Sequence record: PV754031.1
Direction: 5' to 3' (one strand)
Length of the DNA: 64,000 bases
Part shown: piece after piece, positions 1 through 64,000 of the stretch
Position numbering within the stretch: the first letter of the stretch is position 1
How the letters are laid out: the number at the start of each line of letters is the position of its first letter
Position numbers and translations under genes: made by a program
Notes under the pieces: generated by a model
Database searches by the model: none
What the model was told of the DNA's origin: nothing
The model's input: the letters and a program-made list of their open reading frames with translations, nothing else

Positions 1-568
1 GGATCATTCTAATATTACTGAAACAACTAATGTTAGAGATGAAATTAATGCATGTAGCATCCACCACATTTATCCGTCAGGCAATATTACGTGTGTTTTA
101 ACTGATAATAAGAAACCCACACGTTGGCGAGAATATGTAATGCATGCCTTCTATAAAACCATTGGGTATACTTGGGTTAATCCAATTGAACTATATTGGC
201 ATAAAGGTACTTCTGTGGAGTATGTTAGTTTAGAAACGGTTAATGCCAACCTTTTACTAGCTGCAAATATTTTCACTGTATACAGTAATTGGAATATTAC
301 GGAAAATAGCCATACTTCAGATAACTCTGTATCTATCCCAGCTATTAACCTATTTTGCATCAATAGTGAAAATAGTCAATATGCAGTATCCTTTAAGAAT
401 AAAAATAATAACTCTTATGAATTATTTGATTCATTATCCTTAAGTGGAAATCAAATAATTTCATACACTGAAACCGCTATTGAGAAATCTAATTGTTCTG
501 GTCCATTGAAATTTGTAAGTGATCACGTTATCAAGTTTATTTGTAAGGAACTAACAACGTGTCGATGA
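1..568 (+). CDS. Hypothetical protein, N-terminally truncated by the window edge
   Basis: The frame of the 140..568 ORF is open from position 2 (DHSNITETTNVRDE...), so the listed ATG at 140 is probably internal. Confidence 0.6.
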   Translation, partial: DHSNITETTNVRDEINACSIHHIYPSGNITCVLTDNKKPTRWREYVMHAFYKTIGYTWVNPIELYWHKGTSVEYVSLETVNANLLLAANIFTVYSNWNITENSHTSDNSVSIPAINLFCINSENSQYAVSFKNKNNNSYELFDSLSLSGNQIISYTETAIEKSNCSGPLKFVSDHVIKFICKELTTCR

Positions 569-921
569 AGAATGAAATTGATAGTTTAACTAAAATTATT
601 AATGATTTATTAAAAGAGCACTTTACTAATCGTAAAGAATTTATTACGAAGATTGGTAATAAACGTATAGTCGTTCCGGGTGCTCTAGTTTTCTTCAAAA
701 AGTTACGTGGAGAAATTACGGCTAAGGTTTATGCAAAGCGTAAAGTAGATGGTGGCTATCATGAGCCAGCTATTAGCACTGTATGCGTTAGTAATACAAA
801 TGTATCATGGGGTGGATTCAGTGGTACCCCGCGTAAGGAAATTAAAGATAGTTTAACTATTTTTACTTATGTGGCTATTTACGATGCTCTGAAAAATTTA
901 TGTAATGATCAATCTAGCTAA
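559..921 (+). CDS. Hypothetical protein
   Basis: 120-aa ORF with GTG start overlapping the upstream stop, followed by a terminator. Confidence 0.6.
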   Translation: MSMKNEIDSLTKIINDLLKEHFTNRKEFITKIGNKRIVVPGALVFFKKLRGEITAKVYAKRKVDGGYHEPAISTVCVSNTNVSWGGFSGTPRKEIKDSLTIFTYVAIYDALKNLCNDQSS

Positions 922-933
922 TGTTACTTAACA

Positions 934-970
934 GCATAAGCCCTCCCATTGCGGGAGGGCATTATGTTTA
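934..970. terminator. Bidirectional intrinsic terminator between convergent genes
   Basis: GCCCTCCC-ATTGC-GGGAGGGC (940-960) with CATAA and TTATG flanks. Confidence 0.8.
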
Positions 971-2206
971 TTTTGTTTTTGTATAGTAATTCTTAGTCAT
1001 AGCACGTAGAATTAAATACAACATCAACCCAGTCCTAGTTGCTGCGATATATGCAGGTACCCTAGAATTAGTCGCATCCCTAACTAACTTCTCACCTTCT
1101 TCACGCATGAAAATAACTTGAGCATTTTCTGTTTTAGATGCCATTATCTTTGCTCGTATTTTTACAAGCAATGTTTGTAGATCATTATTTCTAGCAACCA
1201 TTGTACGGAGTGATTGCATATAATCGAAAGCATACAATAAGCACTCATCTACGAGTTTCTCAAGCTTTTGTGCCCTAGGTTGACCGATGTTACGGGAAAG
1301 GTGTCTAAGTGTCGCCATGAACATTTCTGGTGGCATTGTGGGCATTATCTTTTCAATAATACCGACTAACTCAGGTCTAATGAAATTTTGTTCTTGTTGC
1401 GCAACTTGATGGATATAAGTAAGATATGAGCGATACCCAGTAGACTTATCGCGTAGAATCTGCTCACCATCAGAATTAATAGCCATGTCTGATGAAATAA
1501 CTAATTTACCACCTGATTGCAGTGTTCTGATATAAACATCATAGTACTTGTTGATTAATTCACGTAGACGTGTTTGAGTATCAGATACTACACGACCAGA
1601 CCAATAATCCAGTTCTTGTGTTTTACCAGTTAAGAAAGGTGCATAAATAGAATCAGGTGCAATGATACCTTCAGCCCGTTGCCTAAATAGTTTCTCCCAT
1701 GACCCAATTGTCTTAATGTCAAATCGATAATTGAGTGCGGCGAATGCAGCTTCGGCTACTTCTTTACGTGCAGGATATTTAAAGCGTGGTACAAGTAAAG
1801 ATGTTAGATATTTAAAATGCAACACCATGAAACAACTAACCATTGCTTCATGTCTAATATTCAAAGGAACATTAGTTGTTTTTAAAAACCTAGAACAAAT
1901 ATAGGCAGGAAGATGATTGAATACATCTGACATTACACGATGGTTAGGGTCAATGAATTCAACTGACTTAAAATCTTGGACTAACAGCGCTTCATCAATT
2001 CGTAAAACATCATCATACCAAATCTCACGATCCGTATCGAAGAATTTAACTTGTTGTACACCTAGTAATACACCACCAAAGAAAGCAGAGTGATCAGCAT
2101 TCCTATTCATAAAACTGATAGTAAAGTCAATAATTCTTTTACATAAATCGCGATCAAATTGAACATCCTTAAAATTTCTATCAAGGACTTCTTTAATAGT
2201 TGCCAT
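968..2206 (-). CDS. Conserved phiKZ gp32-like protein
   Basis: Long ORF; AGGAGGT SD (2214-2220) favours the start MATIKEV at 2206 over 2242. Identity from recalled sequence and synteny. Confidence 0.8.
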   Translation of the reverse strand: MATIKEVLDRNFKDVQFDRDLCKRIIDFTISFMNRNADHSAFFGGVLLGVQQVKFFDTDREIWYDDVLRIDEALLVQDFKSVEFIDPNHRVMSDVFNHLPAYICSRFLKTTNVPLNIRHEAMVSCFMVLHFKYLTSLLVPRFKYPARKEVAEAAFAALNYRFDIKTIGSWEKLFRQRAEGIIAPDSIYAPFLTGKTQELDYWSGRVVSDTQTRLRELINKYYDVYIRTLQSGGKLVISSDMAINSDGEQILRDKSTGYRSYLTYIHQVAQQEQNFIRPELVGIIEKIMPTMPPEMFMATLRHLSRNIGQPRAQKLEKLVDECLLYAFDYMQSLRTMVARNNDLQTLLVKIRAKIMASKTENAQVIFMREEGEKLVRDATNSRVPAYIAATRTGLMLYLILRAMTKNYYTKTK

Positions 2207-2296
2207 TGGGAAAACCTCCTGGAGAATCAAATCATAAGTCATAAAAGTACTTATGTTATTTATTCCATGTAATTACATAAATTAGAGGATAATAAA

Positions 2297-3166
2297 ATGG
2301 TTTATAAAATGATTAGTTTATTAAACCTAGCTAACCCTAGTTTAATTCAGCAATTAAGTCAATCGGTATCTAATGAAAAAGATCTAGAAAATCTTAGAAC
2401 TAGTGGTTGGCTAAAAGATGATCTTAATAATAATGTGTTTTTCATTTATTCTGAAACATCTTCTGATATTCTAGCTAGTCTAAGGATTTTTTTAAATATT
2501 GACCCATGGGTAGATAGTAGTAGTAACTATCAGAAACTAGATGTTAGTCAAGTTAGTCGATACATGACAACTGCACTTGCTTGTACTAATAATGATTATG
2601 AAGTTAATGTTATTAAAACTATTTCTAAACTATTATTATCGTTTATTAATAATCAGATATGTTCAGTTAATAATATTAAGTTTAACAATAGTGGTAATGA
2701 GACTCAACTATCAATTGGTTTAATACATGATTCTTACACACTGGACATAGATTTAAATATTGGGATGAAATCATTTATTGATAATAAAACTATTATTGAT
2801 AAATATAAATTATTTGAAACATCGTTGAGTAAAACTAAGAGTGAATTTAATTTTTCTATAGTCACTAATGACAAAGTTAATAAAGTTGCATCCATATACA
2901 AGACCGCATCTACATGTGAATATGATGATGCAATTCTATTTAACAAAGATTCGCTAGTAAGTATAAAACCATTTATTGATGGTCATTCACTTATTACTAC
3001 TGATCTTATTGAATCACTTATCAAAGAAATTCAAAATAAAGAAACTAAAAAATTAAAGTTAATCAAAGTTATGTGTTCCAATCATTATCAAAGAACTCAT
3101 AGAGATTTAATCACAATTGTCTTATGCAGTCCTGTTAATATTTGGTCCATAACTATCCATGTATAG
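2297..3166 (+). CDS. Hypothetical protein (gp33-like)
   Basis: 289-aa ORF with GAGG SD, divergent from gp32. Confidence 0.75.
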   Translation: MVYKMISLLNLANPSLIQQLSQSVSNEKDLENLRTSGWLKDDLNNNVFFIYSETSSDILASLRIFLNIDPWVDSSSNYQKLDVSQVSRYMTTALACTNNDYEVNVIKTISKLLLSFINNQICSVNNIKFNNSGNETQLSIGLIHDSYTLDIDLNIGMKSFIDNKTIIDKYKLFETSLSKTKSEFNFSIVTNDKVNKVASIYKTASTCEYDDAILFNKDSLVSIKPFIDGHSLITTDLIESLIKEIQNKETKKLKLIKVMCSNHYQRTHRDLITIVLCSPVNIWSITIHV

Positions 3167-3173
3167 GTAACAT

Positions 3174-3377
3174 ATGGATTTAAATCCTCATGACATCGAT
3201 AATCAAGCAATATTTAATTATTTAGAAATGCTGCCATCTACTTTTAAGATAACTGAATCTACTTTTATTGCTGCTGATTTTGATAGTAATGGCGATGTCA
3301 TCATACAACTAGAGCAATCATTAATTTATACTGGCTGCTCATTATCTAAATTTAATGCGTGTTTTAACACTATGTAA
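3174..3377 (+). CDS. Small hypothetical protein
   Basis: 67-aa ORF, AGGT SD, followed by a terminator. Confidence 0.6.
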   Translation: MDLNPHDIDNQAIFNYLEMLPSTFKITESTFIAADFDSNGDVIIQLEQSLIYTGCSLSKFNACFNTM

Positions 3378-3380
3378 ATA

Positions 3381-3415
3381 TAATGCCCTCTCCATAAGGA
3401 GAGGGCTTATGATGT
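3381..3415 (+). terminator. Intrinsic terminator
   Basis: GCCCTCTCC-ATAA-GGAGAGGGC at 3385-3406. Confidence 0.75.
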
Positions 3416-3463
3416 ATTTTCTCTTTTATCATCTGTAGTACAATAACTCAAATATAATTGTAG

Positions 3464-4243
<780 letters not shown>

Positions 4244-4252
4244 GGTACAACC

Positions 4253-5068
4253 ATGGCTAAACGAAAAACTCGCGCAGTAAGTGCACCAGTAACATTATCA
4301 GAAATTAGTGAAATCCCTAATGAAGTAACTAATGCAGAGGATAGTGTCAATGAACTTGAAACCACTCCTACTGAAATTGTTTCTACTGAATCAAGTGAAA
4401 ATGAAAATACCACTGCCGATTCAGAAAACACAGCCGCAACTGACTCGACAACAGATGAAGAATCAGAAGACACGTCTTCTACTGAAGCAAATGGAGATGG
4501 GGAATCAGAAGAGCCCGATCTATCGGAGAATCAGGAAGATCCGAAGGAGCCTATAGAAACGCCTGAGGAGCCCGTTGAAGATGATGATGGTTCAGGTGAC
4601 CCTGATGGTGGCACATCTGAAGAAAAGCCAACAGAAGGCGATCCAGAGGATCCTGAAGAGCCAACTGAACCTACTGACCCTGAAGAACCCACTGATCCAG
4701 TTGATCCGGTGGAACCACCGCCTGAAGAACCTAAAGCATTCCAATTAAACCTAGCTACAGTGAAATCACAGTTTGGTGATTTACCAACGTATTGGGCTAT
4801 TGAGTTAATTAAACGTTATTTCAGTGCGCCACCTGCTATCTATATCCCAGATGTAGTCGATAACCCTGATTTCAAAATAATGGTTCAACAGGTAAAATTC
4901 TTTGGTAATGGTCTACGTCCGATATATAACTCTAAGAACATGATTACTTTCACCACTATGTTAGAAGGTGCAAGTGAAGCAACAATCTTAGAGGATATGA
5001 AGAAACAACAACCGGCATTACTAAGTTTATTACCTTGGTATGATCCAAACGCTGAAATAGATAAATGA
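4253..5068 (+). CDS. Acidic, Pro/Glu-rich low-complexity protein (gp35-like)
   Basis: 271-aa ORF, AAGGT SD, long acidic N-terminal half and a short apparently folded C-terminal domain. Confidence 0.8.
   Translation: MAKRKTRAVSAPVTLSEISEIPNEVTNAEDSVNELETTPTEIVSTESSENENTTADSENTAATDSTTDEESEDTSSTEANGDGESEEPDLSENQEDPKEPIETPEEPVEDDDGSGDPDGGTSEEKPTEGDPEDPEEPTEPTDPEEPTDPVDPVEPPPEEPKAFQLNLATVKSQFGDLPTYWAIELIKRYFSAPPAIYIPDVVDNPDFKIMVQQVKFFGNGLRPIYNSKNMITFTTMLEGASEATILEDMKKQQPALLSLLPWYDPNAEIDK
4640..4732 (+). repeat. Coding degenerate tandem repeat (DPEDPEEPTEPTDPEEPTDPVDPVEPPPEEP)
   Basis: Direct translation. Confidence 0.8.
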
Positions 5069-5069
5069 G

Positions 5070-5103
5070 CATATTGCCTCCCCTAGGGGAGGCTTTATGC
5101 TGA
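5070..5103 (+). terminator. Intrinsic terminator, 34-nt exact copy at 52116-52149
   Basis: CATATTGCCTCCCCTAGGGGAGGCTTTATGCTGA. Confidence 0.8.
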
Positions 5104-5117
5104 GTTAAAAAAAGTTT

Positions 5118-5131
5118 AAGATCTATATTAC
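5118..5131 (+). promoter_or_regulatory. Early (virion RNAP) promoter
   Basis: AAGATC-TATATTAC; TATATTAC is the established phiKZ early promoter core. Confidence 0.75.
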
Positions 5132-5171
5132 ATATTTGCAATAATAAACAATATTCAAATAGGTATCTATA

Positions 5172-5987
5172 ATGACTGAATCAACTACTTTTAGTTTTAC
5201 CCCTAATCCACATCTAAAAGAAATATACGATAATTTTAAAAATAAATATCCTAAAAACAGTGTAATCTACGGTTGGATAAATAAAGAAAATAATAAATGG
5301 GGAATTACCGGTAATACGAAATATAATTCAATTACAGGTACTGGCCATAATGTTCAATACATTAATCATCTAATTTCTAGACTACTAGAAGAAGAACAGC
5401 ATTTTGAGAATACACGTATTGAAAGAGCATGGCTTAATTTAATTGAGTCATATGAAGACAGTTATAAAAGCGATGTATCTCACTATACTAATCTGCCATT
5501 AAAAGCCACCTTACCAATTGGTAAGCTCAATGTATTTCAAATCGGAAGAGCACACTCAGATGAACTAGGCATGATTACACTAAAATCTGCCAATGTATCA
5601 GAAATCATTATTGAGTCTAAATCAGCTCTTGATGAAGCTCTTAATTCTATTGATTGCATTATTCATGAAAACATTAAAACTGATTTTAAAGTACTCATGC
5701 ATGAATTTTATAAAAATGAACCATATAGGCCTGATTGGTTAAAAGAAAATGGTACATGCAAATTTATTCAATCAACCTTTAACATTGGTTCATCATTTGA
5801 TTTAATTTACTATGGATGGAAGTGGGAAGGTGTAACCAGAATTAAAACAAGTGATCGAGATGCAGCTGATATGCTGTATTCTGGTATTATTATTAATACA
5901 TCAAAATTAGTTAATGATCCAGATAATGAACCGTTATTTGAACAATTAGTTAATGTATGTGAAGTATCAACTGCTAAAGTAAAATAA
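5172..5987 (+). CDS. Early hypothetical protein (gp36-like)
   Basis: 271-aa ORF with AGGT SD downstream of an early promoter. Confidence 0.75.
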   Translation: MTESTTFSFTPNPHLKEIYDNFKNKYPKNSVIYGWINKENNKWGITGNTKYNSITGTGHNVQYINHLISRLLEEEQHFENTRIERAWLNLIESYEDSYKSDVSHYTNLPLKATLPIGKLNVFQIGRAHSDELGMITLKSANVSEIIIESKSALDEALNSIDCIIHENIKTDFKVLMHEFYKNEPYRPDWLKENGTCKFIQSTFNIGSSFDLIYYGWKWEGVTRIKTSDRDAADMLYSGIIINTSKLVNDPDNEPLFEQLVNVCEVSTAKVK

Positions 5988-6023
5988 GTGTATTATTTTT
6001 AATAAATGAAGAGGTTAGAAAAA

Positions 6024-6845
6024 ATGACTCAATTTAACATCACCTGGGAAGAACAACTCCAAGCCCTATCTAAGCTAGATGGTTTACATCATCCACATAA
6101 ATTAGAGGATATCTCCGTTCATTGGGTATTTAATCCAGTAGATATTTCAGTTTTTGTTACATGTGCGACCATGAGTAGTCATAACACCCACTATACTTTT
6201 AAACCGCAGTCAAGTCCAGATGATGCCATGGTGCGAGAATATGTACTATCTCGCATTATTGCCGATAATCTGAAATATGTTGATAATTTATATCTAGCGG
6301 CTGGTGCCGTTATTTGCGGTAATGACGAATACATTAGTGATGGTAATGTGATTGGAATTCATATCGCTGACGGCGTAGGAGGTAACAAGCTTATTCTACC
6401 AGTCATTGAATTTATGCCAGGCGTTCATGTTGATGATATCAGTGATGAACTAATCGAGTCGTCATCTTATCAAGGTATTTTCAAAACAGATAACCTTGAA
6501 GAGTTTGAATTCCTTGTTGATAAGAAGAATGCAATTAATGTAAAAGAATTAATTCTAGCCCATACTGATTATTTCGCTAATAAGCTGGCCTTTAAAGATC
6601 CAGCTGAACCAGCTGTAGAAATGTATCAGTTTATTGATCGGACTGAAGTATATTTTAGTTTCGAAGGATGTCATTCAGATGTTGAAGAAGTTCTATTTAC
6701 TATTAAGATCACACGTTATAATCAACCGCTCAATTCAACCGCGATGCAAGTATTTTTGAAAAACCCGCTATTACCGCACATCCGGACCATCGTCCGGCAG
6801 GCCAATCCGACGCAACGGACGCGCGGTGTACTATTTAATTTTTGA
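6024..6845 (+). CDS. dip: Degradosome-interacting protein Dip (RNase E inhibitor, gp37)
   Basis: MTQFNITWEEQLQALSKLDGLHHPHKLEDISVHW matches recalled phiKZ Dip; GAGG SD favours the start at 6024; lies two genes upstream of phuZ. Confidence 0.85.
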   Translation: MTQFNITWEEQLQALSKLDGLHHPHKLEDISVHWVFNPVDISVFVTCATMSSHNTHYTFKPQSSPDDAMVREYVLSRIIADNLKYVDNLYLAAGAVICGNDEYISDGNVIGIHIADGVGGNKLILPVIEFMPGVHVDDISDELIESSSYQGIFKTDNLEEFEFLVDKKNAINVKELILAHTDYFANKLAFKDPAEPAVEMYQFIDRTEVYFSFEGCHSDVEEVLFTIKITRYNQPLNSTAMQVFLKNPLLPHIRTIVRQANPTQRTRGVLFNF

Positions 6846-7092
6846 GAAATTCATTACTTTAATAGACTGTATTTCTCTTATTTATCTCTTTTCTTCTAAA
6901 AAGAAAATTATATAAATAGTATATTATGTGGGGGGGACCCTTTGGGGGGGTCCCATATAATATTCCTTATTATTAGAGAAGGGGTATAACCCATCCTTAG
7001 TTCGAGAATCTATTACTTTTAGTAATAAGGGATTGGCTATAAAAAGCCAATACCGTTTAATTTGAAAATAGAAAAATTGGAAAAAATGAAAA
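6846..7092. other. Structured intergenic element with two G7 runs and several hairpins
   Basis: TATTATGTGGG...CCCATATAATA arms around GGGACCC/GGGTCCC; TATTAC/GTAATA; TTGGCT/AGCCAA; TTTTCTT/AAGAAAA. Confidence 0.55.
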
Positions 7093-7605
7093 ATGACTGA
7101 ACAGAAAGATTACACTCTAGTACGTACTCCACTAACTCATGATGAACTAAAGAAAGCATTTAAAGAAGATAACATTCATGCATCTGATGTTCAACTAGAT
7201 AGGTTAGTTAAGTTATCTGAAGAAGTATGCAGTGTTAAAGGTAATTATAACATTCGTCCTTTAGCTAACTCAAAAGGAATGGTATTTGAATTCACCAACA
7301 AAGATGGTGAGATCATTGCACTAATTCCTTTTGATATTTCAAAAGAACGTAAAAATGCCAAAATCCCAAAAACGAAATGGCTTACTGAACTTCTAAACGT
7401 TTATCGTTATAAAGTTAGTAAGATTGAAGTTAAGAATGTACTTAACATGATTATTGATTGTGTTAAGTCTGGTGGTACTTGGCAAACATACATGTGTCGA
7501 GATAAGATGGTAATCGAATTTAAATCTGATACTGGTAAAGTGGTTAATGAATTAATTGTTCATCAAGAACGAACTCATGAAGAGATCGTTACTTTTAAGC
7601 ACTGA
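7093..7605 (+). CDS. Hypothetical protein (gp38-like)
   Basis: 170-aa ORF directly upstream of phuZ. Confidence 0.75.
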   Translation: MTEQKDYTLVRTPLTHDELKKAFKEDNIHASDVQLDRLVKLSEEVCSVKGNYNIRPLANSKGMVFEFTNKDGEIIALIPFDISKERKNAKIPKTKWLTELLNVYRYKVSKIEVKNVLNMIIDCVKSGGTWQTYMCRDKMVIEFKSDTGKVVNELIVHQERTHEEIVTFKH

Positions 7606-7655
7606 TACCATTTACAAGTTGGTATATGAAATTATATTAATCACAATGAGGTGTA

Positions 7656-8639
7656 ATGATGTCTAAAGTAAAAACTCGAATTTACTTTTGTGGTGGTGCT
7701 GGTTTCCGTATTGGTGAACTATTCCATGGTTATCATGAGGATGTTTGCTACATTGATACCAGTGTACAGAATAAACACAAACACAATACTGACGATAATA
7801 CGATCATTATTGAAGCGGATACTAAGCTAGCTGACCAGACTGCACGTAAACGTGCTATCGGTATGGGTAAAGATCGTAAGGCAGCCGCAGAACTAATCTC
7901 TGCACATATTCCTGCCATTGCCCATCATTTCCCAGCAGGGGATACTAACATCGTGGTATACTCAATGGGTGGTGCTTCTGGTTCAACCATTGGTCCTTCT
8001 CTTGTTAGTCATCTACAACAACAAGGTGAAGTAGTTGTAAGTGTGGTCATTGGATCTTACGACAGTGATATTAGTCTTCGTAATAGCAGTGGTAGCCTTA
8101 AGACTTTTGAAGGGGTTTCCTCTGTTAGTAAAGTTCCGATGATTATTAACTATCATGAGAATGTTGAAGGTATACCGCAGTCAATGGTGAACCAAAACAT
8201 TCTTGAAGTACTAAATGCACTAGTAATTCTATTTAATCAAGAACACCAAAGTCTTGATCTAATGGATATCACTAACTGGGCACACTTCCATAAACACCAT
8301 GATGTACCTGTACAGACTGTGCAATTACACGTGTGTTTCGATCGTCAAGAAGCTCAGGCTATTCTGGATCCAATTTCTATTGCTTCACTATACACTGATC
8401 CTGATCGCGATGTATCAATTAGTACAGTTCTAACTCGTACTACTGGTTATGCTGATCCTGAAAAATATGATTTCGATCAAATGCATTTTGTGATCAATGG
8501 CCTATCTATTGAAGATATTCGTAAGCGATTAGAAGAACGTCGTGAAATGATGAATCGAGCCAAAGCTAATATGCGTAAGCGTCAGTCTACTCTAGATGTG
8601 GATGACCAAGCAACTAGTAGTGGTCTTGTATTCGATTAA
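7656..8639 (+). CDS. phuZ: PhuZ phage tubulin (gp39)
   Basis: FCGGAG GTP-binding loop, GGASGS tubulin signature and conserved acidic C-terminal tail; GAGGTG SD. Confidence 0.97.
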   Translation: MMSKVKTRIYFCGGAGFRIGELFHGYHEDVCYIDTSVQNKHKHNTDDNTIIIEADTKLADQTARKRAIGMGKDRKAAAELISAHIPAIAHHFPAGDTNIVVYSMGGASGSTIGPSLVSHLQQQGEVVVSVVIGSYDSDISLRNSSGSLKTFEGVSSVSKVPMIINYHENVEGIPQSMVNQNILEVLNALVILFNQEHQSLDLMDITNWAHFHKHHDVPVQTVQLHVCFDRQEAQAILDPISIASLYTDPDRDVSISTVLTRTTGYADPEKYDFDQMHFVINGLSIEDIRKRLEERREMMNRAKANMRKRQSTLDVDDQATSSGLVFD

Positions 8640-8647
8640 CTTATACT

Positions 8648-8680
8648 GGAGCCCTTCGGGGCTCCTTTTATTTTTTTTGT
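8648..8680 (+). terminator. Intrinsic terminator
   Basis: GGAGCCC-TTCG-GGGCTCC followed by a long T tract. Confidence 0.9.
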
Positions 8681-8693
8681 AACGAGGTGTAAT

Positions 8694-9176
8694 ATGAAAC
8701 CAGTAAATACAGTTACTTATATTCCTTTGCATGTAGCTGAATCATTTTATTCCCCTAGAAATATGATCTGTCTACTGGAGAAAGGTAGAGTCCCACTTTA
8801 TTCAGCAAAACATCTTAATTATTTACGTATCAATGTTGATGACATTGAGGATTATGTTGATTCTTCTTATGATCTATTTGATCATCGGCATGCACAACGT
8901 ATTATTTCCTTCTGTGAAGCTCTTGGTAAGGGTCAACACCTATTCGTACACTGTGAGGCAGGTATTAGCCGATCGGCTGCTGTAGCTAAGTTTCTGTGCG
9001 ATAAAATGGGATTCATTCATGTACCGCATAATCCATCTTTATTTAATTTTGATGGTTACAATGGTCACATTTATGGAGTTCTATGTAATGCTAAAGCAGG
9101 GAAGCTTTATTATGACGATAGAGCCGATGGTATTTTTATGGGTAAAGTAAATCAGAATTTTGCAGATATTAAATAA
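8694..9176 (+). CDS. Tyrosine/dual-specificity phosphatase-like protein
   Basis: VHCEAGISRS matches the HCX5R catalytic P-loop; GAGGTG SD. Confidence 0.8.
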   Translation: MKPVNTVTYIPLHVAESFYSPRNMICLLEKGRVPLYSAKHLNYLRINVDDIEDYVDSSYDLFDHRHAQRIISFCEALGKGQHLFVHCEAGISRSAAVAKFLCDKMGFIHVPHNPSLFNFDGYNGHIYGVLCNAKAGKLYYDDRADGIFMGKVNQNFADIK

Positions 9177-9215
9177 CTAGCGATAATTAATAATCTGTAT
9201 ATTAGGAGATAACCG

Positions 9216-9689
9216 ATGGCAAAGAACACTGCTAAAAAGCTCGACGAGCAAATGGCAGCTGAACTTGATCTGACGTTATCTCCGTTTACTATGGTTCTGA
9301 AACACGTAGTTCGTCTCCCCAACATAGTTGAGGGATTTATCTTTGTAATGGTTAAGGATGGAATTATTAGCTATGATCGGGTAGACAAATGGGCTGAAGT
9401 AAACGGGATGCGTTTGCGAGTTCCTCGTTTCAAATCGCATTCGGTTATTGAGAAGCGGTTAAACGATAAGCTGTATAGACGTTGGTATGTTTGGGGGAAT
9501 GGTATTTTATATCCATTGCAAACATCCAAGGTTGAAGATTTAAAAGATAATTTCTATTTCAAGATTGACAGTAACCCCCACTGTTATACCATCCACATTC
9601 CAAATATTGATGCAGATAGTATACGAAATAATACATTACCATTTTTCGAAAGAGTCCACCCTGGATGGGGTGTTATATTAACTGATTGA
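9216..9689 (+). CDS. Hypothetical protein
   Basis: 157-aa ORF with AGGAG SD. Confidence 0.75.
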   Translation: MAKNTAKKLDEQMAAELDLTLSPFTMVLKHVVRLPNIVEGFIFVMVKDGIISYDRVDKWAEVNGMRLRVPRFKSHSVIEKRLNDKLYRRWYVWGNGILYPLQTSKVEDLKDNFYFKIDSNPHCYTIHIPNIDADSIRNNTLPFFERVHPGWGVILTD

Positions 9690-10018
9690 GATTTACGTAT
9701 ATGCTATTATTGATTGATTATCCTGAGGTTAAGGAACTGGCAGATTATGTAATGTCTGAATTTGAACAATATCCTAAATTAGTTAGTGGTTCTATTCTTA
9801 CACTTGAGCACCACACTAAAGGATCATTTGATTTTATCTGGAGATATGACGGGTGTATTGATATTAGATATAAAAATCATATCTGTGGGACTATTACATT
9901 TATGGGTTCATATCCAACTTATTTAACTTATAAAAATGTTATTACCATTAATGTCCGAGATATGATTAGTTCATTAACAGATATCGAGAAATCATTATGT
10001 CAACAGTTGCTCAGTTAA
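9686..10018 (+). CDS. Hypothetical protein
   Basis: 110-aa ORF, TTG start overlapping the upstream stop; start uncertain. Confidence 0.6.
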   Translation: MRFTYMLLLIDYPEVKELADYVMSEFEQYPKLVSGSILTLEHHTKGSFDFIWRYDGCIDIRYKNHICGTITFMGSYPTYLTYKNVITINVRDMISSLTDIEKSLCQQLLS

Positions 10019-10284
10019 GTATTTATGTAAAACAGTTTGTTCGTCTTAATCTTAAAGATGAGGATGTTATTTTAACTGATGGCGAGAAATGGAATATTTT
10101 TGTTTTAAATAAAAATAAACTATTGATTCGTGATAGTGATCGAATAGTGGTTACAACTATCGATTATGATTCATTCGGTAAGATTATTAAGATTGATCAT
10201 TCTGATTTTGTCAATAGCTCCATGGCAACCGATAAGGCGTATGAGGTATTGAAAACATATATAGCCCATCGCTATGGGGTTTAA
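9997..10284 (+). CDS. Hypothetical protein
   Basis: 95-aa ORF coupled to its neighbours. Confidence 0.6.
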   Translation: MSTVAQLSIYVKQFVRLNLKDEDVILTDGEKWNIFVLNKNKLLIRDSDRIVVTTIDYDSFGKIIKIDHSDFVNSSMATDKAYEVLKTYIAHRYGV

Positions 10285-10579
10285 TAAATATTTAAATACA
10301 TTTAAAGGCTATATTACAAACATGATAATAATCCATGTTAAAGGAATAATCATGAATAGCCTTGCATATAAAACAACTGTTGTATTCGGTAAGACATATC
10401 GCGTGACAGGTAATAAAGCATTTATATCCATCCTAGATTCACGTGGTAATATTTGCTTTGAATTAAATATCGTTGAAAAGAAAGCATGCCAACCGTGTAA
10501 TAACTTTAGACGGTATTGTTCAGGTATTGGTATTGCACCTGGTGACCTCATCAAAAAGATTCTCAACAGTGTTAATTGA
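10274..10579 (+). CDS. Hypothetical protein, true start possibly further downstream
   Basis: 101-aa ORF; an internal AAGGA SD precedes a later ATG. Confidence 0.55.
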   Translation: MGFNKYLNTFKGYITNMIIIHVKGIIMNSLAYKTTVVFGKTYRVTGNKAFISILDSRGNICFELNIVEKKACQPCNNFRRYCSGIGIAPGDLIKKILNSVN

Positions 10580-10636
10580 TGATGGGTTATACCAGTATGT
10601 TTTTAAATATGGTGTTATTTAGATATTATCTTAATG

Positions 10637-10687
10637 GCATAAGCCCTCCCATTACGGGAGGGCATTATGTCTTTTTTTTTTATTTTT

Positions 10688-10690
<3 letters not shown>
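10637..10690. terminator. Bidirectional terminator
   Basis: GCCCTCCC-ATTAC-GGGAGGGC (10643-10663), near-identical to the 934 element, then a T tract. Confidence 0.85.
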
Positions 10691-11497
<807 letters not shown>

Positions 11498-11596
11498 CTA
11501 TAATGCGCTGTACGCGTTTTTTCGATGGAGATAATACCCAACTAAGGTATAATATACATCGGCTTACCACGAACAGATTTGACTAAAAATATTTTT

Positions 11597-11609
11597 AGAT
11601 CTATATCAT
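11597..11609 (+). promoter_or_regulatory. Early-type promoter variant
   Basis: AGATC-TATATCAT. Confidence 0.55.
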
Positions 11610-11624
11610 GTTCCTGAACATTTA

Positions 11625-12053
11625 ATGAGAGATTGTACTGTGACTACTCCCCAAGTAGCTGACCTGTATGTAATAGATGTAACGAGGGTGATAGCCAAGT
11701 TAGTACCAAGATCGCCAAAAGAGCTAATAAATGCTCGTTTAGCAATTAGGTGCCAAAGCTTTGGAATACATCCAGATGACTATGGTACATTAGAGCATAT
11801 ATTTAAATCAGTAGAGGACAGCTTAATTGATGACTTCTTTAAATATTCTATTGACTCTTTTGAATTCATGTATACTACTGGATATAATCCAATAAATAAC
11901 ACCCCTCAAGAAATCCAATGGTTTCATGATAATCATGAGGCCGCATCTGATCTTTGGGATATATTAAAAATTATACCTAGAGTAAATGCAGGTAAGTTTG
12001 TAATATTTTATCGGTTAAAGAACACAGTTTGGATCGCTATTCCAAAAAATTAA
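11625..12053 (+). CDS. Hypothetical protein
   Basis: 142-aa ORF. Confidence 0.65.
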   Translation: MRDCTVTTPQVADLYVIDVTRVIAKLVPRSPKELINARLAIRCQSFGIHPDDYGTLEHIFKSVEDSLIDDFFKYSIDSFEFMYTTGYNPINNTPQEIQWFHDNHEAASDLWDILKIIPRVNAGKFVIFYRLKNTVWIAIPKN

Positions 12054-12066
12054 TTGGAGAAATATA

Positions 12067-13140
12067 ATGTCGAATAAGCTCATTGTACTTGATACGCGCC
12101 ACCAAGAAAAAGCAATATACGATTTACTAGGTCAGCTTACAGCTTCAGCTTCAATTGATGAAGCGATTGGGGTGAAATTGAGTAAAGATGTGGCTCAACA
12201 GTTTTTACATCTAATGGTTGAAAATATAGTAGAGAGTTTAGTTTCATATAAAACAGCCAAAGACCAGTACACCAATCTTAAGATGGCAGCAGCTATTTTT
12301 AATTGTGCTGTAACTGACGTAGATAGTAATAAAGTTGCTTGGGTAGAAAATCTAATGAAACTACCTTATCTAGAAACTATCTATCTAGATATCTATAAAC
12401 AAGTAGCTAAATATATCGATAGCGGTACATGGATCCAATGGGATGTAGTTAAAGCTGGTTCAGTTATAACTTTAATCAGTGGCAAAGATTATCGTATCGC
12501 GGAATATGATCGTGTCCATGGGATTGATAATGGTGATGATCATGCAGTGGTATCACTTAACCTACTGAACCCATTAAACTATTTATTTAGTGAATTTCTC
12601 CGTACATTCTTCCATGGCTTTGACAGAATTAATTTACAAACATTAGGTTATAGTATCTACGAATCTAGGCGTAAAACTCAGCTATCTCTTGCTAATGGTG
12701 GTAGCTATACTTTAAATAAAGACCACATCACCACTAACCATGCATATAACATCGCAGTAGAATATATTCAAGAACAGTTAACTGCATTACTTATTGGTGT
12801 AATTGTTAAACAATATAGTAATATTAAAGTATCTTATCTAATACCTAAGGTTAACCATGATTTCTTTGCAAGTTTAGGACTTGATAATTTATTACTATTT
12901 GAAGAGAAATATATTAGCCCTCTAGTTAGTTCTATTAACATGGCATATTTTTCAACCAGAATTGAGCATGACGTTAAGTATGAACTAGAGTATCATAGCT
13001 ATGTAATTTCTGTATACAAGAATAAGAATGCAACTTATCCTATTGAGAAATTAGTATTTGAATATCAACGTGGTGATTATTTACCTGATGATCAGCGAGC
13101 GCAAGCTGAGCGATACATTTTAGAAAATAATCTATACTAA
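12067..13140 (+). CDS. Hypothetical protein
   Basis: 357-aa ORF with GGAG SD. Confidence 0.8.
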   Translation: MSNKLIVLDTRHQEKAIYDLLGQLTASASIDEAIGVKLSKDVAQQFLHLMVENIVESLVSYKTAKDQYTNLKMAAAIFNCAVTDVDSNKVAWVENLMKLPYLETIYLDIYKQVAKYIDSGTWIQWDVVKAGSVITLISGKDYRIAEYDRVHGIDNGDDHAVVSLNLLNPLNYLFSEFLRTFFHGFDRINLQTLGYSIYESRRKTQLSLANGGSYTLNKDHITTNHAYNIAVEYIQEQLTALLIGVIVKQYSNIKVSYLIPKVNHDFFASLGLDNLLLFEEKYISPLVSSINMAYFSTRIEHDVKYELEYHSYVISVYKNKNATYPIEKLVFEYQRGDYLPDDQRAQAERYILENNLY

Positions 13141-13168
13141 ATAAAGCCCTCCTTATGGGGGGCTTTAT
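13141..13168 (+). terminator. Intrinsic terminator
   Basis: AAAGCCCTCC-TTAT-GGGGGGCTTT. Confidence 0.7.
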
Positions 13169-13189
13169 ACCGATTATAAGGTTTTTATA

Positions 13190-13579
13190 ATGAACATATC
13201 TAATGATAAAGACACATCAATGTGTATCAGAATGGAAGTAAGATCTTTTGTACAAGATCAACATTCTGATATTTGGAAATCTATAAAAAATAGTATTGGT
13301 GCAGAATATGCATTAACAATTGTATTGGCAGCAGCGTCTGAGAGGGCATCGGGTAGCACATCTAATGATGTCATAGAACTAATTAATCAGATGCTGGGTT
13401 ATAGGGATATTTGTGATATTAATTTAACAACTTATCTGTATAATTGTTCTAACCGGGTGGTTCTACCATCAGCTGGTAACATCCAGTTAAATAGGGTTAT
13501 TTATGATACTGAGAAACCAGAAGATCTATACGTCACCATTACCCACACCACAACCTCGTTTTTTACTAAGAGCGACTAA
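13190..13579 (+). CDS. Hypothetical protein
   Basis: 129-aa ORF with AAGG SD. Confidence 0.65.
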   Translation: MNISNDKDTSMCIRMEVRSFVQDQHSDIWKSIKNSIGAEYALTIVLAAASERASGSTSNDVIELINQMLGYRDICDINLTTYLYNCSNRVVLPSAGNIQLNRVIYDTEKPEDLYVTITHTTTSFFTKSD

Positions 13580-13955
13580 AAGTAAACTTATTAAAGATGA
13601 TAACTATCTAAGATTTGTATTGGACTTTTTAGATATTAGTTATATCGAAGCAATGCATTTGCTTGTTGCATTGGCAGAACAGAAGCTTATGCAAATGGTC
13701 GTTAAAGAAGAAATGTTCTATGAATATGCTAAAGACATTCATTTCATGCATAAACTAATAGAACTTCTCGATGAGGGTGCTGAGCAGATCATGCACCTCA
13801 TTCCAACAAATACTAAGGAACTGTGGTATGAAACAGAAGCACGAGATGGATTGTACATCGGAGGAAGTACAACGTCTGGTATATGTATTGCCAATCGAAG
13901 TGGTATTCCCACAATTAATCACATTGATAAAGAAATTTACTTACCTAACAAATAA
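13503..13955 (+). CDS. Hypothetical protein, start uncertain
   Basis: 150-aa ORF overlapping both neighbours. Confidence 0.6.
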   Translation: MILRNQKIYTSPLPTPQPRFLLRATKSKLIKDDNYLRFVLDFLDISYIEAMHLLVALAEQKLMQMVVKEEMFYEYAKDIHFMHKLIELLDEGAEQIMHLIPTNTKELWYETEARDGLYIGGSTTSGICIANRSGIPTINHIDKEIYLPNK

Positions 13956-14286
13956 AGATGAAGCTACAGTCATCGTCTTATTAACTCAATGGGTTGTTAA
14001 GATGATGTCTAAATTACAACAGGATAATACGGTTATTCCTTTTGTGGATATATCAATACAACTAGGAAATGGTCCAGATTGGGATGAGTTCATTAATTTG
14101 TTCTATACAACTGGAATCCAATTACTACATAGAACACCGAAGAATTTAATAGACTATAAGTTCATTAGTGTAATAGATAACAAAGTTGTTCTATTAACTA
14201 TAGTCACTGGTAAAGAGTGGAGTCAATATGCAATTGTTGCTAATTTTGAAACCGCGTTCTTTTACGGAAGAGCTAGGTGTAGATGA
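13771..14286 (+). CDS. Hypothetical protein, probable true start 13846 (MDCTSEEV)
   Basis: 171-aa ORF with a long overlap at the listed start. Confidence 0.6.
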   Translation: MRVLSRSCTSFQQILRNCGMKQKHEMDCTSEEVQRLVYVLPIEVVFPQLITLIKKFTYLTNKDEATVIVLLTQWVVKMMSKLQQDNTVIPFVDISIQLGNGPDWDEFINLFYTTGIQLLHRTPKNLIDYKFISVIDNKVVLLTIVTGKEWSQYAIVANFETAFFYGRARCR

Positions 14287-14662
14287 ACCGACTGACTTTG
14301 TACTGTGGTGTATCAATAGACTTCTAGCAGCATATGTAGAATACTTTAACCACTGGCAGAGATTAGATTGGCCTACCTTTTTAGAGCAATGGTTAGAAGA
14401 TTACTTAAGCGATACCTATATAGAACCAGATAGACCGATGAGCATGATGGTATTTGATCATCAGGGAAATCCTAATACTATCAATTGGCACTTAAGATCT
14501 GCTGAGATTATCGAAAGGGTATTGGATTTATTTGGAACTGATTTCTTAGAGATAATCCAAAAACAAGTTATTCAAGCAGGTAATCTTATTACTAGTCTTA
14601 AATGTATAGAAGTAGATAAATATAAGATGGTAACTAAATTAGTTATGAGGTCTCAAACATGA
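14228..14662 (+). CDS. Hypothetical protein
   Basis: 144-aa ORF with GGAG SD. Confidence 0.7.
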   Translation: MQLLLILKPRSFTEELGVDEPTDFVLWCINRLLAAYVEYFNHWQRLDWPTFLEQWLEDYLSDTYIEPDRPMSMMVFDHQGNPNTINWHLRSAEIIERVLDLFGTDFLEIIQKQVIQAGNLITSLKCIEVDKYKMVTKLVMRSQT

Positions 14663-15195
14663 TGCATCCACTTCTTTATAGACAACAAGAAATGCAGCGG
14701 ATAAATGATGCTAATAACATAACTCCAGGCCAACAAGGAATGACGAGTTTCGTAGTTATTAACATCAGTGATATCTGGCCCATTGTTAATAAAATGGCTG
14801 ATGTAGTTGTCAATAAGTCTTACAATACTCCTTACCCATATACTGAACACCAATCTATAGAACAGTTATGGTATCAGGCGATTAATGCATATATTGAATT
14901 TCTAGCACAACAGCCTACTCAACCAATTATAGGGGTTGACTATTATTTACAAGAATACTTTCCATCAGTAGCGCCTGTGATTATGCAAGATAAATATGCA
15001 TTGAGTATTCTTAATATGTGGTTTGCAGCTGTGTGTAAAACACTGGCTAGTAAACTACAATCTGAAATAGCGTATCTTTATCAGAATGGATATGGTGTAG
15101 AAAGAATCCAATCAATAGCAGTTGATCAACATAATCAAGGTTATATTCTAGAAGGTGAAGACTTTGGTATGGACTGCTACAATGATGTGGATTAA
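14659..15195 (+). CDS. Hypothetical protein
   Basis: 178-aa ORF, GAGG SD, ATGA overlap with the upstream gene. Confidence 0.75.
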   Translation: MMHPLLYRQQEMQRINDANNITPGQQGMTSFVVINISDIWPIVNKMADVVVNKSYNTPYPYTEHQSIEQLWYQAINAYIEFLAQQPTQPIIGVDYYLQEYFPSVAPVIMQDKYALSILNMWFAAVCKTLASKLQSEIAYLYQNGYGVERIQSIAVDQHNQGYILEGEDFGMDCYNDVD

Positions 15196-15222
15196 GTGAC
15201 ACATATTAACAATTGACGTAAA

Positions 15223-15270
15223 TAGGAAAGCCTATCGGTTCACATAGGCTTCCTACTAGGAACCGATATG
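15223..15270 (+). promoter_or_regulatory. Candidate H-type pseudoknot covering the RBS of 15268..15651
   Basis: 12-bp stem 15223-35/15244-55; loop CGGTTC (15236-41) is complementary to GAACCG (15260-65) between the SD and the ATG. Confidence 0.55.
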
Positions 15271-15651
15271 GAAAAACGAGTATTTATCGTATTTAAATCT
15301 AAAGAGTCAGAAATATATTCGCAACATTTGCTTCGTGAATATACAAAACGAATGATATATCCAGATTGTCCAACACCACTTGATTTATTTGAAGAATCAC
15401 GTAAGTTAAGTTATATGGATACGCTTAATAATGACATATATATCCATATGCTGATGTATGGACATGACTCATTTGATGATCCTGATGAAGATATTGAGTT
15501 AGAGAATTATTCTACTAAAGGATATGTTATTGAATATTGTACCGACTTTATCAATAGCTTTAAAGAAAAATATCCAAATGGACATGTATTAATTACAGTG
15601 CCAATGGATACAAAAGGTCTGTTTGGTGTAGTTGTATTACTAGATGAGTAA
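15268..15651 (+). CDS. Hypothetical protein (gp48-like)
   Basis: 127-aa ORF with AGGA SD. Confidence 0.75.
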   Translation: MEKRVFIVFKSKESEIYSQHLLREYTKRMIYPDCPTPLDLFEESRKLSYMDTLNNDIYIHMLMYGHDSFDDPDEDIELENYSTKGYVIEYCTDFINSFKEKYPNGHVLITVPMDTKGLFGVVVLLDE

Positions 15652-15676
15652 TACCCTATGTAACCAACTATTTTAG

Positions 15677-16102
<426 letters not shown>

Positions 16103-16109
16103 CTATAAA

Positions 16110-16135
16110 GGAGCCATTATGGCTCCTTTTATGTT
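16110..16135 (+). terminator. Intrinsic terminator
   Basis: GGAGCC-ATTAT-GGCTCC followed by TTTT. Confidence 0.75.
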
Positions 16136-16302
16136 GTATTATTTTTACTTGCTTACATCATCTAATGTGAATGTAAGTTGATGTGCTACCTCTCAATTTA
16201 GGGTGCCCGTATAGGGTACCCATTCTTTCCTTTTCTTTTTTAGTTAAAGAGAGAGAAATCATTCACTATAATTAAAAATAAGTATACTGAGAGATATGTG
16301 AA

Positions 16303-18498
16303 ATGACCGCATTTGCCCAACCAAATCCGTTTTTAAAAGATGTCAATGATTACCATCGTGATATTGATATCATTAATGCATGTCTTGATGATAATGCCAA
16401 ATATCTTCAATTAATGACAAAAGATGAATTAAATATTAGTTTAGAAGAATGTAAAGAATTTGTTAAAGAACAATTACGTCAAAATGGCGAATATGCACTT
16501 CGTAATCCATTAGCAACTATTCTAGATAAAAATAAGTTTGGTGATAGGGAATTAAAGACGGTTTCATTTATGGCTTTTCTTAACCGTGTTAAGAAACAGA
16601 ATCTATTATTATCTCCATCAATGACCGCATATTTACCAGAGTCTGTTAGACAGTCTACGCACTCCATCTATATTGCCGAAGGTGTGAAAAACCGTAAGCG
16701 TGTTAAAGGTGAACAGATGCAGGCTGAACGTGAAGCAGCTGCTTTCCTACAGGCCGGCGATAAAGAGAATTCACAAATTAAAACAGAACTTGCACAAGTA
16801 CGTAAAGGCGAGCAAGAAAACTTCAAAATTAACAATAACTCATATTCAGGCGGTACTGTATCTGCTGCCACTATTCTTTATTATAAGTCCACACACTCTA
16901 GTTTAACATCTACCTGTAGAACTGGTACCTCTTATGCTAACTCAAATAATGAAAAATTCATTATGGGTAATAGGCATTATTATACTCCAGAAATCACAAA
17001 AGCTAATTTAGTAAACACTATTAATGTAGCTGATATGGAGTTAATTCAAAAAGCAGTAACTAATTTTAATCTACATTGCCCAACGCCAGAAGAAGTAGTT
17101 GATATGGTTCTTTATTCAACTAAACACTATTGGCAAAATAAGTACTACACGGCGCAGATTTTAAAACTAGCTACTGGGATGACACCAGTCGAACGAGCAG
17201 CAGTTATGTACGTAGGTGATCTATATCACTTATATAAATACAATAAAGAATTAATCAAGAGCTTTCTAATTAAATTAAGCCAGGTTGGAACAAAAGAACA
17301 AATCATCACTGAAGAAGAATATTCAACTTATGATGGTGATATGGATCTATTGGCTAGCTTTATTTGCTTTGATACTGTTAAAGGTCGATCTAAAGCTAAA
17401 CTAAAAGAGTCAGATCCAGATACATTAAACCAAGTTTATGCCACTGGTCGAAATATCGCTGAAACTCTTAATGAATATCGTCTATTGATTGAAGCTTTCT
17501 TCTTGACTAAATGTGTACCATCAAGCATTCATGCTTTTCCAACTGTGTATAGACGAGCTGCTGTTATTTCAGATACTGACTCCACTATGTTTACATTACA
17601 ATGGTGGGTTGAGGAATTCTTTGGTAAAGTAACTTTTAGCAATGAAGCTAAGCGACTAGTATTCGCACTAGTGTTTCTAGTGTCTGAAGTAGTTATGCAT
17701 ATCTTGGCGATTCAATCCGCTAATATGGGTGTATCTAAAGATAAGCTTCGTCTATTTGCAATGAAGAACGAATATTATTTCGCAGTACTGGCCTTAACTA
17801 CTCGTTCTAAACATTACTTTGCATCACAGGATGCCCAAGAAGGGGTAATGTTTAATGAGTCACGAATGGAGATCAAGGGTGTAGGACTAAGGGATAGTAA
17901 AGTACCTAAGAAGATTAATAGTCGTGCTAAAACACTCATGGAAGATATCATTAAAACTGTAAAGACTGAAGAGAAAATCGACTTGGCTTCAATTCTAAAA
18001 GAAGTTGGTGATATCGAAAGAGAAATTATTGAGTCTGTTAGAAGTGGTAAAGCTGAGTATCTGACAAGTGGTCAAACTAAACGACCTGAGTCTTATAAAT
18101 CTGAAGATAACTCAACCCATAAAAAGGGATTAGTGTGGAAGACTGTATTTGCTCCATCATTTGGTGACGCTGGTGATCCACCTTATTCACATGTAAAGAT
18201 CTCAGTTACTCTTAATAATAAAACTGCGATCAAAGAATGGATTGATGGTATCGAAGATAAGAAATTAGCTGCTCGTATTCAAGCATGGGTTACTGAAGAA
18301 AATAAAACCAGTATTGGTGATTTCCATATCCCGAGTACAGTAGTAGAAACTGGTCGTATTCCAGAAGTTATTACGCGTGTTGCTGACGTTAGAACTATCA
18401 TTGGAAACACTATGGGTGTATTCTATCTAACCTTAGAGTCCCTAGGTATTTTCCTTATTGATAAAAATAACGATCGACTCATCTCTGACTTCTATTAA
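16303..18498 (+). CDS. polB: Split family-B DNA polymerase, fingers/palm/thumb subunit (gp50)
   Basis: Motif B KINNNSYSG, motif C ISDTDS, and EIKGVGL. Confidence 0.92.
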   Translation: MTAFAQPNPFLKDVNDYHRDIDIINACLDDNAKYLQLMTKDELNISLEECKEFVKEQLRQNGEYALRNPLATILDKNKFGDRELKTVSFMAFLNRVKKQNLLLSPSMTAYLPESVRQSTHSIYIAEGVKNRKRVKGEQMQAEREAAAFLQAGDKENSQIKTELAQVRKGEQENFKINNNSYSGGTVSAATILYYKSTHSSLTSTCRTGTSYANSNNEKFIMGNRHYYTPEITKANLVNTINVADMELIQKAVTNFNLHCPTPEEVVDMVLYSTKHYWQNKYYTAQILKLATGMTPVERAAVMYVGDLYHLYKYNKELIKSFLIKLSQVGTKEQIITEEEYSTYDGDMDLLASFICFDTVKGRSKAKLKESDPDTLNQVYATGRNIAETLNEYRLLIEAFFLTKCVPSSIHAFPTVYRRAAVISDTDSTMFTLQWWVEEFFGKVTFSNEAKRLVFALVFLVSEVVMHILAIQSANMGVSKDKLRLFAMKNEYYFAVLALTTRSKHYFASQDAQEGVMFNESRMEIKGVGLRDSKVPKKINSRAKTLMEDIIKTVKTEEKIDLASILKEVGDIEREIIESVRSGKAEYLTSGQTKRPESYKSEDNSTHKKGLVWKTVFAPSFGDAGDPPYSHVKISVTLNNKTAIKEWIDGIEDKKLAARIQAWVTEENKTSIGDFHIPSTVVETGRIPEVITRVADVRTIIGNTMGVFYLTLESLGIFLIDKNNDRLISDFY

Positions 18499-18502
18499 GA
18501 AA

Positions 18503-18532
18503 TATAGCCTCCCCTAGTGGGAGGCTTATATA
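18503..18532 (+). terminator. Intrinsic terminator
   Basis: GCCTCCC-CTAGT-GGGAGGC at 18507-18525. Confidence 0.75.
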
Positions 18533-18563
18533 CTAAAAAATAATTAAGATTTATATAGTCTGA

Positions 18564-18773
18564 TTGCCAATTACTAACTTAATATGGTTCAATATAATGA
18601 CAAATCATACCGAATTTAATTTTGACTTAGATCGGATGAAGAAGGCAATTAACAGTGGTACTATCACATTACCAACCGCTCCACCTGGGTTAACTCGTGA
18701 AGAAAAACGAGCATTTATCCGAAGTTATATTAAAGACAAATTAAAAGAGGTAACTAATGATGAAAGAGAATAA
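18564..18773 (+). CDS. Small hypothetical protein, probable start 18597
   Basis: ORF downstream of the promoter-like AGATTTATATAGT. Confidence 0.55.
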   Translation: MPITNLIWFNIMTNHTEFNFDLDRMKKAINSGTITLPTAPPGLTREEKRAFIRSYIKDKLKEVTNDERE

Positions 18774-19479
18774 AGAAGTCCGCGTAATTACCTGGAATGA
18801 TTATAGTAAATTAGTAAATGATAATCGTATTAGGATCCATGGATTAGCACCTGATGATTCCACCAAAGCAACAGCCTATGTTCTTTTGGATGACGGTAGT
18901 GAAGAATTAGTATATGTAACTTATACCAACGAATTAAAAGAAGTTGATGTTACTACTGAAACAACTGCAATTACTAGTGATAAAAGTTCACTAGATGATG
19001 TTCAACCAATTGGTTTAATTACCTCTAGTAACGAACCACCAAAGTTAATGAGTCTAAATGACTATATTGATGAATTCAATTGGCACTCAAGTGCTGACAA
19101 CGATTACAATAATGTCTCACTTGAATTAATGCTAAATACCCATCATACAACTCTTTGGGAATGTGATAATATTCTAGTAAAAGACGTAACTATTAAACAA
19201 GCTCTTAAAGAAGGTGTTGATAAACAACTTATTAATACTGATAGTTCATTCGATGAACTGGTTACGCATCTAAGGCTAACTGCTAAAACTATTATGGATC
19301 CATTAGATGAAATGGATAATGGAGTTAAAAGCAGTGACCAAGCTGTAGTTGATCAATTACTAAATCATGACCGTCGACCAGGTAAGTTTAGTAATAAAAT
19401 GCTATTGCCAGCTATCCCAGGAATTAACCGAGCTGAACGTAGAAAATTACTTTCTAAAATGAAGAAAGGTAATTTCTAA
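18757..19479 (+). CDS. Hypothetical protein (gp51-like)
   Basis: 240-aa ORF with GAGGT SD; C-terminal NRAERRK basic helix. Confidence 0.75.
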   Translation: MMKENKEVRVITWNDYSKLVNDNRIRIHGLAPDDSTKATAYVLLDDGSEELVYVTYTNELKEVDVTTETTAITSDKSSLDDVQPIGLITSSNEPPKLMSLNDYIDEFNWHSSADNDYNNVSLELMLNTHHTTLWECDNILVKDVTIKQALKEGVDKQLINTDSSFDELVTHLRLTAKTIMDPLDEMDNGVKSSDQAVVDQLLNHDRRPGKFSNKMLLPAIPGINRAERRKLLSKMKKGNF

Positions 19480-19488
19480 TAAAACGGC

Positions 19489-19522
19489 ATATAACCCCCT
19501 CCTAAATTGGAGGGGGTTTATG
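19489..19522. terminator. Bidirectional terminator
   Basis: AACCCCCTCC-TAAATT-GGAGGGGGTT. Confidence 0.8.
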
Positions 19523-20614
19523 TCACATTTCTTTTCTTTTAAGTGCATCTATCATCCAATCAACTTGTGCCTGTTGAGCTTTTACAAACTCACTATTTGC
19601 TTGTTGCTTAAATGCTTGATCATTAGATGCTTCTATAAGATCAATTAATACAGTGTTAACAGAAGATTGATCATAACCAGTATTCTTTAAAAGCTGCCCT
19701 ACAAGATACTTAATGAAGGGTGTGCGAGCCAATACATAAGCCCATTCATTATTCCTGTTAATAGGTTCTCGTGGGAGCCGCATCATATCGAACAAATTAG
19801 ATTGTACGATAGCTGGTGTTATCCATGATAAACCTTCCATGTCTACACCTTTTAATATGGATTCTCTATTGATAGTTGTACATAGTTTATCAATACGTGG
19901 ATTCATATCAGTGATGTAAAATGGATGCGGTATAGGGAATGTTGGATTTTTAATATCTAAAGCATTCCTTGCTAACCTATTAAAGAAAGAAATATCTAAA
20001 TAAGAGTCAACCATATTTGGCAATACAAATGATCCTATAAACCTATAAGTGTCTTCTACTTCATCAGGATTCTTCTCAACTTGCCATCGATACCAGTAAC
20101 GGTACATCACAAGAAGCATTGGTATATTTACTAGAGTTACACCATAGCCTCTACCCTGTGTGGTATTGTTCATGATAGGTAAATTAGTATCAGTACGTGT
20201 ATGATACAGATACGTAACAGGGGAAAGTTTATACCATGTTTTATTTAGATCTTTTAGATCAAAGCTCTCTGATGTGGATACTAGAACTTCTTCAGTTTGA
20301 GGACCAAGTGTAACACCACCTACATGAACCTTACCTTTATTTAAAGATGATGTAATACCAAATGAACGAATAATAGCACGTGAACGATCGTCCACGTTCT
20401 TTATAAAAGTAGCATCATCACTTAGTAACTCTACGTTAAAATGTCGAATCATTTGTGCTAATATGTTTTTAGATTCAACATACTTCGGTGCCCGTCTATA
20501 ATAACTTTTAACGTCCCTAATTTGCTCAGCGTAGATTCGTCGGATATAATGGATGTTAGGATCAACCACCTGCCCCAATTTACGTGACGGAGCATTCTTA
20601 AATAAATTATACAT
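19523..20614 (-). CDS. Conserved gp52-like protein
   Basis: 363-aa ORF; synteny with phiKZ upstream of chmA. Confidence 0.8.
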   Translation of the reverse strand: MYNLFKNAPSRKLGQVVDPNIHYIRRIYAEQIRDVKSYYRRAPKYVESKNILAQMIRHFNVELLSDDATFIKNVDDRSRAIIRSFGITSSLNKGKVHVGGVTLGPQTEEVLVSTSESFDLKDLNKTWYKLSPVTYLYHTRTDTNLPIMNNTTQGRGYGVTLVNIPMLLVMYRYWYRWQVEKNPDEVEDTYRFIGSFVLPNMVDSYLDISFFNRLARNALDIKNPTFPIPHPFYITDMNPRIDKLCTTINRESILKGVDMEGLSWITPAIVQSNLFDMMRLPREPINRNNEWAYVLARTPFIKYLVGQLLKNTGYDQSSVNTVLIDLIEASNDQAFKQQANSEFVKAQQAQVDWMIDALKRKEM

Positions 20615-20641
20615 GGTTATTATCCGATTAAAAATTAATTG

Positions 20642-20654
20642 AGATCTATATCAT
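20642..20654 (+). promoter_or_regulatory. Early-type promoter variant
   Basis: AGATC-TATATCAT. Confidence 0.55.
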
Positions 20655-20695
20655 AGTTTGGTAACAACAGTAGTAATTACAAATAGGAATATACA

Positions 20696-21061
20696 ATGGC
20701 TAAAAATAATGTTGAAGATCCGCCACTATATTTAGGTAATAACAAAGATCTTACTGTATACATGACTAGCAAAGAAATTGTAGTAAACTTTTTCAATGTC
20801 GAGCGTAGGATTAAGATAGATCCTAATGATCCCAATCCATTAGCAACTGCTACTAAACTCCATGAGGAATTAATAAAGGTATTAGTCGCATATCGATTTG
20901 GTAGTGTAGTTAAAGTAAATGAAACATCTGCTTCGGCACATTCACCATTTATTGCTAAATTTGATACAACTGATAATAATAAAGTTGATCCAGTTAGTAA
21001 ACTATACAAACTGTATCATTCTCTTTTTGGAACAGTTCGTAAGTATATGCGAAGTAAATGA
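20696..21061 (+). CDS. Hypothetical protein (gp53-like)
   Basis: 121-aa ORF with AGGA SD. Confidence 0.75.
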   Translation: MAKNNVEDPPLYLGNNKDLTVYMTSKEIVVNFFNVERRIKIDPNDPNPLATATKLHEELIKVLVAYRFGSVVKVNETSASAHSPFIAKFDTTDNNKVDPVSKLYKLYHSLFGTVRKYMRSK

Positions 21062-21276
21062 TAACTGCATTTTATAAAAATACTGATAGTTATTATTTAA
21101 TACAGGACTGACGTAAATTAGTTTCTGGATTCAAACTTTATACCCATAAACTCAAAAAAGAAGATATGGAAATTGTAAGATGAAAAATAAATAATACTCA
21201 GATTGTAATAATATGTAGTGAACATAGTGTTCGTTACGATCTGCTGATAGCAGATTATAGCGTCTATGTTGTAATG

Positions 21277-21303
21277 AAAAAAATTTGAGATTTATATTAC
21301 TAA
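21277..21303 (+). promoter_or_regulatory. Early promoter of chmA
   Basis: AAAAAAATTTGAGATT-TATATTAC-TAA, 26/27 identical to the gp68 promoter. Confidence 0.85.
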
Positions 21304-21372
21304 ATTGAATCTAGTATACTAAGTACTTAGGTTCTTCTTGATCAAGAAACCATAATCGTAAAGGTATTTAAA

Positions 21373-23253
21373 ATGGCTGTTAACGAAAACGAAATCGGCA
21401 CCGTTCAAACTCAAGCTACCACTCCGGCTCCGCAACCCACTGCACAGCGTCAAGCTCAACGTCCTGCTGGCGCACCTGGGTCAACTACTGGCATTAACCA
21501 TCTAATGCGTCGCTCTGGGCGGCTAGATGGTTCTGATGCTCGTTCAGCAGATGCCCTACAAGTATTCACTAAAGTAAAAGAAGAAGCAATCCGCCATCAG
21601 GACCTACCTGATGATTTCGATATCCATCGTTTCGATCGCGATGCGCAACAAGTTGGTATGGCTGGTCTACTAATTGTTAAACTAGCTAAAGATATCAATG
21701 GTTCCATGAAGGCATTCGTTCGTACTCTAGTACTCGATAACCTACCTGGTACTCGCATCCGTCCCCGTACCCACAAGATCAACAATGGTCTAACTGATGA
21801 CATCATTGAAGAGAAGGTACTACCGCGTGATGTATTCACTGCTCAATACTGGAGCAAGATCGGCGAATTCCTACGGAACCGTTACAACATCCCTGGTCTA
21901 GAAGTACTATCTGCCGGTCCCCGTGCAGTGTATGCTGACTTCGACTTCAAAGATGAACTAGCTGTTAAGAACCTACTAGTTGAATCTGTTAATATCTGTG
22001 AAGATGCTATCGCACGTCGTAACAATGAGACTCCGTTCTCTATTGCGACCCACATCAAAGCAGAAAACGAACAGCTTACCTGCAACCTAGACTACAATGG
22101 TATTCCGGTTAAAGATAGCTGCGGTAATCCGATTCGTTCTGACCTGGTTATCTCCACTAGCCGTGGTAAGAAAACCAACGTACCTGAGAACGAGTTCTAT
22201 GATACCGATAGCCAGCTAAACCAAGTTAGTCTATTCGTAGACCTACATTGGACTCCGACCACTGGCCAGCAACAAGGTATGTTCGGCGTAACTCTACCTG
22301 GTGCAGTTCTACCTCCGCAGTTCACTCCTTACATCGTTATCACTGACGTTCGTAAGGCTTCCTGGATCCAAGCATGGACTCTAGAAATGTGGCTGTTCGC
22401 ACTTGGTAATGCGTATCGTGCAACTGCATCCCAGGCATGGGCTCGTACCCTAATGCCGAAGATCGCTACCAGCAAGATGCGTGATATTGGTGCACTTGGT
22501 TATTACTCAGAGCTAGGTAAAGCGATTGAAACTCGCACCGAAGCATTCATGGCAGACGACAGCAACTTCGTAATGCTAATGAACAAGATGGTTAACCAGA
22601 ACCCTGCATTCCAGATCGATATCGATCCGATGGGTGACAACTCTGCTCTTGAGCAAGTAGTCCTAGATGCAGCTGGTGGCGTAAACCAAGCTCGTGCAGT
22701 TAGCCTGATCTTCCAAGCTCTAACTAACCTATATGGCACTGATTTCCGTCAGTTCTATAACCTAGCTGAAGCTGGTCCGATCATCTTTGACAACCATCAT
22801 GAAGTAGACCTCGGTCACTACACTGATGAGCATGGCGAACTAAGTGACCGTCGTGATCTTGACGTTCTAGGTGCCATGAACATGTCTGAAGGTAACGATC
22901 AAGAGTGGAAGACCTGGTATGCTACTCAAGTAGGTAATGACCACATTGTGCGTCGTATGAATAACAGTAAAGGCTTCGACAAGATGTACCTAGGTAACGT
23001 TACCTATACTGGTCGTGCTCGTCGTCTAACCTTTAACCCGAAATTCATCACCGCAATGGATGCCGCAGCAGCAGCAGCTGGTGTAACTGTAACCATGGAA
23101 AACCTAATTACCAACTTCGGTCAACAGCGCTTCGCTGGTTACACCGGTATGGGTAACATGGCTGTTTCTGGTAGTGCACAAGTTGGCATGGCTGGCAGCA
23201 TGGGTCAAACTTACGGCGCTCCTTCCTATAATGCACCGGGTACCTGGTACTAA
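21373..23253 (+). CDS. chmA: Chimallin, phage nuclear shell protein (gp54)
   Basis: 626 aa; [15 protein letters not shown]-terminus and flexible termini match the recalled protein; position directly upstream of the nvRNAP beta-prime gene. Confidence 0.93.
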
Positions 23254-23580
23254 TAGGAAATACCTCGGTAGATAGGGATGTTAAATAAGTAACATCCCGA
23301 TTCTAATACTGCGACCCTGGTTCACTTCGGTGATAACGGTTAGGAGTAGGTTCCGTGAAGTAATCGACTAGTGGACTTAGTCTAGGTCGACCTATCACTA
23401 CACGAGGATGATAGATCACTTAACCGAAAGGAGTTACTCAAAAGGTAACGTGTGATCAAAAACTACAATGGATGGTAAATGAGACTAGTGCCGGTATGCT
23501 ACAAAGAAGAGCGGAGGTTAAGCTTTGTAGATGACGCTAGGCTCGGGCCAGGCTCCGTTGGTGGTCCATTGTAAAAACTG
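23254..23580 (+). ncRNA. Candidate structured non-coding RNA or structured 3' UTR of chmA
   Basis: No ORF; multiple helices including two perfect 9-bp stems and an 8-bp stem, a UUCG loop and a 7-bp pseudoknot; bounded by a terminator. Confidence 0.65.
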
Positions 23581-23585
23581 ATATA

Positions 23586-23622
23586 GCGGCTCCTTCGGGG
23601 GCCGCTTATATCTCCTTTTTTT
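23586..23622 (+). terminator. Intrinsic terminator
   Basis: GCGGCTCC-TTCG-GGGGCCGC followed by a T tract. Confidence 0.85.
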
Positions 23623-23647
23623 GTTAATCGATAAATAGGAGTTTGGT

Positions 23648-24784
23648 ATGGGTCTTTATGCCAAAGTTGTTGATCATGATGAAGTACATGATCAATTTAC
23701 GGGTAAACGTATTTATGCCAATGATTACAATACGAGTAACTCAGATGAGAAAGAAGAATTTGATAGGCATTTCTATTCTCATTTCCAAGATTCAGAAGCA
23801 ATTGAAAGTAGCGTAAGTTGTGATTGTCGAGCAATCGAAGACGCACATAAACTCGGAGTAATCTGTGATATTTGTAATACTCCAGTTGTCAATACTTCTA
23901 GCCGCCCTATCGAACCATCAATGTGGGTTCGTACACCAAAACATGTACGTAGTCTAATTAACCCACGTTTAATCATTATGCTAACCGGATATCTAGTAAC
24001 TAAAGAATTCGATTTCTTAGCATATCTAACTGATACTTCTTATCGATACGATGTGGAATCTATTGGTTCTAAAGAAACACGCAGAAAAGTAGATAGGCTA
24101 CTGCATCGAGGATTTGAAAGAGGATTAAATCACTTCATTGATAATTTCAATGAGATCTTCCAATTCCTACTAGATGCAAATATTATTTCTAATAATAAAT
24201 CCGAATTCGCTCAATTCGTTGCTCAGAATAAAGATAAGTTATTCCCTAAATATTTACCAGTTCCTTCTAAACTCTGTTTCGTAGCAGAATCAACCACATC
24301 TGGTACTTACTTAGATAAACCAATTGAAGCAGCAATTGATGCTACCTTAACCTTCGCTAGTATTGATGCATCATCTGTACCACTTAGTCCAATTAAAGCT
24401 CAGAATAGGACTATGCGAGGACTAAGACTATATGGCCAGTTCTACGAGATCTACGCAAAATCACGAATTGCTCAAAAGCCTGGTCTTGCTCGGCGTCACA
24501 TGTTTGGTGCTCGTCTCAACGCTACGGCACGTGCAGTAATCACTTCTATTAGTGACCCGCATGATTATGATGAATTACATATCCCTTGGGGAGTAGGTTG
24601 TCAATTATTAAAGTATCATCTAACTAACAAGTTAAAAGCTAAGTTTAACATGACAACTCGTGAAGCATTCTCATTTGTATATGAGAATGTACTTCAATAT
24701 AACCAAATCATCGCTGATCTATTTAAAGAGTTAATTGCAGAGGCCGCACCATATAAAGGAATGGGTTGCACTTTTCACCGAAAT
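23648..24784 (+). CDS. rpoC: nvRNAP beta-prime N-terminal subunit (gp55), exon 1 of 3; spliced product 487 aa
   Basis: CDC..CDIC zinc site and NATARAVITS; ends ...FHRN, which continues as PTLQRG in exon 2. Confidence 0.93.
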
Positions 24785-25089
24785 TAATTTGTATATTAAT
24801 ACTAAATGGTTTCCTTGTAATAGAAATATTACTCGACAAAACTCCTTTAATTGCTGGGACATCTCAATGAGACAATCAGCAGCGAAGCTTTCCAGAAATG
24901 GATTGAACGTTCAACGACTATCGAAAGGCACGAAAGTGAACCGAGTAGAGTAGAGTCAAGTGACTCGAAATGGGGAGCACCTTACTGGGTAATGCCAAAG
25001 GTGAAGATATAGTCTGGTCTGCATGGTGACATGCAGCTGTCTATTATTAATAGACGGGATAAGCTTAACGAACTTATCTGAACACAACG
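24785..25089 (+). mobile_element. Group I intron 1 (305 nt, phage IA2-like, no endonuclease)
   Basis: P AATTGCTGGGA, Q AATCAGCAG, R TTCAACGACTA, S AAGATATAGTC; P1 GAAAU/GUUUC with U.G at the 5' splice site; terminal G; removal restores RN|PTL. Confidence 0.93.
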
Positions 25090-25197
25090 CCGACCCTTCA
25101 ACGTGGATCTACTCAACAATTCTTTATTACTAAAGTAAAAGATGACATTAATGATAATTCAATCAGCATGTCAGTATTATGCCTTAAAGCGCCTAAT
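25090..25197 (+). CDS. rpoC: nvRNAP beta-prime micro-exon 2 (36 aa, PTLQRGSTQQFFITKVKDDINDNSISMSVLCLKAPN)
   Basis: In-frame between two introns; supplies the residues leading into the catalytic motif. Not in the ORF track. Confidence 0.92.
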
Positions 25198-25690
25198 GGA
25201 CAACTAACTAAATAAGGTAAAAACAATGGAACAAAACGGAGTAGTGTCCGTCTTTGATCCGGCTTCATTTAAAATTGAATATGAAGTGCTTGATAAATAC
25301 CTTATTAAGTTAATCAAGTCTAGTTCCCCCAGTGAGTAATCATTGGGGTGAGTTCTCTCTAATTGCTGGGATATCCTGTTAAACTAATCTACCACTGCGA
25401 GTCGAAAGACAAAGCCAAGGTTTGAAAAAGATTAGGTAGGGCCAATCAGCAGCCAAGCTCCGTAACATTCCATTTAGGAATAGGAGAAGGTTCAACGACT
25501 ATTACGGTATCAGGTGCACCGGTCCTAGAAATAGGATGTAGGGTCAAGTGACTCGAAATGGGAGACACCCCACTCTGAAAGGAAGGGTGAAGATATAGTC
25601 TGGTCTGCATGGTGACATGCAGCAGGTGGTAATTATCATGTGGTAATTATACTACCGGGTATGGATTAACGACCCATACTGAACATAACG
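25198..25690 (+). mobile_element. Group I intron 2 (493 nt) splitting the catalytic N|ADFDGD motif
   Basis: Same P/Q/R/S cores, GNRA-capped hairpin CCCCAGTGA-GTAA-TCATTGGGG, ends GAACATAACG; removal gives APNADFDGD. Confidence 0.92.
25226..25339 (+). CDS. 37-aa mini-ORF inside intron 2 (possible homing endonuclease remnant)
   Basis: TAAGGT SD; MEQNGVVSVFDPASFKIEYEVLDKYLIKLIKSSSPSE. Confidence 0.5.
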   Translation: MEQNGVVSVFDPASFKIEYEVLDKYLIKLIKSSSPSE

Positions 25691-25909
25691 GCGGATTTTG
25701 ACGGCGATCAATTGAATTTAACGTTAATGCCTGATGTGTATTTAACTAAAGCAACTGAACGCATTGCTCCACATACATGGGTTCTATCTATTGATGAACC
25801 ACATGAAATCTCAGGTAACCTTGAATTACAGGGTCCTGTTGTAGAAACGATTATTAACTGGGCGCATGAGAAGTATTTACCACCATTAGAAGAGTGGTTG
25901 AAGTCGTAA
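25691..25909 (+). CDS. rpoC: nvRNAP beta-prime exon 3 (gp56.1-like, ADFDGDQLNLTLMP...)
   Basis: Carries the DFDGD Mg-binding motif; the ORF-track TTG start at 25712 is internal. Confidence 0.93.
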   Translation, partial: ADFDGDQLNLTLMPDVYLTKATERIAPHTWVLSIDEPHEISGNLELQGPVVETIINWAHEKYLPPLEEWLKS

Positions 25910-25919
25910 TAATAAACTT

Positions 25920-25952
25920 GCCCCTACCACTTATGTAGTAGGGGCTTTATTT
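25920..25952 (+). terminator. Intrinsic terminator
   Basis: GCCCCTAC...GTAGGGGC stem followed by TTTATTT. Confidence 0.75.
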
Positions 25953-26005
25953 CCTGTTATGGCAGCGCCTAACTATGGATGTAAAGTTCCACTGGATTTA
26001 ATTTC

Positions 26006-26018
26006 AGATTTATATCAC
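26006..26018 (+). promoter_or_regulatory. Early-type promoter variant
   Basis: AGATT-TATATCAC. Confidence 0.55.
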
Positions 26019-26049
26019 TAAGATGCAATAGTGATAAGGGGAATACCCA

Positions 26050-26238
26050 ATGTCTAATATTCGTGAAATTATTCGACGTAACCCGGAATGTTTATCACAA
26101 GTCGAACGAGATGAACGTGAAGCCAGATCGGTAGCCGTATTCACTAAGAGATATATTACTCGCGGGAATGGTGATGTAGTGGTAAACAGAAGGTTTGTCG
26201 ATGCATATGTCGAAATGATATCTAAGCTTAATGATTAA
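26050..26238 (+). CDS. Small hypothetical protein
   Basis: 62 aa with AAGGGG SD. Confidence 0.65.
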   Translation: MSNIREIIRRNPECLSQVERDEREARSVAVFTKRYITRGNGDVVVNRRFVDAYVEMISKLND

Positions 26239-26298
26239 AAGCAAAATAAATTAATAGGGGAGTTTGAATCCACCTATTAATTCTTTGAGGCTGGTAGT

Positions 26299-26682
26299 AT
26301 GCATGATTTAGTTATCTATTGGAAAGCCCATGATGGTTACTACATACAAGATGAATATGGCGAACATCCTGTAACTTTCCAATTCGCAGAAATTAATTGG
26401 AATTTCACTGGAGCGTATGTATACGGTGGTTCTGAATTAATTGATGATCACTTAAAATTTGGTATAGATTTCAAAGTACGTGATATTGAATGGCAAATTA
26501 GGTTTGATTTAGACGGTAAATTTACTCTGTACAATATGTCAAATAATGATCGGGATGATACCTTTGTAATTCCAGTTACTTCAAAATTTGCCCAATTCTT
26601 TAAAAAGACAGGCAAACATGTAGTTACTAATGAAGTTATCACTATCCCAGTTAATTGCTCTTTTGATAAGCAAATTTATTAA
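26299..26682 (+). CDS. Hypothetical protein
   Basis: 127 aa with GAGG SD. Confidence 0.7.
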   Translation: MHDLVIYWKAHDGYYIQDEYGEHPVTFQFAEINWNFTGAYVYGGSELIDDHLKFGIDFKVRDIEWQIRFDLDGKFTLYNMSNNDRDDTFVIPVTSKFAQFFKKTGKHVVTNEVITIPVNCSFDKQIY

Positions 26683-26694
26683 AGGTAAATAAGG

Positions 26695-27120
26695 ATGAAT
26701 AGTAAATGTAATGAATGTACTAAGCAAATTGATAATTCCCACGATATGCCAAAAACACTTGGCATCTGCCATAAGCATTATCGGTTCAATGTATTTGGGG
26801 ATAATGATTTACTTAAAGATTCTGATAAACTGGTTACATTTGAACTTAATAAAGAAACTAATCTATTTGAATGTATTCTAGAAAATACTAAAGGTGAATA
26901 TACTGGATTTCATCATCCTAAGTTTGGATTCCGTATTAAACATGATGATCCAATCACTATTGTGGTGACTGCACCTGAACATGATATCTATGTTGAATTA
27001 ACTGTAACTGTTGAAGGTGTTACAAAAGCTGTCAATTGGTGCGGTCAGGAACTAGACACATTTAATTTACCTATGCAACATCCATTTAATCTATGCTGGT
27101 CATATACGGCCAATAACTGA
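26695..27120 (+). CDS. Hypothetical protein with an N-terminal CxxC...CxxH putative zinc finger
   Basis: CNEC...CHKH; AAGG SD. Confidence 0.7.
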   Translation: MNSKCNECTKQIDNSHDMPKTLGICHKHYRFNVFGDNDLLKDSDKLVTFELNKETNLFECILENTKGEYTGFHHPKFGFRIKHDDPITIVVTAPEHDIYVELTVTVEGVTKAVNWCGQELDTFNLPMQHPFNLCWSYTANN

Positions 27121-27128
27121 GGTGTATA

Positions 27129-27740
27129 ATGATTGTAGATGCACATGGTGTGGACCTCTTGGACATCTGTGCAGGTGGCCATCTTACACAGCAAACAACT
27201 CAATGGTTGGGTGAGCGTAGTCAGGCACTTCGTTCAACTATGTCAACTGCCGCTGCTAGCTTTTTCAATACTGCACAAAATATGTACAGTATGATTAGTG
27301 AATCAGCTGCTGTTCAAGCACTGCGGAATCTTACCACAAAGAAAGATAACTTATGGCAGTCGAACAACATTGTGTATCTTGAGACATTAGCTGAACTACA
27401 AACAGCTGGTCCGATTATGCAACGTTGGGTTATGGCACATGAGCGTCTAAGAACCATGTATCTTAATAATGAAGTTGATGGATATGGTGGTTCTTATAAT
27501 AACATCCAAGGTGATGCGGTAGGTGAACGACAGTTTGATTATCGTCGCGTGATGGATGGAGTTATGTATACCGATAAGAAAGAATTCGGTTATAAAAACT
27601 ATCACGAAGATATCAAGAGTGATCGTAAACTTAGCCTGCATGAAAAAGTTGACATCCTCCGTATGTGGAATGCTATTGATGGGCATCTAGACGCAGGCGA
27701 GGAAGATCCAACTTCAGTCGTAGGTAATCTTCTAGGTTAA
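27129..27740 (+). CDS. Conserved gp59-like protein (recalled as the nuclear import factor Imp3)
   Basis: 203 aa with GAGGTG SD; identity from recall and synteny only. Confidence 0.7.
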   Translation: MIVDAHGVDLLDICAGGHLTQQTTQWLGERSQALRSTMSTAAASFFNTAQNMYSMISESAAVQALRNLTTKKDNLWQSNNIVYLETLAELQTAGPIMQRWVMAHERLRTMYLNNEVDGYGGSYNNIQGDAVGERQFDYRRVMDGVMYTDKKEFGYKNYHEDIKSDRKLSLHEKVDILRMWNAIDGHLDAGEEDPTSVVGNLLG

Positions 27741-27746
27741 ATAAAT

Positions 27747-27775
27747 GAGAGTCCCATATAGGGACTCTCTTCTAT
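27747..27775 (+). terminator. Terminator-like hairpin
   Basis: GAGAGTCCC-ATATA-GGGACTCTC. Confidence 0.65.
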
Positions 27776-27791
27776 CATTTAGGAGAGATCT

Positions 27792-28127
27792 ATGTCAATT
27801 GATCTACTCGTACCAAATAAACTAAAGATGTTTCAAAAAAGTCCAGATGGTACGGGATATATGTACTTTAATAGTACAGATGGAATAGAACTTAAACACG
27901 ACAATCAAACACGACTATTGTATCTTCCTGATAATGTCTATGTAACTGGTGATTATGTTTCACCTGATGCTAAATTTATTTTCACAGTTATTGAAGGTGA
28001 AGTGGTCTCTATTAAATTAGATACTGGCGAGGAAATACATAGTTATAGTTTTTGTGATGAGAGTCCATTGTGGAACCATCCACATATTGCTTTTTACGTT
28101 AAGGAAAATACCGATGCTATTAATTAA
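27792..28127 (+). CDS. Hypothetical protein
   Basis: 111 aa with AGGAG SD. Confidence 0.7.
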   Translation: MSIDLLVPNKLKMFQKSPDGTGYMYFNSTDGIELKHDNQTRLLYLPDNVYVTGDYVSPDAKFIFTVIEGEVVSIKLDTGEEIHSYSFCDESPLWNHPHIAFYVKENTDAIN

Positions 28128-28566
28128 GCGTAATGACTCATCAATGCCACTACACCCTATTCTTAAATTAACTACTGCTGTAGTTGATTCAACTCGTTTT
28201 AATCTTGAAGAATATTCTTATCTTAAAGAAGCATTTAAGAATGGCACTCTACGTATCTATGTGACTGGATATGACTATGCTTACCCATCTGAAGATGGTC
28301 ATCTTGTTATTAAAGACGAATATCCTAAGGTGGCTAGCAGGCCACCATTTGTACATGTTGGTAGGGATCCAAATGGGTTAATTGATGATACCCAGTTATA
28401 TGTAGCTACAACTCATTTTTCAGGGACAAGTAGTGAAATTACTACCAGACCCACTAGTGTACATGCATGTGTTACTGAACACGATATCGTTTTAACAAGT
28501 ACACTCAAGAAAAAAGAAGGTGCTGTTATCGTGTATCACATTGAATTAATTGCATGTAAATATTAG
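28114..28566 (+). CDS. Hypothetical protein
   Basis: AAGGA SD favours ATG 28114 over 28054. Confidence 0.7.
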   Translation: MLLIKRNDSSMPLHPILKLTTAVVDSTRFNLEEYSYLKEAFKNGTLRIYVTGYDYAYPSEDGHLVIKDEYPKVASRPPFVHVGRDPNGLIDDTQLYVATTHFSGTSSEITTRPTSVHACVTEHDIVLTSTLKKKEGAVIVYHIELIACKY

Positions 28567-28614
28567 TATACTAGTTAATGTAAGTATTTAACTGTATGTA
28601 TCAAGTAATATAAA

Positions 28615-29083
<469 letters not shown>

Positions 29084-29641
29084 ATGACTAGTGAAGTTGA
29101 ACAAAATGAAAGCGAAGCTATGAACTCCATGCTATTAAAACGAATTCATATGCTAGAAGTAACAGTTAGGAATCTAACGAAACATGCTAAAGTTATAGAT
29201 GAGTCTTTCCAACAATTGGTAAAAGTTAAAGCTGAAGAAACTGCAACATTTAATATTCGCGTTAGTCGAGTTCTTGCAGATATTCTTTGCAATATGGGTG
29301 AAAGTATTCGGCGTGAAGTTGATGACGCAATGCGAGCTATCAATGGTGATACTAAACCAATATTCTCACTAGTTGAAGTAGATGGAGTTAATCAGAAAGA
29401 ACATATGGACTCGGTCATTGTTCGTAAAGGCGGTGATAAAGGTTATATGTTTGCTACTGTTGGAACACCTAATAAGTTCACTACTGAAAACTGCGATGCG
29501 TTGATTGATTACCTAAATAGTAATCCTCAACTAATGGAAAACAAAGAAGAAGCTCGTTTTAATATCATCACTACTCTGACTAAACAACAGATTGAACAAG
29601 TTATGGGTAAAGAAGATGGCAACTCCGGAACCGAACACTAG
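29084..29641 (+). CDS. Conserved hypothetical protein (gp63-like)
   Basis: 185 aa, coupled to the upstream gene. Confidence 0.75.
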   Translation: MTSEVEQNESEAMNSMLLKRIHMLEVTVRNLTKHAKVIDESFQQLVKVKAEETATFNIRVSRVLADILCNMGESIRREVDDAMRAINGDTKPIFSLVEVDGVNQKEHMDSVIVRKGGDKGYMFATVGTPNKFTTENCDALIDYLNSNPQLMENKEEARFNIITTLTKQQIEQVMGKEDGNSGTEH

Positions 29642-30224
29642 AGTTACAGATAGCGATAACATGATCATGGATGCAATGCAAGCCATGGTTAGCATTCATC
29701 AGAAAGAGATACCTATTGTCCATGAGGACGTTTTTGTAAAGAATATATTACCGTTACTTGAATGTCCATGGGCACCAGGTGCATTAGATGAATATCGTAA
29801 ATATGTTCATGAGCTATCAAATCCATTACGTGTAGCAAGTGTTAATACCAAAGAAGCAGTTGTACTTTTTACAGTTCCAGCACTTTATCCTCGTCCAAGT
29901 GTTGCAATCTCATCTGGTGAGAATGTTGCTAGTATTTCTAATGTAATGGATTATTATAATAAAGAACATAATCGCAATCCACGTGGTGGGTTTGCTAAAG
30001 AAGCGGCTCAATTCCTAGAGCGGTGTATTTATAATGAACCATTAGAAAAACAACTTCTACAAGTGTTAATCCAAATCTTAGCAGCATATGGTCGGGTATT
30101 AAAAAATACTGATGGTACTCCGTTATATGAGTTACCGAATGCATCTTCATCTAAATCTGGAGGTGTGCAAGTAGATACACCTGAGAATGATGAATGTGTT
30201 TACGGTGACGAATATGAAGACTGA
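29616..30224 (+). CDS. Conserved hypothetical protein (gp64-like)
   Basis: Start MATPEP preferred over 29592. Confidence 0.75.
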   Translation: MATPEPNTRVTDSDNMIMDAMQAMVSIHQKEIPIVHEDVFVKNILPLLECPWAPGALDEYRKYVHELSNPLRVASVNTKEAVVLFTVPALYPRPSVAISSGENVASISNVMDYYNKEHNRNPRGGFAKEAAQFLERCIYNEPLEKQLLQVLIQILAAYGRVLKNTDGTPLYELPNASSSKSGGVQVDTPENDECVYGDEYED

Positions 30225-31353
30225 TAAAACAAAGAAACCTGGCATATTTCGATATTTAACAGTAGGCGATGTCCATATGGGGCATCGCCAAACCCCTACT
30301 GAATTAATCATCAATAACTTTTGGAAAACTGTCCCTGATACAATTTTAAAAGATATTGATATGCTGATTATTACAGGGGATTTATTTGATCGTCAATTAA
30401 ACAATGGCGATCCAGCTGCATACGCAATTGATAGATTTATTACAATACTTCTCTACAAATGTGAAATGTATAATGTAATGATCCGTATTGTTGAAGGGAC
30501 TCCATCACACGATCGTGGGCAAATGCAGTTTTTCGTAGAACAAAAGAATAATGCTAATATTAAAGTTGATTTGCATTATTCAAAGATTCTCGATATTGAG
30601 TATATTGAGAAACTAGATGCATATTTCCTTTATGTCCCTGATAAATGGAATCCATCCACATCAGAGACTTTAAATCAAGTAAAAGATTTAATGCATAAGA
30701 AAGGTATATCTCAAGTTGACTTTACTATTTTACATGGTGCATTTAAACATCAGCTACCAAGTATTGTGGAAGAGCCAACACATGATCCAGACGAATATTT
30801 AGCATTAACTAAATATATGATCAATGGTGGACATGTTCATGAGATGTCTATCTATGAACGCATTTTAGCTGCCGGTGGATTTGATCGATTAAGTCACAAC
30901 GATGAAATTCCAAAAGGATTATTTGATGTTGTGGTAAAAGAAAATGGCGAATGGACTGCTACATTCCTTGAGAATAAGGGTGCGCGTAGATACGATACTT
31001 TGAATGTCCATGGAATGGATACTAAGCAACTTAATTACACTGTTAAAGAACATATCAAGACACTACCAACTAACTCTGCAATTAGGTTAAGATGTAATCC
31101 AGGTGATGTAGCTACTGGTGATCTCGATACATTTCAAAATGAATATCCTAATTTTTCATGGAGTATCTTAATTGAAAAAGTTACTACAAAGAAAAATACT
31201 GTGTCAGATAGCCTAAAGAATTTTGATTTATCAGAATTTTTGGATATAACTCCAGAAAGTATTTCTGATTTAATTATTCCAGATATTGAAAAATTTACAG
31301 CGGACGCTGCTCAGATCCAACGGGTATTGGGATTATTGACAGAGTTCAAATAA
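30187..31353 (+). CDS. sbcD: SbcD/Mre11-like metallophosphoesterase nuclease (gp65)
   Basis: GDVHMG, TGDLFD, GTPSHD and GHVH motifs; true start probably 30214. Confidence 0.9.
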   Translation: MMNVFTVTNMKTDKTKKPGIFRYLTVGDVHMGHRQTPTELIINNFWKTVPDTILKDIDMLIITGDLFDRQLNNGDPAAYAIDRFITILLYKCEMYNVMIRIVEGTPSHDRGQMQFFVEQKNNANIKVDLHYSKILDIEYIEKLDAYFLYVPDKWNPSTSETLNQVKDLMHKKGISQVDFTILHGAFKHQLPSIVEEPTHDPDEYLALTKYMINGGHVHEMSIYERILAAGGFDRLSHNDEIPKGLFDVVVKENGEWTATFLENKGARRYDTLNVHGMDTKQLNYTVKEHIKTLPTNSAIRLRCNPGDVATGDLDTFQNEYPNFSWSILIEKVTTKKNTVSDSLKNFDLSEFLDITPESISDLIIPDIEKFTADAAQIQRVLGLLTEFK

Positions 31354-31365
31354 AAGGCAATAATA

Positions 31366-32196
31366 ATGGATATTATCGAGAGAGATGTAGGTGCTAATAT
31401 TCCAATTAGCATTGGAACTTCTTTTGCTCTCGAAGGGCTTATAGGAACACATCCACAAAAGCCTAGACAACCAACTGATGTTAAGTCTATTAAAGAAATA
31501 TGGATTAATGTCCGTACTCTTGCAAGAAATATGTGGCAGGCTATGAAGTCTGAACAACAAACTAATATTAACTTGGTTGCAGCAGTCGATGTTTTATTTC
31601 AAGAAGCACAAACAATCCCGGTTGCTTTACGGCAATCGGGGATAAAAGCAACTGTAAAATATTACATTACTGGTCGAGATGCAGTGAAGTGGTTATTCCC
31701 TAAAGCTACATTTAAAGTATCACGAACACCGCAACAATTAGCTTATGATGTTTATGAACGATTTGTATCAATTGAACTATATCAGAAGTTAAAAGATACA
31801 GATTTAATTACAATGGAAATATCTAATAAACCTCCAAAGGTTGAAGGTACTGTTTTACTATTAACCCATTTCCCACATGAATTATTATGGAAACCCCATT
31901 TTAATAGACTTCTTTTATTGGAATCCCATACGGGCAAAATAAAGACATACAACATGTGGTATACTAAACTAAATGGTTTAAAAGAAGATACTCCATTTCC
32001 TTTTACATCATTTGCTATACAGATATTTGGCGATAAACAATTACTTGAACCACAAGACAAAGCTATTCGTGCACAGTTAAAACAATTGGCACAATCTAGA
32101 AAATGGACAGGATTAACAACACCAGATAAAGTTCATCATGACATTACTGCTTATGGTTCTAAAGAGTTAAAAGAAGCATACAAGAAATTCAAATAG
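31366..32196 (+). CDS. Conserved gp66-like protein, possibly 5'-3' exonuclease-related
   Basis: 276 aa; synteny; the IFGDK motif is only suggestive. Confidence 0.75.
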   Translation: MDIIERDVGANIPISIGTSFALEGLIGTHPQKPRQPTDVKSIKEIWINVRTLARNMWQAMKSEQQTNINLVAAVDVLFQEAQTIPVALRQSGIKATVKYYITGRDAVKWLFPKATFKVSRTPQQLAYDVYERFVSIELYQKLKDTDLITMEISNKPPKVEGTVLLLTHFPHELLWKPHFNRLLLLESHTGKIKTYNMWYTKLNGLKEDTPFPFTSFAIQIFGDKQLLEPQDKAIRAQLKQLAQSRKWTGLTTPDKVHHDITAYGSKELKEAYKKFK

Positions 32197-32283
32197 AAGA
32201 AATACTTGTTGCGATAATATTACGTAGAAATCATTTCCCATCTAGTTAAAAAGAATCTAGTTTTAATTTGGAGTTATCACATC

Positions 32284-33024
32284 ATGTCACAACAGCAGTC
32301 TAATGCACCCGTAGTTAACCCTTTTAATGTAATGAATACTTGGCTACATGCCAAACCATGTGAGGGTTCTCAAAAACGACCGACGCTGCGTTTTGGTCTG
32401 TTTAAAAACCAACCACGGGTTACTGTTCGTACTAATGTACCTGGTGATAAAGACCATGGTAAAATTGAGTTCAATACTGACCTAGCAACCTTTGCATGTT
32501 TCATTAAGTTTGCAATGGACTTAATTGAAGGTAAAACTGAAGATACTGAACGTGTCTTTGTTTACCGCAATAACTTCGTAGCTGGTAAGAAGCGTGATAA
32601 TTTTATTGAGCTTTCTAAGCTACATGTTGGCCGTGCACAAGATGGTCGAATTTACATCGCAGTGCTAAGCACTCAACCTGATCGTCCAAAGATCAAATTC
32701 TTCTTTGGCCCATCCCAATTCCATGATATCCGCAAAGCAGATGGTAGTCAACTATCACCTAAGGAAATGTCCGATGCTTATGCATACGGTTTCCTAGACC
32801 CCGCATATAAACTAGTAATGCATCTTCTAGTAACTGAATTCGATCCAGATGCTAAAGGTGTATCTAACCCTGCTAATTTCAATCAGGGTAATGGTAATAG
32901 CGGCGGTTACAATAACGGTGGTCAGCGCAATAACTATAACAACGGCGGCAATAATAGTTATGCTAAGCCGGCTAATAATAGTTATAATGACTCAGCTTTT
33001 GATGAGGATATGCCTTCCTTCTAA
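32284..33024 (+). CDS. chmC: ChmC nucleus-associated nucleic-acid-binding protein (gp67)
   Basis: Directly upstream of the nvRNAP sigma-like gene; N/G-rich disordered tail ending in an acidic DEDMPSF. Confidence 0.8.
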   Translation: MSQQQSNAPVVNPFNVMNTWLHAKPCEGSQKRPTLRFGLFKNQPRVTVRTNVPGDKDHGKIEFNTDLATFACFIKFAMDLIEGKTEDTERVFVYRNNFVAGKKRDNFIELSKLHVGRAQDGRIYIAVLSTQPDRPKIKFFFGPSQFHDIRKADGSQLSPKEMSDAYAYGFLDPAYKLVMHLLVTEFDPDAKGVSNPANFNQGNGNSGGYNNGGQRNNYNNGGNNSYAKPANNSYNDSAFDEDMPSF

Positions 33025-33092
33025 AACATATTTCGGTGCTTACTCTCGAAGTAGGCACCGATATGCCCTCAGTACTAAATGCCGTTATACTA

Positions 33093-33119
33093 AAAAAAAT
33101 TTGAGATCTATATTACTAA
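33093..33119 (+). promoter_or_regulatory. Early promoter of the gp68 operon
   Basis: AAAAAAATTTGAGATC-TATATTAC-TAA. Confidence 0.85.
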
Positions 33120-33149
33120 CATGTATCTACATTGGTAAAAGAGGTTAAA

Positions 33150-34715
33150 ATGCAAATCATCGTTACAGGAGTTCAAGGTACTGGTTTTACTGAAGTGGCT
33201 ACAGAGCACAATGGTAAACGTTTAACTTGGACAACTACGGCTTATAGTAAAATCCGTGTACAAGATCAACAACGAGTATTCCAAGAAATCAATGATTATT
33301 GGAGTGGCCTAAGTGCTGAGACACAACAACATATCTGGAATTGTTATGTAGAAATTCGTAAGATCATGGATATGGCTATGGATCCGATGAGGATTGCAAT
33401 GAGTCTATCCTATTACATCAAAGAGATGTATAAAGCCATGCCGATGAATAGTTTTCGGCGATGGCTACTAACTATTGGTAAACTTTATATTCCAGTAGAT
33501 ATTGAAGAAGTTATCACTGATGATTCACGATATAATCGACCAGATCAAACATATCTGAAACATGACTATATTAACCTTGCATCTGTATCACTAGCTCTTC
33601 GTCCTTTAGTACCTATTTGGGGCGAGTTTATTGATCAGGGCACTTCTCAGGAAATGCATAAAGAGTGTGAAGTAATTAGTCTCATCTCGGATTGTGAGGT
33701 TAACCATTGGCCTGTTGATGAAATATCAATCGATGGAACTCCAGTAGAAACAGCTTATGATAAGCTAAGTGCATATGTTAAGTTTTGTGTAGAAGATGAA
33801 GCACCCACCTTAGCCAACCTTTATAGGGGTATGAGTTCAGCTGAAGTGCCGGATATCTTACAGGCTAAAGTTATGGTTAGGCGATTAACCATCCTACCAT
33901 TAAACGATGTCACCTCACATTCCATCGTTTCAAATATGTTTAGATATGTTAAGTCAAATCTAAACCCTGCGGAGCGATCAACTGCTGACCGGGTTAATGA
34001 TAAACGGCCAGATAAAGGTGGTATTGATGATGATGATAAAACATCATTTATCGAATCGCATAAAACTAAACAGCGAGTTACTCCTGGTGATATCGTAGCT
34101 TATAACTTAGATGCTCTTGATGTAGTTAAACTGGTTCACAAAATCGATGACACTGTCCCAGTAGAGTTAATTCAGGAATGTCTAGATTGCGTTGCAGTTA
34201 CAGCTACTAAAGATATCTATCCACACCAGATATTACTTGCACAATGGGTGATGCACAAAGCTTTCCCTGCAAGAGCATTCAGCCACATTAATAAAAATGC
34301 AGTTAACCATTTGTTGGCAGCAGCTCAGTCACTAATGTGGCATTGGGGTTTCCAACAAGTTGCTGTATTTATGCAAGTAGAGTTGTATTATAGTGGTGAA
34401 CATGCAATGTCCATTCAACCACGTAATAGTACACGTATTCAAATTAAATATAAGGACGTAATGGATGAGCTTTATCCACATCAACGACAACAGCGAGCTA
34501 TTAATGGTGTTCCAGTAGCACCTGTAAATATTGCGGGCATTGCTGTGCAATCTGCACATGCATCCATTAGATCTAGTAACTGGATCTATCATGGACCCGA
34601 TCGTTTATTCAAAGAAGCAGAACAGGTAACTCAGAATAAAGTCCTTGTTGTACCGGCCACAATTAAGTCGGTGATCACCGAACTGGTAATTCATCTGGGT
34701 AAACTTAATCAGTAA
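33150..34715 (+). CDS. nvRNAP sigma-like promoter-specificity subunit (gp68)
   Basis: MQIIVTGVQGTGFTEV matches recalled gp68; GAGGT SD favours ATG 33150. Confidence 0.88.
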   Translation: MQIIVTGVQGTGFTEVATEHNGKRLTWTTTAYSKIRVQDQQRVFQEINDYWSGLSAETQQHIWNCYVEIRKIMDMAMDPMRIAMSLSYYIKEMYKAMPMNSFRRWLLTIGKLYIPVDIEEVITDDSRYNRPDQTYLKHDYINLASVSLALRPLVPIWGEFIDQGTSQEMHKECEVISLISDCEVNHWPVDEISIDGTPVETAYDKLSAYVKFCVEDEAPTLANLYRGMSSAEVPDILQAKVMVRRLTILPLNDVTSHSIVSNMFRYVKSNLNPAERSTADRVNDKRPDKGGIDDDDKTSFIESHKTKQRVTPGDIVAYNLDALDVVKLVHKIDDTVPVELIQECLDCVAVTATKDIYPHQILLAQWVMHKAFPARAFSHINKNAVNHLLAAAQSLMWHWGFQQVAVFMQVELYYSGEHAMSIQPRNSTRIQIKYKDVMDELYPHQRQQRAINGVPVAPVNIAGIAVQSAHASIRSSNWIYHGPDRLFKEAEQVTQNKVLVVPATIKSVITELVIHLGKLNQ

Positions 34716-34731
34716 TAATTGAGGTAGTTCT

Positions 34732-36405
34732 ATGTTAGGTTTTAATAATTCAGCAATGGGTGGTAATACTGAAGTACAGATTGAATCATTCATTCTAGTA
34801 CAGACTGGTACTTATCAACCTGAGCATGTTCGACCATTTACGGTAGAGGTCACTGAGAACTCTATTGAACGTTTAAAAGAAGCAACTAATGATGGTCGTA
34901 ATCTAGGTGTTGCAGCTGTGCAGCAAATTGCAGCTGATGTGATTGCACCACGTGCTCAAACTCAAGGTGAAGTCCCTATCGTCAATGGTTGGGGTGAGCG
35001 CCGGTTTAGGTTCATGATGAAAGTATGGGAGAATAACCGTTTCTTTGGTAATACCCGTACTTGCCGGATTCTATTTGGTTGCTCTGACCATTGCTCTATT
35101 AGTCCGCTTAGCAATAGTCTAGATCCTAACATGCGTATCTATTTTAATAGTGAAACTGTTATTGTAGAGCGCCAACGACCAACTGAGTTCGGTGTAGTCA
35201 AACAAGCACATATCCTAGGTTCTAACCAGATCCTTGCACCCGTCGATATCATGAGTGATATTACTATCCCTCAGAACGGGTTTAGCATGTATACTGGAAC
35301 TTCATCATATCTCCAACGACCAGAAGATGTTTTCCAAATTCAGCAAACGATGCAAGTAGCTAAACGCATTGAATCAACTGGACTACATCAAGGCGTATTT
35401 GACCGGATCATTGACCAACGCTCCAGTGTTGGTGAAGCAGGCACTTTCCAATATTCAAATCGCCGTGATACTTCTCCTACTCGTTATCTATCTAGTACTC
35501 TTAATGCATGGCAGCATTCTGTTAAAGAAGCTGAGATGGCTAATAATGATAACGATAATATCTTTGGAGGTGTCTCTGATGAAGTGATGCTAGGCGATGC
35601 ATCTGCTGTACTTCGAAATCAAGATATCCATTCCAATATGTTCATGCGCATTCTAAAAGAACGCTGCAATTACATGGAACGTGGCTTTGTTACACTGGCT
35701 GACCTACAACGAGTATTCCCTGAACTACTGGTTGATGGTGTAGTTAAAGCTGGTATGGATAATGGTAATTCTCAACGCTTCGTTAACCGAGCAGAGCATT
35801 CCATGCATTGGGGTGGTGCAGATCATCACACTGTTGCAGCATCTCTACTTGCACAAGTAGTTCCAGCAATCATGATGGATAACTATTTCCGGGTAACCTC
35901 CTTTGCAATTACAAATGGACATGGAGCGAATAACTATCTATTCGAAATGCATCCAAATGGTACCAGGAGTATCATGGATGGAATTGATATGACTCCACAG
36001 ATTAATGACTTTGAACGTCGTCTTATTACCGATGCGATTAACAGTATCTCTTATGGTAACCAGATTCCGTTTAAAATTTCCATGCACTCTGACTTAGCTG
36101 GTGATACTGTTATTGATATCAGTCTAAATCATGAATCGGTAGAACGATTCATCGCACCGACCTTCATTGATAGTCTGTTTAGTCCAGTCATTACTCGGGA
36201 TGCATCTGCACCGGCTATGATCTCTAATGACCTTACCTATCTTGTTAAGAATGTTATCCCAACTAAGACTCAACAAAACATTCTAAACAGTAGTGGTCAG
36301 CCGGTTAACATGCAACCGTATCAACATCCTGTAGCTCAACCTGCTCAAATCAATCCTAAATTTGGTGATAACAATGCCTACGATTTCTCTTTCCAAGTTC
36401 TATAG
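34732..36405 (+). CDS. picA: PicA/Imp1 nuclear protein-import factor (gp69)
   Basis: 557 aa, located between gp68 and gp70; GAGGT SD. Confidence 0.82.
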   Translation: MLGFNNSAMGGNTEVQIESFILVQTGTYQPEHVRPFTVEVTENSIERLKEATNDGRNLGVAAVQQIAADVIAPRAQTQGEVPIVNGWGERRFRFMMKVWENNRFFGNTRTCRILFGCSDHCSISPLSNSLDPNMRIYFNSETVIVERQRPTEFGVVKQAHILGSNQILAPVDIMSDITIPQNGFSMYTGTSSYLQRPEDVFQIQQTMQVAKRIESTGLHQGVFDRIIDQRSSVGEAGTFQYSNRRDTSPTRYLSSTLNAWQHSVKEAEMANNDNDNIFGGVSDEVMLGDASAVLRNQDIHSNMFMRILKERCNYMERGFVTLADLQRVFPELLVDGVVKAGMDNGNSQRFVNRAEHSMHWGGADHHTVAASLLAQVVPAIMMDNYFRVTSFAITNGHGANNYLFEMHPNGTRSIMDGIDMTPQINDFERRLITDAINSISYGNQIPFKISMHSDLAGDTVIDISLNHESVERFIAPTFIDSLFSPVITRDASAPAMISNDLTYLVKNVIPTKTQQNILNSSGQPVNMQPYQHPVAQPAQINPKFGDNNAYDFSFQVL

Positions 36406-37753
36406 TGATCAAGTATTACCTGCTTTCCGATACAAAGTAGGTGAAGAGGATATGATCAGTATTCTCGATCCACTTGGTCGACCTGCACCTGCAAAGGTAG
36501 ATGGTAAGCGACTAGTGGTACCTACTAAAGATTGGCTTCGTAAAGGGCTAGGCGATGATTACATCGCCTTCCACCCGCTATCTGAAAAGATCTCTCGGCT
36601 AGGTACTTCTCAAGTACTACAGCATATGCAGCGTCAAGTTAAGGCTAATCTAATGTTTACTGTGAAGTATCTTACTTCACGTATTTTAGAAGTAGCTGCC
36701 GACTCCACTCTGCATAAAGACATTCCACCAGAATGTTCAGACTTCCTAAAGAAACTATCCGGTGCTAAGCCAGATACCATTGAGTGGTTTAATAAGGTTG
36801 TCAAAGCTGCTGAAAAACGTTCACGTTTTGTAAGCGTGTATCTAAAAGCAAATGGTAAATTTGATGGGAAGACAGTTAACCGTATCTGCGTTATTCGGTT
36901 CCCTATCGTAGAGGATCTTTATTCTAAAGATGATATCCTTGGAGTAAATGTACCTAAGAAACAGCGGCCAGTTCTAATCGAACTATTTAAACTAGTTGTA
37001 CCATTTGGTGATTCACCAACTGAATATTCAGCAGGAACAGTTGAGCGGGTAGCACCTTATTTTGTATGTCTTATCCAGGCATTTAACAAAATCACTACTC
37101 AACTAAATAGTGTTATTGATAAGTATCGCCTGATCTTCGATGATGCTATTCAACCTTATTCAAAAGTTGATGAGAAGGTGATTGCTGATTTTGCAAAGAT
37201 GCAACGTGAGATCCCCTCTCTTGATGGTAATGAAGGAGTCAGCAATGAAGTAGAAGAAGAAGCTTCTGAAACTGTAAACCCAGTTGCCCAAATTCCTGTC
37301 CAGAAAAAGGATAGTGTAGTTAAAGTGGGTAATACTGCTAAAGAACAAACTACTTCTACACGTGTACCAGTAGGCACAACTGTGAATGTTAATCCATCTA
37401 TGAGTCAAGCTGTAGCAATGACTCAGGCACCTCAACGTCCCGCACAACAAGTTCAAACTAGCAATAAAGCATCTATCCAAGATCTTCTAAACGCTGGGCA
37501 GAAAAACCAATTTGCTCAACCCGGAATGATGCAACAACCTGTTATGATGAACAATAACTTTGCAATGCCTGGGATGATGCAGCCACAGCAACCAATGATG
37601 GCTAATATGCATCCGCAAATGATGCAACTCATGGGCAATCAAATGCCGATGGGTGGTGGATTTGCACAAGCACTAAACCCCGCTCTAGCTGGTAATGGTA
37701 ACACCGCGATGATGAATCTAGGTGGAAACCAAATGATGGGTCGTCTACTGTAA
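36362..37753 (+). CDS. Conserved gp70-like protein with a Gln/Met/Pro-rich disordered C-terminus
   Basis: 463-aa ORF, true start probably 36374; synteny. Confidence 0.82.
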   Translation: MVITMPTISLSKFYSDQVLPAFRYKVGEEDMISILDPLGRPAPAKVDGKRLVVPTKDWLRKGLGDDYIAFHPLSEKISRLGTSQVLQHMQRQVKANLMFTVKYLTSRILEVAADSTLHKDIPPECSDFLKKLSGAKPDTIEWFNKVVKAAEKRSRFVSVYLKANGKFDGKTVNRICVIRFPIVEDLYSKDDILGVNVPKKQRPVLIELFKLVVPFGDSPTEYSAGTVERVAPYFVCLIQAFNKITTQLNSVIDKYRLIFDDAIQPYSKVDEKVIADFAKMQREIPSLDGNEGVSNEVEEEASETVNPVAQIPVQKKDSVVKVGNTAKEQTTSTRVPVGTTVNVNPSMSQAVAMTQAPQRPAQQVQTSNKASIQDLLNAGQKNQFAQPGMMQQPVMMNNNFAMPGMMQPQQPMMANMHPQMMQLMGNQMPMGGGFAQALNPALAGNGNTAMMNLGGNQMMGRLL

Positions 37754-37757
37754 CACG

Positions 37758-37792
37758 GCATAAACCAGGGGGCCTAAGGGTCCCCTGGCTTG
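37758..37792. terminator. Bidirectional terminator
   Basis: CCAGGGGGCC-TAAG-GGTCCCCTGG at 37765-37788. Confidence 0.8.
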
Positions 37793-37794
37793 CT

Positions 37795-38169
37795 TTAAAA
37801 CTTTTTAGTTTGATATAAGCTAACGAGGTGTTGAATCATGTCGTTATTCGGTATGATTAAATAGCTGGTGTAATCATTAGCTGAAGGATCCCTTAGAACT
37901 TTACCAAAATCATAAGGGCTAACTAAACCATTAACACGCATTTGAATCCACCACATATCAGGATTGACACGGCGTTCTGCCATGTATCCATAAAAGTTTC
38001 CTTCGAACTGGTAATACAGTTCAGGTGGAATCTGAATACGTGTGGATCTGACATTACGTAAGATATTCAAATGAGTCTCAATAATTAATCTGAACCCTGG
38101 TTCATAATAAACAGATTCACCTGAATCTGGTTGATTAGCTAACAGTGTGAACGCCATAATAAATTCCAA
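37795..38169 (-). CDS. Conserved small protein (gp70.1-like)
   Basis: 124-aa ORF on the opposite strand within the core block; start may be MAFTLL. Confidence 0.75.
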   Translation of the reverse strand: MEFIMAFTLLANQPDSGESVYYEPGFRLIIETHLNILRNVRSTRIQIPPELYYQFEGNFYGYMAERRVNPDMWWIQMRVNGLVSPYDFGKVLRDPSANDYTSYLIIPNNDMIQHLVSLYQTKKF

Positions 38170-38182
38170 TAAATTTTATTTA

Positions 38183-38195
38183 AGATCTATATCAT
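38183..38195 (+). promoter_or_regulatory. Early-type promoter for the nvRNAP beta operon
   Basis: AGATC-TATATCAT. Confidence 0.6.
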
Positions 38196-38227
38196 TGATT
38201 TGTAATTAGTAAACAGGAGGTATGAGA

Positions 38228-38341
38228 TTGGTGATACCAGACATTGAAGTCTTACAAAAGGCTATATCTAAAAACAGCGCAAATAAGAAATATAGTAGTA
38301 CTGCATCTTGTCTAATTAATGGTGATAAACAAAATGGCTGA
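38228..38341 (+). CDS. Candidate 37-aa leader ORF overlapping the nvRNAP beta start
   Basis: AGGAGG SD 7 nt before an in-frame TTG; its stop TGA lies within the first codons of gp71. Confidence 0.35.
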   Translation: MVIPDIEVLQKAISKNSANKKYSSTASCLINGDKQNG

Positions 38342-39512
38342 ACTAGGTAAACGTGAAATTGATCTAACCCTATTAGGGCATACTGGTTTAGATCCTTGGT
38401 ATGGCACTACCTCATCTGCACGGGGTGCTATGTTTGTAACACATATTGGCCAGGCACCAGAAGTAAATGGAAATGAATCGCGTTATTTCCTAACGGGTGC
38501 TGAATTAGAGTATGCCAAGTATACACATGATGTTCGTTTTCCTGAGGATTGTCGTGTACTACATGTTCTTAGAAAATATCCAACGGGTATTGGTAAAGAC
38601 AGTATTAGATCTAACCCGGTAACAACTATTATCTACGAAAACTATTTTGACAAATATAAAACCATTGGTGTCTTACATGTTCCCGAGTACATGAGTCATC
38701 ACCAAGACTTTGGTTATGAACTTGTAAAGAATCGAGAAGTGTGGGAAACCATTGCCCCAAATGAAATGTTCTCTAAAGACACAGTGATTGCACAGTCTGG
38801 TGCAGTTAAGAAAGACGGTACTTTAGGGATGGGTGTTAATGCTAATGTTGTATTCCTATCTGCCGCTGGTACCATTGAAGATGGATTCGTAGCTAATAAG
38901 AATTTCCTTAAAAGGATGATGCCAACTAGTTATAGCACGGCTGTAGCTAATGCTGGTAGGAAAGCTTTCTTCTTAAACATGTATGGCGATGATAAGGTCT
39001 ATAAACCATTCCCAGACATTGGCGATGTTATCCGACCAGATGGTGTAATCTTCGCCATCCGTGACCATGATGATGATCTAGCTCCTGCCGAGATGACTCC
39101 TAGGGCACTTCGTACACTAGATAGAACTTTCGATAGAGCTGTTATTGGCACACCTGGTGCGAAGGTTATTGATATTGATATTTGGCGTGATGAGCGTGTA
39201 AATCCATCCCCTACTCCAACAGGAATGGATGCACAACTAGTTAAATATCATACTCATCTTAGCAGTTATTATCGAGAACTATTAAAGATCTATCGTGGTC
39301 TATTAGCACGTCGTAAAGATGATCTACATATCACTGAGGAATTTGAACGTCTTATTGTAACTGCACAGATGTTCCTACCTCAACCTGATAATGTCCGTAA
39401 ACTATCTCGATTCTATCGACTAGACCCACTAGATGAATGGCGAGTCGAAGTAACTTACAAAGCCCAAAAGATGCCTGCTGGTGCTTTCAAGATGACTGAT
39501 TTTCATGGTGGT
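38334..39512 (+). CDS. rpoB: nvRNAP beta C-terminal subunit (gp71-73), exon 1; spliced product 700 aa
   Basis: SSARGAMFVTHIGQ and TIEDGFV motifs; ends TDFHGG. Confidence 0.93.
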
Positions 39513-39819
39513 AATTAATATCCATCCATCTCTCAGGAATGGATATTGTCAAATTGCCTGCTTGATCTCGAAAGAGTCAAGTAAATCCTCTCTAATTGCT
39601 GGGACATCTCAATGAGACAATCAGCAGCGAAGCTTTCCAGAAATGGATTGAACGTTCAACGACTATCCGGTTACGCGGAGTACACTCAAGCGAGTGGAAA
39701 TGGGAGGGACCTGACCACCTAGGGTGAAGGTTAAGATATAGTCTGGTCTGCATGGTGACATGCAGCTGCCTGCAATACGAGAGGCGGGGTAAGCGTAGCG
39801 AACTTACCTGAACATAACG
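39513..39819 (+). mobile_element. Group I intron 3 (307 nt, no endonuclease)
   Basis: P/Q/R/S cores; P1 GGUAAU/AUUGCC places the U.G pair at 39512; removal gives HGG|KGVIC, equivalent to bacterial HGNKGV. Confidence 0.93.
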
Positions 39820-40743
39820 AAGGGCGTCATCTGTAAGGTAATGGAAGATGAAGATATGCCTATTGACGAAAATGGTAATAGGGCAGATCTAATTATCTTT
39901 GGTGGTTCAACCATGCGTCGTTCAAATTATGGTCGAATTTATGAACATGGTTTTGGCGCAGCTGCACGAGATCTAGCTCAACGCCTACGCGTTGAAGCTG
40001 GACTAGATCGACATGCCAAACCAACCCAGCAACAACTAAATAGTGTAATGGGTAATACGCAATGGGTTGATTATGCATTTAAAGAACTATTAGGTTTCTA
40101 TGAGATCATTGCTCCAACAATGCATAGTAAAATGATGGAACACCCAAATCCAGCAGAACATGTTAAAACAGTACTAATGGATGGATTCCCATATATCTAC
40201 GCACCAGTTGATGATCCAGTGGATCTAATGGCAGCAGTCAACAAATTAATTAATAGCGATAAGTATCGACCACACTATGGGAAGGTATCTTATCGAGATC
40301 AAGCTGGTAAGTGGGTAACAACTAAAGATAATGTCTTAATGGGTCCACTTTACATGATGCTACTAGAAAAGATTGGTGAAGACTGGTCAGCAGCAGCATC
40401 TGTAAAAACACAACCATTTGGTCTACCTTCTAAGTTAAACAATGCTGATAGGGCTAGCACTCCTGGTCGAGAAACAGCTATCCGGTCATTCGGTGAATCT
40501 GAAACTCGGTCATATAACTGTACAGTTGGTCCAGGTCCGACTGCTGAAATCTTAGACCAAACTAATAACCCATTGGCACATGCTGCGGTTATTGAGTCTT
40601 GGCTAACAGCAGAAAAACCTTCATCTGTACCAGTTGCAGTTGATCGTGAAAAGATCCCATTTGGTGGATCTCGTCCAGTAGCTATGTTTGATCACCTGCT
40701 TGAATGTAGTGGTATTGCATTAGAATATGCCCCTGATCATTGA
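39820..40743 (+). CDS. rpoB: nvRNAP beta C-terminal subunit, exon 2 (gp73 part)
   Basis: KGVICKV, DENGNRADLII, RSFGESE motifs. Confidence 0.93.
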   Translation, partial: KGVICKVMEDEDMPIDENGNRADLIIFGGSTMRRSNYGRIYEHGFGAAARDLAQRLRVEAGLDRHAKPTQQQLNSVMGNTQWVDYAFKELLGFYEIIAPTMHSKMMEHPNPAEHVKTVLMDGFPYIYAPVDDPVDLMAAVNKLINSDKYRPHYGKVSYRDQAGKWVTTKDNVLMGPLYMMLLEKIGEDWSAAASVKTQPFGLPSKLNNADRASTPGRETAIRSFGESETRSYNCTVGPGPTAEILDQTNNPLAHAAVIESWLTAEKPSSVPVAVDREKIPFGGSRPVAMFDHLLECSGIALEYAPDH

Positions 40744-40773
40744 TCAGGGGTTTAATAATACAAGAGGTAAATA

Positions 40774-42807
40774 ATGAATCTTAATCGTTATAAAGCGCGT
40801 GATCTTCTAAATCTAAGTTATGATGATTTATGGTCACTCCCTTCAGAATGGCATCTAATCGAATTTGATGATGGTAAAACGGTTGTGTCAGTTGACCGTA
40901 TTACCAAATTATCCGTTCTGTGTTGGTATCCTCTTAAACATTATAAAGATTGCCCAATTCCATCTGATCACCATATCGATTTCAATCGCATCTTAACTGA
41001 TAACCCTAAAGATTATCTAAATGTTGAAGGTGGCCGAGTAACATCTAAGGCCATGGTTAAGCATTTAAATAAGGCTATTTGGAACATCTATGATTGGTCA
41101 GGTGAAACAGTAGATCCTGAAGTACTATCTAAACTGGCTATTGAAGGTAAGAACTGGCTGTATAATCAGACCACTGTGAAACTGTCTGAATATCTAGCAA
41201 CCTTGTCGATGTTTGATATTGCTGAAGTATATAATCATCCCAAGGTACGTGAGGCTAACCATAATATCGAACCAACTACTTATGGTATCGAAAAAATTAG
41301 TTATGGTAAAGTCAAAGAAGTATTTAATGATCCTACCCAATTCATTGGTAACAGCATCATTGAAGGTCTTCGTTCTGGTACTCAGAAAACTGAACAGCTT
41401 CTACAAGCATTTGCTTGGCGGGGCTTTCCAACTGACATTAACTCAGATATCTTTAAATATCCGGTAACAACTGGTTATATTGATGGTATTTGGAATCTGT
41501 ATGAGAATATGATTGAATCTCGTTCAGGTACTAAAGCACTACTATATAACAAAGAACTACTGCGAGTAACTGAATACTTTAACCGGAAATCTCAGCTTAT
41601 TGCACAATATGTCCAAAGGCTACATCCTGGTGATTGTAAGACCACAATCTTAGCTGAGTATCCTGTAACTAAGTTAACTTTAAAAGCATTCAAAGGAAAA
41701 TATTATCAAAAAGAAGATGGTAAACTAGACTGGATCCGTGGAAATGAAACACACCTAATTGGAACTAAACAGAAATTCAGGTCTGTATTTGGATGTAATC
41801 ATCCAGATAGTCAGGGTATCTGTATGACTTGTTATGGCCGACTAGGTATCAATATTCCAAAAGGAACTAATATCGGTCAGGTTGCTGCCGTATCGATGGG
41901 TGACAAAATTACTTCAGCAGTATTGTCTACTAAACACACCGATGCGTCTTCTGCTGTAGAACAATATAAACTTGGCAAAATTGAAAGTAATTATTTAAGA
42001 ACAGGTGAAATCCCAGAGACACTATATCTAAAGAAAGAACTTACTCAGAAGGATTATCGTTTAGTAATCGCACGGTCAGAGGCAGAAAACCTTGCTGACA
42101 TTTTAATGATTGATGACCTTACTGCATATCCAGCTACTTCAGCTACTGAACTAACCAGCCTGGCCCTAGTCTATGATGATGAGGTGAATGGTGAATGTGG
42201 TGATGTTCTGACTGTGTCGCTGTATAACCGTAGGGCTAGTCTATCTATTGAAATGCTAAAGCATATTAAGATGGTCCGTTGGGAACTAGATCAGCGAGAC
42301 AATATCGTCATTAGTCTTCGTGGTTTTGATTTTAACCTACCATTCTTAACGCTACCAAATAAGCACGTAAACATGTATGAAGTAATGAAACGATTCCAAA
42401 GTTTCTTACATTCCGGTAGTGACTCAGCCGAGGCAGGTAAACTAAGCACTGAGAAAGTTGGATATACGTCTAAAACGTATCTTAAAAACTACAAGTCACC
42501 AATTGAAGCACTACCTGTATTTGCAACAATGGCTAATGAAAAGATTAGCCTTAATATTTCCCATTGTGAGATCTTGATATACGCTATGATGATCCGTTCA
42601 GCTCAATATCGAGACTATCGCTTACCTAAACCCGGTATTAATGGCCAATTTGAAAAATATAATAGGCTAATGCAATGTCGTAGTTTAGGTGGTGCGATGG
42701 CTTTCGAAAAGCAGCATGAGCCACTAAATAACCCAGGCAGTTTCCTTAACAAGATGAGGAATGACCATCCATATGACTTACTAGTTAAAGGTGGTAAACT
42801 GCGATAG
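40774..42807 (+). CDS. rpoC: nvRNAP beta-prime C-terminal subunit (gp74)
   Basis: GIC..CYG zinc motif, NIGQVAA and VLSTKHT; GAGGT SD. Confidence 0.93.
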   Translation: MNLNRYKARDLLNLSYDDLWSLPSEWHLIEFDDGKTVVSVDRITKLSVLCWYPLKHYKDCPIPSDHHIDFNRILTDNPKDYLNVEGGRVTSKAMVKHLNKAIWNIYDWSGETVDPEVLSKLAIEGKNWLYNQTTVKLSEYLATLSMFDIAEVYNHPKVREANHNIEPTTYGIEKISYGKVKEVFNDPTQFIGNSIIEGLRSGTQKTEQLLQAFAWRGFPTDINSDIFKYPVTTGYIDGIWNLYENMIESRSGTKALLYNKELLRVTEYFNRKSQLIAQYVQRLHPGDCKTTILAEYPVTKLTLKAFKGKYYQKEDGKLDWIRGNETHLIGTKQKFRSVFGCNHPDSQGICMTCYGRLGINIPKGTNIGQVAAVSMGDKITSAVLSTKHTDASSAVEQYKLGKIESNYLRTGEIPETLYLKKELTQKDYRLVIARSEAENLADILMIDDLTAYPATSATELTSLALVYDDEVNGECGDVLTVSLYNRRASLSIEMLKHIKMVRWELDQRDNIVISLRGFDFNLPFLTLPNKHVNMYEVMKRFQSFLHSGSDSAEAGKLSTEKVGYTSKTYLKNYKSPIEALPVFATMANEKISLNISHCEILIYAMMIRSAQYRDYRLPKPGINGQFEKYNRLMQCRSLGGAMAFEKQHEPLNNPGSFLNKMRNDHPYDLLVKGGKLR

Positions 42808-42865
42808 ACGTGGAGGACGTGAGGTTTGGGGAGCACTGCTCCCCTTACCGATCGTTGATTTTTTT

Positions 42866-44404
42866 ATGAAACCGATTCTTACAGCAGAACGATACACCCA
42901 TGGTGTTCGTTTATCCGGTTACGATCGGGAAACATACTTAAAGATGACTGGATATCTTAATAAACTGGTTTTAAAAGAACCTAAGAAGATACCTGGTCAA
43001 CGCACCATAATGGAAATAAAGAAAAAATATTATGGTGAAACAGAAGATGGTAAATCTGTATTCATCCATCGTGAATGTCTTCAAGAACTTATTAATTATC
43101 TAGCCGATAAGAATATACCATCTACTAGAATTGAAATTGTAGATATTCCTGTACCAACAGCTGTTAAAGTAGACTATACTTTATTTGAACATTATGTTCT
43201 AAGGGATTATCAGGAAACCATCCGCGAAGATATTCTAAGACCACATTTACATTCAGCACGTGTTGATTTACAGACTGGTAAAGGTAAAACCTTAACTAGT
43301 TTAGCTTCAGTTGCAGTAATGAAAGAACGTGGTGTTGTTATGATTCCACCTAAATATTTCGGTATTTGGGAGAAAGCATTAAAAGAAACATTTGTTGGTT
43401 ATGAAGATCAGCTAGGTATAAAATATTTAAAAGTATCTGGATCTGCTGAGTTACAGAATCTAATTAATCGCGGACTAGAGAATGATTTAGAGGGTGTTGA
43501 AATTATTCTCATTAGTTCTACAACATACCGTGCATATATCGATACTTTTGAACGATTAGGTGAAAAAATCGATGTAGTTGGATTTAATGTACCACCACCT
43601 AGATTCCATGAGGTTATTGGAGCAGGTTGGCAGATCAATGATGAGATTCAAGAAGATCCAGGATTAGTATTTCGTACTGATCTATATACCAATGTCAATA
43701 AACAAATCTATTTATCAGCTACTCCATACACTGGTAATCAGTTTGTTACTAAAATGATTGATGTCATGCTACCTGCCACTACAAAGTGTAGGTTACCTGC
43801 ATATGACTCATACATCAATGTTATTGGCTTGTTATATAGTGAACCAACTATTAAACCTAAGGACTATTTAACTCCATTTAAAAATACATATAACCATGCT
43901 CGTTATGAAACAGTAATGATGAAGAATCCTAGGCGACTAGACTTCTATTTAAAGATGGTTAAACGTATTGTAGATGGCGTTTATATAAAGGATCGTATTG
44001 AAGGTCAGAAATGTTTGCTATTATGCGCGACTGTAAACTTTATCGATGTACTGACAGCTTATCTTAAGAAACAATATCCAGATCTTCAGATTAATAGACA
44101 TGTTTCGGGTAGTCCGTATGATAGATTAATGACTAATGATATCACTGTATCAACTATTAAATCATCTGGTACTGGTGTTGATATTAGGAATTTAAGGGAA
44201 GTTATTCTATTACAAGCAACTGACTCTAAAAAGGACAGCATCCAAATTCTTGGACGACTAAGACCATTGAAGAACTGGCCTGATGTAATACCAAGGTTAA
44301 CATTCATGGTTTGTAATAACATACCTCATCATTGCAGATACGCTAGAAATAAAGAAAATCATTTCATGGGTAAAACTAAAAGTATGCGCATGATGCGTTT
44401 ATAG
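42866..44404 (+). CDS. Superfamily 2 helicase (gp75)
   Basis: LRDYQ Q-motif, TGKGKT Walker A, NDEIQE, LSAT, GTGVD and QILGRLR; start uncertain (42791 or 42866). Confidence 0.9.
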   Translation: MKPILTAERYTHGVRLSGYDRETYLKMTGYLNKLVLKEPKKIPGQRTIMEIKKKYYGETEDGKSVFIHRECLQELINYLADKNIPSTRIEIVDIPVPTAVKVDYTLFEHYVLRDYQETIREDILRPHLHSARVDLQTGKGKTLTSLASVAVMKERGVVMIPPKYFGIWEKALKETFVGYEDQLGIKYLKVSGSAELQNLINRGLENDLEGVEIILISSTTYRAYIDTFERLGEKIDVVGFNVPPPRFHEVIGAGWQINDEIQEDPGLVFRTDLYTNVNKQIYLSATPYTGNQFVTKMIDVMLPATTKCRLPAYDSYINVIGLLYSEPTIKPKDYLTPFKNTYNHARYETVMMKNPRRLDFYLKMVKRIVDGVYIKDRIEGQKCLLLCATVNFIDVLTAYLKKQYPDLQINRHVSGSPYDRLMTNDITVSTIKSSGTGVDIRNLREVILLQATDSKKDSIQILGRLRPLKNWPDVIPRLTFMVCNNIPHHCRYARNKENHFMGKTKSMRMMRL

Positions 44405-44410
44405 TAAATG

Positions 44411-44462
44411 GCATAAATGATCCCTCCCTTAGTTGGGAGGGATTATGCTTTTTTTTATTTTT
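44411..44462 (+). terminator. Intrinsic terminator
   Basis: ATCCCTCCC-TTAGTT-GGGAGGGAT with GCATAA/TTATGC flanks and a T tract. Confidence 0.85.
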
Positions 44463-44485
44463 TGTATTTAAAGCATTTTAAACAG

Positions 44486-44493
44486 TATATCAC
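44486..44493 (+). promoter_or_regulatory. Early-type promoter variant
   Basis: TATATCAC upstream of the small-protein cassette. Confidence 0.45.
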
Positions 44494-44522
44494 AAATGTG
44501 ATAAAACTATAGGGTATTTACA

Positions 44523-44588
44523 ATGAAGAAAAAATTGATTATGATTACAATTGTAGTTATAGCTTATAAACTATGGGAGTGGAAATAA
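44523..44588 (+). CDS. 21-aa hydrophobic peptide (MKKKLIMITIVVIAYKLWEWK)
   Basis: AGGGT SD; TAATG-coupled to the next ORF; not in the ORF track. Confidence 0.5.
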   Translation: MKKKLIMITIVVIAYKLWEWK

Positions 44589-44845
44589 TGTATACAGTTG
44601 ATCAGATCTTTGGTGCAACATGGCTTCTAGTCAGTACTTTGATCTTAGTTGATATTCTTCTAACATGCATGCTGATATTTATTATTAAAACATATCTTGA
44701 GTTTAAAGATATCTTTAATAAAAGTGCATGTCAGTACGCTATGCTTTTTCTCTCCGTAAGCATTGTATTAGTTACCATATGGGTAAGTACTATTGTTAGT
44801 TGCTGGACTAACTATTCACTGACATGTACAACTTATCTATTTTGA
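44588..44845 (+). CDS. Small membrane protein, about 2 TM segments
   Basis: TAATG overlap supports the start at 44588; hydrophobic stretches. Confidence 0.6.
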   Translation: MYTVDQIFGATWLLVSTLILVDILLTCMLIFIIKTYLEFKDIFNKSACQYAMLFLSVSIVLVTIWVSTIVSCWTNYSLTCTTYLF

Positions 44846-44857
44846 TGAGGTGTCTAT

Positions 44858-45049
44858 ATGGCTCGGGTATTGTTATTTTTAGTACCACTATTAATTGCAT
44901 TTAGTGGATTAATAACTTCAATTATATTTCTTGCTGCTGCTAAAACAATCAAACAAAAAGCAATGATTGTAAGTGGCTTGATTTGCAGTATGTTTACCCT
45001 TATGTTAGGGTTGTGGTTATTTAATATGATAATCATGCATATTAAATAG
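44858..45049 (+). CDS. Small membrane protein, about 2 TM segments
   Basis: GAGGTG SD; 63 aa, highly hydrophobic. Confidence 0.65.
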   Translation: MARVLLFLVPLLIAFSGLITSIIFLAAAKTIKQKAMIVSGLICSMFTLMLGLWLFNMIIMHIK

Positions 45050-45104
45050 ACATGCTATGTAAGAACAATTGATCATTGTTCTCTAATAATAAGAGCATCC
45101 CACT

Positions 45105-45299
45105 ATGGTCTTTTTGTGTCAACTTATAGTAATAGCCCTTGTGGCTAGTATGGGATATAAAAGTTATCAGATTTATCTTTATGTCAAGTTTGACTTAGAT
45201 AAAGATAGTATTAAATCCCGGTATGTTCGCCAAAAGACACTGCTTGTTGTTTTATATGGCTTCTTTGCTTTATTCCCATTAGGATATCTGATGGTTTAA
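45105..45299 (+). CDS. Small membrane protein, about 2 TM segments
   Basis: 64 aa with two hydrophobic segments around a basic loop. Confidence 0.55.
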   Translation: MVFLCQLIVIALVASMGYKSYQIYLYVKFDLDKDSIKSRYVRQKTLLVVLYGFFALFPLGYLMV

Positions 45300-45394
45300 T
45301 AAATATTACCCTGCCTTTTATTGGTGGGGTAATATGCCATCTTTATATCAAAAGACTTTTGAATATCATATCCCACCCTGATAAGGAGTAGACC

Positions 45395-45538
45395 ATGCAA
45401 GTACGAATTGAGGTAATCAATAGTGAGGGCAATCTGGATATCGAAGAACGGGTTGATATCCGCCCAATGAAGGGGTTAACGGCCTGGATGGTCGCTCTAG
45501 CTATCAAAGGTCTTGTAGCTAGCTTTGCACGTAAGTAA
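45395..45538 (+). CDS. 47-aa protein with a hydrophobic C-terminal helix
   Basis: TAAGGAG SD; MQVRIEVINSEGNLDIEERVDIRPMKGLTAWMVALAIKGLVASFARK; not in the ORF track. Confidence 0.6.
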   Translation: MQVRIEVINSEGNLDIEERVDIRPMKGLTAWMVALAIKGLVASFARK

Positions 45539-45541
45539 GGC

Positions 45542-45592
45542 GACATAAACCCCTCTCCATGTGGAGAGGGGCCTGTCTTTATTTTTTTTTAT
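45542..45592. terminator. Bidirectional terminator
   Basis: CCCCTCTCC-ATGT-GGAGAGGGG followed by a T tract. Confidence 0.8.
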
Positions 45593-46086
45593 TTAGTTAA
45601 CGGCTTGTTTAATTCATTTAACTGGTTATTGTTATTAACAGCTTCATTATGGGTAATATTTCTACATAATTCAATTATGTATTCTACCTCAGAATAAGCT
45701 AATTCAAAGAATTCAGTTAATGACATATTAGATAAGCTACCTACTTTATACTTGAAGAAATCTCTAGTCAGTCTCCTTCTCAACCCACCTTCGATAAAGT
45801 CCTCTTTAGGATTTACCTTATTTAACCACATGGGTCCGTTTTCTGGTGAACCGATATCGTAATCAAGTAGATATGCTTCTCTTGTTAAACGTGCTGCTGT
45901 AGACGGTCTTACTGCCCCTACTGTCGATAATAGTCTATCTAAGTGTGTATCATCTTCAGTTAACTTATCATAACCAAAGTTTGGATGTAGGATGTGACCA
46001 CTATCTTCCTTGAAAGTGGCCTCAAGACGACTATATCTCAGATCATTAACTACACCATCCGGTTTGACTTCGAGGCCGCCAAAGTA
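45589..46086 (-). CDS. gp76-like coding region, probably the -1 frameshift extension of gp77 (165 aa)
   Basis: Frame open 46104 to 45589 with no ATG/GTG/TTG until 45831; entered via the T7 slippery run at 46092-46086. Confidence 0.7.
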   Translation of the reverse strand, partial: YFGGLEVKPDGVVNDLRYSRLEATFKEDSGHILHPNFGYDKLTEDDTHLDRLLSTVGAVRPSTAARLTREAYLLDYDIGSPENGPMWLNKVNPKEDFIEGGLRRRLTRDFFKYKVGSLSNMSLTEFFELAYSEVEYIIELCRNITHNEAVNNNNQLNELNKPLTK

Positions 46087-47651
46087 AAAAAAGTTGACAG
46101 CATGTCAATAGGGATTAAGTGTGGGAAACGTTCTTTAAATTTAGTAGCAGCAGGTGACTCACATACTGGACAATTCCAACTTGTAATTGCAATCATTCCA
46201 ATTAGTTGTGAATCAATGAAGTTACTCACCGCATTAATAAAGCGGTCATTATATTCCGGTGTGGATAGAATATTAGTTAAGAACTTTTCAATAGTTTCAC
46301 GATTAGTGGTTGCAGTACGAATATTGTCTTCAGAACTTTCACCATCGTCATCTTCACGTACTTTAATTTCTTTAACAAAATGTGAGAACTGACGGGCAAT
46401 AGAGATCTTTTGTAAACGTGCAATATACTGAGAACGTTGCGGACCATCGACTGGTTCATTAAAACTACCTTGAGTCATATCGATAATTGAGTTAATCCAA
46501 CTATCACCAGACTCTCGGCGATCAGCAATTGTACACATCTCAAGAACAACACCAACGTCACCAAACATTTCAGTTACTTGAGTTTCAATACGGAATCCTT
46601 CTTTATAAGTCTTAAGATCAGATTCAGTACATGCATTAAACTTACGTGCAATATATTTCTTTTGTTCTTCTGAGAATGCCAGTAGATCATATTGAACAAG
46701 CGTTGACATATTAAGTTTCGCTGTTTCAATATGGTTACATGTATTGGCATCTGCAATGCATGGATAACTATAATTAAATCCATCTGGATACATAGTCGCC
46801 GCTAGTGCGTGATGCAAGAACGGCTCATCAGCTACTGAGATAACATGCTCTAGATCAGTTGGGGTGTTGAACTTATAGTTGGATTGAATAACACATGCAA
46901 GTGCTAAACTACTAACCATGTTAAGTAACACAGCTGCCATGTTTGAGAACAGCATACCTTTTGATTCAGCGCCTAGCCGGATCTTTAATTGTGCTAGACG
47001 TGCTTGTAGGGCAGCTACTTCAGTACCAGTAGGTGCACGTAGTTTTACCCAAATACCTGAATGAGGTAGGAAAGTATCATATGGCGTACCGATGTTAGCT
47101 TTACGTGTTAGGAAAACTAGAGTTTCATCATCGGTCATTTTACGACCATTGGTATTAAATACAGGTCGGCCAGGTCGAATGATCTTTTCACCATAAGGAA
47201 TTTCACTAGACCATTCAGAACCTTCTCGGGCAGTTGCACCGATTGGTGCATCTTCAACAATAGAGTGAGCTAAGCCTTCCAGAATAGCAGCTGTCCACTT
47301 TACACCGTCACTAGTGTCATCTACTTTATTATCAGCAAATGCTTTAAATAGTTCTTTATTGTGATCCAGGAAATTATAAACAGTCTGGGGATTCTCACGT
47401 AGTAAAGTAAGAATGCTAGCACTATCTTTAATAGCCGGTTCAGAAGCATCCCGGATATTTCCAGTTTTAGCATTACGTGGAATACGTAGTTTAATTTCTT
47501 TTTGATCAGGAACGAAAGGTGGAGTTTCCACCTCGTCATTATTTTCAATACTAGAGTCAGGATCGTGTTGCGCATTGATCTCATCAATTTGATCTAGTAA
47601 ATTCTCTTCTGGAGTATCATCGTACTCATTATCGAAGTCAGCAGTAGCCAT
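46050..47651 (-). CDS. Conserved gp77-like protein (CxxC; possible tail or baseplate assembly chaperone)
   Basis: 533 aa, NCPVCES; ends LSTFFTL.. across the slippery site; GGAG SD. Confidence 0.85.
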   Translation of the reverse strand: MATADFDNEYDDTPEENLLDQIDEINAQHDPDSSIENNDEVETPPFVPDQKEIKLRIPRNAKTGNIRDASEPAIKDSASILTLLRENPQTVYNFLDHNKELFKAFADNKVDDTSDGVKWTAAILEGLAHSIVEDAPIGATAREGSEWSSEIPYGEKIIRPGRPVFNTNGRKMTDDETLVFLTRKANIGTPYDTFLPHSGIWVKLRAPTGTEVAALQARLAQLKIRLGAESKGMLFSNMAAVLLNMVSSLALACVIQSNYKFNTPTDLEHVISVADEPFLHHALAATMYPDGFNYSYPCIADANTCNHIETAKLNMSTLVQYDLLAFSEEQKKYIARKFNACTESDLKTYKEGFRIETQVTEMFGDVGVVLEMCTIADRRESGDSWINSIIDMTQGSFNEPVDGPQRSQYIARLQKISIARQFSHFVKEIKVREDDDGESSEDNIRTATTNRETIEKFLTNILSTPEYNDRFINAVSNFIDSQLIGMIAITSWNCPVCESPAATKFKERFPHLIPIDMLSTFFTLAASKSNRMV

Positions 47652-47662
47652 TTAAAACTCCA

Positions 47663-48157
47663 TTATTGTTGAATTAGTTTTTCGTCCCAACCAGCTTCTC
47701 GAAGAGTGCCGATCATCGCTAGGATTACACCATCAATACCGCGTTCAATAGCACCTTCAATACCAGTGTATTTAGTAACAAGTTCACTGATGAGTTTTAG
47801 TTCATCTTCATTATTTGCTGGACCAGCCTTACCTTGATGTTGTGCATATAGGACACTGATAATTTTAGTTAGTCGATTAAGGTCAGCAATAACTGTTTGT
47901 AGGTTCTTTTGGAATCCAGTAGGATCAGATAACGTCGGAATGATTTCATTGATCTTATTGATAACTGGATTAATGAATACTTCAGTTTGTAGAATACGTT
48001 TACCTACGGAACCTGCTAGTACATTGACAACATCCCAACCATCACGGTTAAGAATATGATCAGCTGCGGCAGCTGATGCTCCAACTGCACGTTCAAATAG
48101 ACGTAGAGTCTTTTCCTGTTCTTTAGTTAGAGTTGGTTCTTTAGCTTTATTTGACAT
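47663..48157 (-). CDS. Conserved hypothetical protein (gp78-like)
   Basis: 164 aa with GGAG SD. Confidence 0.8.
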   Translation of the reverse strand: MSNKAKEPTLTKEQEKTLRLFERAVGASAAAADHILNRDGWDVVNVLAGSVGKRILQTEVFINPVINKINEIIPTLSDPTGFQKNLQTVIADLNRLTKIISVLYAQHQGKAGPANNEDELKLISELVTKYTGIEGAIERGIDGVILAMIGTLREAGWDEKLIQQ

Positions 48158-48295
48158 CTTGTTATACTCCGATAGAGGCTTAATTTAATATTTGCCAATA
48201 TAAATTGACAAATGAAAAAAATGATTAGTTCAACATATATTTAACACATTTGGTAATTTTACACTATATTAAAGAATAACTATCTGTCCAACCCT

Positions 48296-49186
48296 ATGTT
48301 AATAATTCCGTATAAAAAGGATATCGTCATGAAAGATTTCATTGATAGTTATCTTACGCCTCTTATACATGAAGAGCGTAAAGAAGTTATCCTAGACTGT
48401 GTAGCATCTTTTGAAAAGATCAATTATGTTGCAGCTCTAGATGAACTAAATACAGTATGTCAGATTCAATCAGGTATCTCAGATAATGCAATGCTTCTTT
48501 CTCGCATTGATGATATCATTCGCATTGCACAAGATGAAATTCTAAATGAGCATCTTATTAAAATTAGTGATGAAGCAACTCAGGCTGAGCGGCAAGCTGT
48601 TGTTAATACACTCCTTAGTTTAGAAGATTACATTATTCCAGATGAAGTGAATGATATTCTGTTAGCCGAATATTCACCCGAAGAGACGTTAGCACATCTG
48701 GTAGAACTTATCGATACAAGTGTAGATTTCTTAAATATCATTGACTTAATTGAAAGTGTATCACCAACACTTATTAGTAATATTACATCATTTATTCAGT
48801 CAGTACTTACTACCCGTGGTCAAGCATATGGCAATGTAAGTAATGTCGAACGGATTAATTTAATTAATCGCCTTATTCGTATTCATACGCGGGCATCATT
48901 TAAGTTAGCTATGGAACTAGTTAATGCAGGATTACGTGTTGGTAAAAGGAATATTGATGACCTATTACAAATTTCATTTGGCCCATTAGATGCTATGACG
49001 CCTATTGAAGTTGCTAAAGAAATTGTCGGATTGGTATTAATTTCAAATACTGAACAGAATGAAATTAGTAGAACCGTAATGAGTATTATAGATGATTTCA
49101 CATCTAACAATATTGAACGATCTATTATGGAAAATGAAGCTAAAAAGATTTTAAATAGCATAGGTGATACTAATGAAATTACGTGA
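48296..49186 (+). CDS. Conserved gp79-like protein
   Basis: 296 aa; AAGGA SD favours MKDFIDS at 48329. Confidence 0.8.
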   Translation: MLIIPYKKDIVMKDFIDSYLTPLIHEERKEVILDCVASFEKINYVAALDELNTVCQIQSGISDNAMLLSRIDDIIRIAQDEILNEHLIKISDEATQAERQAVVNTLLSLEDYIIPDEVNDILLAEYSPEETLAHLVELIDTSVDFLNIIDLIESVSPTLISNITSFIQSVLTTRGQAYGNVSNVERINLINRLIRIHTRASFKLAMELVNAGLRVGKRNIDDLLQISFGPLDAMTPIEVAKEIVGLVLISNTEQNEISRTVMSIIDDFTSNNIERSIMENEAKKILNSIGDTNEIT

Positions 49187-50522
49187 TTATTTTCTAATGG
49201 GTATCAATGCTGGATTAGATAAGAAACGAGCATGGGTTAACGTTTTATTTAATATCGTTTATAACCCAAATGATGGTGGTGAATATCTATACAAGCCATA
49301 TTTCAAAGATGGTAAAATGTTCTTCTATAAAGAAGGCGATTCTAATGATGAAGTTGTTTATATCGACGATTATATTGAAGGTAAACAACCATTAGCATTT
49401 CGAGATGAATTCATTTTACAACCTGGTGAAATTGAAAACTATAAAGGACCAGGTGCATTAAGAACAACTTATGGTAACGTTTTTGTTAACCATTTAGTAT
49501 TATGTTTACCTTTCGGTGATCTGTTCCCATTCCAATCTGGTTATTTCGATATTGGTAAAGTTGAGAAAGAAATTCTTAACCGCATGATCGATGATCCAAT
49601 TGATGATGATAATCCACCGCGTGCAACTGATGGTAAGTTATATGTATGGCAATATCGGATGTTTGCAGATCATTGTTTAGCATTGCCAGCATATGCTAGT
49701 ACCTTGGTAACATCCATTACTGAGAAATCAATGACCTCTGCACCAGACAGAGATAAGTTACGCAAAGAACTAGAAGAGAAATATAAAGATCGGTTAGATG
49801 ATCCGGCTGTTATTGCAGAAATGGGTAATGCGTTAATCAAGCTAGATGAGGACTATCTAAAAGACGATCCTTCTTATGAGTTCTATGACACTAAACATAG
49901 TAAATTATTTGGTGGCGTGCGTAAGAAAGTATTTGGTATGTTTGGTGGGGAAGCACCATTCCAAGATGGTACATCGGTTGAATATATCGGTAAATCATTG
50001 GAAGAAGGCATTGACACTGACCATATGCCAGTAATGAATAACTCATTACGTTATGGCTCATATAACCGTGGTGCACAAACAGCCCTTGGCGGTGAGTCAA
50101 CTAAAACGATTTATCGAATGGTTGGTACAGTCAGGATTATTATGGAAGACTGCAACACATGGATAGGTATTCCAACCACTGTTCATCAATTTAATAAGAA
50201 AGATTTCATTGGCTTGTCTTATGTTAAGAATGGGAAATCTATCCTTATTGAAGAAACTAATATTGATGAACTAGTTGGCACTGAGATTGAACTACGTGGT
50301 CCAATGACATGTAAGGCCGGTGGTGATCCAGCTAATGGTGTAATAGGTAGAGGTAAGAACGTATGCGCTGTCTGTATGGGTAAACAAATGTCAGAGAACC
50401 CCAATGGCATACCGGCAGCGGCAGCAGGTGTAGGTGGTCGATTCCTATCCATCTTCATGTCTAAAATGCACAGTGCTGTTCTTAAGACTGTTAAATGGTC
50501 TTATCGCGATCGCATCAGTTAA
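49164..50522 (+). CDS. Virion RNAP beta-prime subunit fragment (gp80)
   Basis: RYGSYNRGAQTALGGE; C-terminal CAVCMG zinc motif and FMSKMH; true start probably 49173. Confidence 0.88.
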   Translation: MILMKLRDYFLMGINAGLDKKRAWVNVLFNIVYNPNDGGEYLYKPYFKDGKMFFYKEGDSNDEVVYIDDYIEGKQPLAFRDEFILQPGEIENYKGPGALRTTYGNVFVNHLVLCLPFGDLFPFQSGYFDIGKVEKEILNRMIDDPIDDDNPPRATDGKLYVWQYRMFADHCLALPAYASTLVTSITEKSMTSAPDRDKLRKELEEKYKDRLDDPAVIAEMGNALIKLDEDYLKDDPSYEFYDTKHSKLFGGVRKKVFGMFGGEAPFQDGTSVEYIGKSLEEGIDTDHMPVMNNSLRYGSYNRGAQTALGGESTKTIYRMVGTVRIIMEDCNTWIGIPTTVHQFNKKDFIGLSYVKNGKSILIEETNIDELVGTEIELRGPMTCKAGGDPANGVIGRGKNVCAVCMGKQMSENPNGIPAAAAGVGGRFLSIFMSKMHSAVLKTVKWSYRDRIS

Positions 50523-50587
50523 AATAGATGGAGAAGTTACTCAGCTTCTCCATTATTTAGGTTATAATCAATCGAAGGAACTATTAA

Positions 50588-52114
50588 ATGGCTAAGAAAC
50601 GTTTTGATCTGAACCGTCGTGCTGAACGTGGTATGACTCCGCAAATCGCAGTATATGACGAAGTGGGCTACCTTCCGAAAGAAGAACCCGTTGTAGAGAC
50701 CACTGAGAAAGAAGAAGTGGTGCATGGTAACGTATCCCAAACTGACATCCAAAAGACTACCGTAAGTCTGTCGGCACCAGCTTTTGATTCACGGCTCTCC
50801 AGCATCGGCAATTTCGTCTTTGCCACTAATACAGACGGCCAGAAAGAATATGTTGTTCGGCAGGAAGGCGATGTGTCAGTAACTGAACCTACTCCTCTTG
50901 CAGAAGGCGCTGTTTACGGCGAACCTAATTGGGAAGGCATTCGTACTACTTACAATATCCCAGAATCCTGGACCAATGAAGACATTGCTGCTTGGGAATC
51001 TGTAGGTGGTCCTGCTAAAGGTAAAACTGAACTCGGCAACTTTGTATTTGACCCAACCCGTAAATATCGTCCTTATGATGAATGGTCAGATGATGAACTA
51101 ATCGATGCTGCTAACCATCGTCTAACTGGCGTAGTTAATGATATCGCCGATATTGCTGATGATATTTTAACTAAACGGGCTAAAGAGAATGAGACTACTG
51201 AGGAAGTAATTGTACCGGTAGTTAATGAAGATACACTGAAACAAGATATTCGCAATACTGAAGACAGTATCAAGCTTGAAGAATTAGTCAAGCAACTGCG
51301 TATTCACACTAGTGATATTCCACTAGATTGGTCTACCCAAGAAGTGGTTGATTTTGTTAAACAAGGTATTACTCCACCAAAAACACTACGTGGTAGTTGG
51401 GTTAATAGTGTTATTCGTGATAATGCTCCACCTACCGATTGGACGACAGCAGAGCTTGAAGACTGGGCTGAAGGACTTATTAAAAATAGTAATCTGATAA
51501 AAGATTTTAAAATTGCTATTGAGTTACGCGATCGCTTATTCTTACCTACCACTAGTCAAGATATTGAAACTATTGTTGAACAATGGAAAGTATTCTCTGG
51601 TAAAGATGATATTAAACCAACCGGGGAAGTTAAAATCTTGAATAGTGAATCAACATCTAATGAACCTGTACTTCGTAAAGGTATGACCAAAATGAACCAA
51701 GTATTTATCGAATCTCGTCTAGAGCAGTTTGCCACTGGTGCTAAACCTGGTGACTATATCACTATCGAACGTGGTGGCGATGCACAAAAGAAACTAGATG
51801 ATGTATTCAACTACGTAATGACAATCGAAGATATTGAAGGCTTTAAATCAGGCATGGATATTATCTTTGATTTCGTTAAGAAAAATCGTAATACTCTATT
51901 TAGTGAATCTAACGCACTTCGCTTTGTTGCTACTCTACCTACTCAGAATAACCGTCAAGAAGCACACATTAATCTTCTTACTCTATTCTGCCTATTTACT
52001 AGTGATGTATCAGATGCGCTTTATCAGGTAGATATCAACTATCTTGCACGTTTCATCCCTGAAGGTAAACGGCAACTCGTTCTACACTTCTTCCGGCAGA
52101 AAGCTGGTATGTAA
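50588..52114 (+). CDS. Conserved gp81-like protein
   Basis: 508 aa containing repeated P-x-x-W-T/S-x-x-E modules. Confidence 0.82.
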   Translation: MAKKRFDLNRRAERGMTPQIAVYDEVGYLPKEEPVVETTEKEEVVHGNVSQTDIQKTTVSLSAPAFDSRLSSIGNFVFATNTDGQKEYVVRQEGDVSVTEPTPLAEGAVYGEPNWEGIRTTYNIPESWTNEDIAAWESVGGPAKGKTELGNFVFDPTRKYRPYDEWSDDELIDAANHRLTGVVNDIADIADDILTKRAKENETTEEVIVPVVNEDTLKQDIRNTEDSIKLEELVKQLRIHTSDIPLDWSTQEVVDFVKQGITPPKTLRGSWVNSVIRDNAPPTDWTTAELEDWAEGLIKNSNLIKDFKIAIELRDRLFLPTTSQDIETIVEQWKVFSGKDDIKPTGEVKILNSESTSNEPVLRKGMTKMNQVFIESRLEQFATGAKPGDYITIERGGDAQKKLDDVFNYVMTIEDIEGFKSGMDIIFDFVKKNRNTLFSESNALRFVATLPTQNNRQEAHINLLTLFCLFTSDVSDALYQVDINYLARFIPEGKRQLVLHFFRQKAGM

Positions 52115-52115
52115 A

Positions 52116-52149
52116 CATATTGCCTCCCCTAGGGGAGGCTTTATGCTGA
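52116..52149 (+). terminator. Intrinsic terminator, identical to 5070-5103
   Basis: 34-nt exact match. Confidence 0.8.
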
Positions 52150-52215
52150 TTATTACTTTTACTAGACACTAATATAGTACGTAGATAAATATCAATATGT
52201 GCTGAGGTTATAGCA

Positions 52216-54132
52216 ATGTCTAATGAACAACAGGTTACAAATAAGAAAAAGATTAAGGGCATTGAAGCCAAACATATTACTTATTGTACTGATCAATTTG
52301 GTAAGTTTACAGATGCGCATTTCGTTAAAGAACGAATTCATTTTGAAGATGGTACAACTGCAAATAATTTAAGGATGTGGGAAAACTACCAGCGTCCTTT
52401 TTGGATTACCTCAAAAGGAATGCGTAACCATAAAGAAAAGAAAGATTACGAATATGAGCGTAACTTAGTTAAATACATGTCAACTCAAATTGACATGAAA
52501 CGTAAGATTAGTAAAATCCTAGGTGACTATTCGGCTAGATCTCTTCGTCAACTAGCGCGTAGTCCTTACCTATATGGCAGTGATGTTAGTTCAACCTGTT
52601 ATCTGAAGCATGATTATCAAGAACGTTATCCTGGTCTAATCTCTCTAAACACTGTTGCTGGCGGTGACATCGAAACCAACGTTTATGAAGCTGAGAACGA
52701 TGGTCAGATTATCTGTATGTCAGTTACACATAAGAACAAAGCTTTCTTAGCCTATTTAAAACGATGGGTTAGTGATATTGAAGATCCAGTGAAAGAGACA
52801 TTAGAACAAGCACAAAAAGAAGAGGTGCTATCGCATCTAATTAAAGAACGTGGTCTAGATATTGAAGTAATGGTTGTTGAAACACCAGTGGATATTATTA
52901 TTGAATGTTTTAAACGACTACATATCTGGAAACCAGATTTCTTCGCATTCTGGAATATTAGCTTCGACATTGGCAGAATCTTAAAAACATTAGAACATTA
53001 TGGCGTTAATCCAGCTGATGTTTTTTCTGATCCATCGGTACCTAAGAATTATAGGTATTTCCATTTTAAGATTGACGAACCTATGACCACCACTGCATCT
53101 GGGGTCACTAAATCTAAAGGACCGGAGGATCAATGGCATTGGATTACAGCACCCTCTAGTTTTCAATGTATCGATTCTATGTCAACTTATCGAGTAACTC
53201 GATTAGCTAAAGGACGTGATCCTAACTATCGGTTAGAGTCTATTCTTAGAAAAGAACTAAACATCGATAAATCCACGACCATTAAAAATGATAAGGACTT
53301 AGAAGATTTTATTGAAGGTTTTAATAAACAACTAGTTGACCGACCAGGCGGCGTTATTACTAAATATATTAAAAATGTAGGTAGTAATGAATGGGTACCG
53401 GTGGATGATTTTATATTAAATGATAACTTTACCTATGGTGATTCTATTAGATATGTAATGGAATTTGGTAAGTTAACCTTTAAAGAAACTGCACATCTTG
53501 GTGGTATCGATTGGCACCGTGAGATGCAGACTAAGCATAAAATCAAATATGGTCTTTATAACATCATCGACTCCATTCGACTAGAACAACTTGATGAACA
53601 AGTAAATGACCTTGGTCGCTCTATAAGTCTATTCTCTAAGGCATCTGACTATAAGAACTTTAGTTCTAACCCAAAACGACTATGTGACGATATGCACTTC
53701 TGGTATTTGAATAGACCAGAGCCATGTGTCATTGGTTCAAGTTCAGATCAGATGGTGCATGAACTTGATCAATATGTTATTGGCCATAATGATTGGATTG
53801 TTACACTACCATCATACATGGCAGGTCCAAATGGATTGCAGTGTGTTAAAGATTTACCGAATTATAAAACCTTAATCTTCTGTCATATCGCCGACCTTGA
53901 CATCGTGTCGACATATCCTAACGTTAGTCAGATTCTAAATATTGCACGTGAAACATGTGTGATGGAATTCTCAATGATGGAAGGAATTAGTGAACACCAT
54001 CGCCGTGAAGTTGGCGTAAACTTAACAGGTGGTAGGGTTAATGCTATTGAAATCACACAGAAGATCATGGGTGCTCCTAAAATGGACACCCTGCTAGAGA
54101 AGTTTATTAATACCTATAAGAACCCAAAGTAA
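52216..54132 (+). CDS. polB: Split family-B DNA polymerase, exonuclease plus motif A subunit (gp82)
   Basis: ExoI GDIET, ExoII FWNISFD, ExoIII YNIID and motif A DLDIVSTYPN. Confidence 0.9.
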   Translation: MSNEQQVTNKKKIKGIEAKHITYCTDQFGKFTDAHFVKERIHFEDGTTANNLRMWENYQRPFWITSKGMRNHKEKKDYEYERNLVKYMSTQIDMKRKISKILGDYSARSLRQLARSPYLYGSDVSSTCYLKHDYQERYPGLISLNTVAGGDIETNVYEAENDGQIICMSVTHKNKAFLAYLKRWVSDIEDPVKETLEQAQKEEVLSHLIKERGLDIEVMVVETPVDIIIECFKRLHIWKPDFFAFWNISFDIGRILKTLEHYGVNPADVFSDPSVPKNYRYFHFKIDEPMTTTASGVTKSKGPEDQWHWITAPSSFQCIDSMSTYRVTRLAKGRDPNYRLESILRKELNIDKSTTIKNDKDLEDFIEGFNKQLVDRPGGVITKYIKNVGSNEWVPVDDFILNDNFTYGDSIRYVMEFGKLTFKETAHLGGIDWHREMQTKHKIKYGLYNIIDSIRLEQLDEQVNDLGRSISLFSKASDYKNFSSNPKRLCDDMHFWYLNRPEPCVIGSSSDQMVHELDQYVIGHNDWIVTLPSYMAGPNGLQCVKDLPNYKTLIFCHIADLDIVSTYPNVSQILNIARETCVMEFSMMEGISEHHRREVGVNLTGGRVNAIEITQKIMGAPKMDTLLEKFINTYKNPK

Positions 54133-54500
54133 TATATCAGTGGAAGCGCCGAGGAGGATATGAATGTTCATCTGTTGGTGACAAAAGATTCTCGGCTCTT
54201 TACGCAAGGCTTCCTGATGGCAGAACAATTGAGGAAGCTTGGCAGTTAGATTGTAAAGGATATCGCATATACTCCAACCATTGGAAAGCTGGTAAAGGAA
54301 AACCACCACTAGACGGGTATAATCCCAAATATGATGATTATAAAAATCTGTGGAAAGTATGGGCGGTATCTAATAAACATCTAATGGATGAATTGCGTCA
54401 GAATGCAAAAGAACATGATAACTATCTTTCTGATGTTTTTGCTTCTACTGATATTTCACAGGCACGTGCTCTAGCAGAACTACTTAATGAAGGATATTAA
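54120..54500 (+). CDS. Start-less NADAR-like reading frame (about 122-126 aa) in the -1 frame of gp82
   Basis: EPKVIYQWKRRGGYECSSVGDKRFSALYARLPDGRTIEEAWQLDCKGY...SQARALAELLNEGY; no canonical start before the conserved block; not in the ORF track. Confidence 0.7.
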   Translation, partial: EPKVIYQWKRRGGYECSSVGDKRFSALYARLPDGRTIEEAWQLDCKGYRIYSNHWKAGKGKPPLDGYNPKYDDYKNLWKVWAVSNKHLMDELRQNAKEHDNYLSDVFASTDISQARALAELLNEGY

Positions 54501-54568
54501 AAAATGGAAGGTATTCCTAATTAAATATTATCAATTGATCATTACTGCTAACATAAACTTCGACACAT

Positions 54569-54602
54569 CATAAAACCCTCCCATTACGGGAGGGTTTATT
54601 TC
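54569..54602. terminator. Bidirectional terminator
   Basis: AAACCCTCCC-ATTAC-GGGAGGGTTT. Confidence 0.8.
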
Positions 54603-54603
54603 G

Positions 54604-56118
54604 TTAACTAATTTGGTATTTTAAATTCTGATTACCGTTTAGAACATAAATCTTACCGTCATTATTAAACGTATTGGCAAAACCTGCATCCACTAAACCA
54701 GTTTCTAAATTACCTAAATTTATCCATCGTGCTAATCGTGGTTCATAATACTTAATTGGTGCGTTATTTTGATTTTCACCAGCGATTACATAAAGTTCAC
54801 CAGATGGGCGTATATTAATAGCTGCACCAAGAGGTATACCTGTAGTTATTGGTTTGGACCAATTATTGTTGGTTTGATTGTACGATATGATTCCAGTGTT
54901 AACACCAGCACCAACCGTACCACCAATAACGCATACGCTATTATTATAAATACTCACTGAATAATCTTGGGTATATTCCCCAGTATCATTAAATGCTGCA
55001 CCACTGGTATATGTATCTGTAGTTGGATTGTACATTAATGTAAATCCACGATTATTTGTCGCAGTTGTATCAGCTGCACCTAATATGTAGATTAACCCAT
55101 TAAGACTAGTTCCACGTGCATACCGGCAAGCTATCGTGCCTGGTGATTTTATTTCCCATGTATTAGTTGCAGGATCATAACACTGCATATCTTTAGTAAG
55201 TACACCATCTGTGGCACTTTCACCACCATAGAAATATACTTTACCATTAAATGCAACAGCCGAGCATTGTTTAACTGCTATAGGCGTACCAGTTGGTTGT
55301 AATGTTGTTAACTTACCCGTGACTAAATTCAGTGTACGTAGAGCAGTATTAGCATTATTCTTACCACCGTAATAATAGACTAAGTTACCTATTTGGGCAC
55401 CTGCTGCCATTTCGTTATCAGTTTCAAAATCAGTAAGTTTAATAACATTATCTTTAACGAATGGATATGTACCACTAGCATAAACCACTGGACGCCAACC
55501 TTGGGTTGCAGCACCCGTTTCACTACTTGACGAGCTAGTTATATCAATCGCATAGTAGCCACGATAGAGCTGGTCATTAACTGGATCACTACCTGGGTCT
55601 CTTCCCCAGTTAGTAGTACCATCAGTGCTAATACCACCAGCGACCGCTTGGTTAATACCTAAGTCATTATCTGTAAATTTATAAGGCCAGTTAGCACCAT
55701 TTAAATTAGATACGTGAACATTATAAAGTAACCTTTGCCATTCTGATGTGGCACCAGCCATTGTTAATAAACCAAATTTATAAATGTTCCCCATAAATCT
55801 AACTTCATAGTCACCATTACGGAGTCCGGCATTATTAAGCCGTGATTTTTGTATTGATTTACGAGCTGGTTTCTTTGGTATGTAACAAGTAACATTTTTA
55901 TTAGAGAACTTTAACCATGGTTGTCCATCATTGATTACTGTTCCAAATGTCATATTAACTAATTTAGCTGCATCATCATAACCAAATAATTCTGAAGATG
56001 TTGTTTCACCATACAAACCTAATTCCCTTGTCCCAGCTATCAGTGTTTTAGGACCTGGATAAGGATCGGAATATATAGGCGTATTTGTTAGTCCAGAAGA
56101 CAACAATAACTCAAACAT
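54604..56118 (-). CDS. Virion protein with a C-terminal Kelch-like beta-propeller (gp83-like)
   Basis: Repeated YxxGG...YDP/YNP...W units; MFELLLS...PGPKTLIAG N-terminus typical of phiKZ tail-associated paralogues. Confidence 0.8.
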   Translation of the reverse strand: MFELLLSSGLTNTPIYSDPYPGPKTLIAGTRELGLYGETTSSELFGYDDAAKLVNMTFGTVINDGQPWLKFSNKNVTCYIPKKPARKSIQKSRLNNAGLRNGDYEVRFMGNIYKFGLLTMAGATSEWQRLLYNVHVSNLNGANWPYKFTDNDLGINQAVAGGISTDGTTNWGRDPGSDPVNDQLYRGYYAIDITSSSSSETGAATQGWRPVVYASGTYPFVKDNVIKLTDFETDNEMAAGAQIGNLVYYYGGKNNANTALRTLNLVTGKLTTLQPTGTPIAVKQCSAVAFNGKVYFYGGESATDGVLTKDMQCYDPATNTWEIKSPGTIACRYARGTSLNGLIYILGAADTTATNNRGFTLMYNPTTDTYTSGAAFNDTGEYTQDYSVSIYNNSVCVIGGTVGAGVNTGIISYNQTNNNWSKPITTGIPLGAAINIRPSGELYVIAGENQNNAPIKYYEPRLARWINLGNLETGLVDAGFANTFNNDGKIYVLNGNQNLKYQIS

Positions 56119-56219
56119 TTTGTGTGCGCCTCTTTTATAATACGTAGTGCATAAGATTGAATTCTATACAACGCAGCCTTATCTTTATGATTATAAATTA
56201 ATACTGGTAGAGATATAAA

Positions 56220-57461
56220 ATGCTACATACGATAGAAATCTCTAATGAAGTGTTAGATGTGAATGTTAAGCGTGACTTAGGTCCATTGATCGAAGAACAT
56301 CTAACCAAGATTCGTGATAAATTAGATAATCAACAGAGAATAGATATTAATGATTTTAGGTCACTGAGTGATGATGTTTCTAAGATCCTCAATATGAATA
56401 TAGAGTTTACACACCTGGATGATCAGGGTATAATGGGTGGTGCATACACATCCTTTACAGTTGGACATACTGGTAGTAAATTTGACAATATTAATCGAGT
56501 TACTTTAGCAACTGAGCAAGGTGTCAATACATTCATTAATATTGATTTAACAAATTTAAAAGTTACGGGTGAGGCTGTTTCAACTTTTAAATACAAGGTC
56601 GGTTTATCTATTGGTTTATTATCGGCTATTAACCGTGTTAGTATAGCAGAAGCTACTGCCATTACATTACATGAAATTGGGCATTGTTGGGAAACACTGG
56701 CTACAATGGGTGACTACGTCTATCTTAACTACGCACTTACTGAAGGTATACTTATCTTACAGGGTAGGAAAGCTAATAAGTATAAGATTCAATTATTGGA
56801 TGAAACATGGTTAAAGAAAAACGTTGATCCAGCCGATTATGAGAAGTTTGCTAATGATAGGACTGAAGGAAATATTCGTAAAGTCATTCTATCATCATTT
56901 AAGAAAGCGCAACGTCCGCATTTAACTGGTGATGTTCAATCACGTAAACGCGATGAACAATTAGCTGATTTATTCGCCACTCGATTAGGTTATGGAAGGC
57001 CACTGGCAACGGCATTAACTAAATCAGGTCGGTATTATAATGACCGTGAATATAAATCTGTTTCTAGCCATATTACTGCTGAGGTATTCAAAGGTCTATT
57101 TATGATCATTGGTTTACCTGTTACACTAGGTATCATTGCCGGTAATTTAAAAGTTGGATATGATCCAATTAGTTCACGTTATGACAAACAACGACAACGT
57201 TTAATGAAAATTAAACAAGATCTAGTAGCACAACTTAAATGGGTAAAGGACTCATCACTAAAACCAGGAATTGATGATGACATTAAAGTAATTGATTCAT
57301 TGATAAATGATTTAGCTAATGAGTGGACCATTTTTGATAAAATTTTAGATTTCCTTAGTCCCCAGCGTCGTAAAGATAAACGGGCTACTGAATTAGAAGA
57401 TACTTTAGAAAGTCTATTAAATAATGACTTATTTGTAAGAGCCTACCGCTTAACTAAATAG
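56220..57461 (+). CDS. Head-associated gp84-like protein with a zinc metallopeptidase motif
   Basis: LHEIGH (HExxH) plus EQLADLFA. Confidence 0.8.
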   Translation: MLHTIEISNEVLDVNVKRDLGPLIEEHLTKIRDKLDNQQRIDINDFRSLSDDVSKILNMNIEFTHLDDQGIMGGAYTSFTVGHTGSKFDNINRVTLATEQGVNTFINIDLTNLKVTGEAVSTFKYKVGLSIGLLSAINRVSIAEATAITLHEIGHCWETLATMGDYVYLNYALTEGILILQGRKANKYKIQLLDETWLKKNVDPADYEKFANDRTEGNIRKVILSSFKKAQRPHLTGDVQSRKRDEQLADLFATRLGYGRPLATALTKSGRYYNDREYKSVSSHITAEVFKGLFMIIGLPVTLGIIAGNLKVGYDPISSRYDKQRQRLMKIKQDLVAQLKWVKDSSLKPGIDDDIKVIDSLINDLANEWTIFDKILDFLSPQRRKDKRATELEDTLESLLNNDLFVRAYRLTK

Positions 57462-57472
57462 AGAGAAAAATC

Positions 57473-57922
57473 ATGCAACAATTAGGTTTTGAACTTTCCC
57501 GTATTCTAAAGCAACTGCCTAACTTAGGTGGTTCTGATCGTAAAACCCGCGCAATGCTCCTAGCTAATGCGGTGGCATTACAGATTCCATTTGAGATTTT
57601 ACTTGATTTCAATGAACAACAGGATAAAGCTGTTGCTAAATTTAAGAAAATCTTAAGTAAAGTTAATGAGAATATTGCAGTTGATACTAAACTAGCCGTA
57701 ACCTATTTTAACAATATTCTTCGCATTCGCCAAAGTCTTATCAACGGTATTACTGATCCATGTCTTGTCAAAGCTGTACTGACATCTGATACCGCTAATG
57801 ATTATCTAACTGTCGATGATATCAATATTGTCTCTGCCGTTGTTAATGGCCCAGATTATAACCGTATCCAAGCAGACATGGGTAATGCATTAAATCAATT
57901 AATCGGTAGTATTGATGAGTGA
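57473..57922 (+). CDS. Virion protein (gp85-like)
   Basis: 149 aa; synteny; highly-expressed codon style. Confidence 0.78.
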   Translation: MQQLGFELSRILKQLPNLGGSDRKTRAMLLANAVALQIPFEILLDFNEQQDKAVAKFKKILSKVNENIAVDTKLAVTYFNNILRIRQSLINGITDPCLVKAVLTSDTANDYLTVDDINIVSAVVNGPDYNRIQADMGNALNQLIGSIDE

Positions 57923-59201
57923 GGTTAAACCCATGTCTCATGTTAAAGAAGTAGATGTCGAAGAGGAAAAACTTTTCTTTGATGGGAACCAACCAGAGAT
58001 GGTTGAAGGCGAAGAAGAGACTGTTTCAAGTGCCTCGGCTCCTGAAATTTTAGCTAAGATGTGTGTAGCTGTCGAAGCGATTCATCAGCTATCTGATATT
58101 TATGCAATCACTAAACTTGAAGGCGTATCAAAACCAGATGTTGATGGTATTCGAGCATTAGTTAAGCGCATGAGCACTGAAGGGTTTGAAGCTCCTAAGA
58201 AAGCAGTAGCTTCACTTGAGCAATATGCTTCTATGTTTACACCAACCCGTAGTACTCTTAATGTGACTATTTCTCAAGAGGCAGTGATGGCTACCATCAT
58301 TAATACTCTTAAGACTTGGTTTGAGAAACTAATGGAACTATTTGCTAAGCTGATGCGTTGGATTAGTGATTTTAAGAAGCGTGATGTTGTTGTAGCAACT
58401 CGTTATGGAAAGATTGTCCGGGCAGTTGATCAAGCACGTACTCTCTTTCAAGAGTTACTAGTTAAAAATCGATTAGGTAATCGAAAGGATGCATTACTAG
58501 AAAAGTTTGATGCAATTGCACAATCAATCATTGATGATCCTAAAATCCTAGCTAGTCGTGTATATGCTGCTGCATTTGGTAGTGTATACTACCAGAAAGA
58601 AATCATTAATATTAATAATGAAGCACGTACTGAACTAGGTACAATGGAAAAGCTAGTTGGCACTATCATTGAATATGTTAATTACAATGGTGATGATTAT
58701 CGTGCACTTATGCCTATTGTCAACATCCGTGAGATTGGTAAACTAGCTACCCGGTGCAATGAACTATCTACAGTATATCCTGATCGTTCAAGCATTCCAG
58801 ATTTCCCCGATAAGAATTTCTGGAAAAACTCACATCTATTAAAAGATCGTTTTGTCGCACCACTTGATGATTTGTTAAAAGCATATCGCAATAGTAGTGA
58901 TGCTTTACGTAAATTAAAGCAACTATCACGTAACTATAGTCAAGAAACTATTGATGCTATTGGTGAGTCTGTTCAATTAATTAATACCTCCCTTGAAGGT
59001 ATGCGTCGTATTACTGATACGATGTTTGAATATTCTCAAGCACAATATCTAGCAGCTAGCTGCGTACTTAACTATTATGGTAAGTGTGCACAAGTAGTTA
59101 GTGAAGATTATAAGATCCATGGCTTCAATGATGCTATTCGCGAATGGCAGCGTCGATTTGATAAAGTCATTGATGACTTTAAACGTGGTTATGCAATGTA
59201 A
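57912..59201 (+). CDS. Internal head protein (gp86-like)
   Basis: 429 aa; acidic N-terminal region with S/A-x-E sites (ASLE, SQE) typical of prohead protease cleavage. Confidence 0.78.
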   Translation: MMSEVKPMSHVKEVDVEEEKLFFDGNQPEMVEGEEETVSSASAPEILAKMCVAVEAIHQLSDIYAITKLEGVSKPDVDGIRALVKRMSTEGFEAPKKAVASLEQYASMFTPTRSTLNVTISQEAVMATIINTLKTWFEKLMELFAKLMRWISDFKKRDVVVATRYGKIVRAVDQARTLFQELLVKNRLGNRKDALLEKFDAIAQSIIDDPKILASRVYAAAFGSVYYQKEIININNEARTELGTMEKLVGTIIEYVNYNGDDYRALMPIVNIREIGKLATRCNELSTVYPDRSSIPDFPDKNFWKNSHLLKDRFVAPLDDLLKAYRNSSDALRKLKQLSRNYSQETIDAIGESVQLINTSLEGMRRITDTMFEYSQAQYLAASCVLNYYGKCAQVVSEDYKIHGFNDAIREWQRRFDKVIDDFKRGYAM

Positions 59202-59208
59202 AATACAA

Positions 59209-59240
59209 CATAATGCCCTCCCCTAGGGGAGGGCTTATGA
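59209..59240. terminator. Bidirectional terminator
   Basis: GCCCTCCC-CTAG-GGGAGGGC with CATAA/TTATG flanks. Confidence 0.8.
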
Positions 59241-59242
59241 CC

Positions 59243-63214
<3,972 letters not shown>

Positions 63215-63250
63215 TTATAACTCTCTGCAAACCCATATAGGAAGAGAAAA

Positions 63251-64000
63251 ATGCCATTACCTGTAATCGCCGGAGCAGTAAGTTCTGCTCTGATGACTGT
63301 TGCTGCTGATCAAGGTGTACGTGGTCTAATGCAGACTGTCCTACAAGCCACTAAAAATGGTGTAGAGATTTCTTCTCTAACCGATCTAGCACGTCCAACT
63401 CGTGTTGAACCATTGGTCATCGTAGACCAAACCTTAGTTGATCAACCTTACATGAAAGACGTTATGAAATTTGTTTCATCGTCTTTTACTGGTTATTATC
63501 TACAAGCTGTTAATATGCTTCTAGGTGTGGATAAGATTGATACTTTAAAAGTATTCGATACTATTAATCCTAACCGTACAGGTGTAACTCGCACTAGTGT
63601 ATTCTCTGCCGAAGAGTATTCTGATGGTCTTCCTTCATTAGAGTCTTTTGAGAAGCCTGTGCATTTACCAAATATCGTCGCTGAACACTCACATGAGCGT
63701 TGGGTAGCTTCAATGGAAGCGAATGACGAAAGTACAAGTGCACAAAGTATTTCTAGTGGTGATACACAAAAGATTTATGAAGTTGAAAACCTTGCCGTTG
63801 GTAAGCTGGTTAACGTTGATGTTAAATCAGGAAAGCAGAAAGCTAAAATTCCTGTTATGATCCGTTTAATTCCAGCCGCTGTTAGTCCTCAGATTATTGC
63901 GCACATCTTTAGTGCTGGTGGACGAGATACTTGGCTACATCGCCTATTTCTAGTAAAAACTGGTCAAATTAAATTCTGGCGTGACTTCGTTCTAGGTCAA
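63251..64000 (+). CDS. Inner-body/head protein gp89-like, runs off the window end
   Basis: MPLPVIAGAVSSALM...SSLTDLARPTRVEPLVIVD; open to the end of the window; SLE/SME cleavage-type sites; omitted from the ORF track. Confidence 0.8.
   Translation, partial: MPLPVIAGAVSSALMTVAADQGVRGLMQTVLQATKNGVEISSLTDLARPTRVEPLVIVDQTLVDQPYMKDVMKFVSSSFTGYYLQAVNMLLGVDKIDTLKVFDTINPNRTGVTRTSVFSAEEYSDGLPSLESFEKPVHLPNIVAEHSHERWVASMEANDESTSAQSISSGDTQKIYEVENLAVGKLVNVDVKSGKQKAKIPVMIRLIPAAVSPQIIAHIFSAGGRDTWLHRLFLVKTGQIKFWRDFVLGQ

Follow-up and report, generated by a model that had tools for sequence, protein, structure and literature searches.

The 394-nt spacer between chmA, the nuclear shell gene of a phiKZ-type jumbo phage, and the neighboring nvRNAP β′ gene holds an array of three RNA modules (I, II and III) that fold independently; it is about 310 nt in length and is situated after the stop codon of chmA and ahead of a terminator hairpin. 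Comparison with related phages has shown the spacer to be non-coding and folded as plus-strand RNA, under selection for its structure and for specific loops. As judged from the same comparison, the array is accessory and exchanged between phages, is not core to nucleus assembly, and has Module III as its best-supported part. As far as Rfam 15 and the literature searched show, all three modules are undescribed RNA motifs. Among nucleus-forming jumbo phages, phiKZ serves as the model, and none of its early genes is better studied than chmA; even so, the nucleotide stretch of highest conservation in this part of the genome is an RNA that has gone unannotated, some records mis-annotating it as two tiny ORFs.

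Genomic Setting of the Spacer

The window, by which is meant the whole 64,000-nt stretch of record PV754031.1 that was analyzed, comes from a phiKZ-type jumbo phage. Positions 22800–24200 are 100% identical to Pseudomonas phage Bobae (PV754031), at the same coordinates, and 98.9% identical to phiKZ. In phiKZ itself (AF399011), the spacer corresponds to 47,529–47,922, an offset of 24,275 from the window coordinates. The chmA ORF (21373–23253, plus strand) encodes a nuclear shell protein 99–100% identical to ChmA/PHIKZ054 of phiKZ-type phages; it is the gene upstream of the structured element, which by position falls within its 3′ UTR. Alignments of ChmA with the proteins of 201phi2-1, Psa21 and Phabio reach the last residue and, since this is so for 201phi2-1, no chmA exon is missing. 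On the other side, a ribosome-binding site (AGGAG) and ATG at 23637–23650, also on the plus strand, mark the gp55-type nvRNAP β′ gene, whose first exon starts at 23648. A gp55-type gene is the downstream neighbor in every relative, and it begins with a conserved MGLY both in relatives that carry the element and in those that do not. A ChmA profile search of IMG/VR recovered 26 loci, 25 of which extend far enough downstream, and the order of chmA followed by a gp55-like gene is kept in all 25.

Several other features occur in this neighborhood. The 311 nt upstream of chmA (21062–21372) lack a convincing gene, the only annotations there being two tiny CDS on the minus strand; the literature puts the early and middle promoters of PHIKZ054 in this stretch. 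The window also encodes three group I introns (RF00028, Rfam, 79–89 bits). Those at 24787–25036 and 25302–25622 interrupt the gp55/56-type nvRNAP β′ gene, which is uninterrupted in PhiPA3 and HPP-Temi, and the third (39537–39765) lies in another RNAP gene. Blastn against PA1C places the second exon joint of the β′ gene at 25198/25691, and the small CDS annotated within the three introns in the Bobae record look like over-calls. In PA1C itself, the gp55-type gene (L001, 3383–3420) has a stop about 20 codons after the conserved ATGGGTCT start, and the record annotates a later start (3418). This could be either a sequencing frameshift or a real difference and, because of the early stop, the PA1C gp55 identities were disregarded.

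Folding, Covariation and Coding Capacity

A first-pass annotation of this DNA had described the spacer as GC-richer than its surroundings, free of ORFs, and far more structured than a terminator needs to be, and these descriptions have in effect held. The spacer, which runs for roughly 370 bases up to the end of the terminator, has a minimum free energy of −123.7 kcal/mol, versus −100.3 ± 6.0 for dinucleotide shuffles (z = −3.9), with none of 100 shuffles folding as well. Its GC content is 45%, compared with 36.7% for the whole window, though chmA itself reaches 47.7%. The comparative set is small, comprising three P. aeruginosa phage genera and three uncultured phages, and within it the RNAalifold consensus of nine phages of the phiKZ type and the PA1C/PS119XW type contains 110 pairs, with standard pairs in 99.6% of 989 cells. 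In this whole-element alignment, 8 pairs have changed on both sides versus 0–1 in slid controls, where the 3′ partners of the pairs are shifted and the double changes recounted. The check that the annotation had asked for, conserved structure with covariation in the spacers of relatives, has accordingly turned up both compensatory and G-U-compatible changes.

Many of the single changes in the element convert A-U to G-U or U-A to U-G, and these preserve pairing only when the element is read as plus-strand RNA. Because such substitutions are strand-specific, a reading at the level of DNA was rejected. They thus weigh on the proposal that the spacer is a DNA-level element, such as an origin, a packaging signal or an array of protein-binding sites, or that it houses small genes. 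Its many inverted repeats would suit the former, and the Bobae record (PV754031) annotates two small “hypothetical protein” CDS inside the element, at 23303–23419 on the minus strand and at 23479–23574 on the plus strand. One of them lacks a start codon in all eight of the further relatives compared; stops or frameshifts disrupt the other in relatives. A small protein-coding gene was rejected on these grounds, since neither reading frame is conserved, and both annotated CDS are probably gene-caller artefacts; several other records contain similar calls. With the pairing tied to the plus strand and the frames decayed, a DNA-level or coding role is extremely improbable.

Architecture of the Modules

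Module I (23264–23406, plus strand, as are all features of the array) is a four-way junction defined by RNAalifold and pair counts. Its closing helix, CTCG/CGAG (23264–23267/23403–23406), is found in the RNAalifold consensus, as are its three arms. The first arm combines TAGA/TCTA with a 9-bp hairpin, GGGATGTTA/TAACATCCC (23275–23283/23290–23298), and the second (23307–23348) is an irregular stem capped by CAC-TTCG-GTG, a UUCG cap; both are also plain in the sequence. The third (23355–23398) pairs GTGAAG with CTATCAC around a further helix visible in the sequence, TCGACTAG/CTAGGTCGA (23364–23371/23382–23390). Double compensatory changes occur in the closing helix, TAGA/TCTA, the 9-bp hairpin and the third arm. 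The helices named by the first-pass annotation are all present in the sequence, and only the upkeep of one of them failed: CTATCA/TGATAG is broken in five of the nine relatives and competes with two covarying helices, CTCG/CGAG and GTGAAG/CTATCAC. PhiPA3 has a Module I of the same layout with different stem sequences and a third arm expanded by about 170 nt, and the module was found only in P. aeruginosa chimalliviruses. The 3′ UTR of L030 shares by eye an GUAGAUAG-hairpin-UCUA arrangement with Module I; homology is not claimed because the covariance model R2 did not detect it.

Module II (23414–23457) is a small three-way junction, again identified by RNAalifold and pair counts. Its GATCAC/GTGATC helix (23414–23419/23452–23457) encloses CC-GAAA-GG, a 2-bp hairpin, together with GTTAC-TCAAAAG-GTAAC. 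In PhiPA3, the corresponding helix is GAACCAC/GTGGTTC and the stems are therefore compensated; the second hairpin is different. In phiHQ, Module II is kept beside a foreign 5′ module. The chmA 3′ UTR of Phabio (L015, 4406–4465) gives a weak covariance-model match (E 0.77) with the same three-way-junction layout at an identical genomic position and is possibly a distant Module II homologue. A search with the Module II core pattern found phage PA7 as the sole match in IMG/VR and no match in the metagenome and genome collections.

Module III (23465–23572), identified by covariance model R1 and pair counts, is a larger three-way junction. Its closing helix is ACAATGGA/TCCATTGT (23465–23472/23565–23572), the second helix spans 23481–23490/23535–23544, and the third (23497–23506/23523–23533) carries a 16-nt loop, AAGAGCGGAGGUUAAG (23507–23522). 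A small hairpin, CCAG-GCUCCG-UUGG, lies at 23548–23561. When ten distinct sequences are compared, pairing holds in 98.4% of cells and changes on both sides affect 20 of 37 pairs, versus 1–4 in slid controls, with covariation in 7/8, 8/10 and 5/10 pairs of the long helices. Three loops (GGUAAA, AAGAGCGGAGGUUAAG and CCAGGCUCCGUUGGUGG) never vary, nor do the small hairpin and the candidate kissing pairs, CGGAG (23512–23516) with CUCCG (23553–23557). Such a loop–loop interaction is possible, and covariation neither supports nor refutes it or the small hairpin, because these never vary. In phages whose ChmA is only 44% identical, the stems of Module III have been almost fully replaced and the loops are 100% identical. 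Invariant loops on replaced stems therefore argue for old descent under selection, and the comparison suggests that it is the loops that serve as functional surfaces.

Where model R1 detects Module III, it does so exactly once per phage and always in the chmA 3′ UTR, including those of the uncultured phages L028, L040 and L051; it has no match in PhiPA3 (its 3′ part included), Psa21, 201phi2-1 or Phabio, or elsewhere in the window. A search with the Module III pattern returned three loci from IMG/VR (PA7, L028 and L040), one new homologue from metagenomes (L051), and no match in the plasmid collection. Two other metagenome matches and five in bacterial genomes were dismissed as chance, R1 aligning only the fixed bases of the pattern.

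Searches for Known RNA Classes

An Rfam 15 search of the whole window at the gathering threshold gave only three matches to RF00028, all outside the spacer, and a sensitive scan of 23100–23750 (E ≤ 10) gave terminator-type noise of no more than 20 bits. The spacers of related loci likewise had no Rfam match. The annotation’s statement that no Rfam family could be recognized is upheld by these scans, which found none in the spacer even at E ≤ 10. A group I intron was considered and rejected: the spacer has no RF00028 match at E ≤ 10, compared with 79–89 bits for the three true introns of the window, and the spacer interrupts neither neighboring gene, ChmA and gp55 both being complete. ARAGORN found no tRNA or tmRNA in the whole window. 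Searches with nhmmer and covariance models found no second copy of the element in the window or in related genomes; it is single-copy in each genome and always at the chmA–nvRNAP site. Pattern and BLAST searches found no element in bacterial genomes or plasmids.

Full-text literature searches found no description of the element. The region is not mentioned in the phiKZ dRNA-seq, Grad-seq and ONT-cappable-seq papers or in an antisense-oligomer study, and the ncRNA searches of the phiKZ transcriptome and Grad-seq work do not list it (PMC8244752, PMC8545117, PMC10914365). Its absence from these lists may reflect size filters or the lack of a discrete RNA species.

The Terminator Hairpin and Possible Attenuation

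The array is followed by a terminator-like hairpin with a U7 tract (23580–23622), which has a 14-bp stem and is conserved beyond the phages that carry the modules. The hairpin, GATATAGCGGCTCC-TTCG-GGGGCCGCTTATATC (23580–23612), is followed by TCC and seven T (23616–23622). The strong terminator claimed for this end of the spacer has fared well as to its hairpin, which forms with a pairing probability of about 1, and less well as to its T-run, which starts 3 nt after the stem, so that a simple terminator scan did not flag it. A G+C-rich hairpin followed by a U-tract is nevertheless the hallmark of intrinsic termination, and on this modeled fold an intrinsic terminator is plausible. The hairpin is nearly identical in PA1C, PhiPA3 and phiHQ (98% over 44 nt) and is recognizable in 201phi2-1, D6, Psa21, Phabio, Viktualia and most uncultured relatives inspected.

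The literature credits PHIKZ054 with early and middle promoters and assigns it to an operon of six genes (PMC8244752); for the gp55 homologue of 201phi2-1, no promoter was detected, the nearest early one lying about 3 kb upstream (PMC11512511). Taken together, these observations would be in keeping with a partial terminator that separates chmA from the RNAP genes. Co-transcription of the element with chmA, as had been suggested earlier, is likewise plausible from position and from the operon reported for PHIKZ054 (PMC8244752).

One way the array could conceivably act is as a cis attenuator, in which the modules together, or Module III by itself, would work as a riboswitch-like sensor that tunes read-through past the terminator into the nvRNAP genes. 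The array sits directly upstream of the terminator and the β′ gene; the nvRNAP genes seem to have no promoter to themselves, none having been found for the 201phi2-1 homologue (PMC11512511), and PHIKZ054 is assigned to an operon of six genes (PMC8244752). Moreover, Module III is aptamer-like, a three-way junction that combines covarying helices with conserved unpaired nucleotides in its invariant loops, as riboswitch aptamer domains do. There is also a sequence repeat: the loop of the small hairpin, CCAGGCUCCG (23548–23561), repeats GGCUCC of the terminator 5′ arm (23587–23606). No other upstream segment pairs as well with the 3′ arm; this pairing (−13.5 to −14.6 kcal/mol) is much weaker than the terminator hairpin, and it holds in the window, SL2, L028 and L040.

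The other half of a riboswitch, a mutually exclusive antiterminator that overlaps both the aptamer and the terminator 5′ arm, was however not found. The terminator forms at a probability of about 1, and no upstream segment competes for its 5′ arm (pairing probability 0.0000), the best upstream duplexes reaching −8.7 to −13.2 kcal/mol at positions that are not conserved. A linker of 8–10 nt separates the closing helix of Module III from the terminator, so that there is no overlapping antiterminator, and close relatives have the same terminator and the same downstream gene with unrelated modules or with none. Attenuation is accordingly a distinctly unlikely role for the array.

Distribution and Exchange of the Modules

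Between phiKZ-type and PA1C-type phages, the spacer is 83–89% identical, versus 48–66% for the flanking coding DNA and about 49% for ChmA protein. In all, 25.4 kb of the 64-kb window aligns to 90 kb of PA1C sequence; in 150-nt windows of this portion, the median identity is 67% and the 99th percentile 83%, and the spacer, at 82–91%, is the single top conservation island. The ChmA of PA1C is 65% identical to that of PhiPA3 versus 49% to that of phiKZ. The PA1C element, yet, goes against this ChmA relationship: it is 85% identical to that of phiKZ, with Module III reaching 92%, whereas its similarity to that of PhiPA3 is only patchy. This phylogenetic incongruence speaks for exchange.

Module content differs among relatives. 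PhiPA3 has Modules I and II followed by a different 3′ part, and phiHQ has a module of about 300 nt (module B) in place of I, followed by II and III. Module III occurs alone in L028 and L051, and behind another 5′ module (X) in L040. In 9 of the 25 IMG/VR loci, the gap between chmA and gp55 is 12–87 nt and, where inspected, holds hardly anything besides the terminator; in the others it is 144–874 nt, with varied content. The clade of Psa21 and D6 is especially informative, as its members have ChmA proteins that are 83–96% identical and a terminator and ribosome-binding region that are 84–96% identical, with six different states between stop codon and terminator. These are nothing (D6, where about 80 nt remain in all, the D6-type spacer being 87 nt), E (L025 and L029), F (L030), III (L028 and L051), X + III (L040), and B + Y (Psa21). 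Varied content before the same terminator in close relatives means that the insertion site is fixed and the cargo exchangeable. With modules swapped, replaced or absent even at 83–96% ChmA identity, the array is therefore an accessory, recombining array of RNA cassettes.

The distribution bears on two earlier suggestions. A single ncRNA or structured 3′ UTR element had been proposed, and the element is indeed structured, conserved and non-coding and runs from stop codon to terminator; it consists, however, of three separable modules and not of one unit. A part in the fate of chmA mRNA, in ChmC binding or in nucleus assembly had also been put forward as possible; a core role in mRNA fate or assembly is not supported, in view of the nine loci with the shortest gaps and of the close relatives with other modules or none. 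As to nucleus assembly in particular, there are relatives that retain chmA yet lack the element or bear unrelated modules.

A generic 3′ stabilizer or localization signal, which would slow 3′-to-5′ decay of chmA mRNA or place the message, faces the same nine loci. The high folding stability of the spacer, its place in the 3′ UTR of a gene that is essential and has both early and middle promoters, and the long structured chmA 3′ UTRs of unrelated sequence in several other chimalliviruses are what such a signal would predict. A barrier to decay, though, needs no invariant 16–17-nt loops across phages whose stems have turned over, and the primary-sequence conservation of the element is far above that of chmA itself. 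This explanation is clearly improbable.

Module B is a second structured RNA, found in phiHQ (L003, 1194–1500), Psa21 (L012, 4256–4560) and Ralstonia phage RP13 (L020, 2400–2570), and it has no Rfam match. The phiHQ copy is homologous to the Psa21 chmA 3′ UTR (71% identity, compensated stems) and unrelated to Module I. Its stems CCCAGU/ACUGGG, CUCGAU/AUCGAG and CCAGAU/AUCUGG covary, and ACUUACGGU/ACCGUA is a candidate pseudoknot. In RP13, the core of module B lies just upstream of a tRNA-Leu gene, with its stems again compensated; the 171-kb RP13 record was not among the ChmA tblastn matches listed. Unrelated structured modules also occupy the chmA 3′ UTR site in other Pseudomonas chimalliviruses (L013, 4259–4483; L015, 4253–4536; L016, 4262–4517; and L024, L025, L029, L030, L032 and L034). 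Some small motifs recur among these, namely a GGGAUCGAAAGGUCCC hairpin in 201phi2-1 and Phabio, a CCUAAAUACUGG motif in 201phi2-1, Viktualia, L032 and L034, and GCUAG..GGAUGACGGC in L024, L034 and Viktualia.

Could the modules be selfish or relic mobile DNA, that is, degenerate intron-like elements or cassettes spread by a homing endonuclease whose gene lies elsewhere, with no function for the phage? Their patchy distribution, sharp insertion site and horizontal exchange would be expected of such DNA, three group I introns lie nearby in RNAP genes, and the module B core recurs beside a tRNA gene in an unrelated Ralstonia phage. On the other hand, there is no Rfam intron match even at E ≤ 10, no gene is interrupted, no endonuclease ORF is present, and each genome has one copy. 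Moreover, covariation at the RNA level and invariant loops indicate selection on the RNA itself, and a purely selfish origin is very unlikely.

Possible Functions of the Array

The reading that we prefer is that the modules are specific binding platforms on the chmA transcript, working in trans or in cis; on the sequence evidence, it has about an even chance of being correct, and the attenuator, stabilizer and selfish-element readings are weaker. On the preferred reading, plus-strand transcription would make the three modules the 3′ UTR of chmA mRNA and, wherever it reads through into the nvRNAP genes, an intercistronic leader as well. The modules would be insertions behind the stop codon, placed ahead of a terminator hairpin that is older than they are and widely conserved. 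As accessory cassettes, they would pass among Pseudomonas chimalliviruses by recombination and be kept by selection on RNA structure and a few invariant loops. Each could then present a specific platform for a protein or another RNA, with the invariant loops of Module III probably forming the functional surface; the binding partner itself is pure inference. Because the array rides on a transcript that the literature describes as early and middle, infected cells would contain it within minutes of the start of infection. In trans, it might serve as a sponge or decoy, possibly once the A-rich linkers have been processed, and in cis it might act on the fate of the chmA transcript.

A bolder version of the binding-platform reading would make the chmA–nvRNAP site a hot spot of interchangeable RNA cassettes, the RNA counterpart of the accessory and anti-defense islands that encode proteins. 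The modules would then be decoys for, or sensors of, host or phage factors, of high affinity and made in large amounts in the first minutes, before the shell closes, and Module III could represent a new aptamer class. We consider this version rather unlikely. Were a decoy or sensor role to be borne out, host takeover by jumbo phages would gain an RNA layer, and the modules would be relevant to the engineering of therapeutic phiKZ-like phages.

Whatever their role, the spacer yields at least three new RNA motifs (I, II and III) with defined structures, and natural variants in which modules are present, absent or swapped make function directly testable. For elements of phage 3′ UTRs, it is unusual that structured-RNA cassettes replace one another at a single site behind the shell gene. 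The comparison also cautions that the element is an accessory, and not part of the core nucleus program.

Comparison with Known RNA Systems

Terminating riboswitches and leader attenuators resemble the array in placing a structured domain with invariant loops just upstream of an intrinsic terminator and an operon. They differ from it in that the array has no antiterminator overlapping an aptamer and no Rfam riboswitch match, and in that the gene downstream is the same with or without a module. Group I introns are likewise structured RNAs of a few hundred nucleotides that occur in phiKZ-type phages, with a patchy distribution and horizontal spread, whereas the element has a different architecture, interrupts no ORF and matches no covariance model (E ≤ 10). 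GOLLD and ROOL are large structured orphan RNAs of phages, 500–800 nt in length and represented in Rfam. The element reaches no Rfam threshold, unlike these, and shares with them a conserved complex fold carried by phages.

Similar in position are the 3′-UTR-derived ncRNAs of virulent Pseudomonas phages, namely 3′UTR_PHIKZ298 of phiKZ and ncRNA1 and ncRNA2 of PAK_P3 (PMC8545117, PMC10914365). Small RNAs of this kind sit in the interval from stop codon to terminator of the parent gene and share its terminator, and the element has this placement in all relatives. Like those ncRNAs, it is structured, seemingly has no promoter of its own, and belongs to the same phage group. They are, however, 100–210 nt long, were picked up as abundant RNAs in their own right, as discrete species, and have no modular build reported for them (PMC8545117, PMC10914365). 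The array is about 310 nt long with three modules and has no sequence or Rfam relationship to them.

A parallel in organization comes from the 3′ UTRs of flaviviruses, where xrRNA, dumbbell and 3′ stem-loop elements give rise to sfRNA, an RNA product that acts as a decoy. The flavivirus elements depend on the stalling of a 5′–3′ exonuclease and belong to RNA viruses of eukaryotes. There is no homology between the two systems, and exonuclease resistance and a decoy product belong to the flavivirus side of the comparison. What both have in common is a series of independently folding viral modules that are gained, lost and duplicated between lineages and that display conserved loops and pseudoknot-type contacts.

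Follow-up and report, generated by a model that had tools for sequence, protein, structure and literature searches.

The window analyzed here, a stretch of 64,000 nucleotides from sequence record PV754031.1, has a phiKZ-type phage as its source and carries the following features around the 3' end of its gp77 gene, in the numbering of the window.

46050..47651, minus strand: gp77 (PHIKZ077 equivalent), the 0-frame ORF, whose translation gives the short product of 533 aa
46086..46092, minus strand: putative slip site, a run of seven T's (T7) in the sequence, phased T TTT TTT on the conserved Phe521-Phe522 codons
45589..46104, minus strand: -1 reading frame, open for 171 codons in translation, with its stop at 45591-45589
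46050..46085, minus strand: dual-coding overlap, made up of the 0-frame tail of 11 codons and the first 12 codons of the -1 extension
45832..46049, minus strand: start-less coding stretch of the -1 frame, unannotated in RefSeq phiKZ
45589..45831, minus strand: 80-aa ORF (PHIKZ076.4 equivalent), the sole annotated part of the extension, with a helical C-terminal segment
46077..46583, minus strand: gp77 residues 357 to 525, homologous to the C-terminal half of T4-type gp26 by hhalign and Foldseek and including the CPxC motif and Phe-Phe
45550..45571, no strand assigned: G+C-rich hairpin of 9 bp, terminator-like on both strands, 18 nt past the -1-frame stop

The gp77 gene ends in TCA ACT TTT TTT ACT TTG, with the run at 46092-46086 on the minus strand, and 11 sense codons follow the run before the TAG at 46052-46050. 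Six codons ahead of the run, at 46104, the -1 frame becomes open, and it continues past the run for 165 sense codons up to the TAA at 45591-45589. The earliest ATG, GTG, or TTG of this frame in phiKZ is the ATG at 45831, 85 codons in, at which RefSeq phiKZ starts PHIKZ076.4 (80 aa), leaving 219 nt unannotated. A long product that crosses frames at the run is predicted by arithmetic to have 687 aa, of which residues 1 to 522 are common with the 533-aa form and 165 aa form the extension. A preliminary description, made from the sequence of the window alone, had delineated the ORFs, the phasing of the heptamer, the 11 and 165 codons, and the gap before the first start; each of its coordinates proved correct, and the two sizes that it predicted, 533 and 687 aa, agree arithmetically. 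In the AF2 model of gp77, the 0-frame tail is part of a predicted helix spanning residues 517 to 532. The gp78-gp77 transcription unit likely ends at the hairpin at 45550..45571. T7 runs per se are not unusual in the AT-rich window (23 observed versus 33 ± 8 expected), and the significance of this one comes from comparative data.

The T7 run is fixed in 47 of 47 near-identical phiKZ-type genomes, in which tblastn searches with each frame covered the run at 99 to 100% identity, indicating that it is neither a sequencing error nor a length-variable tract. The comparison also included 31 divergent gp77 homologs from jumbo phages, one per lineage, with protein identities of 16 to 54% and comprising Pseudomonas, Erwinia, Ralstonia, Xanthomonas, Salmonella, Vibrio, Aeromonas, Klebsiella, and Bacillus phages. 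All 31 lineages have an in-phase run of T5 to T8 at the same alignment columns, on the Phe-Phe codons, and a 0-frame stop 8 to 45 codons past the run. The downstream frame, which is homologous in all of them and 153 to 190 codons long, is unbroken between the run and the 0-frame stop and stands in the -1 relation in every lineage, although the tail lengths vary; in one lineage (L032), it opens exactly at the T run. TTT makes up 0 to 62% of the Phe codons in gp77-family ORFs and is found at the slip site in 23 of 23 lineages; even in the GC-rich Xoo-sp14, where it accounts for 0 of the 14 Phe codons of the ORF, TTT is still present at the slip site. The slip site is also the sole run of six or more T's in the ORF wherever the run at the site reaches that length. 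At least 10 lineages, among them PA1C, the Noxifer group, L028, L135, and L136, have T5 only, and these sites read N TTT TTC or NTT TTT, which is no canonical X XXY YYZ heptamer, indicating that two-tRNA slippage is not universal. All relatives keep at minimum an in-phase U UUY tetramer inside the T5 to T8 run, and most have the canonical heptamer. The gp77 family comprises 1684 protein clusters. Phe-Phe is conserved in 127 of the top 129 clusters, with a 0-frame tail of 8 to 34 aa, and the two clusters that lack it still have an in-phase T5 run and a -1 ORF. The survival of a fused, single-ORF ancestral form among these top 129 clusters was considered and rejected, as none was found.

Homology among the -1 products begins at the slip site, as seen in an alignment of 29 extension sequences and in tblastn searches, in which the matches of the -1 frame to distant phages begin at residues 1 to 6. 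The unannotated stretch at 45832..46049 has residues conserved across genera in the same alignment, and phrog_12109 matches -1-frame residues 32 to 169. In the first 60 nt past the 0-frame stop, the differences among relatives number 91, 55, and 162 on -1-frame codon positions 1, 2, and 3, respectively. Within-clade pairs show 44 differences in the overlap versus 308 in the next 60 nt, a substitution rate of about one quarter, and this conservation within the overlap cannot be assigned to either single frame. No conserved start or Shine-Dalgarno (SD) sequence was found near the 0-frame stop in homologs of the downstream frame, in which the first possible -1-frame starts vary in position between +23 and +261 nt and would remove some conserved residues; the frameshift proposed earlier, which an SD and start of their own in these homologs would have refuted, passes this test. 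Word-based protein searches with the extension retrieved few relatives. As far as sequence comparison reaches, the slip site, the frame relation, the missing start, the coding character of the start-less stretch, and the family-wide conservation are observations.

No conserved stimulatory element was found. The preliminary description had pointed to a GC-richer hairpin (TTTGGC/GTCAAA) after the site, and this hairpin does form in the local fold but is weak (-7 kcal/mol for 46 nt; z score of +0.83 against shuffles). It is absent from the 70-nt minimum-free-energy (MFE) fold and is not conserved, and it was rejected as a conserved stimulator. RNAalifold gave only -0.56 kcal/mol for a conserved downstream structure, without covariation, and no Rfam family matched at the site. 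Per-sequence local folds were mostly no better than shuffles, with the exception of the Psa21 clade, which has a long-range stem with a z score of about -3.6; phiKZ has a different stem, and the two were rejected as a shared element because their pairing registers differ. An SD-like core upstream of the slip site was found at 0 of 29 jumbo-phage sites. At cyanophage-type sites, such a core lies about 10 nt upstream in 56 of 72 cases, where it is confounded with conserved Glu-Gly codons. A stimulatory element is not obligatory for low-level shifting.

By profile comparison and predicted structure, gp77 is a remote, enlarged homolog of the T4-type baseplate-hub assembly chaperone gp26. The protein matches phrog_4585 (E value of 7e-196), and its AF2 model has a pLDDT of 87.9 and a pTM of 0.88. 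An hhalign comparison of the gp77-family alignment with the gp26-family alignment gave a probability of 93.4% and an E value of 2.5e-7 over 115 columns, covering the C-terminal half only and ending at the common CPxC...FF C terminus. This significance was reached only with a 10-sequence alignment; the profile was not significant against the single DLP6 gp26 or gp51 sequence. In a Foldseek search with the gp77 model, at least six BFVD models annotated as "baseplate hub assembly protein, T4-like" or "baseplate hub subunit" were matched with E values of 8e-5 to 1e-3 and target TM scores of 0.51 to 0.57. The BFVD targets are predicted and not solved structures, and Foldseek of the gp77 model against solved structures (PDB) returned nothing. 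Sequence and profile searches of Pfam, NCBIfam, and PDB with gp77 and the extension gave no informative match, and no chain of a solved structure matched either part by sequence or profile. Eighteen diverse gp77-family members matched only phrog_4585 and phrog_8054, with no match to phrog_150 or to any Pfam family, indicating that gp77 represents a separate, distantly related family. Compared with T4 gp26 (phrog_150), the C-terminal half and the predicted fold are alike up to the CPxC...Phe-Phe end, whereas gp77 has an extra N-terminal region of about 180 to 300 residues, and the 0-frame tail past Phe-Phe is 8 to 45 codons in the gp77 family and one codon in T4-like gp26. C298, C305, C494, and C497 are nearly invariant in the gp77 family, with the CPxC pair encoded at 46172-46170 (C494) and 46163-46161 (C497). 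Evidence on absence from the mature virion is indirect only: the record of phage 201phi2-1 flags the neighboring gp138 as detected by mass spectrometry and does not flag gp136 or gp135.

The same arrangement is found next to gp26 itself. In 8 of 8 non-Tequatrovirus T4-like genomes (DLP6, Syn19, P-SSM7, KVP40, phiAS5, Ochrobactrum OC, Cr30, and pf16), T TTT TTY, in a run of T6 to T7, lies one codon before the gp26 stop, with a gp51-like ORF in the -1 frame, and the same junction occurs in 73 of 74 metagenomic junctions. The domain resembling T4 gp51 (phrog_634, hub assembly catalyst) is placed behind an in-phase T TTT TTY in these phages. The preliminary description had named non-conservation of the slippery run as a finding that would refute the frameshift; the run at the Phe-Phe codons is instead conserved in phase as T5 to T8 across the 31 jumbo-phage lineages, and it is kept beyond the family, in T4-like phages too. 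In Tequatrovirus PE37, a T4-proper-type phage, gene 51 is separate, lies on the opposite strand, and encodes 250 aa, and Phe-Phe is encoded by the nonslippery TTC TTT. As far as genome comparison can provide one, PE37 is a natural control with a separate gene 51 and no slip site. In KVP40, Cr30, and DLP6, an ATG of the -1 frame sits directly at the stop of gp26, and coupled reinitiation could therefore also yield a free gp51-like peptide in some T4-like phages. A gene of the tail-tube family lies upstream of gp26 (Syn19 and KVP40), and in Cr30, the tape-measure gene lies 3' of the gp51-like ORF, with one 82-aa ORF between them. This gene order, with the tube gene upstream and, in Cr30, the tape measure downstream, is the synteny of G/GT. 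PMC3004832 counts both gp26 and gp51 among the hub assembly chaperones and gives gp51 as missing from the particle.

The evidence on the extension domain is less firm. Its AF2 model is poor (pLDDT of 51), with only residues 110 to 165 reaching a pLDDT of about 80, and Foldseek of this model matched family members only. An hhalign comparison of the extension with the gp51-like domain gave a weak similarity (P = 0.0087; probability of 4.6%) over 41 columns at the C-terminal helices, and no PHROG cross-match between the extension and the gp51 family (phrog_634) was found. The extension is 153 to 190 aa long in the gp77 family versus 60 to 70 aa for the gp51-like domain. The resemblance to gp51 that had been noted for part of the extension has only weak support from the sequence, although position and frame agree; the same position and frame beside a gp26-like gene argue for the extension being the gp51 equivalent.

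The arrangement can be compared with that of the lambda G/GT-type tail assembly chaperones, whose frameshift is credited to Xu, Hendrix, and Duda (2004), as cited in PMC9024508. In lambda G/GT, as also in P2 E/E+E', two products have a common N-terminal part, and the longer one is produced when reading shifts by -1 close to the 3' end of the first ORF. The gp77 pair resembles lambda G/GT in that the second ORF lacks an independent start, in that the arrangement has been kept although the sequences have not, and in its inferred role, which is nonstructural and in tail assembly. The phiKZ system differs in that its first protein is about four times larger (533 aa) and has a Cys4 site, its slip site is a U run on Phe-Phe codons that sometimes has only five U's, with no stimulatory element detected, and its location is away from the tail tube and tape-measure genes. 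In phiKZ, gp77 has as neighbors gp78 (unknown), gp79 (a head protein), the gene of a virion RNA polymerase subunit, and small ORFs with a helicase after them; the gp77 pair is not between tail tube and tape-measure genes and not in the tail module, and the earlier caveat that no tape-measure gene is adjacent remains valid for phiKZ. The fold of gp77 also matches T4 gp26-like proteins and not lambda-type chaperones (E > 1); Foldseek hits to annotated lambda-type tail assembly chaperones had E values of only 1.1 to 2.0 and probabilities of 0.13 to 0.33, and no Pfam or PHROG match of the gp77 pair to a chaperone family was found. Other -1 sites, such as dnaX A AAA AAG, IS-element sites, and T7 gene 10, are like that of gp77 in having a run in phase, an alternative product at a fixed ratio, and a 0-frame stop soon after. 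They are usually accompanied by an SD-like element upstream, a hairpin downstream, or both, whereas neither is conserved at the jumbo-phage gp77 sites. Long-tailed phages characteristically carry a programmed frameshift in their tail assembly chaperone genes, and to our knowledge, the T4-like and phiKZ-like phages are without a known one. The literature searched, which did not include subscription journals, contained no report of this frameshift and nothing on phiKZ gp77. The mentions of "gp77" found there refer to genes of other phages.

The explanation that we favor, with a probability of about 0.88 and on comparative sequence analysis alone, without protein, ribosome-profiling, or transcript data, is that gp77 and the downstream frame are one recoded gene that encodes a short and a long form of a chaperone. 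Most ribosomes would translate gp77 in frame and stop at 46050, giving the 533-aa protein, and a minority would slip back by one base with tRNA-Phe on the in-phase U UUU UUU (46092-46086) and read 165 more codons in the -1 frame, giving the 687-aa protein, in which the extension domain would replace the short C-terminal helix. That the shift is ribosomal and not transcriptional, its inefficiency, its function, and the production of the trans-frame protein are inferred only. The earlier proposal of a programmed -1 frameshift joining gp77 to a start-less frame is strongly supported by the comparison and not by the window alone, and protein-level evidence is lacking.

The nearest competitor, which we regard as unlikely, is transcriptional slippage, in which the phage or host RNA polymerase would stutter on the T run and add one U to some mRNAs, from which ordinary translation would give the long product. 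A one-base insertion gives exactly the -1 frame, many lineages have a homopolymer of 7 or 8 T's, neither a ribosomal stimulatory structure nor an SD was found, and phiKZ-type phages have unusual multisubunit RNA polymerases. However, at least 10 lineages have only T5, which is shorter than known polymerase slippage tracts, and the T4-like phages, with host polymerase, have T6 to T7. The run is, moreover, always phased for tRNA-Phe re-pairing in the -1 frame, although this phasing is also forced by the conserved Phe-Phe. A more remote alternative is that of two separate genes, with the downstream frame translated from a noncanonical or internal start or by termination-reinitiation and the T run a by-product of Phe-Phe. 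All database records annotate two genes and none a joined CDS, and in some T4-like phages, an ATG overlaps the gp26 stop. The 0-frame tail past Phe-Phe is also conserved as a helix, which indicates that the short product is real. This alternative is very improbable in light of the absence of a conserved start, since phiKZ has none for 85 codons and yet the stretch is conserved and evolves as coding sequence. In addition, no stop interrupts the -1 frame from the run to the 0-frame stop in any of the 31 jumbo and 8 T4-like lineages, the -1 relation holds in all lineages despite the variable tail lengths, TTT is used at the slip site against the codon bias, and Phe-Phe is TTC TTT where gene 51 is truly separate (Tequatrovirus). 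A sequencing error, to which homopolymers are prone, or a recent frameshift mutation could also have split one gene, and the two frames do meet neatly at the run. An artifact or decay of this kind is scarcely conceivable, being contradicted by the T7 run identical in 47 independently sequenced phiKZ-type genomes, by the recurrence of the split in all lineages examined, which span several phage families and sequencing technologies, by the lack of an intact fused form among the 129 clusters, and by the conserved 0-frame tail.

Under the favored reading of one recoded gene, the likeness of gp77 to gp26, together with an extension in a gp51-like place behind the same slip site, makes it most likely that the pair is lambda G/GT-like. 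The pair would act as a nonstructural assembly chaperone at a fixed ratio of short to long form, the extension would sit where T4-like phages have the gp51-like "hub assembly catalyst," and construction of the central hub and tail-tube initiation complex would require the extra domain of the long form. The preliminary description had guessed at a tail or baseplate assembly chaperone pair, and the gp26 homology and the gp26/-1/gp51-like arrangement of T4-like phages lend support to that guess; the sequence evidence points to a previously unannotated pair of this kind.

More broadly, we lean toward the view that the -1 frameshift at the Phe-Phe codons of the gp26 family is ancient, common to T4-like phages (Kyanoviridae, non-Tequatrovirus Straboviridae, and relatives) and phiKZ-like phages, and the missing counterpart of G/GT. 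It may have gone unnoticed because in a T4-proper-type phage, gene 51 stands on its own and a slip site is absent. If true, the hub and tape-measure complex would have gp26 and gp26-gp51 (gp77 and gp77-extension) as an obligatory pair of short and long chaperones, which would tie the hub assembly chaperones gp26 and gp51 to the G/GT paradigm. The "gp51-like" mini-ORFs in hundreds of genomes would then be misannotated fragments of a trans-frame product, and the tiny ORFs called "gp51-like" in cyanophages and other T4-like phages would be reread as trans-frame parts. If the gp77 site is real, the 219-nt annotation gap in phiKZ would be explained, as would the comparable gaps or arbitrary starts in every related genome. 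The natural series of U runs from T5 to T8, with or without an SD-like element, would bear on minimal frameshift signals in bacteria. Because jumbo phages are under consideration for phage therapy, correct gene models would be of practical annotation value. For the nucleus-forming jumbo phages, a core gene without an assigned function, present as 1684 clusters, would gain both a function and a second product.

The gp77 ORF ends on the minus strand with a run of seven T's that is phased as T TTT TTT and followed by 11 sense codons and TAG, and the -1 frame remains open for 165 sense codons past this run. The features of the region are as follows.

46050-47651, minus strand: gp77 ORF, 533 aa
46092-46086, minus strand: T7 run phased T TTT TTT, in the gp77 3' end TCA ACT TTT TTT ACT TTG
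46104 to 45589, minus strand: -1 frame, opening six codons upstream of the run
45550-45571, read on both strands: terminator-like, G+C-rich 9-bp hairpin 3' of the -1-frame stop

The earliest ATG, GTG, or TTG in the -1 frame is the ATG at 45831, and the RefSeq record of phiKZ annotates only the 80-aa tail of the frame (PHIKZ076.4), with 219 nt left unassigned. The factual statements of the preliminary description on the run phase, the coordinates, the 11 codons, the 165-codon frame, and the late first start all hold. The window belongs to a Pseudomonas phage of the phiKZ type. Phage Bobae is 100% identical to the window over this region, at the same coordinates, and 47 phiKZ-type genomes are 99 to 100% identical. 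All 47 of these isolates carry the T7 run, so that sequencing error, recent decay, and phase variation are excluded. T7 runs are not unusual in this AT-rich window (23 observed versus 33 ± 8 expected), and the window alone proves nothing. An A9 run directly follows the -1-frame stop and precedes the hairpin (45550-45590), with convergent small ORFs beyond. A GTG-started ORF of 132 aa (45994-46392, plus strand), antisense to the slip site and the gp77 3' end, is probably spurious; some phiKZ-type records list three CDSs under the -1-frame match, one of which may be this ORF.

The junction was read in 31 jumbo phage lineages with protein identities of 16 to 54%, sampled from Pseudomonas phages PhiPA3, 201phi2-1, PA1C, Psa21, and Noxifer, Xanthomonas phage Xoo-sp14, Erwinia phages pEa_SNUABM_54, Ea35-70, and Kwan, Ralstonia phage RSF1, Serratia phage PCH45, Klebsiella phage FBKp24, Salmonella phage SPN3US, Vibrio phage C-ZP2022, Aeromonas phage D9, Halocynthia phage JM-2012, Bacillus phage AgentSmith, two metagenomic contigs, and many IMG/VR contigs. 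An in-phase run of T5 to T8 lies at the same two codons in 31/31 lineages, the 0-frame stop follows 8 to 45 codons past it, and the -1 frame, which is uninterrupted from the run to the 0-frame stop, is open for 153 to 190 codons. A start for the -1 frame is not conserved in these lineages, the first candidates being scattered from +23 to +261 nt. In tblastn searches, the matches of distant relatives start at residues 1 to 6 of the -1-frame query, that is, at the run, and span two annotated genes. The slip-site codons encode Phe-Phe in 127 of 129 clusters, and the two exceptions keep an in-phase NTT TTT, with -1 ORFs that are 168 and 163 codons long. TTT is a minority codon in these genes (0 to 62% of Phe codons, mostly 6 to 43%; 0 of 14 in Xoo-sp14), yet it occupies the slip site in 23/23 lineages. 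Where the site has a run of at least six T's, no second run of that length occurs in the ORF. The Serratia and Klebsiella clade has an unusually long 0-frame tail, with 38 to 45 codons past Phe-Phe (PCH45, locus L009, 2239-2380; FBKp24, locus L041, 2787-2907), and its dual-coding overlap is accordingly longer than 110 nt.

The -1 products can be aligned over their entire length. Over the 60 nt past the 0-frame stop, which lie upstream of most annotated starts, differences between within-clade pairs fall on -1-frame codon positions 1, 2, and 3 as 91/55/162, the signature of a coding sequence. Change in the overlap region is about fourfold slower than in those 60 nt, as expected from dual coding. 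When 1.84 billion representative proteins were searched with the profile, 1,684 clusters matched, and among the best 150 of these all ends lie at most about 26 residues from the profile end. No fused form was present among the 129 aligned clusters, in which the tail past Phe-Phe has 8 to 34 residues.

Sequence searches of Pfam, NCBIfam, and PDB gave no match for gp77 or the extension, and in PHROGs both parts fall in families of unknown function. The AlphaFold2 model of gp77, based on a 129-sequence alignment, is confident (pLDDT, 87.9; pTM, 0.88) and places the 0-frame tail in a C-terminal helix (residues 517 to 532). Foldseek found no match for the model among solved structures. Among predicted viral structures, several models named "baseplate hub assembly protein, bacteriophage T4-like" or "baseplate hub subunit" ranked below family members, with E values of 8e-5 to 1e-3 and target TM scores of 0.51 to 0.57. 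Four cysteines are near-invariant, which suggests a zinc site linking distant parts of the chain.

46758-46760, minus strand: C298 codon
46737-46739, minus strand: C305 codon
46170-46172, minus strand: C494 codon
46161-46163, minus strand: C497 codon

The second pair forms a CPxC motif that also occurs in several T4-like gp26 proteins. In profile-profile comparison, the gp77 family matches ten T4-like gp26 proteins over 115 columns (probability, 93.4%; E value, 2.5e-7), covering gp77 residues 357 to 525 and reaching the last residue of gp26, with a Pro-Thr motif, the CPxC pair, and the Phe-Phe at the end coaligned. On the basis of this match, gp77 is an enlarged, distant homologue of gp26, its function being inferred from remote homology and synteny. 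In a review of the T4 tail, gp26 and gp51 are listed as hub assembly chaperones, gp51 being required for assembly yet absent from the particle (PMC3004832).

In eight T4-like phages outside Tequatrovirus (DLP6, Syn19, P-SSM7, KVP40, phiAS5, Ochrobactrum phage OC, Cr30, and pf16), the gp26 Phe-Phe lies one codon ahead of the stop and is encoded in phase as T TTT TTC or T TTT TTT. The DLP6 gene, obtained via the accession in PMC5349666, belongs to phrog_150, "baseplate hub." The ORF that follows gp26 is in the -1 frame in each of the eight phages, belongs to phrog_634, is annotated at 31 to 60 aa, and is labeled "baseplate hub assembly catalyst" or hypothetical. The phrog_634 frame is open back over the run, with conserved residues upstream of the annotated starts; the 60-aa ORF of DLP6 covers only positions 60 to 117 of the 121-position profile. 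The annotated mini-ORFs begin at arbitrary internal codons.

DLP6 (locus L044), 7483-8369, minus strand: gp26/gp51-like locus
Klebsiella phage 0507-KN2-1 (locus L050), 1989-2165: unannotated 58-codon -1 ORF that carries the gp51-like Met-Pro-Trp motif and starts at the gp26 3' end

In a set of 74 distinct junctions of the cyanophage type, drawn from IMG/VR, 73 show T TTT TTC and then a -1 frame of 61 to 71 codons, the remaining one being an ORF-picking artifact of the script. In the Ackermannviridae phage 0507-KN2-1, the run has just four T's (ATT TTC), and about 500 nt 3' of the gp26-like gene are unannotated. PE37, a Tequatrovirus of the T4-proper type (locus L051, 656-2483), serves as a natural control: gene 51 is separate, encodes 250 aa, and lies on the opposite strand, gene 25 follows gp26, and the nonslippery TTC TTT encodes the gp26 Phe-Phe. 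The last ~60 residues of PE37 gp51 can be aligned with the short -1 products from the other phages, and the separate gene may explain why the frameshift went unseen in the model phage. The jumbo phage extension aligns only weakly with the gp51-like domain (P = 0.0087; probability, 4.6%; 41 columns in the C-terminal helices), and their equivalence is therefore argued mainly from position and frame.

Independent initiation of the downstream frame cannot explain a conserved coding stretch that lacks a start, the choice of TTT at the site, the Tequatrovirus control, or the -1 relation found throughout; in the few T4-like phages whose gp26 stop coincides with an ATG, such initiation may yield free gp51-like peptide in addition. 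Transcriptional slippage at the T run is possible for the T7 to T8 sites but unlikely as a general mechanism, since many lineages have only T5. The best-supported explanation, for which evidence at the protein level is lacking, is that tRNA-Phe slips on the U run and the ribosome thereby shifts into the -1 frame. On U UUU UUU of phiKZ, the P-site and A-site tRNAs would both re-pair perfectly; in lineages with N UUU UUC or NUU UUU, only one tRNA would do so, and the shared minimum is thus inferred to be an in-phase U UUY tetramer. Frameshift efficiency is inferred to be probably low.

Searches for structure, Rfam families, and Shine-Dalgarno (SD)-like sequences gave no sign of a conserved stimulator in the jumbo phages. 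The consensus RNA structure was negligible (RNAalifold, -0.56 kcal/mol, with zero covariation), single-sequence folds past the run were mostly no better than shuffles, Rfam had no match at the slip site, and none of 29 jumbo phage sites has an SD-like core upstream. The hairpin that the preliminary description places after the site was not supported as a stimulator (z = +0.83 versus shuffles). An SD-like core was seen among loci L045, L047, and L052 and the 72 cyanophage-type junctions (L054-L133); at 56 of the latter 72, GAGG, GGAGG, or AGGA lies 4 to 14 nt upstream of the heptamer, mostly at ~10 nt, coinciding with conserved Glu-Gly codons. Within the first 70 nt past the run, the Psa21-like clade (L004 and L017) has a long-range stem in which the post-slip sequence pairs with conserved Ser-Arg-Leu codons ~60 nt downstream (MFE z, about -3.6). 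The phiKZ stem (46016-46077) differs and is in another register (z, -0.95), and registers are not shared across clades.

The gp77 arrangement most likely works like lambda G/GT and P2 E/E+E', but gp77 lies outside that protein family, as its fold and its gene position in phiKZ do not match; it belongs, distantly, to the gp26 lineage. The lambda order is V-G/GT-H, and T4-like phages match it, with a tail-tube family gene as the upstream neighbor of gp26 in Syn19 and KVP40 and the tape-measure gene two genes downstream in Cr30. A joined CDS was absent from the ~30 GenBank/RefSeq records examined. No report of a frameshift for gp77, gp26, or gp51 was found in the literature; subscription journals were mostly not covered, and an earlier description is not excluded. 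Frameshifting in tail assembly would thus extend to a further gene family and to a broad range of phages new to it.

What the first reader, a model, noticed from the sequence alone, without database searches (positions are those of the whole stretch)
54100..54500. Orphan NADAR-like domain that a -1 frameshift could fuse to the DNA polymerase exonuclease subunit
Seen: behind the gp82 stop is an intact frame (54120-54500) with no ATG/GTG/TTG before its conserved-looking core, so the ORF track missed it. It is in the -1 frame of gp82, and the last gp82 codons read aaC CCA AAG taa, an X-XXY-YYZ heptamer ending in AAG directly before the stop. Slippage would give ...NPK-VIYQWKRRGGYECSS..., a 761-aa fusion. 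Known: A-AAG heptamers drive -1 frameshifting (lambda G/GT, dnaX), and NADAR enzymes remove DarT-installed ADP-ribose from DNA, with T4-like phage NADARs countering DarTG. Inference: E-C-S-S, F-S-A-L and I-E-x-x-W-Q-x-x-x-K resemble NADAR motifs as I recall them, so this may be a replisome-tethered DNA de-ADP-ribosylase. Alternatives are ATA initiation at the TAATA overlap (54132) or a gene whose TAATG start has mutated. The nearest clear stem (GCCGAGGA/TTCTCGGC) begins about 18 nt downstream, farther than typical stimulators.
Basis: partly seen in the sequence, partly recalled or inferred. Interest (0 to 1): 0.88.

Follow-up and report, generated by a model that had tools for sequence, protein, structure and literature searches.

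The report
Frameshift extends jumbo-phage DNA polymerase
In phiKZ-type jumbo phages a conserved 122-residue enzyme-like domain with no start codon sits one base out of frame behind the DNA polymerase gene gp82, and comparison of about 30 related phages indicates it is made as a tail on the polymerase when ribosomes slip back one base at a classic slippery site.

Summary
An intact frame (54120-54500) lies in the -1 frame of gp82. It has no ATG/GTG/TTG before 54384, and C_CCA_AAG (54123-54129) abuts the gp82 stop.

In all 19 relatives with the domain in the -1 frame that carry a slippery heptamer, the heptamer lies in the polymerase frame inside the short overlap. It is C_CCA_AAG, G_GGA_AAG or A_AAA_AAG, the three heptamers described as highly shift-prone in E. 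coli. Thirteen of these lineages have no start codon. The only two -1-frame relatives without a heptamer have ATGA or GTGA start-stop overlaps. Three lineages place the domain in frame behind a UAG. Two encode a true in-frame polymerase-domain fusion.

The domain (phrog_9995, no Pfam) is under strong purifying selection and folds confidently (pLDDT 96.6).

NADAR membership is not shown. Pfam and profile-profile tests fail, and Foldseek gives only weak, recurrent NADAR hits. Fusions with DUF4326, SLOG and RNase H place the domain in NAD/ADP-ribose and nucleic-acid contexts.

I found no literature on this. Nothing was tested at the protein level.

The parts
52122..52139 (.). Terminator-like hairpin that bounds the gp82 unit upstream.
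   Evidence: GCCTCCCCTAGGGGAGGC followed by a T-run, found on both strands.
52216..54132 (+). gp82, the N-terminal/exonuclease plus motif-A part of the split family-B DNA polymerase. This is the zero-frame product, 638 aa.
   Evidence: phrog_3011 'DNA polymerase', E 2.7e-241. Annotated as DNA polymerase in phiKZ, KEN19 and 201phi2-1.
54123..54129 (+). Slippery heptamer C_CCA_AAG in the gp82 frame. Proposed -1 shift site.
   Evidence: The same or an equivalent heptamer (G_GGA_AAG, A_AAA_AAG) is present in 19 of the 21 relatives with the domain in the -1 frame. These are named highly shift-prone heptamers in PMC5009743.
54130..54132 (+). gp82 zero-frame stop TAA, directly 3' of the heptamer. Candidate 'shifty stop' stimulator.
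   Evidence: A stop directly follows the heptamer in 12 of 13 CCCAAAG/GGGAAAG lineages.
54129..54500 (+). -1-frame coding sequence of the 123-residue extension (V + the 122-aa domain 'X', phrog_9995), ending in TAA. The frame is open from 54120.
   Evidence: AF2 pLDDT is 96.6. pN/pS against phiKZ is 0.044 over codons 1-84.
54132..54134 (+). ATA codon at the position of the initiator Met of stand-alone homologues.
   Evidence: The codon is ATG in PhiPA3 and L017, and ACA/ACT/GTA/GTT in other start-less lineages.
54384..54500 (+). Internal ATG ORF of 38 aa, annotated as PHIKZ082.1. This is an annotation artefact covering the last helix of X.
   Evidence: phrog_33573. The AF2 model is one compact domain spanning residues 1-122.
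54160..54249 (+). 29-aa ORF behind GGAGGA, out of frame inside X. Probably spurious; the GGAGGA is the Gly-Gly codons of X.
   Evidence: Annotated as KEN19_CDS0330.
54573..54597 (+). Intrinsic-terminator-like hairpin that closes the gp82-X unit, shared with the convergent gp83.
   Evidence: 10-pair stem followed by a T-run.

Best explanation
gp82 and the downstream frame form one recoded gene.

Most ribosomes terminate at TAA 54130 and make the 638-aa polymerase part. A fraction slips back one base on C_CCA_AAG and continues for 123 codons. The slip is most simply tRNA-Lys moving from AAG to AAA, either while the stop waits in the A site or as a tandem P/A-site slip. The result is a 761-aa polymerase carrying the C-terminal domain X.

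X is a compact, highly conserved, phage-borne enzyme-like domain with invariant E11, D17, R19, E34, Q38, K42 and D101. Its likeliest role is hydrolysis of an ADP-ribose or other N-glycosidic adduct, or of a nucleotide derivative. Delivering it on the polymerase would place it at the replication fork inside the phage nucleus.

Shown:
- the sequence anatomy;
- the comparative pattern;
- purifying selection;
- a confident fold;
- the domain architectures.

Inferred:
- that slippage happens, and how efficiently;
- the chemistry of X (about 0.4-0.5 that it is NADAR-like);
- nuclear co-import.
For: Heptamer and start-codon pattern. Among lineages with X in the -1 frame:
- 13 have a heptamer and no canonical start (window/phiKZ, HPP-Temi, Phabio, L015, L018, L019, Noxifer, L024, L023, L026, L041, L059, L123);
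- 6 have a heptamer plus a start;
- 2 have no heptamer but an ATGA or GTGA start-stop overlap (L100, L167);
- 0 have neither.

The heptamer type changes among C_CCA_AAG, G_GGA_AAG (L019) and A_AAA_AAG. The codon before CCA always ends in C although the residue varies (AAC, CCC, TCC, CTC, GCC, GTC). It is CTG before GGA.

In the A_AAA_AAG clade the heptamer is the only invariant block in a linker of variable length.

PMC5009743 names these three heptamers as highly shift-prone in E. coli. It also describes dnaX variants in which the long product comes from the shift and the zero-frame stop directly follows the site.

Natural in-frame fusions exist.
- P0348/L094 is 698 aa, 30% identical to gp82 (E 9e-40), with X at 561-677 and a PhiKZ_MCP gene next door.
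- L096 reads ...EPPKVVSPSIVYTWKR, which is the predicted shift product of 201phi2-1.

L071, L088 and L148 have X in frame behind TAG-CTN and no start codon.

Control: 77 of 89 X loci not linked to the polymerase have a nearby start, against 9 of 28 polymerase-linked ones.

Selection: 6 synonymous against 1 non-synonymous change between the window and phiKZ in the start-less part.

Terminators bound gp82 and X as one unit.

Function:
- AF2 pLDDT 96.6;
- recurrent weak NADAR and DUF4326-protein Foldseek hits;
- fusions or neighbourhoods with DUF4326, YAcAr/YpsA SLOG, DUF488-N3a and RNase H;
Against: - There is no protein-level evidence of any kind.
- No conserved RNA structure lies 3' of the site, and no consistent upstream Shine-Dalgarno-like element. 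Efficiency could therefore be low.
- Six lineages keep a usable start codon, so free X may be the main product there.
- The Psa21/RVTF4 clade has X in the +1 frame, mostly with a TTG or GTG start.
- L096 could be a homopolymer assembly error.
- The counts are not phylogenetically corrected.
- I did not check whether P. aeruginosa or the phage carries a tRNA-Lys(CUU), which would damp A_AAG slippage.
- For function: no Pfam hit; hhalign probability <1%; Foldseek to solved NADAR E 4.6, rmsd 8.3; no DarT neighbour in any context examined.
Confidence: 0.75

Rival explanations
1. X is made as a free 14-kDa protein by termination-reinitiation (translational coupling) at the non-canonical ATA in the TAATA overlap. 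No frameshift is involved.
For: Homologues use TAATG (PhiPA3, L017), GTGA (PS119XW, L167) or ATGA (L100) overlaps, which are typical of coupling. ATA is one base away from ATG. No Shine-Dalgarno sequence precedes the gene in any lineage.
Against: In other start-less lineages the same codon is ACA, ACT, GTA or GTT. The A_AAA_AAG clade has no near-cognate start in a conserved place. This model does not explain the conservation and covariation of the heptamer, or the matching wobble base before it. It may still add a little free X in phiKZ.
Confidence: 0.12
2. X is a decaying or silent remnant in the phiKZ group after loss of its ATG. The heptamer is just the codons for a conserved Pro-Lys C-terminus.
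For: The PhiPA3 homologue has an ATG at this position. The polymerase ends in PK in many lineages.
Against: - pN/pS is 0.044 between the window and phiKZ, and 0.075 against PhiPA3, in the start-less part.
- The frame is intact in 46 records.
- At least 13 start-less lineages keep the domain.
- Pro is always CCA and Lys always AAG, and the preceding wobble base always matches.
- In L019 the Pro is replaced by Gly while the slippery pattern is preserved.
Confidence: 0.03
3. The fusion arises at the RNA level, by transcriptional slippage of the phage RNA polymerases on the A-run, rather than on the ribosome.
For: The A_AAA_AAG clade has runs of six A. The phiKZ polymerases are non-canonical. This reading would give the same protein.
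Against: The CCCAAAG and GGGAAAG sites have only three A. PMC5009743 describes bacterial transcriptional slippage on runs of about nine A or T. The pattern is frame-specific (X_XXA_AAG in the zero frame), as expected for tRNA re-pairing.
Confidence: 0.05

Closest known systems
dnaX (tau/gamma) -1 frameshifting. In particular the 'reversed' bacterial dnaX genes, in which the long product needs the shift and the zero-frame stop follows the site (PMC5009743).
   Same: - A replication protein is made in two forms from one mRNA.
- The heptamer is of the A_AAG type (A_AAA_AAG in the Noxifer clade).
- The stop codon lies directly after the site.
- The shifted product carries an extra C-terminal domain.
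   Different: - The protein here is a phage family-B polymerase part, not a clamp-loader subunit.
- No 3' stem-loop or 5' Shine-Dalgarno stimulator was found.
- The added module is an independent, horizontally mobile enzyme-like domain.
Phage lambda G/GT tail-chaperone frameshift (G_GGA_AAG) and other long-tailed-phage equivalents.
   Same: - Conserved -1 slippage occurs near the end of the upstream phage ORF.
- The heptamer is the same in L019.
- The mechanism is kept while the sequence drifts.
   Different: - The gene class is different (replication, not tail assembly).
- Here some relatives have replaced the shift by an in-frame UAG, a hard fusion or an independent start.
B. subtilis cdd and IS1222 A_AAG slippage, and the 'shifty stop' sites of Weiss et al. 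1987 (as cited in PMC5009743).
   Same: tRNA-Lys slips from AAG to AAA next to a stop codon, extending the protein at its C-terminus.
   Different: The cdd event is described as incidental. The event here is conserved across genera and attaches a 122-residue folded domain.
NADAR/YbiA-like N-glycosidases: DarG1-type antitoxins, T4-like AdfN (PMC11257639), and PDB 8bau.
   Same: - X is a small alpha+beta domain of helices flanked by short strands.
- It shares the motif pattern FS.., DG, E-x3-Q-x3/4-K.
- Its architectural partners are the same (SLOG, DUF4326).
- It is phage-borne.
   Different: - X has about 120 residues against at least 145.
- There is no Pfam hit and no significant profile-profile match.
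- Foldseek TMq is 0.4-0.55.
- The spacing from the candidate catalytic Glu to the Lys is one residue longer.
- No DarT neighbour was seen.
phiKZ AdfM (gp104), the nuclear macrodomain that removes DarT2 ADP-ribose from phage DNA (PMC13309987).
   Same: It is a chimallivirus counter-defence enzyme that must reach the phage nucleus to act on replicating DNA. It offers a possible functional parallel for X.
   Different: AdfM is a separate, actively imported protein of a different fold with demonstrated activity. X has no demonstrated activity and would ride on the polymerase.

Membership tests
-1 programmed ribosomal frameshift site (bacterial X_XXA_AAG type) | Slippery heptamer X_XXY_YYZ in the zero frame, inside the window where both frames are open. 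| tested here: met
   C_CCA_AAG lies at 54123-54129 within a 13-nt overlap. The background rate is 1.8e-4 per codon.
-1 programmed ribosomal frameshift site (bacterial X_XXA_AAG type) | The -1 frame downstream encodes a conserved, selected polypeptide. | tested here: met
   phrog_9995 at E 1.7e-55. There are 839 representatives. pN/pS is 0.044.
-1 programmed ribosomal frameshift site (bacterial X_XXA_AAG type) | The shift site is conserved in relatives beyond what coding requires. | tested here: met
   19 of the 21 lineages with X in the -1 frame carry CCCAAAG, GGGAAAG or AAAAAAG. The preceding wobble base always matches. The heptamer is the only invariant block of the A-clade linker.
-1 programmed ribosomal frameshift site (bacterial X_XXA_AAG type) | No independent initiation codon for the downstream frame. 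| tested here: met
   The window has none before 54384. Thirteen lineages have none. Against this, 77 of 89 loci not linked to the polymerase do have one. Six heptamer-bearing lineages do have a start.
-1 programmed ribosomal frameshift site (bacterial X_XXA_AAG type) | A stimulatory element: a 3' stem-loop or pseudoknot, or a 5' Shine-Dalgarno-like sequence. | tested here: not met
   Window fold z is -0.92. RNAalifold gives -1.9 and 0 kcal/mol with no covariation. Rfam finds nothing. Only the adjacent stop codon is conserved.
-1 programmed ribosomal frameshift site (bacterial X_XXA_AAG type) | The trans-frame protein is observed. | not testable with these tools
   This needs mass spectrometry, western blotting or a reporter. 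No paper found mentions it.
NADAR (PF08719, YbiA-like) | Match to the family profile. | tested here: not met
   No Pfam hit for X or for any of 44 homologues, even at E 10. NCBIfam finds none.
NADAR (PF08719, YbiA-like) | Profile-profile homology. | tested here: not met
   hhalign probability is 0.2-0.3% against YbiA, the YbiA family, and 18 diverse NADARs. The only aligned stretch pairs FSA~FSNF, DG~G and TIEE.YQ~tsEH.yQ.
NADAR (PF08719, YbiA-like) | YbiA-like alpha+beta fold. | tested here: inconclusive
   The model has pLDDT 96.6. PDB 8bau matches at E 4.6, TMq 0.42, rmsd 8.3. About 10 NADAR-named BFVD hits fall at E 0.3-8, TMq 0.4-0.55, probability <=0.54.
NADAR (PF08719, YbiA-like) | Catalytic Glu and phosphate-binding Lys (E43/K50 of P. 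nicotianae NADAR, PMC11543638). | tested here: inconclusive
   E34, Q38 and K42 are invariant in X. The Glu-to-Lys spacing is 8 against 7. The correspondence rests on a non-significant alignment.
NADAR (PF08719, YbiA-like) | Hydrolysis of ADP-ribosyl-guanine or related N-glycosides. | not testable with these tools
   This needs a biochemical assay.
phrog_9995 (phage protein family of unknown function) | Full-length match to the family profile. | tested here: met
   E 1.7e-55, with residues 3-123 matching profile positions 2-123 of 124.

The most novel reading that the evidence does not exclude
Nucleus-forming jumbo phages use translational recoding to fit a set fraction of their replicative polymerase with a previously unrecognised, minimal NADAR-like N-glycosidase. 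The recoding is interchangeably -1 slippage on three heptamer types, UAG readthrough, or hard fusion. The enzyme strips base adducts such as DarT1-type ADP-ribosyl-guanine at the fork. It enters the phage nucleus by riding on the polymerase. The same domain is used by other phages in injected polyvalent proteins.
Probability: 0.25. Interest if true: 0.85.

Novelty: new variant of a known kind. Interest (0 to 1): 0.74.

Why it matters
- phiKZ is the model nucleus-forming phage and a therapy candidate. Its essential polymerase part gp82 would have a second, longer isoform that no annotation shows.
- A widespread phage domain (839 representative clusters, no Pfam family) would gain a first functional anchor, at the replisome.
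- The locus is a natural series in which one fusion is achieved by -1 slippage on three heptamers, by an in-frame UAG, by true fusion or by separate initiation. That makes it useful for studying how recoding evolves.
- It gives a direct way to test how much a bare heptamer plus an adjacent stop can do in Pseudomonas.
- If X removes ADP-ribose or similar adducts, it would complement AdfM (anti-DarT2). It would also show that cargo can reach the phage nucleus by fusion to an imported protein.
- Practically, PHIKZ082.1 and phrog_33573, and many truncated calls in Psa21, Phabio, Noxifer, PS119XW, Viktualia and HPP-Temi, are annotation artefacts.

Tried and rejected
- **ATA (54132) as a general initiator.** Rejected because the codon is not conserved as a near-cognate start.
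- **The GGAGGA + ATG 54160 ORF of 29 aa.** It lies out of frame inside X, and the GGAGGA is the Gly-Gly codons.
It is not significant and not conserved. The GGAGGA/TCCTCC hairpin seen in PhiPA3-like sequences begins about 22 nt after the heptamer and is broken in phiKZ.
- **Pseudogene.** Rejected by pN/pS.
- **Sequence-level function calls.** Pfam, NCBIfam, PADLOC and PDB sequences, with a single sequence and with a profile, gave nothing meaningful. The uL3 and mS48 hits are chance-level.
- **NADAR by hhalign.** Three attempts, including a hand-built set of 10 phage NADARs plus 8 YbiA-like proteins, were all non-significant.
- **NADAR paralogues among about 190 fetched loci.** None found.
- **DarT or other toxin neighbours of X.** None found in six phage contexts.
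- **The giant X-containing proteins.** No other Pfam or PHROG domain found.
- **Literature.** Searches for phiKZ frameshifting, PHIKZ082.1, and frameshifting in jumbo-phage polymerases found nothing on this locus.
- **DOI 10.1093/nargab/lqad029** (a paper I recalled as covering the rhodanese-phosphatase superfamily) is not held.
Full report
**1. What is in the sequence**

The window is a Phikzvirus genome. It is 100% identical over 53500-54700 to PA7, SL2, KEN19 and others, and 96% identical to phiKZ.

gp82 runs from 52216 to 54132 (638 aa, phrog_3011 'DNA polymerase', E 2.7e-241). It ends AAC CCA AAG TAA.

The -1 frame is open from 54120 and runs to the TAA at 54498-54500. It reads EPK-VIYQWKRRGGYECSSVGDKRFSALYARLPDGRTIEEAWQLDCKGY...ELLNEGY. 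The first ATG/GTG/TTG in that frame is at 54384. That is why phiKZ carries only a 38-aa 'PHIKZ082.1' annotation there.

Terminator-like hairpins at 52122-52139 and 54573-54597 bracket gp82 plus this frame as one unit.

**2. The frame is a real, selected gene**

- It matches phrog_9995 (unknown function) end to end at E 1.7e-55.
- At least 500 proteins of about 122-130 aa in the metagenome collection match at 50-88% identity.
- A profile search finds 839 representative clusters.
- In an alignment of 44 homologues, 29 columns are invariant: Y10 E11 S13 G16 D17 R19 S21 A22 ... D29 G30 R31 E34 Q38 D40 K42 K55 G56 P59 ... D101 Q110. The homologues' initiator Met aligns with the window's ATA at 54132.
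- Between the window and phiKZ, the start-less part (codons 1-84) has 6 synonymous and 1 non-synonymous change (pN/pS 0.044). Against PhiPA3 the ratio is 0.075.
- Forty-six phage records encode the same 122 residues at >=99% identity.
- AlphaFold2 on the 44-sequence alignment gives one compact alpha+beta domain, mean pLDDT 96.6 and pTM 0.89. The 38-aa annotated piece is therefore only its last helix.

**3. How it is expressed: the comparative test**

I collected every locus where a gp82-like polymerase C-terminus directly precedes the domain (here called X). Sources were GenBank phages, IMG/VR and metagenomes. I then read each junction.

(A) X in the -1 frame, a slippery heptamer in the polymerase frame inside the overlap, and no canonical start. 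Thirteen lineages:
- window/phiKZ/L095, HPP-Temi, Phabio, L015 and L018: C_CCA_AAG followed by a stop;
- L019: CTG GGA AAG TAG, that is G_GGA_AAG;
- Noxifer, L024, L023, L026, L041, L059 and L123/125: A_AAA_AAG, 8-32 codons before the stop.

(B) A heptamer and also a start. Six lineages:
- PhiPA3 and L017 (TAATG);
- PS119XW (GTGA);
- 201phi2-1, Viktualia and L097 (GTG).

(C) No heptamer, but a start overlapping the stop. Two lineages: L100 (ATGA) and L167 (GTGA).

(D) Neither heptamer nor start: none.

(E) X in frame behind a single TAG and with no start: L071/72 (TAG CTA), L088 (TAG CTG) and L148 (TAG CTC). The L088 polymerase has no other in-frame TAG.

(F) True in-frame fusions:
- P0348/L094 is 698 aa and 30% identical to gp82 (E 9e-40). 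X lies at residues 561-677, and a PhiKZ_MCP gene lies upstream.
- L096 is 201phi2-1-like. Its ...GAA CCC CCC AAA GTT GTA AGC... reads EPPKVVSPSIVYTWKR, which is exactly the product predicted for a -1 slip in 201phi2-1.

(G) The Psa21/RVTF4 clade has X in the +1 frame. The codon at the Met position is TTG or GTG in four lineages, CTG in L127 and TCG in L117/118. This clade is unresolved.

**4. Why this points to ribosomal slippage**

- The three heptamers are the ones that the review PMC5009743 singles out. [quoted passage not shown]
- The constraint goes beyond protein coding. The residue before Pro varies (N, P, S, L, A, V), yet its codon always ends in C. Pro is always CCA and Lys is always AAG. 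Where Pro becomes Gly (L019), the preceding codon ends in G.
- In the A-clade the linker between the heptamer and the X core varies from about 12 to 50 nt, and the seven heptamer columns are its only invariant block.
- In the window's 45 long ORFs there are only 3 in-frame X_XXA_AAG heptamers in 16,505 codons.
- As a control, 77 of 89 non-identical X loci that are not behind a polymerase have a canonical start within 25 codons of the YEC motif. The rest are mostly N-terminal fusions. Only 9 of 28 polymerase-linked loci have one (Fisher p 9e-8, not phylogenetically corrected).
- The codon at the Met position in start-less lineages is ATA, ACA, ACT, GTA or GTT. Non-canonical initiation is therefore not a general explanation.

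**5. Mechanism**

I found no conserved 3' structure.
- The window's local fold is no better than shuffles (z -0.92).
- RNAalifold on 12 CCCAAAG/GGGAAAG junctions gives -1.9 kcal/mol with no compensatory pairs.
- RNAalifold on 7 A_AAA_AAG junctions predicts no pairs.
- Rfam finds nothing apart from weak sub-threshold matches over the terminator hairpin.

What is conserved is a stop codon directly after the heptamer, in 12 of 13 CCCAAAG/GGGAAAG lineages.

The simplest reading is inference, based on the 'shifty stop' and A_AAG literature summarised in PMC5009743. With AAG in the P site and a slowly decoded stop in the A site, tRNA-Lys re-pairs with AAA, and GTA (Val) is read next. A tandem P/A-site slip gives the same protein.

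PMC5009743 also describes bacterial dnaX genes in which the long product requires the shift and the zero-frame stop directly follows the site. That is the closest formal analogue. Efficiency is unknown.

**6. What X is**

Sequence methods give nothing: Pfam, NCBIfam, PADLOC and PDB sequences by single sequence and by profile.

Foldseek against the PDB has no significant hit. The only match with a sizeable TM-score is the NADAR of Phytophthora nicotianae, 8bau (E 4.6, TMq 0.42, rmsd 8.3).

Against BFVD, after four true family members, the list is dominated by weak hits. About ten are NADAR-named proteins (E 0.3-8, TMq 0.4-0.55, probability up to 0.54). About seven are 'DUF4326 domain-containing' proteins.

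hhalign of X profiles gives probabilities below 1% in three comparisons: against YbiA, against a YbiA-family alignment, and against a diverse set I assembled (8 YbiA-like plus 10 phage NADARs). Yet the one stretch it aligns pairs X's FSA with FSNF, DGR with (D)G, and TIEE.YQ with tsEH.yQ. This puts invariant E34 on the catalytic Glu (residues from PMC11543638).

Independent context comes from domain architecture and gene neighbourhoods. X occurs:
- fused to DUF4326 (3 of 10 mid-size proteins scanned);
- fused to YAcAr/YpsA SLOG domains, to DUF488-N3a and to RNase H;
- next to separate YAcAr and DUF4326 genes;
- next to SNase and a RecD2-type helicase;
- inside giant 2,000-6,000-aa proteins with no other recognisable domain. 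One of these has a zincin-like HEAFH motif after X.

[quoted passage not shown] It also describes polyvalent, virion-injected proteins. X therefore sits where NADAR or Macro domains sit in such architectures.

My estimate is 0.4-0.5 that X is a divergent NADAR-like N-glycosidase, and higher that it acts on a nucleotide or nucleic-acid adduct. No DarT neighbour was seen.

**7. Biological reading (inference)**

gp82 is the N-terminal/exonuclease plus motif-A part of a split family-B polymerase. Antisense knock-down of PHIKZ082 gave a phenotype in the phiKZ antisense-oligomer screen (PMC12571901).

phiKZ already sends a macrodomain, AdfM (gp104), into the phage nucleus to remove DarT2 ADP-ribose from its DNA (PMC13309987).

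A polymerase-borne X would be delivered to the fork and into the nucleus without its own import signal. Recoding would fix its stoichiometry. Lineages that also keep a start may make free X as well.

**8. Novelty**

I found no paper on frameshifting in this gene, on PHIKZ082.1, or on frameshifting in jumbo-phage polymerases. No GenBank record inspected annotates a slippage join.

The mechanism itself is classical. What is new:
- the instance, a phage replicative polymerase part;
- an uncharacterised cargo domain;
- the evolutionary interchange of -1 slippage on three heptamers, in-frame UAG, hard fusion and separate initiation.

**9. Limits**

- Nothing here is protein-level evidence.
- The lineage counts are not phylogenetically independent.
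- L096 could be a homopolymer assembly error.
- The +1-frame clade and the TAG clade are unexplained.
- The tRNA-Lys repertoire was not checked.

Noticed in passing
L003:1893-2198 (PhiPA3); L071 about 1725-2150: The PhiPA3 polymerase gene is interrupted by a group I intron (Rfam RF00028, 71.7 bits), directly after the motif HIADLD. The GenBank CDS stops inside the intron, and exon 2 runs on to the TAA that overlaps the X start. L071 has an insert of about 420 nt at the same place, with no Rfam hit at the gathering threshold.
   Followed up: partly
L071 2495, L088 2480, L148 about 2046 (loci): In three metagenomic chimallivirus lineages the polymerase ends in a single TAG, followed in frame by CTA, CTG or CTC and then the X domain with no start codon. 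This suggests UAG readthrough or a suppressor tRNA.
   Followed up: partly
L007, L010, L105, L108, L117, L118, L127 (Psa21/RVTF4 clade): X lies in the +1 frame and overlaps the last ~9 polymerase codons. The codon at the Met position is TTG, GTG, CTG or TCG. A conserved GAA AAG AAG just upstream would allow a -2 slip of tRNA-Lys.
   Followed up: no
L165 about 2485-2510: An X homologue with a good Shine-Dalgarno sequence and ATG has an in-frame TGA exactly at the conserved Trp (M I T * A R F G G Y E C). This suggests a TGA=Trp genetic code in that phage, or a recent mutation.
   Followed up: no
proteins P0253, P0264, P0272, P0276, P0282, P0292 and others: The X domain is embedded in giant 2,000-6,000-aa proteins that have no other Pfam or PHROG match. 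P0253 has a zincin-like HEAFH motif after X. They may be polyvalent, injected virion proteins.
   Followed up: partly
window 54384-54500; L004, L006, L007, L008, L009, L010, L011: PHIKZ082.1 and phrog_33573 (38 aa) are annotation artefacts. So are the shortened or fragmented downstream gene calls in PS119XW, Viktualia, Psa21, Phabio, Noxifer, RVTF4 and HPP-Temi. All arise because the true N-terminus has no start that the gene callers recognised.
   Followed up: yes
window 54160-54249: A 29-aa ORF with a strong GGAGGA six bases upstream is annotated in some records (KEN19_CDS0330). It lies out of frame inside X, and the GGAGGA is X's Gly-Gly codons.
   Followed up: partly
window 42790-44404 (+): The window's only other in-frame X_XXA_AAG heptamers are two T_TTA_AAG sites. 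One lies in a long + strand ORF (42790-44404). The other lies in an overlapping - strand ORF, whose strand-local coordinates I did not convert to window coordinates. I did not examine either for an open -1 frame.
   Followed up: no
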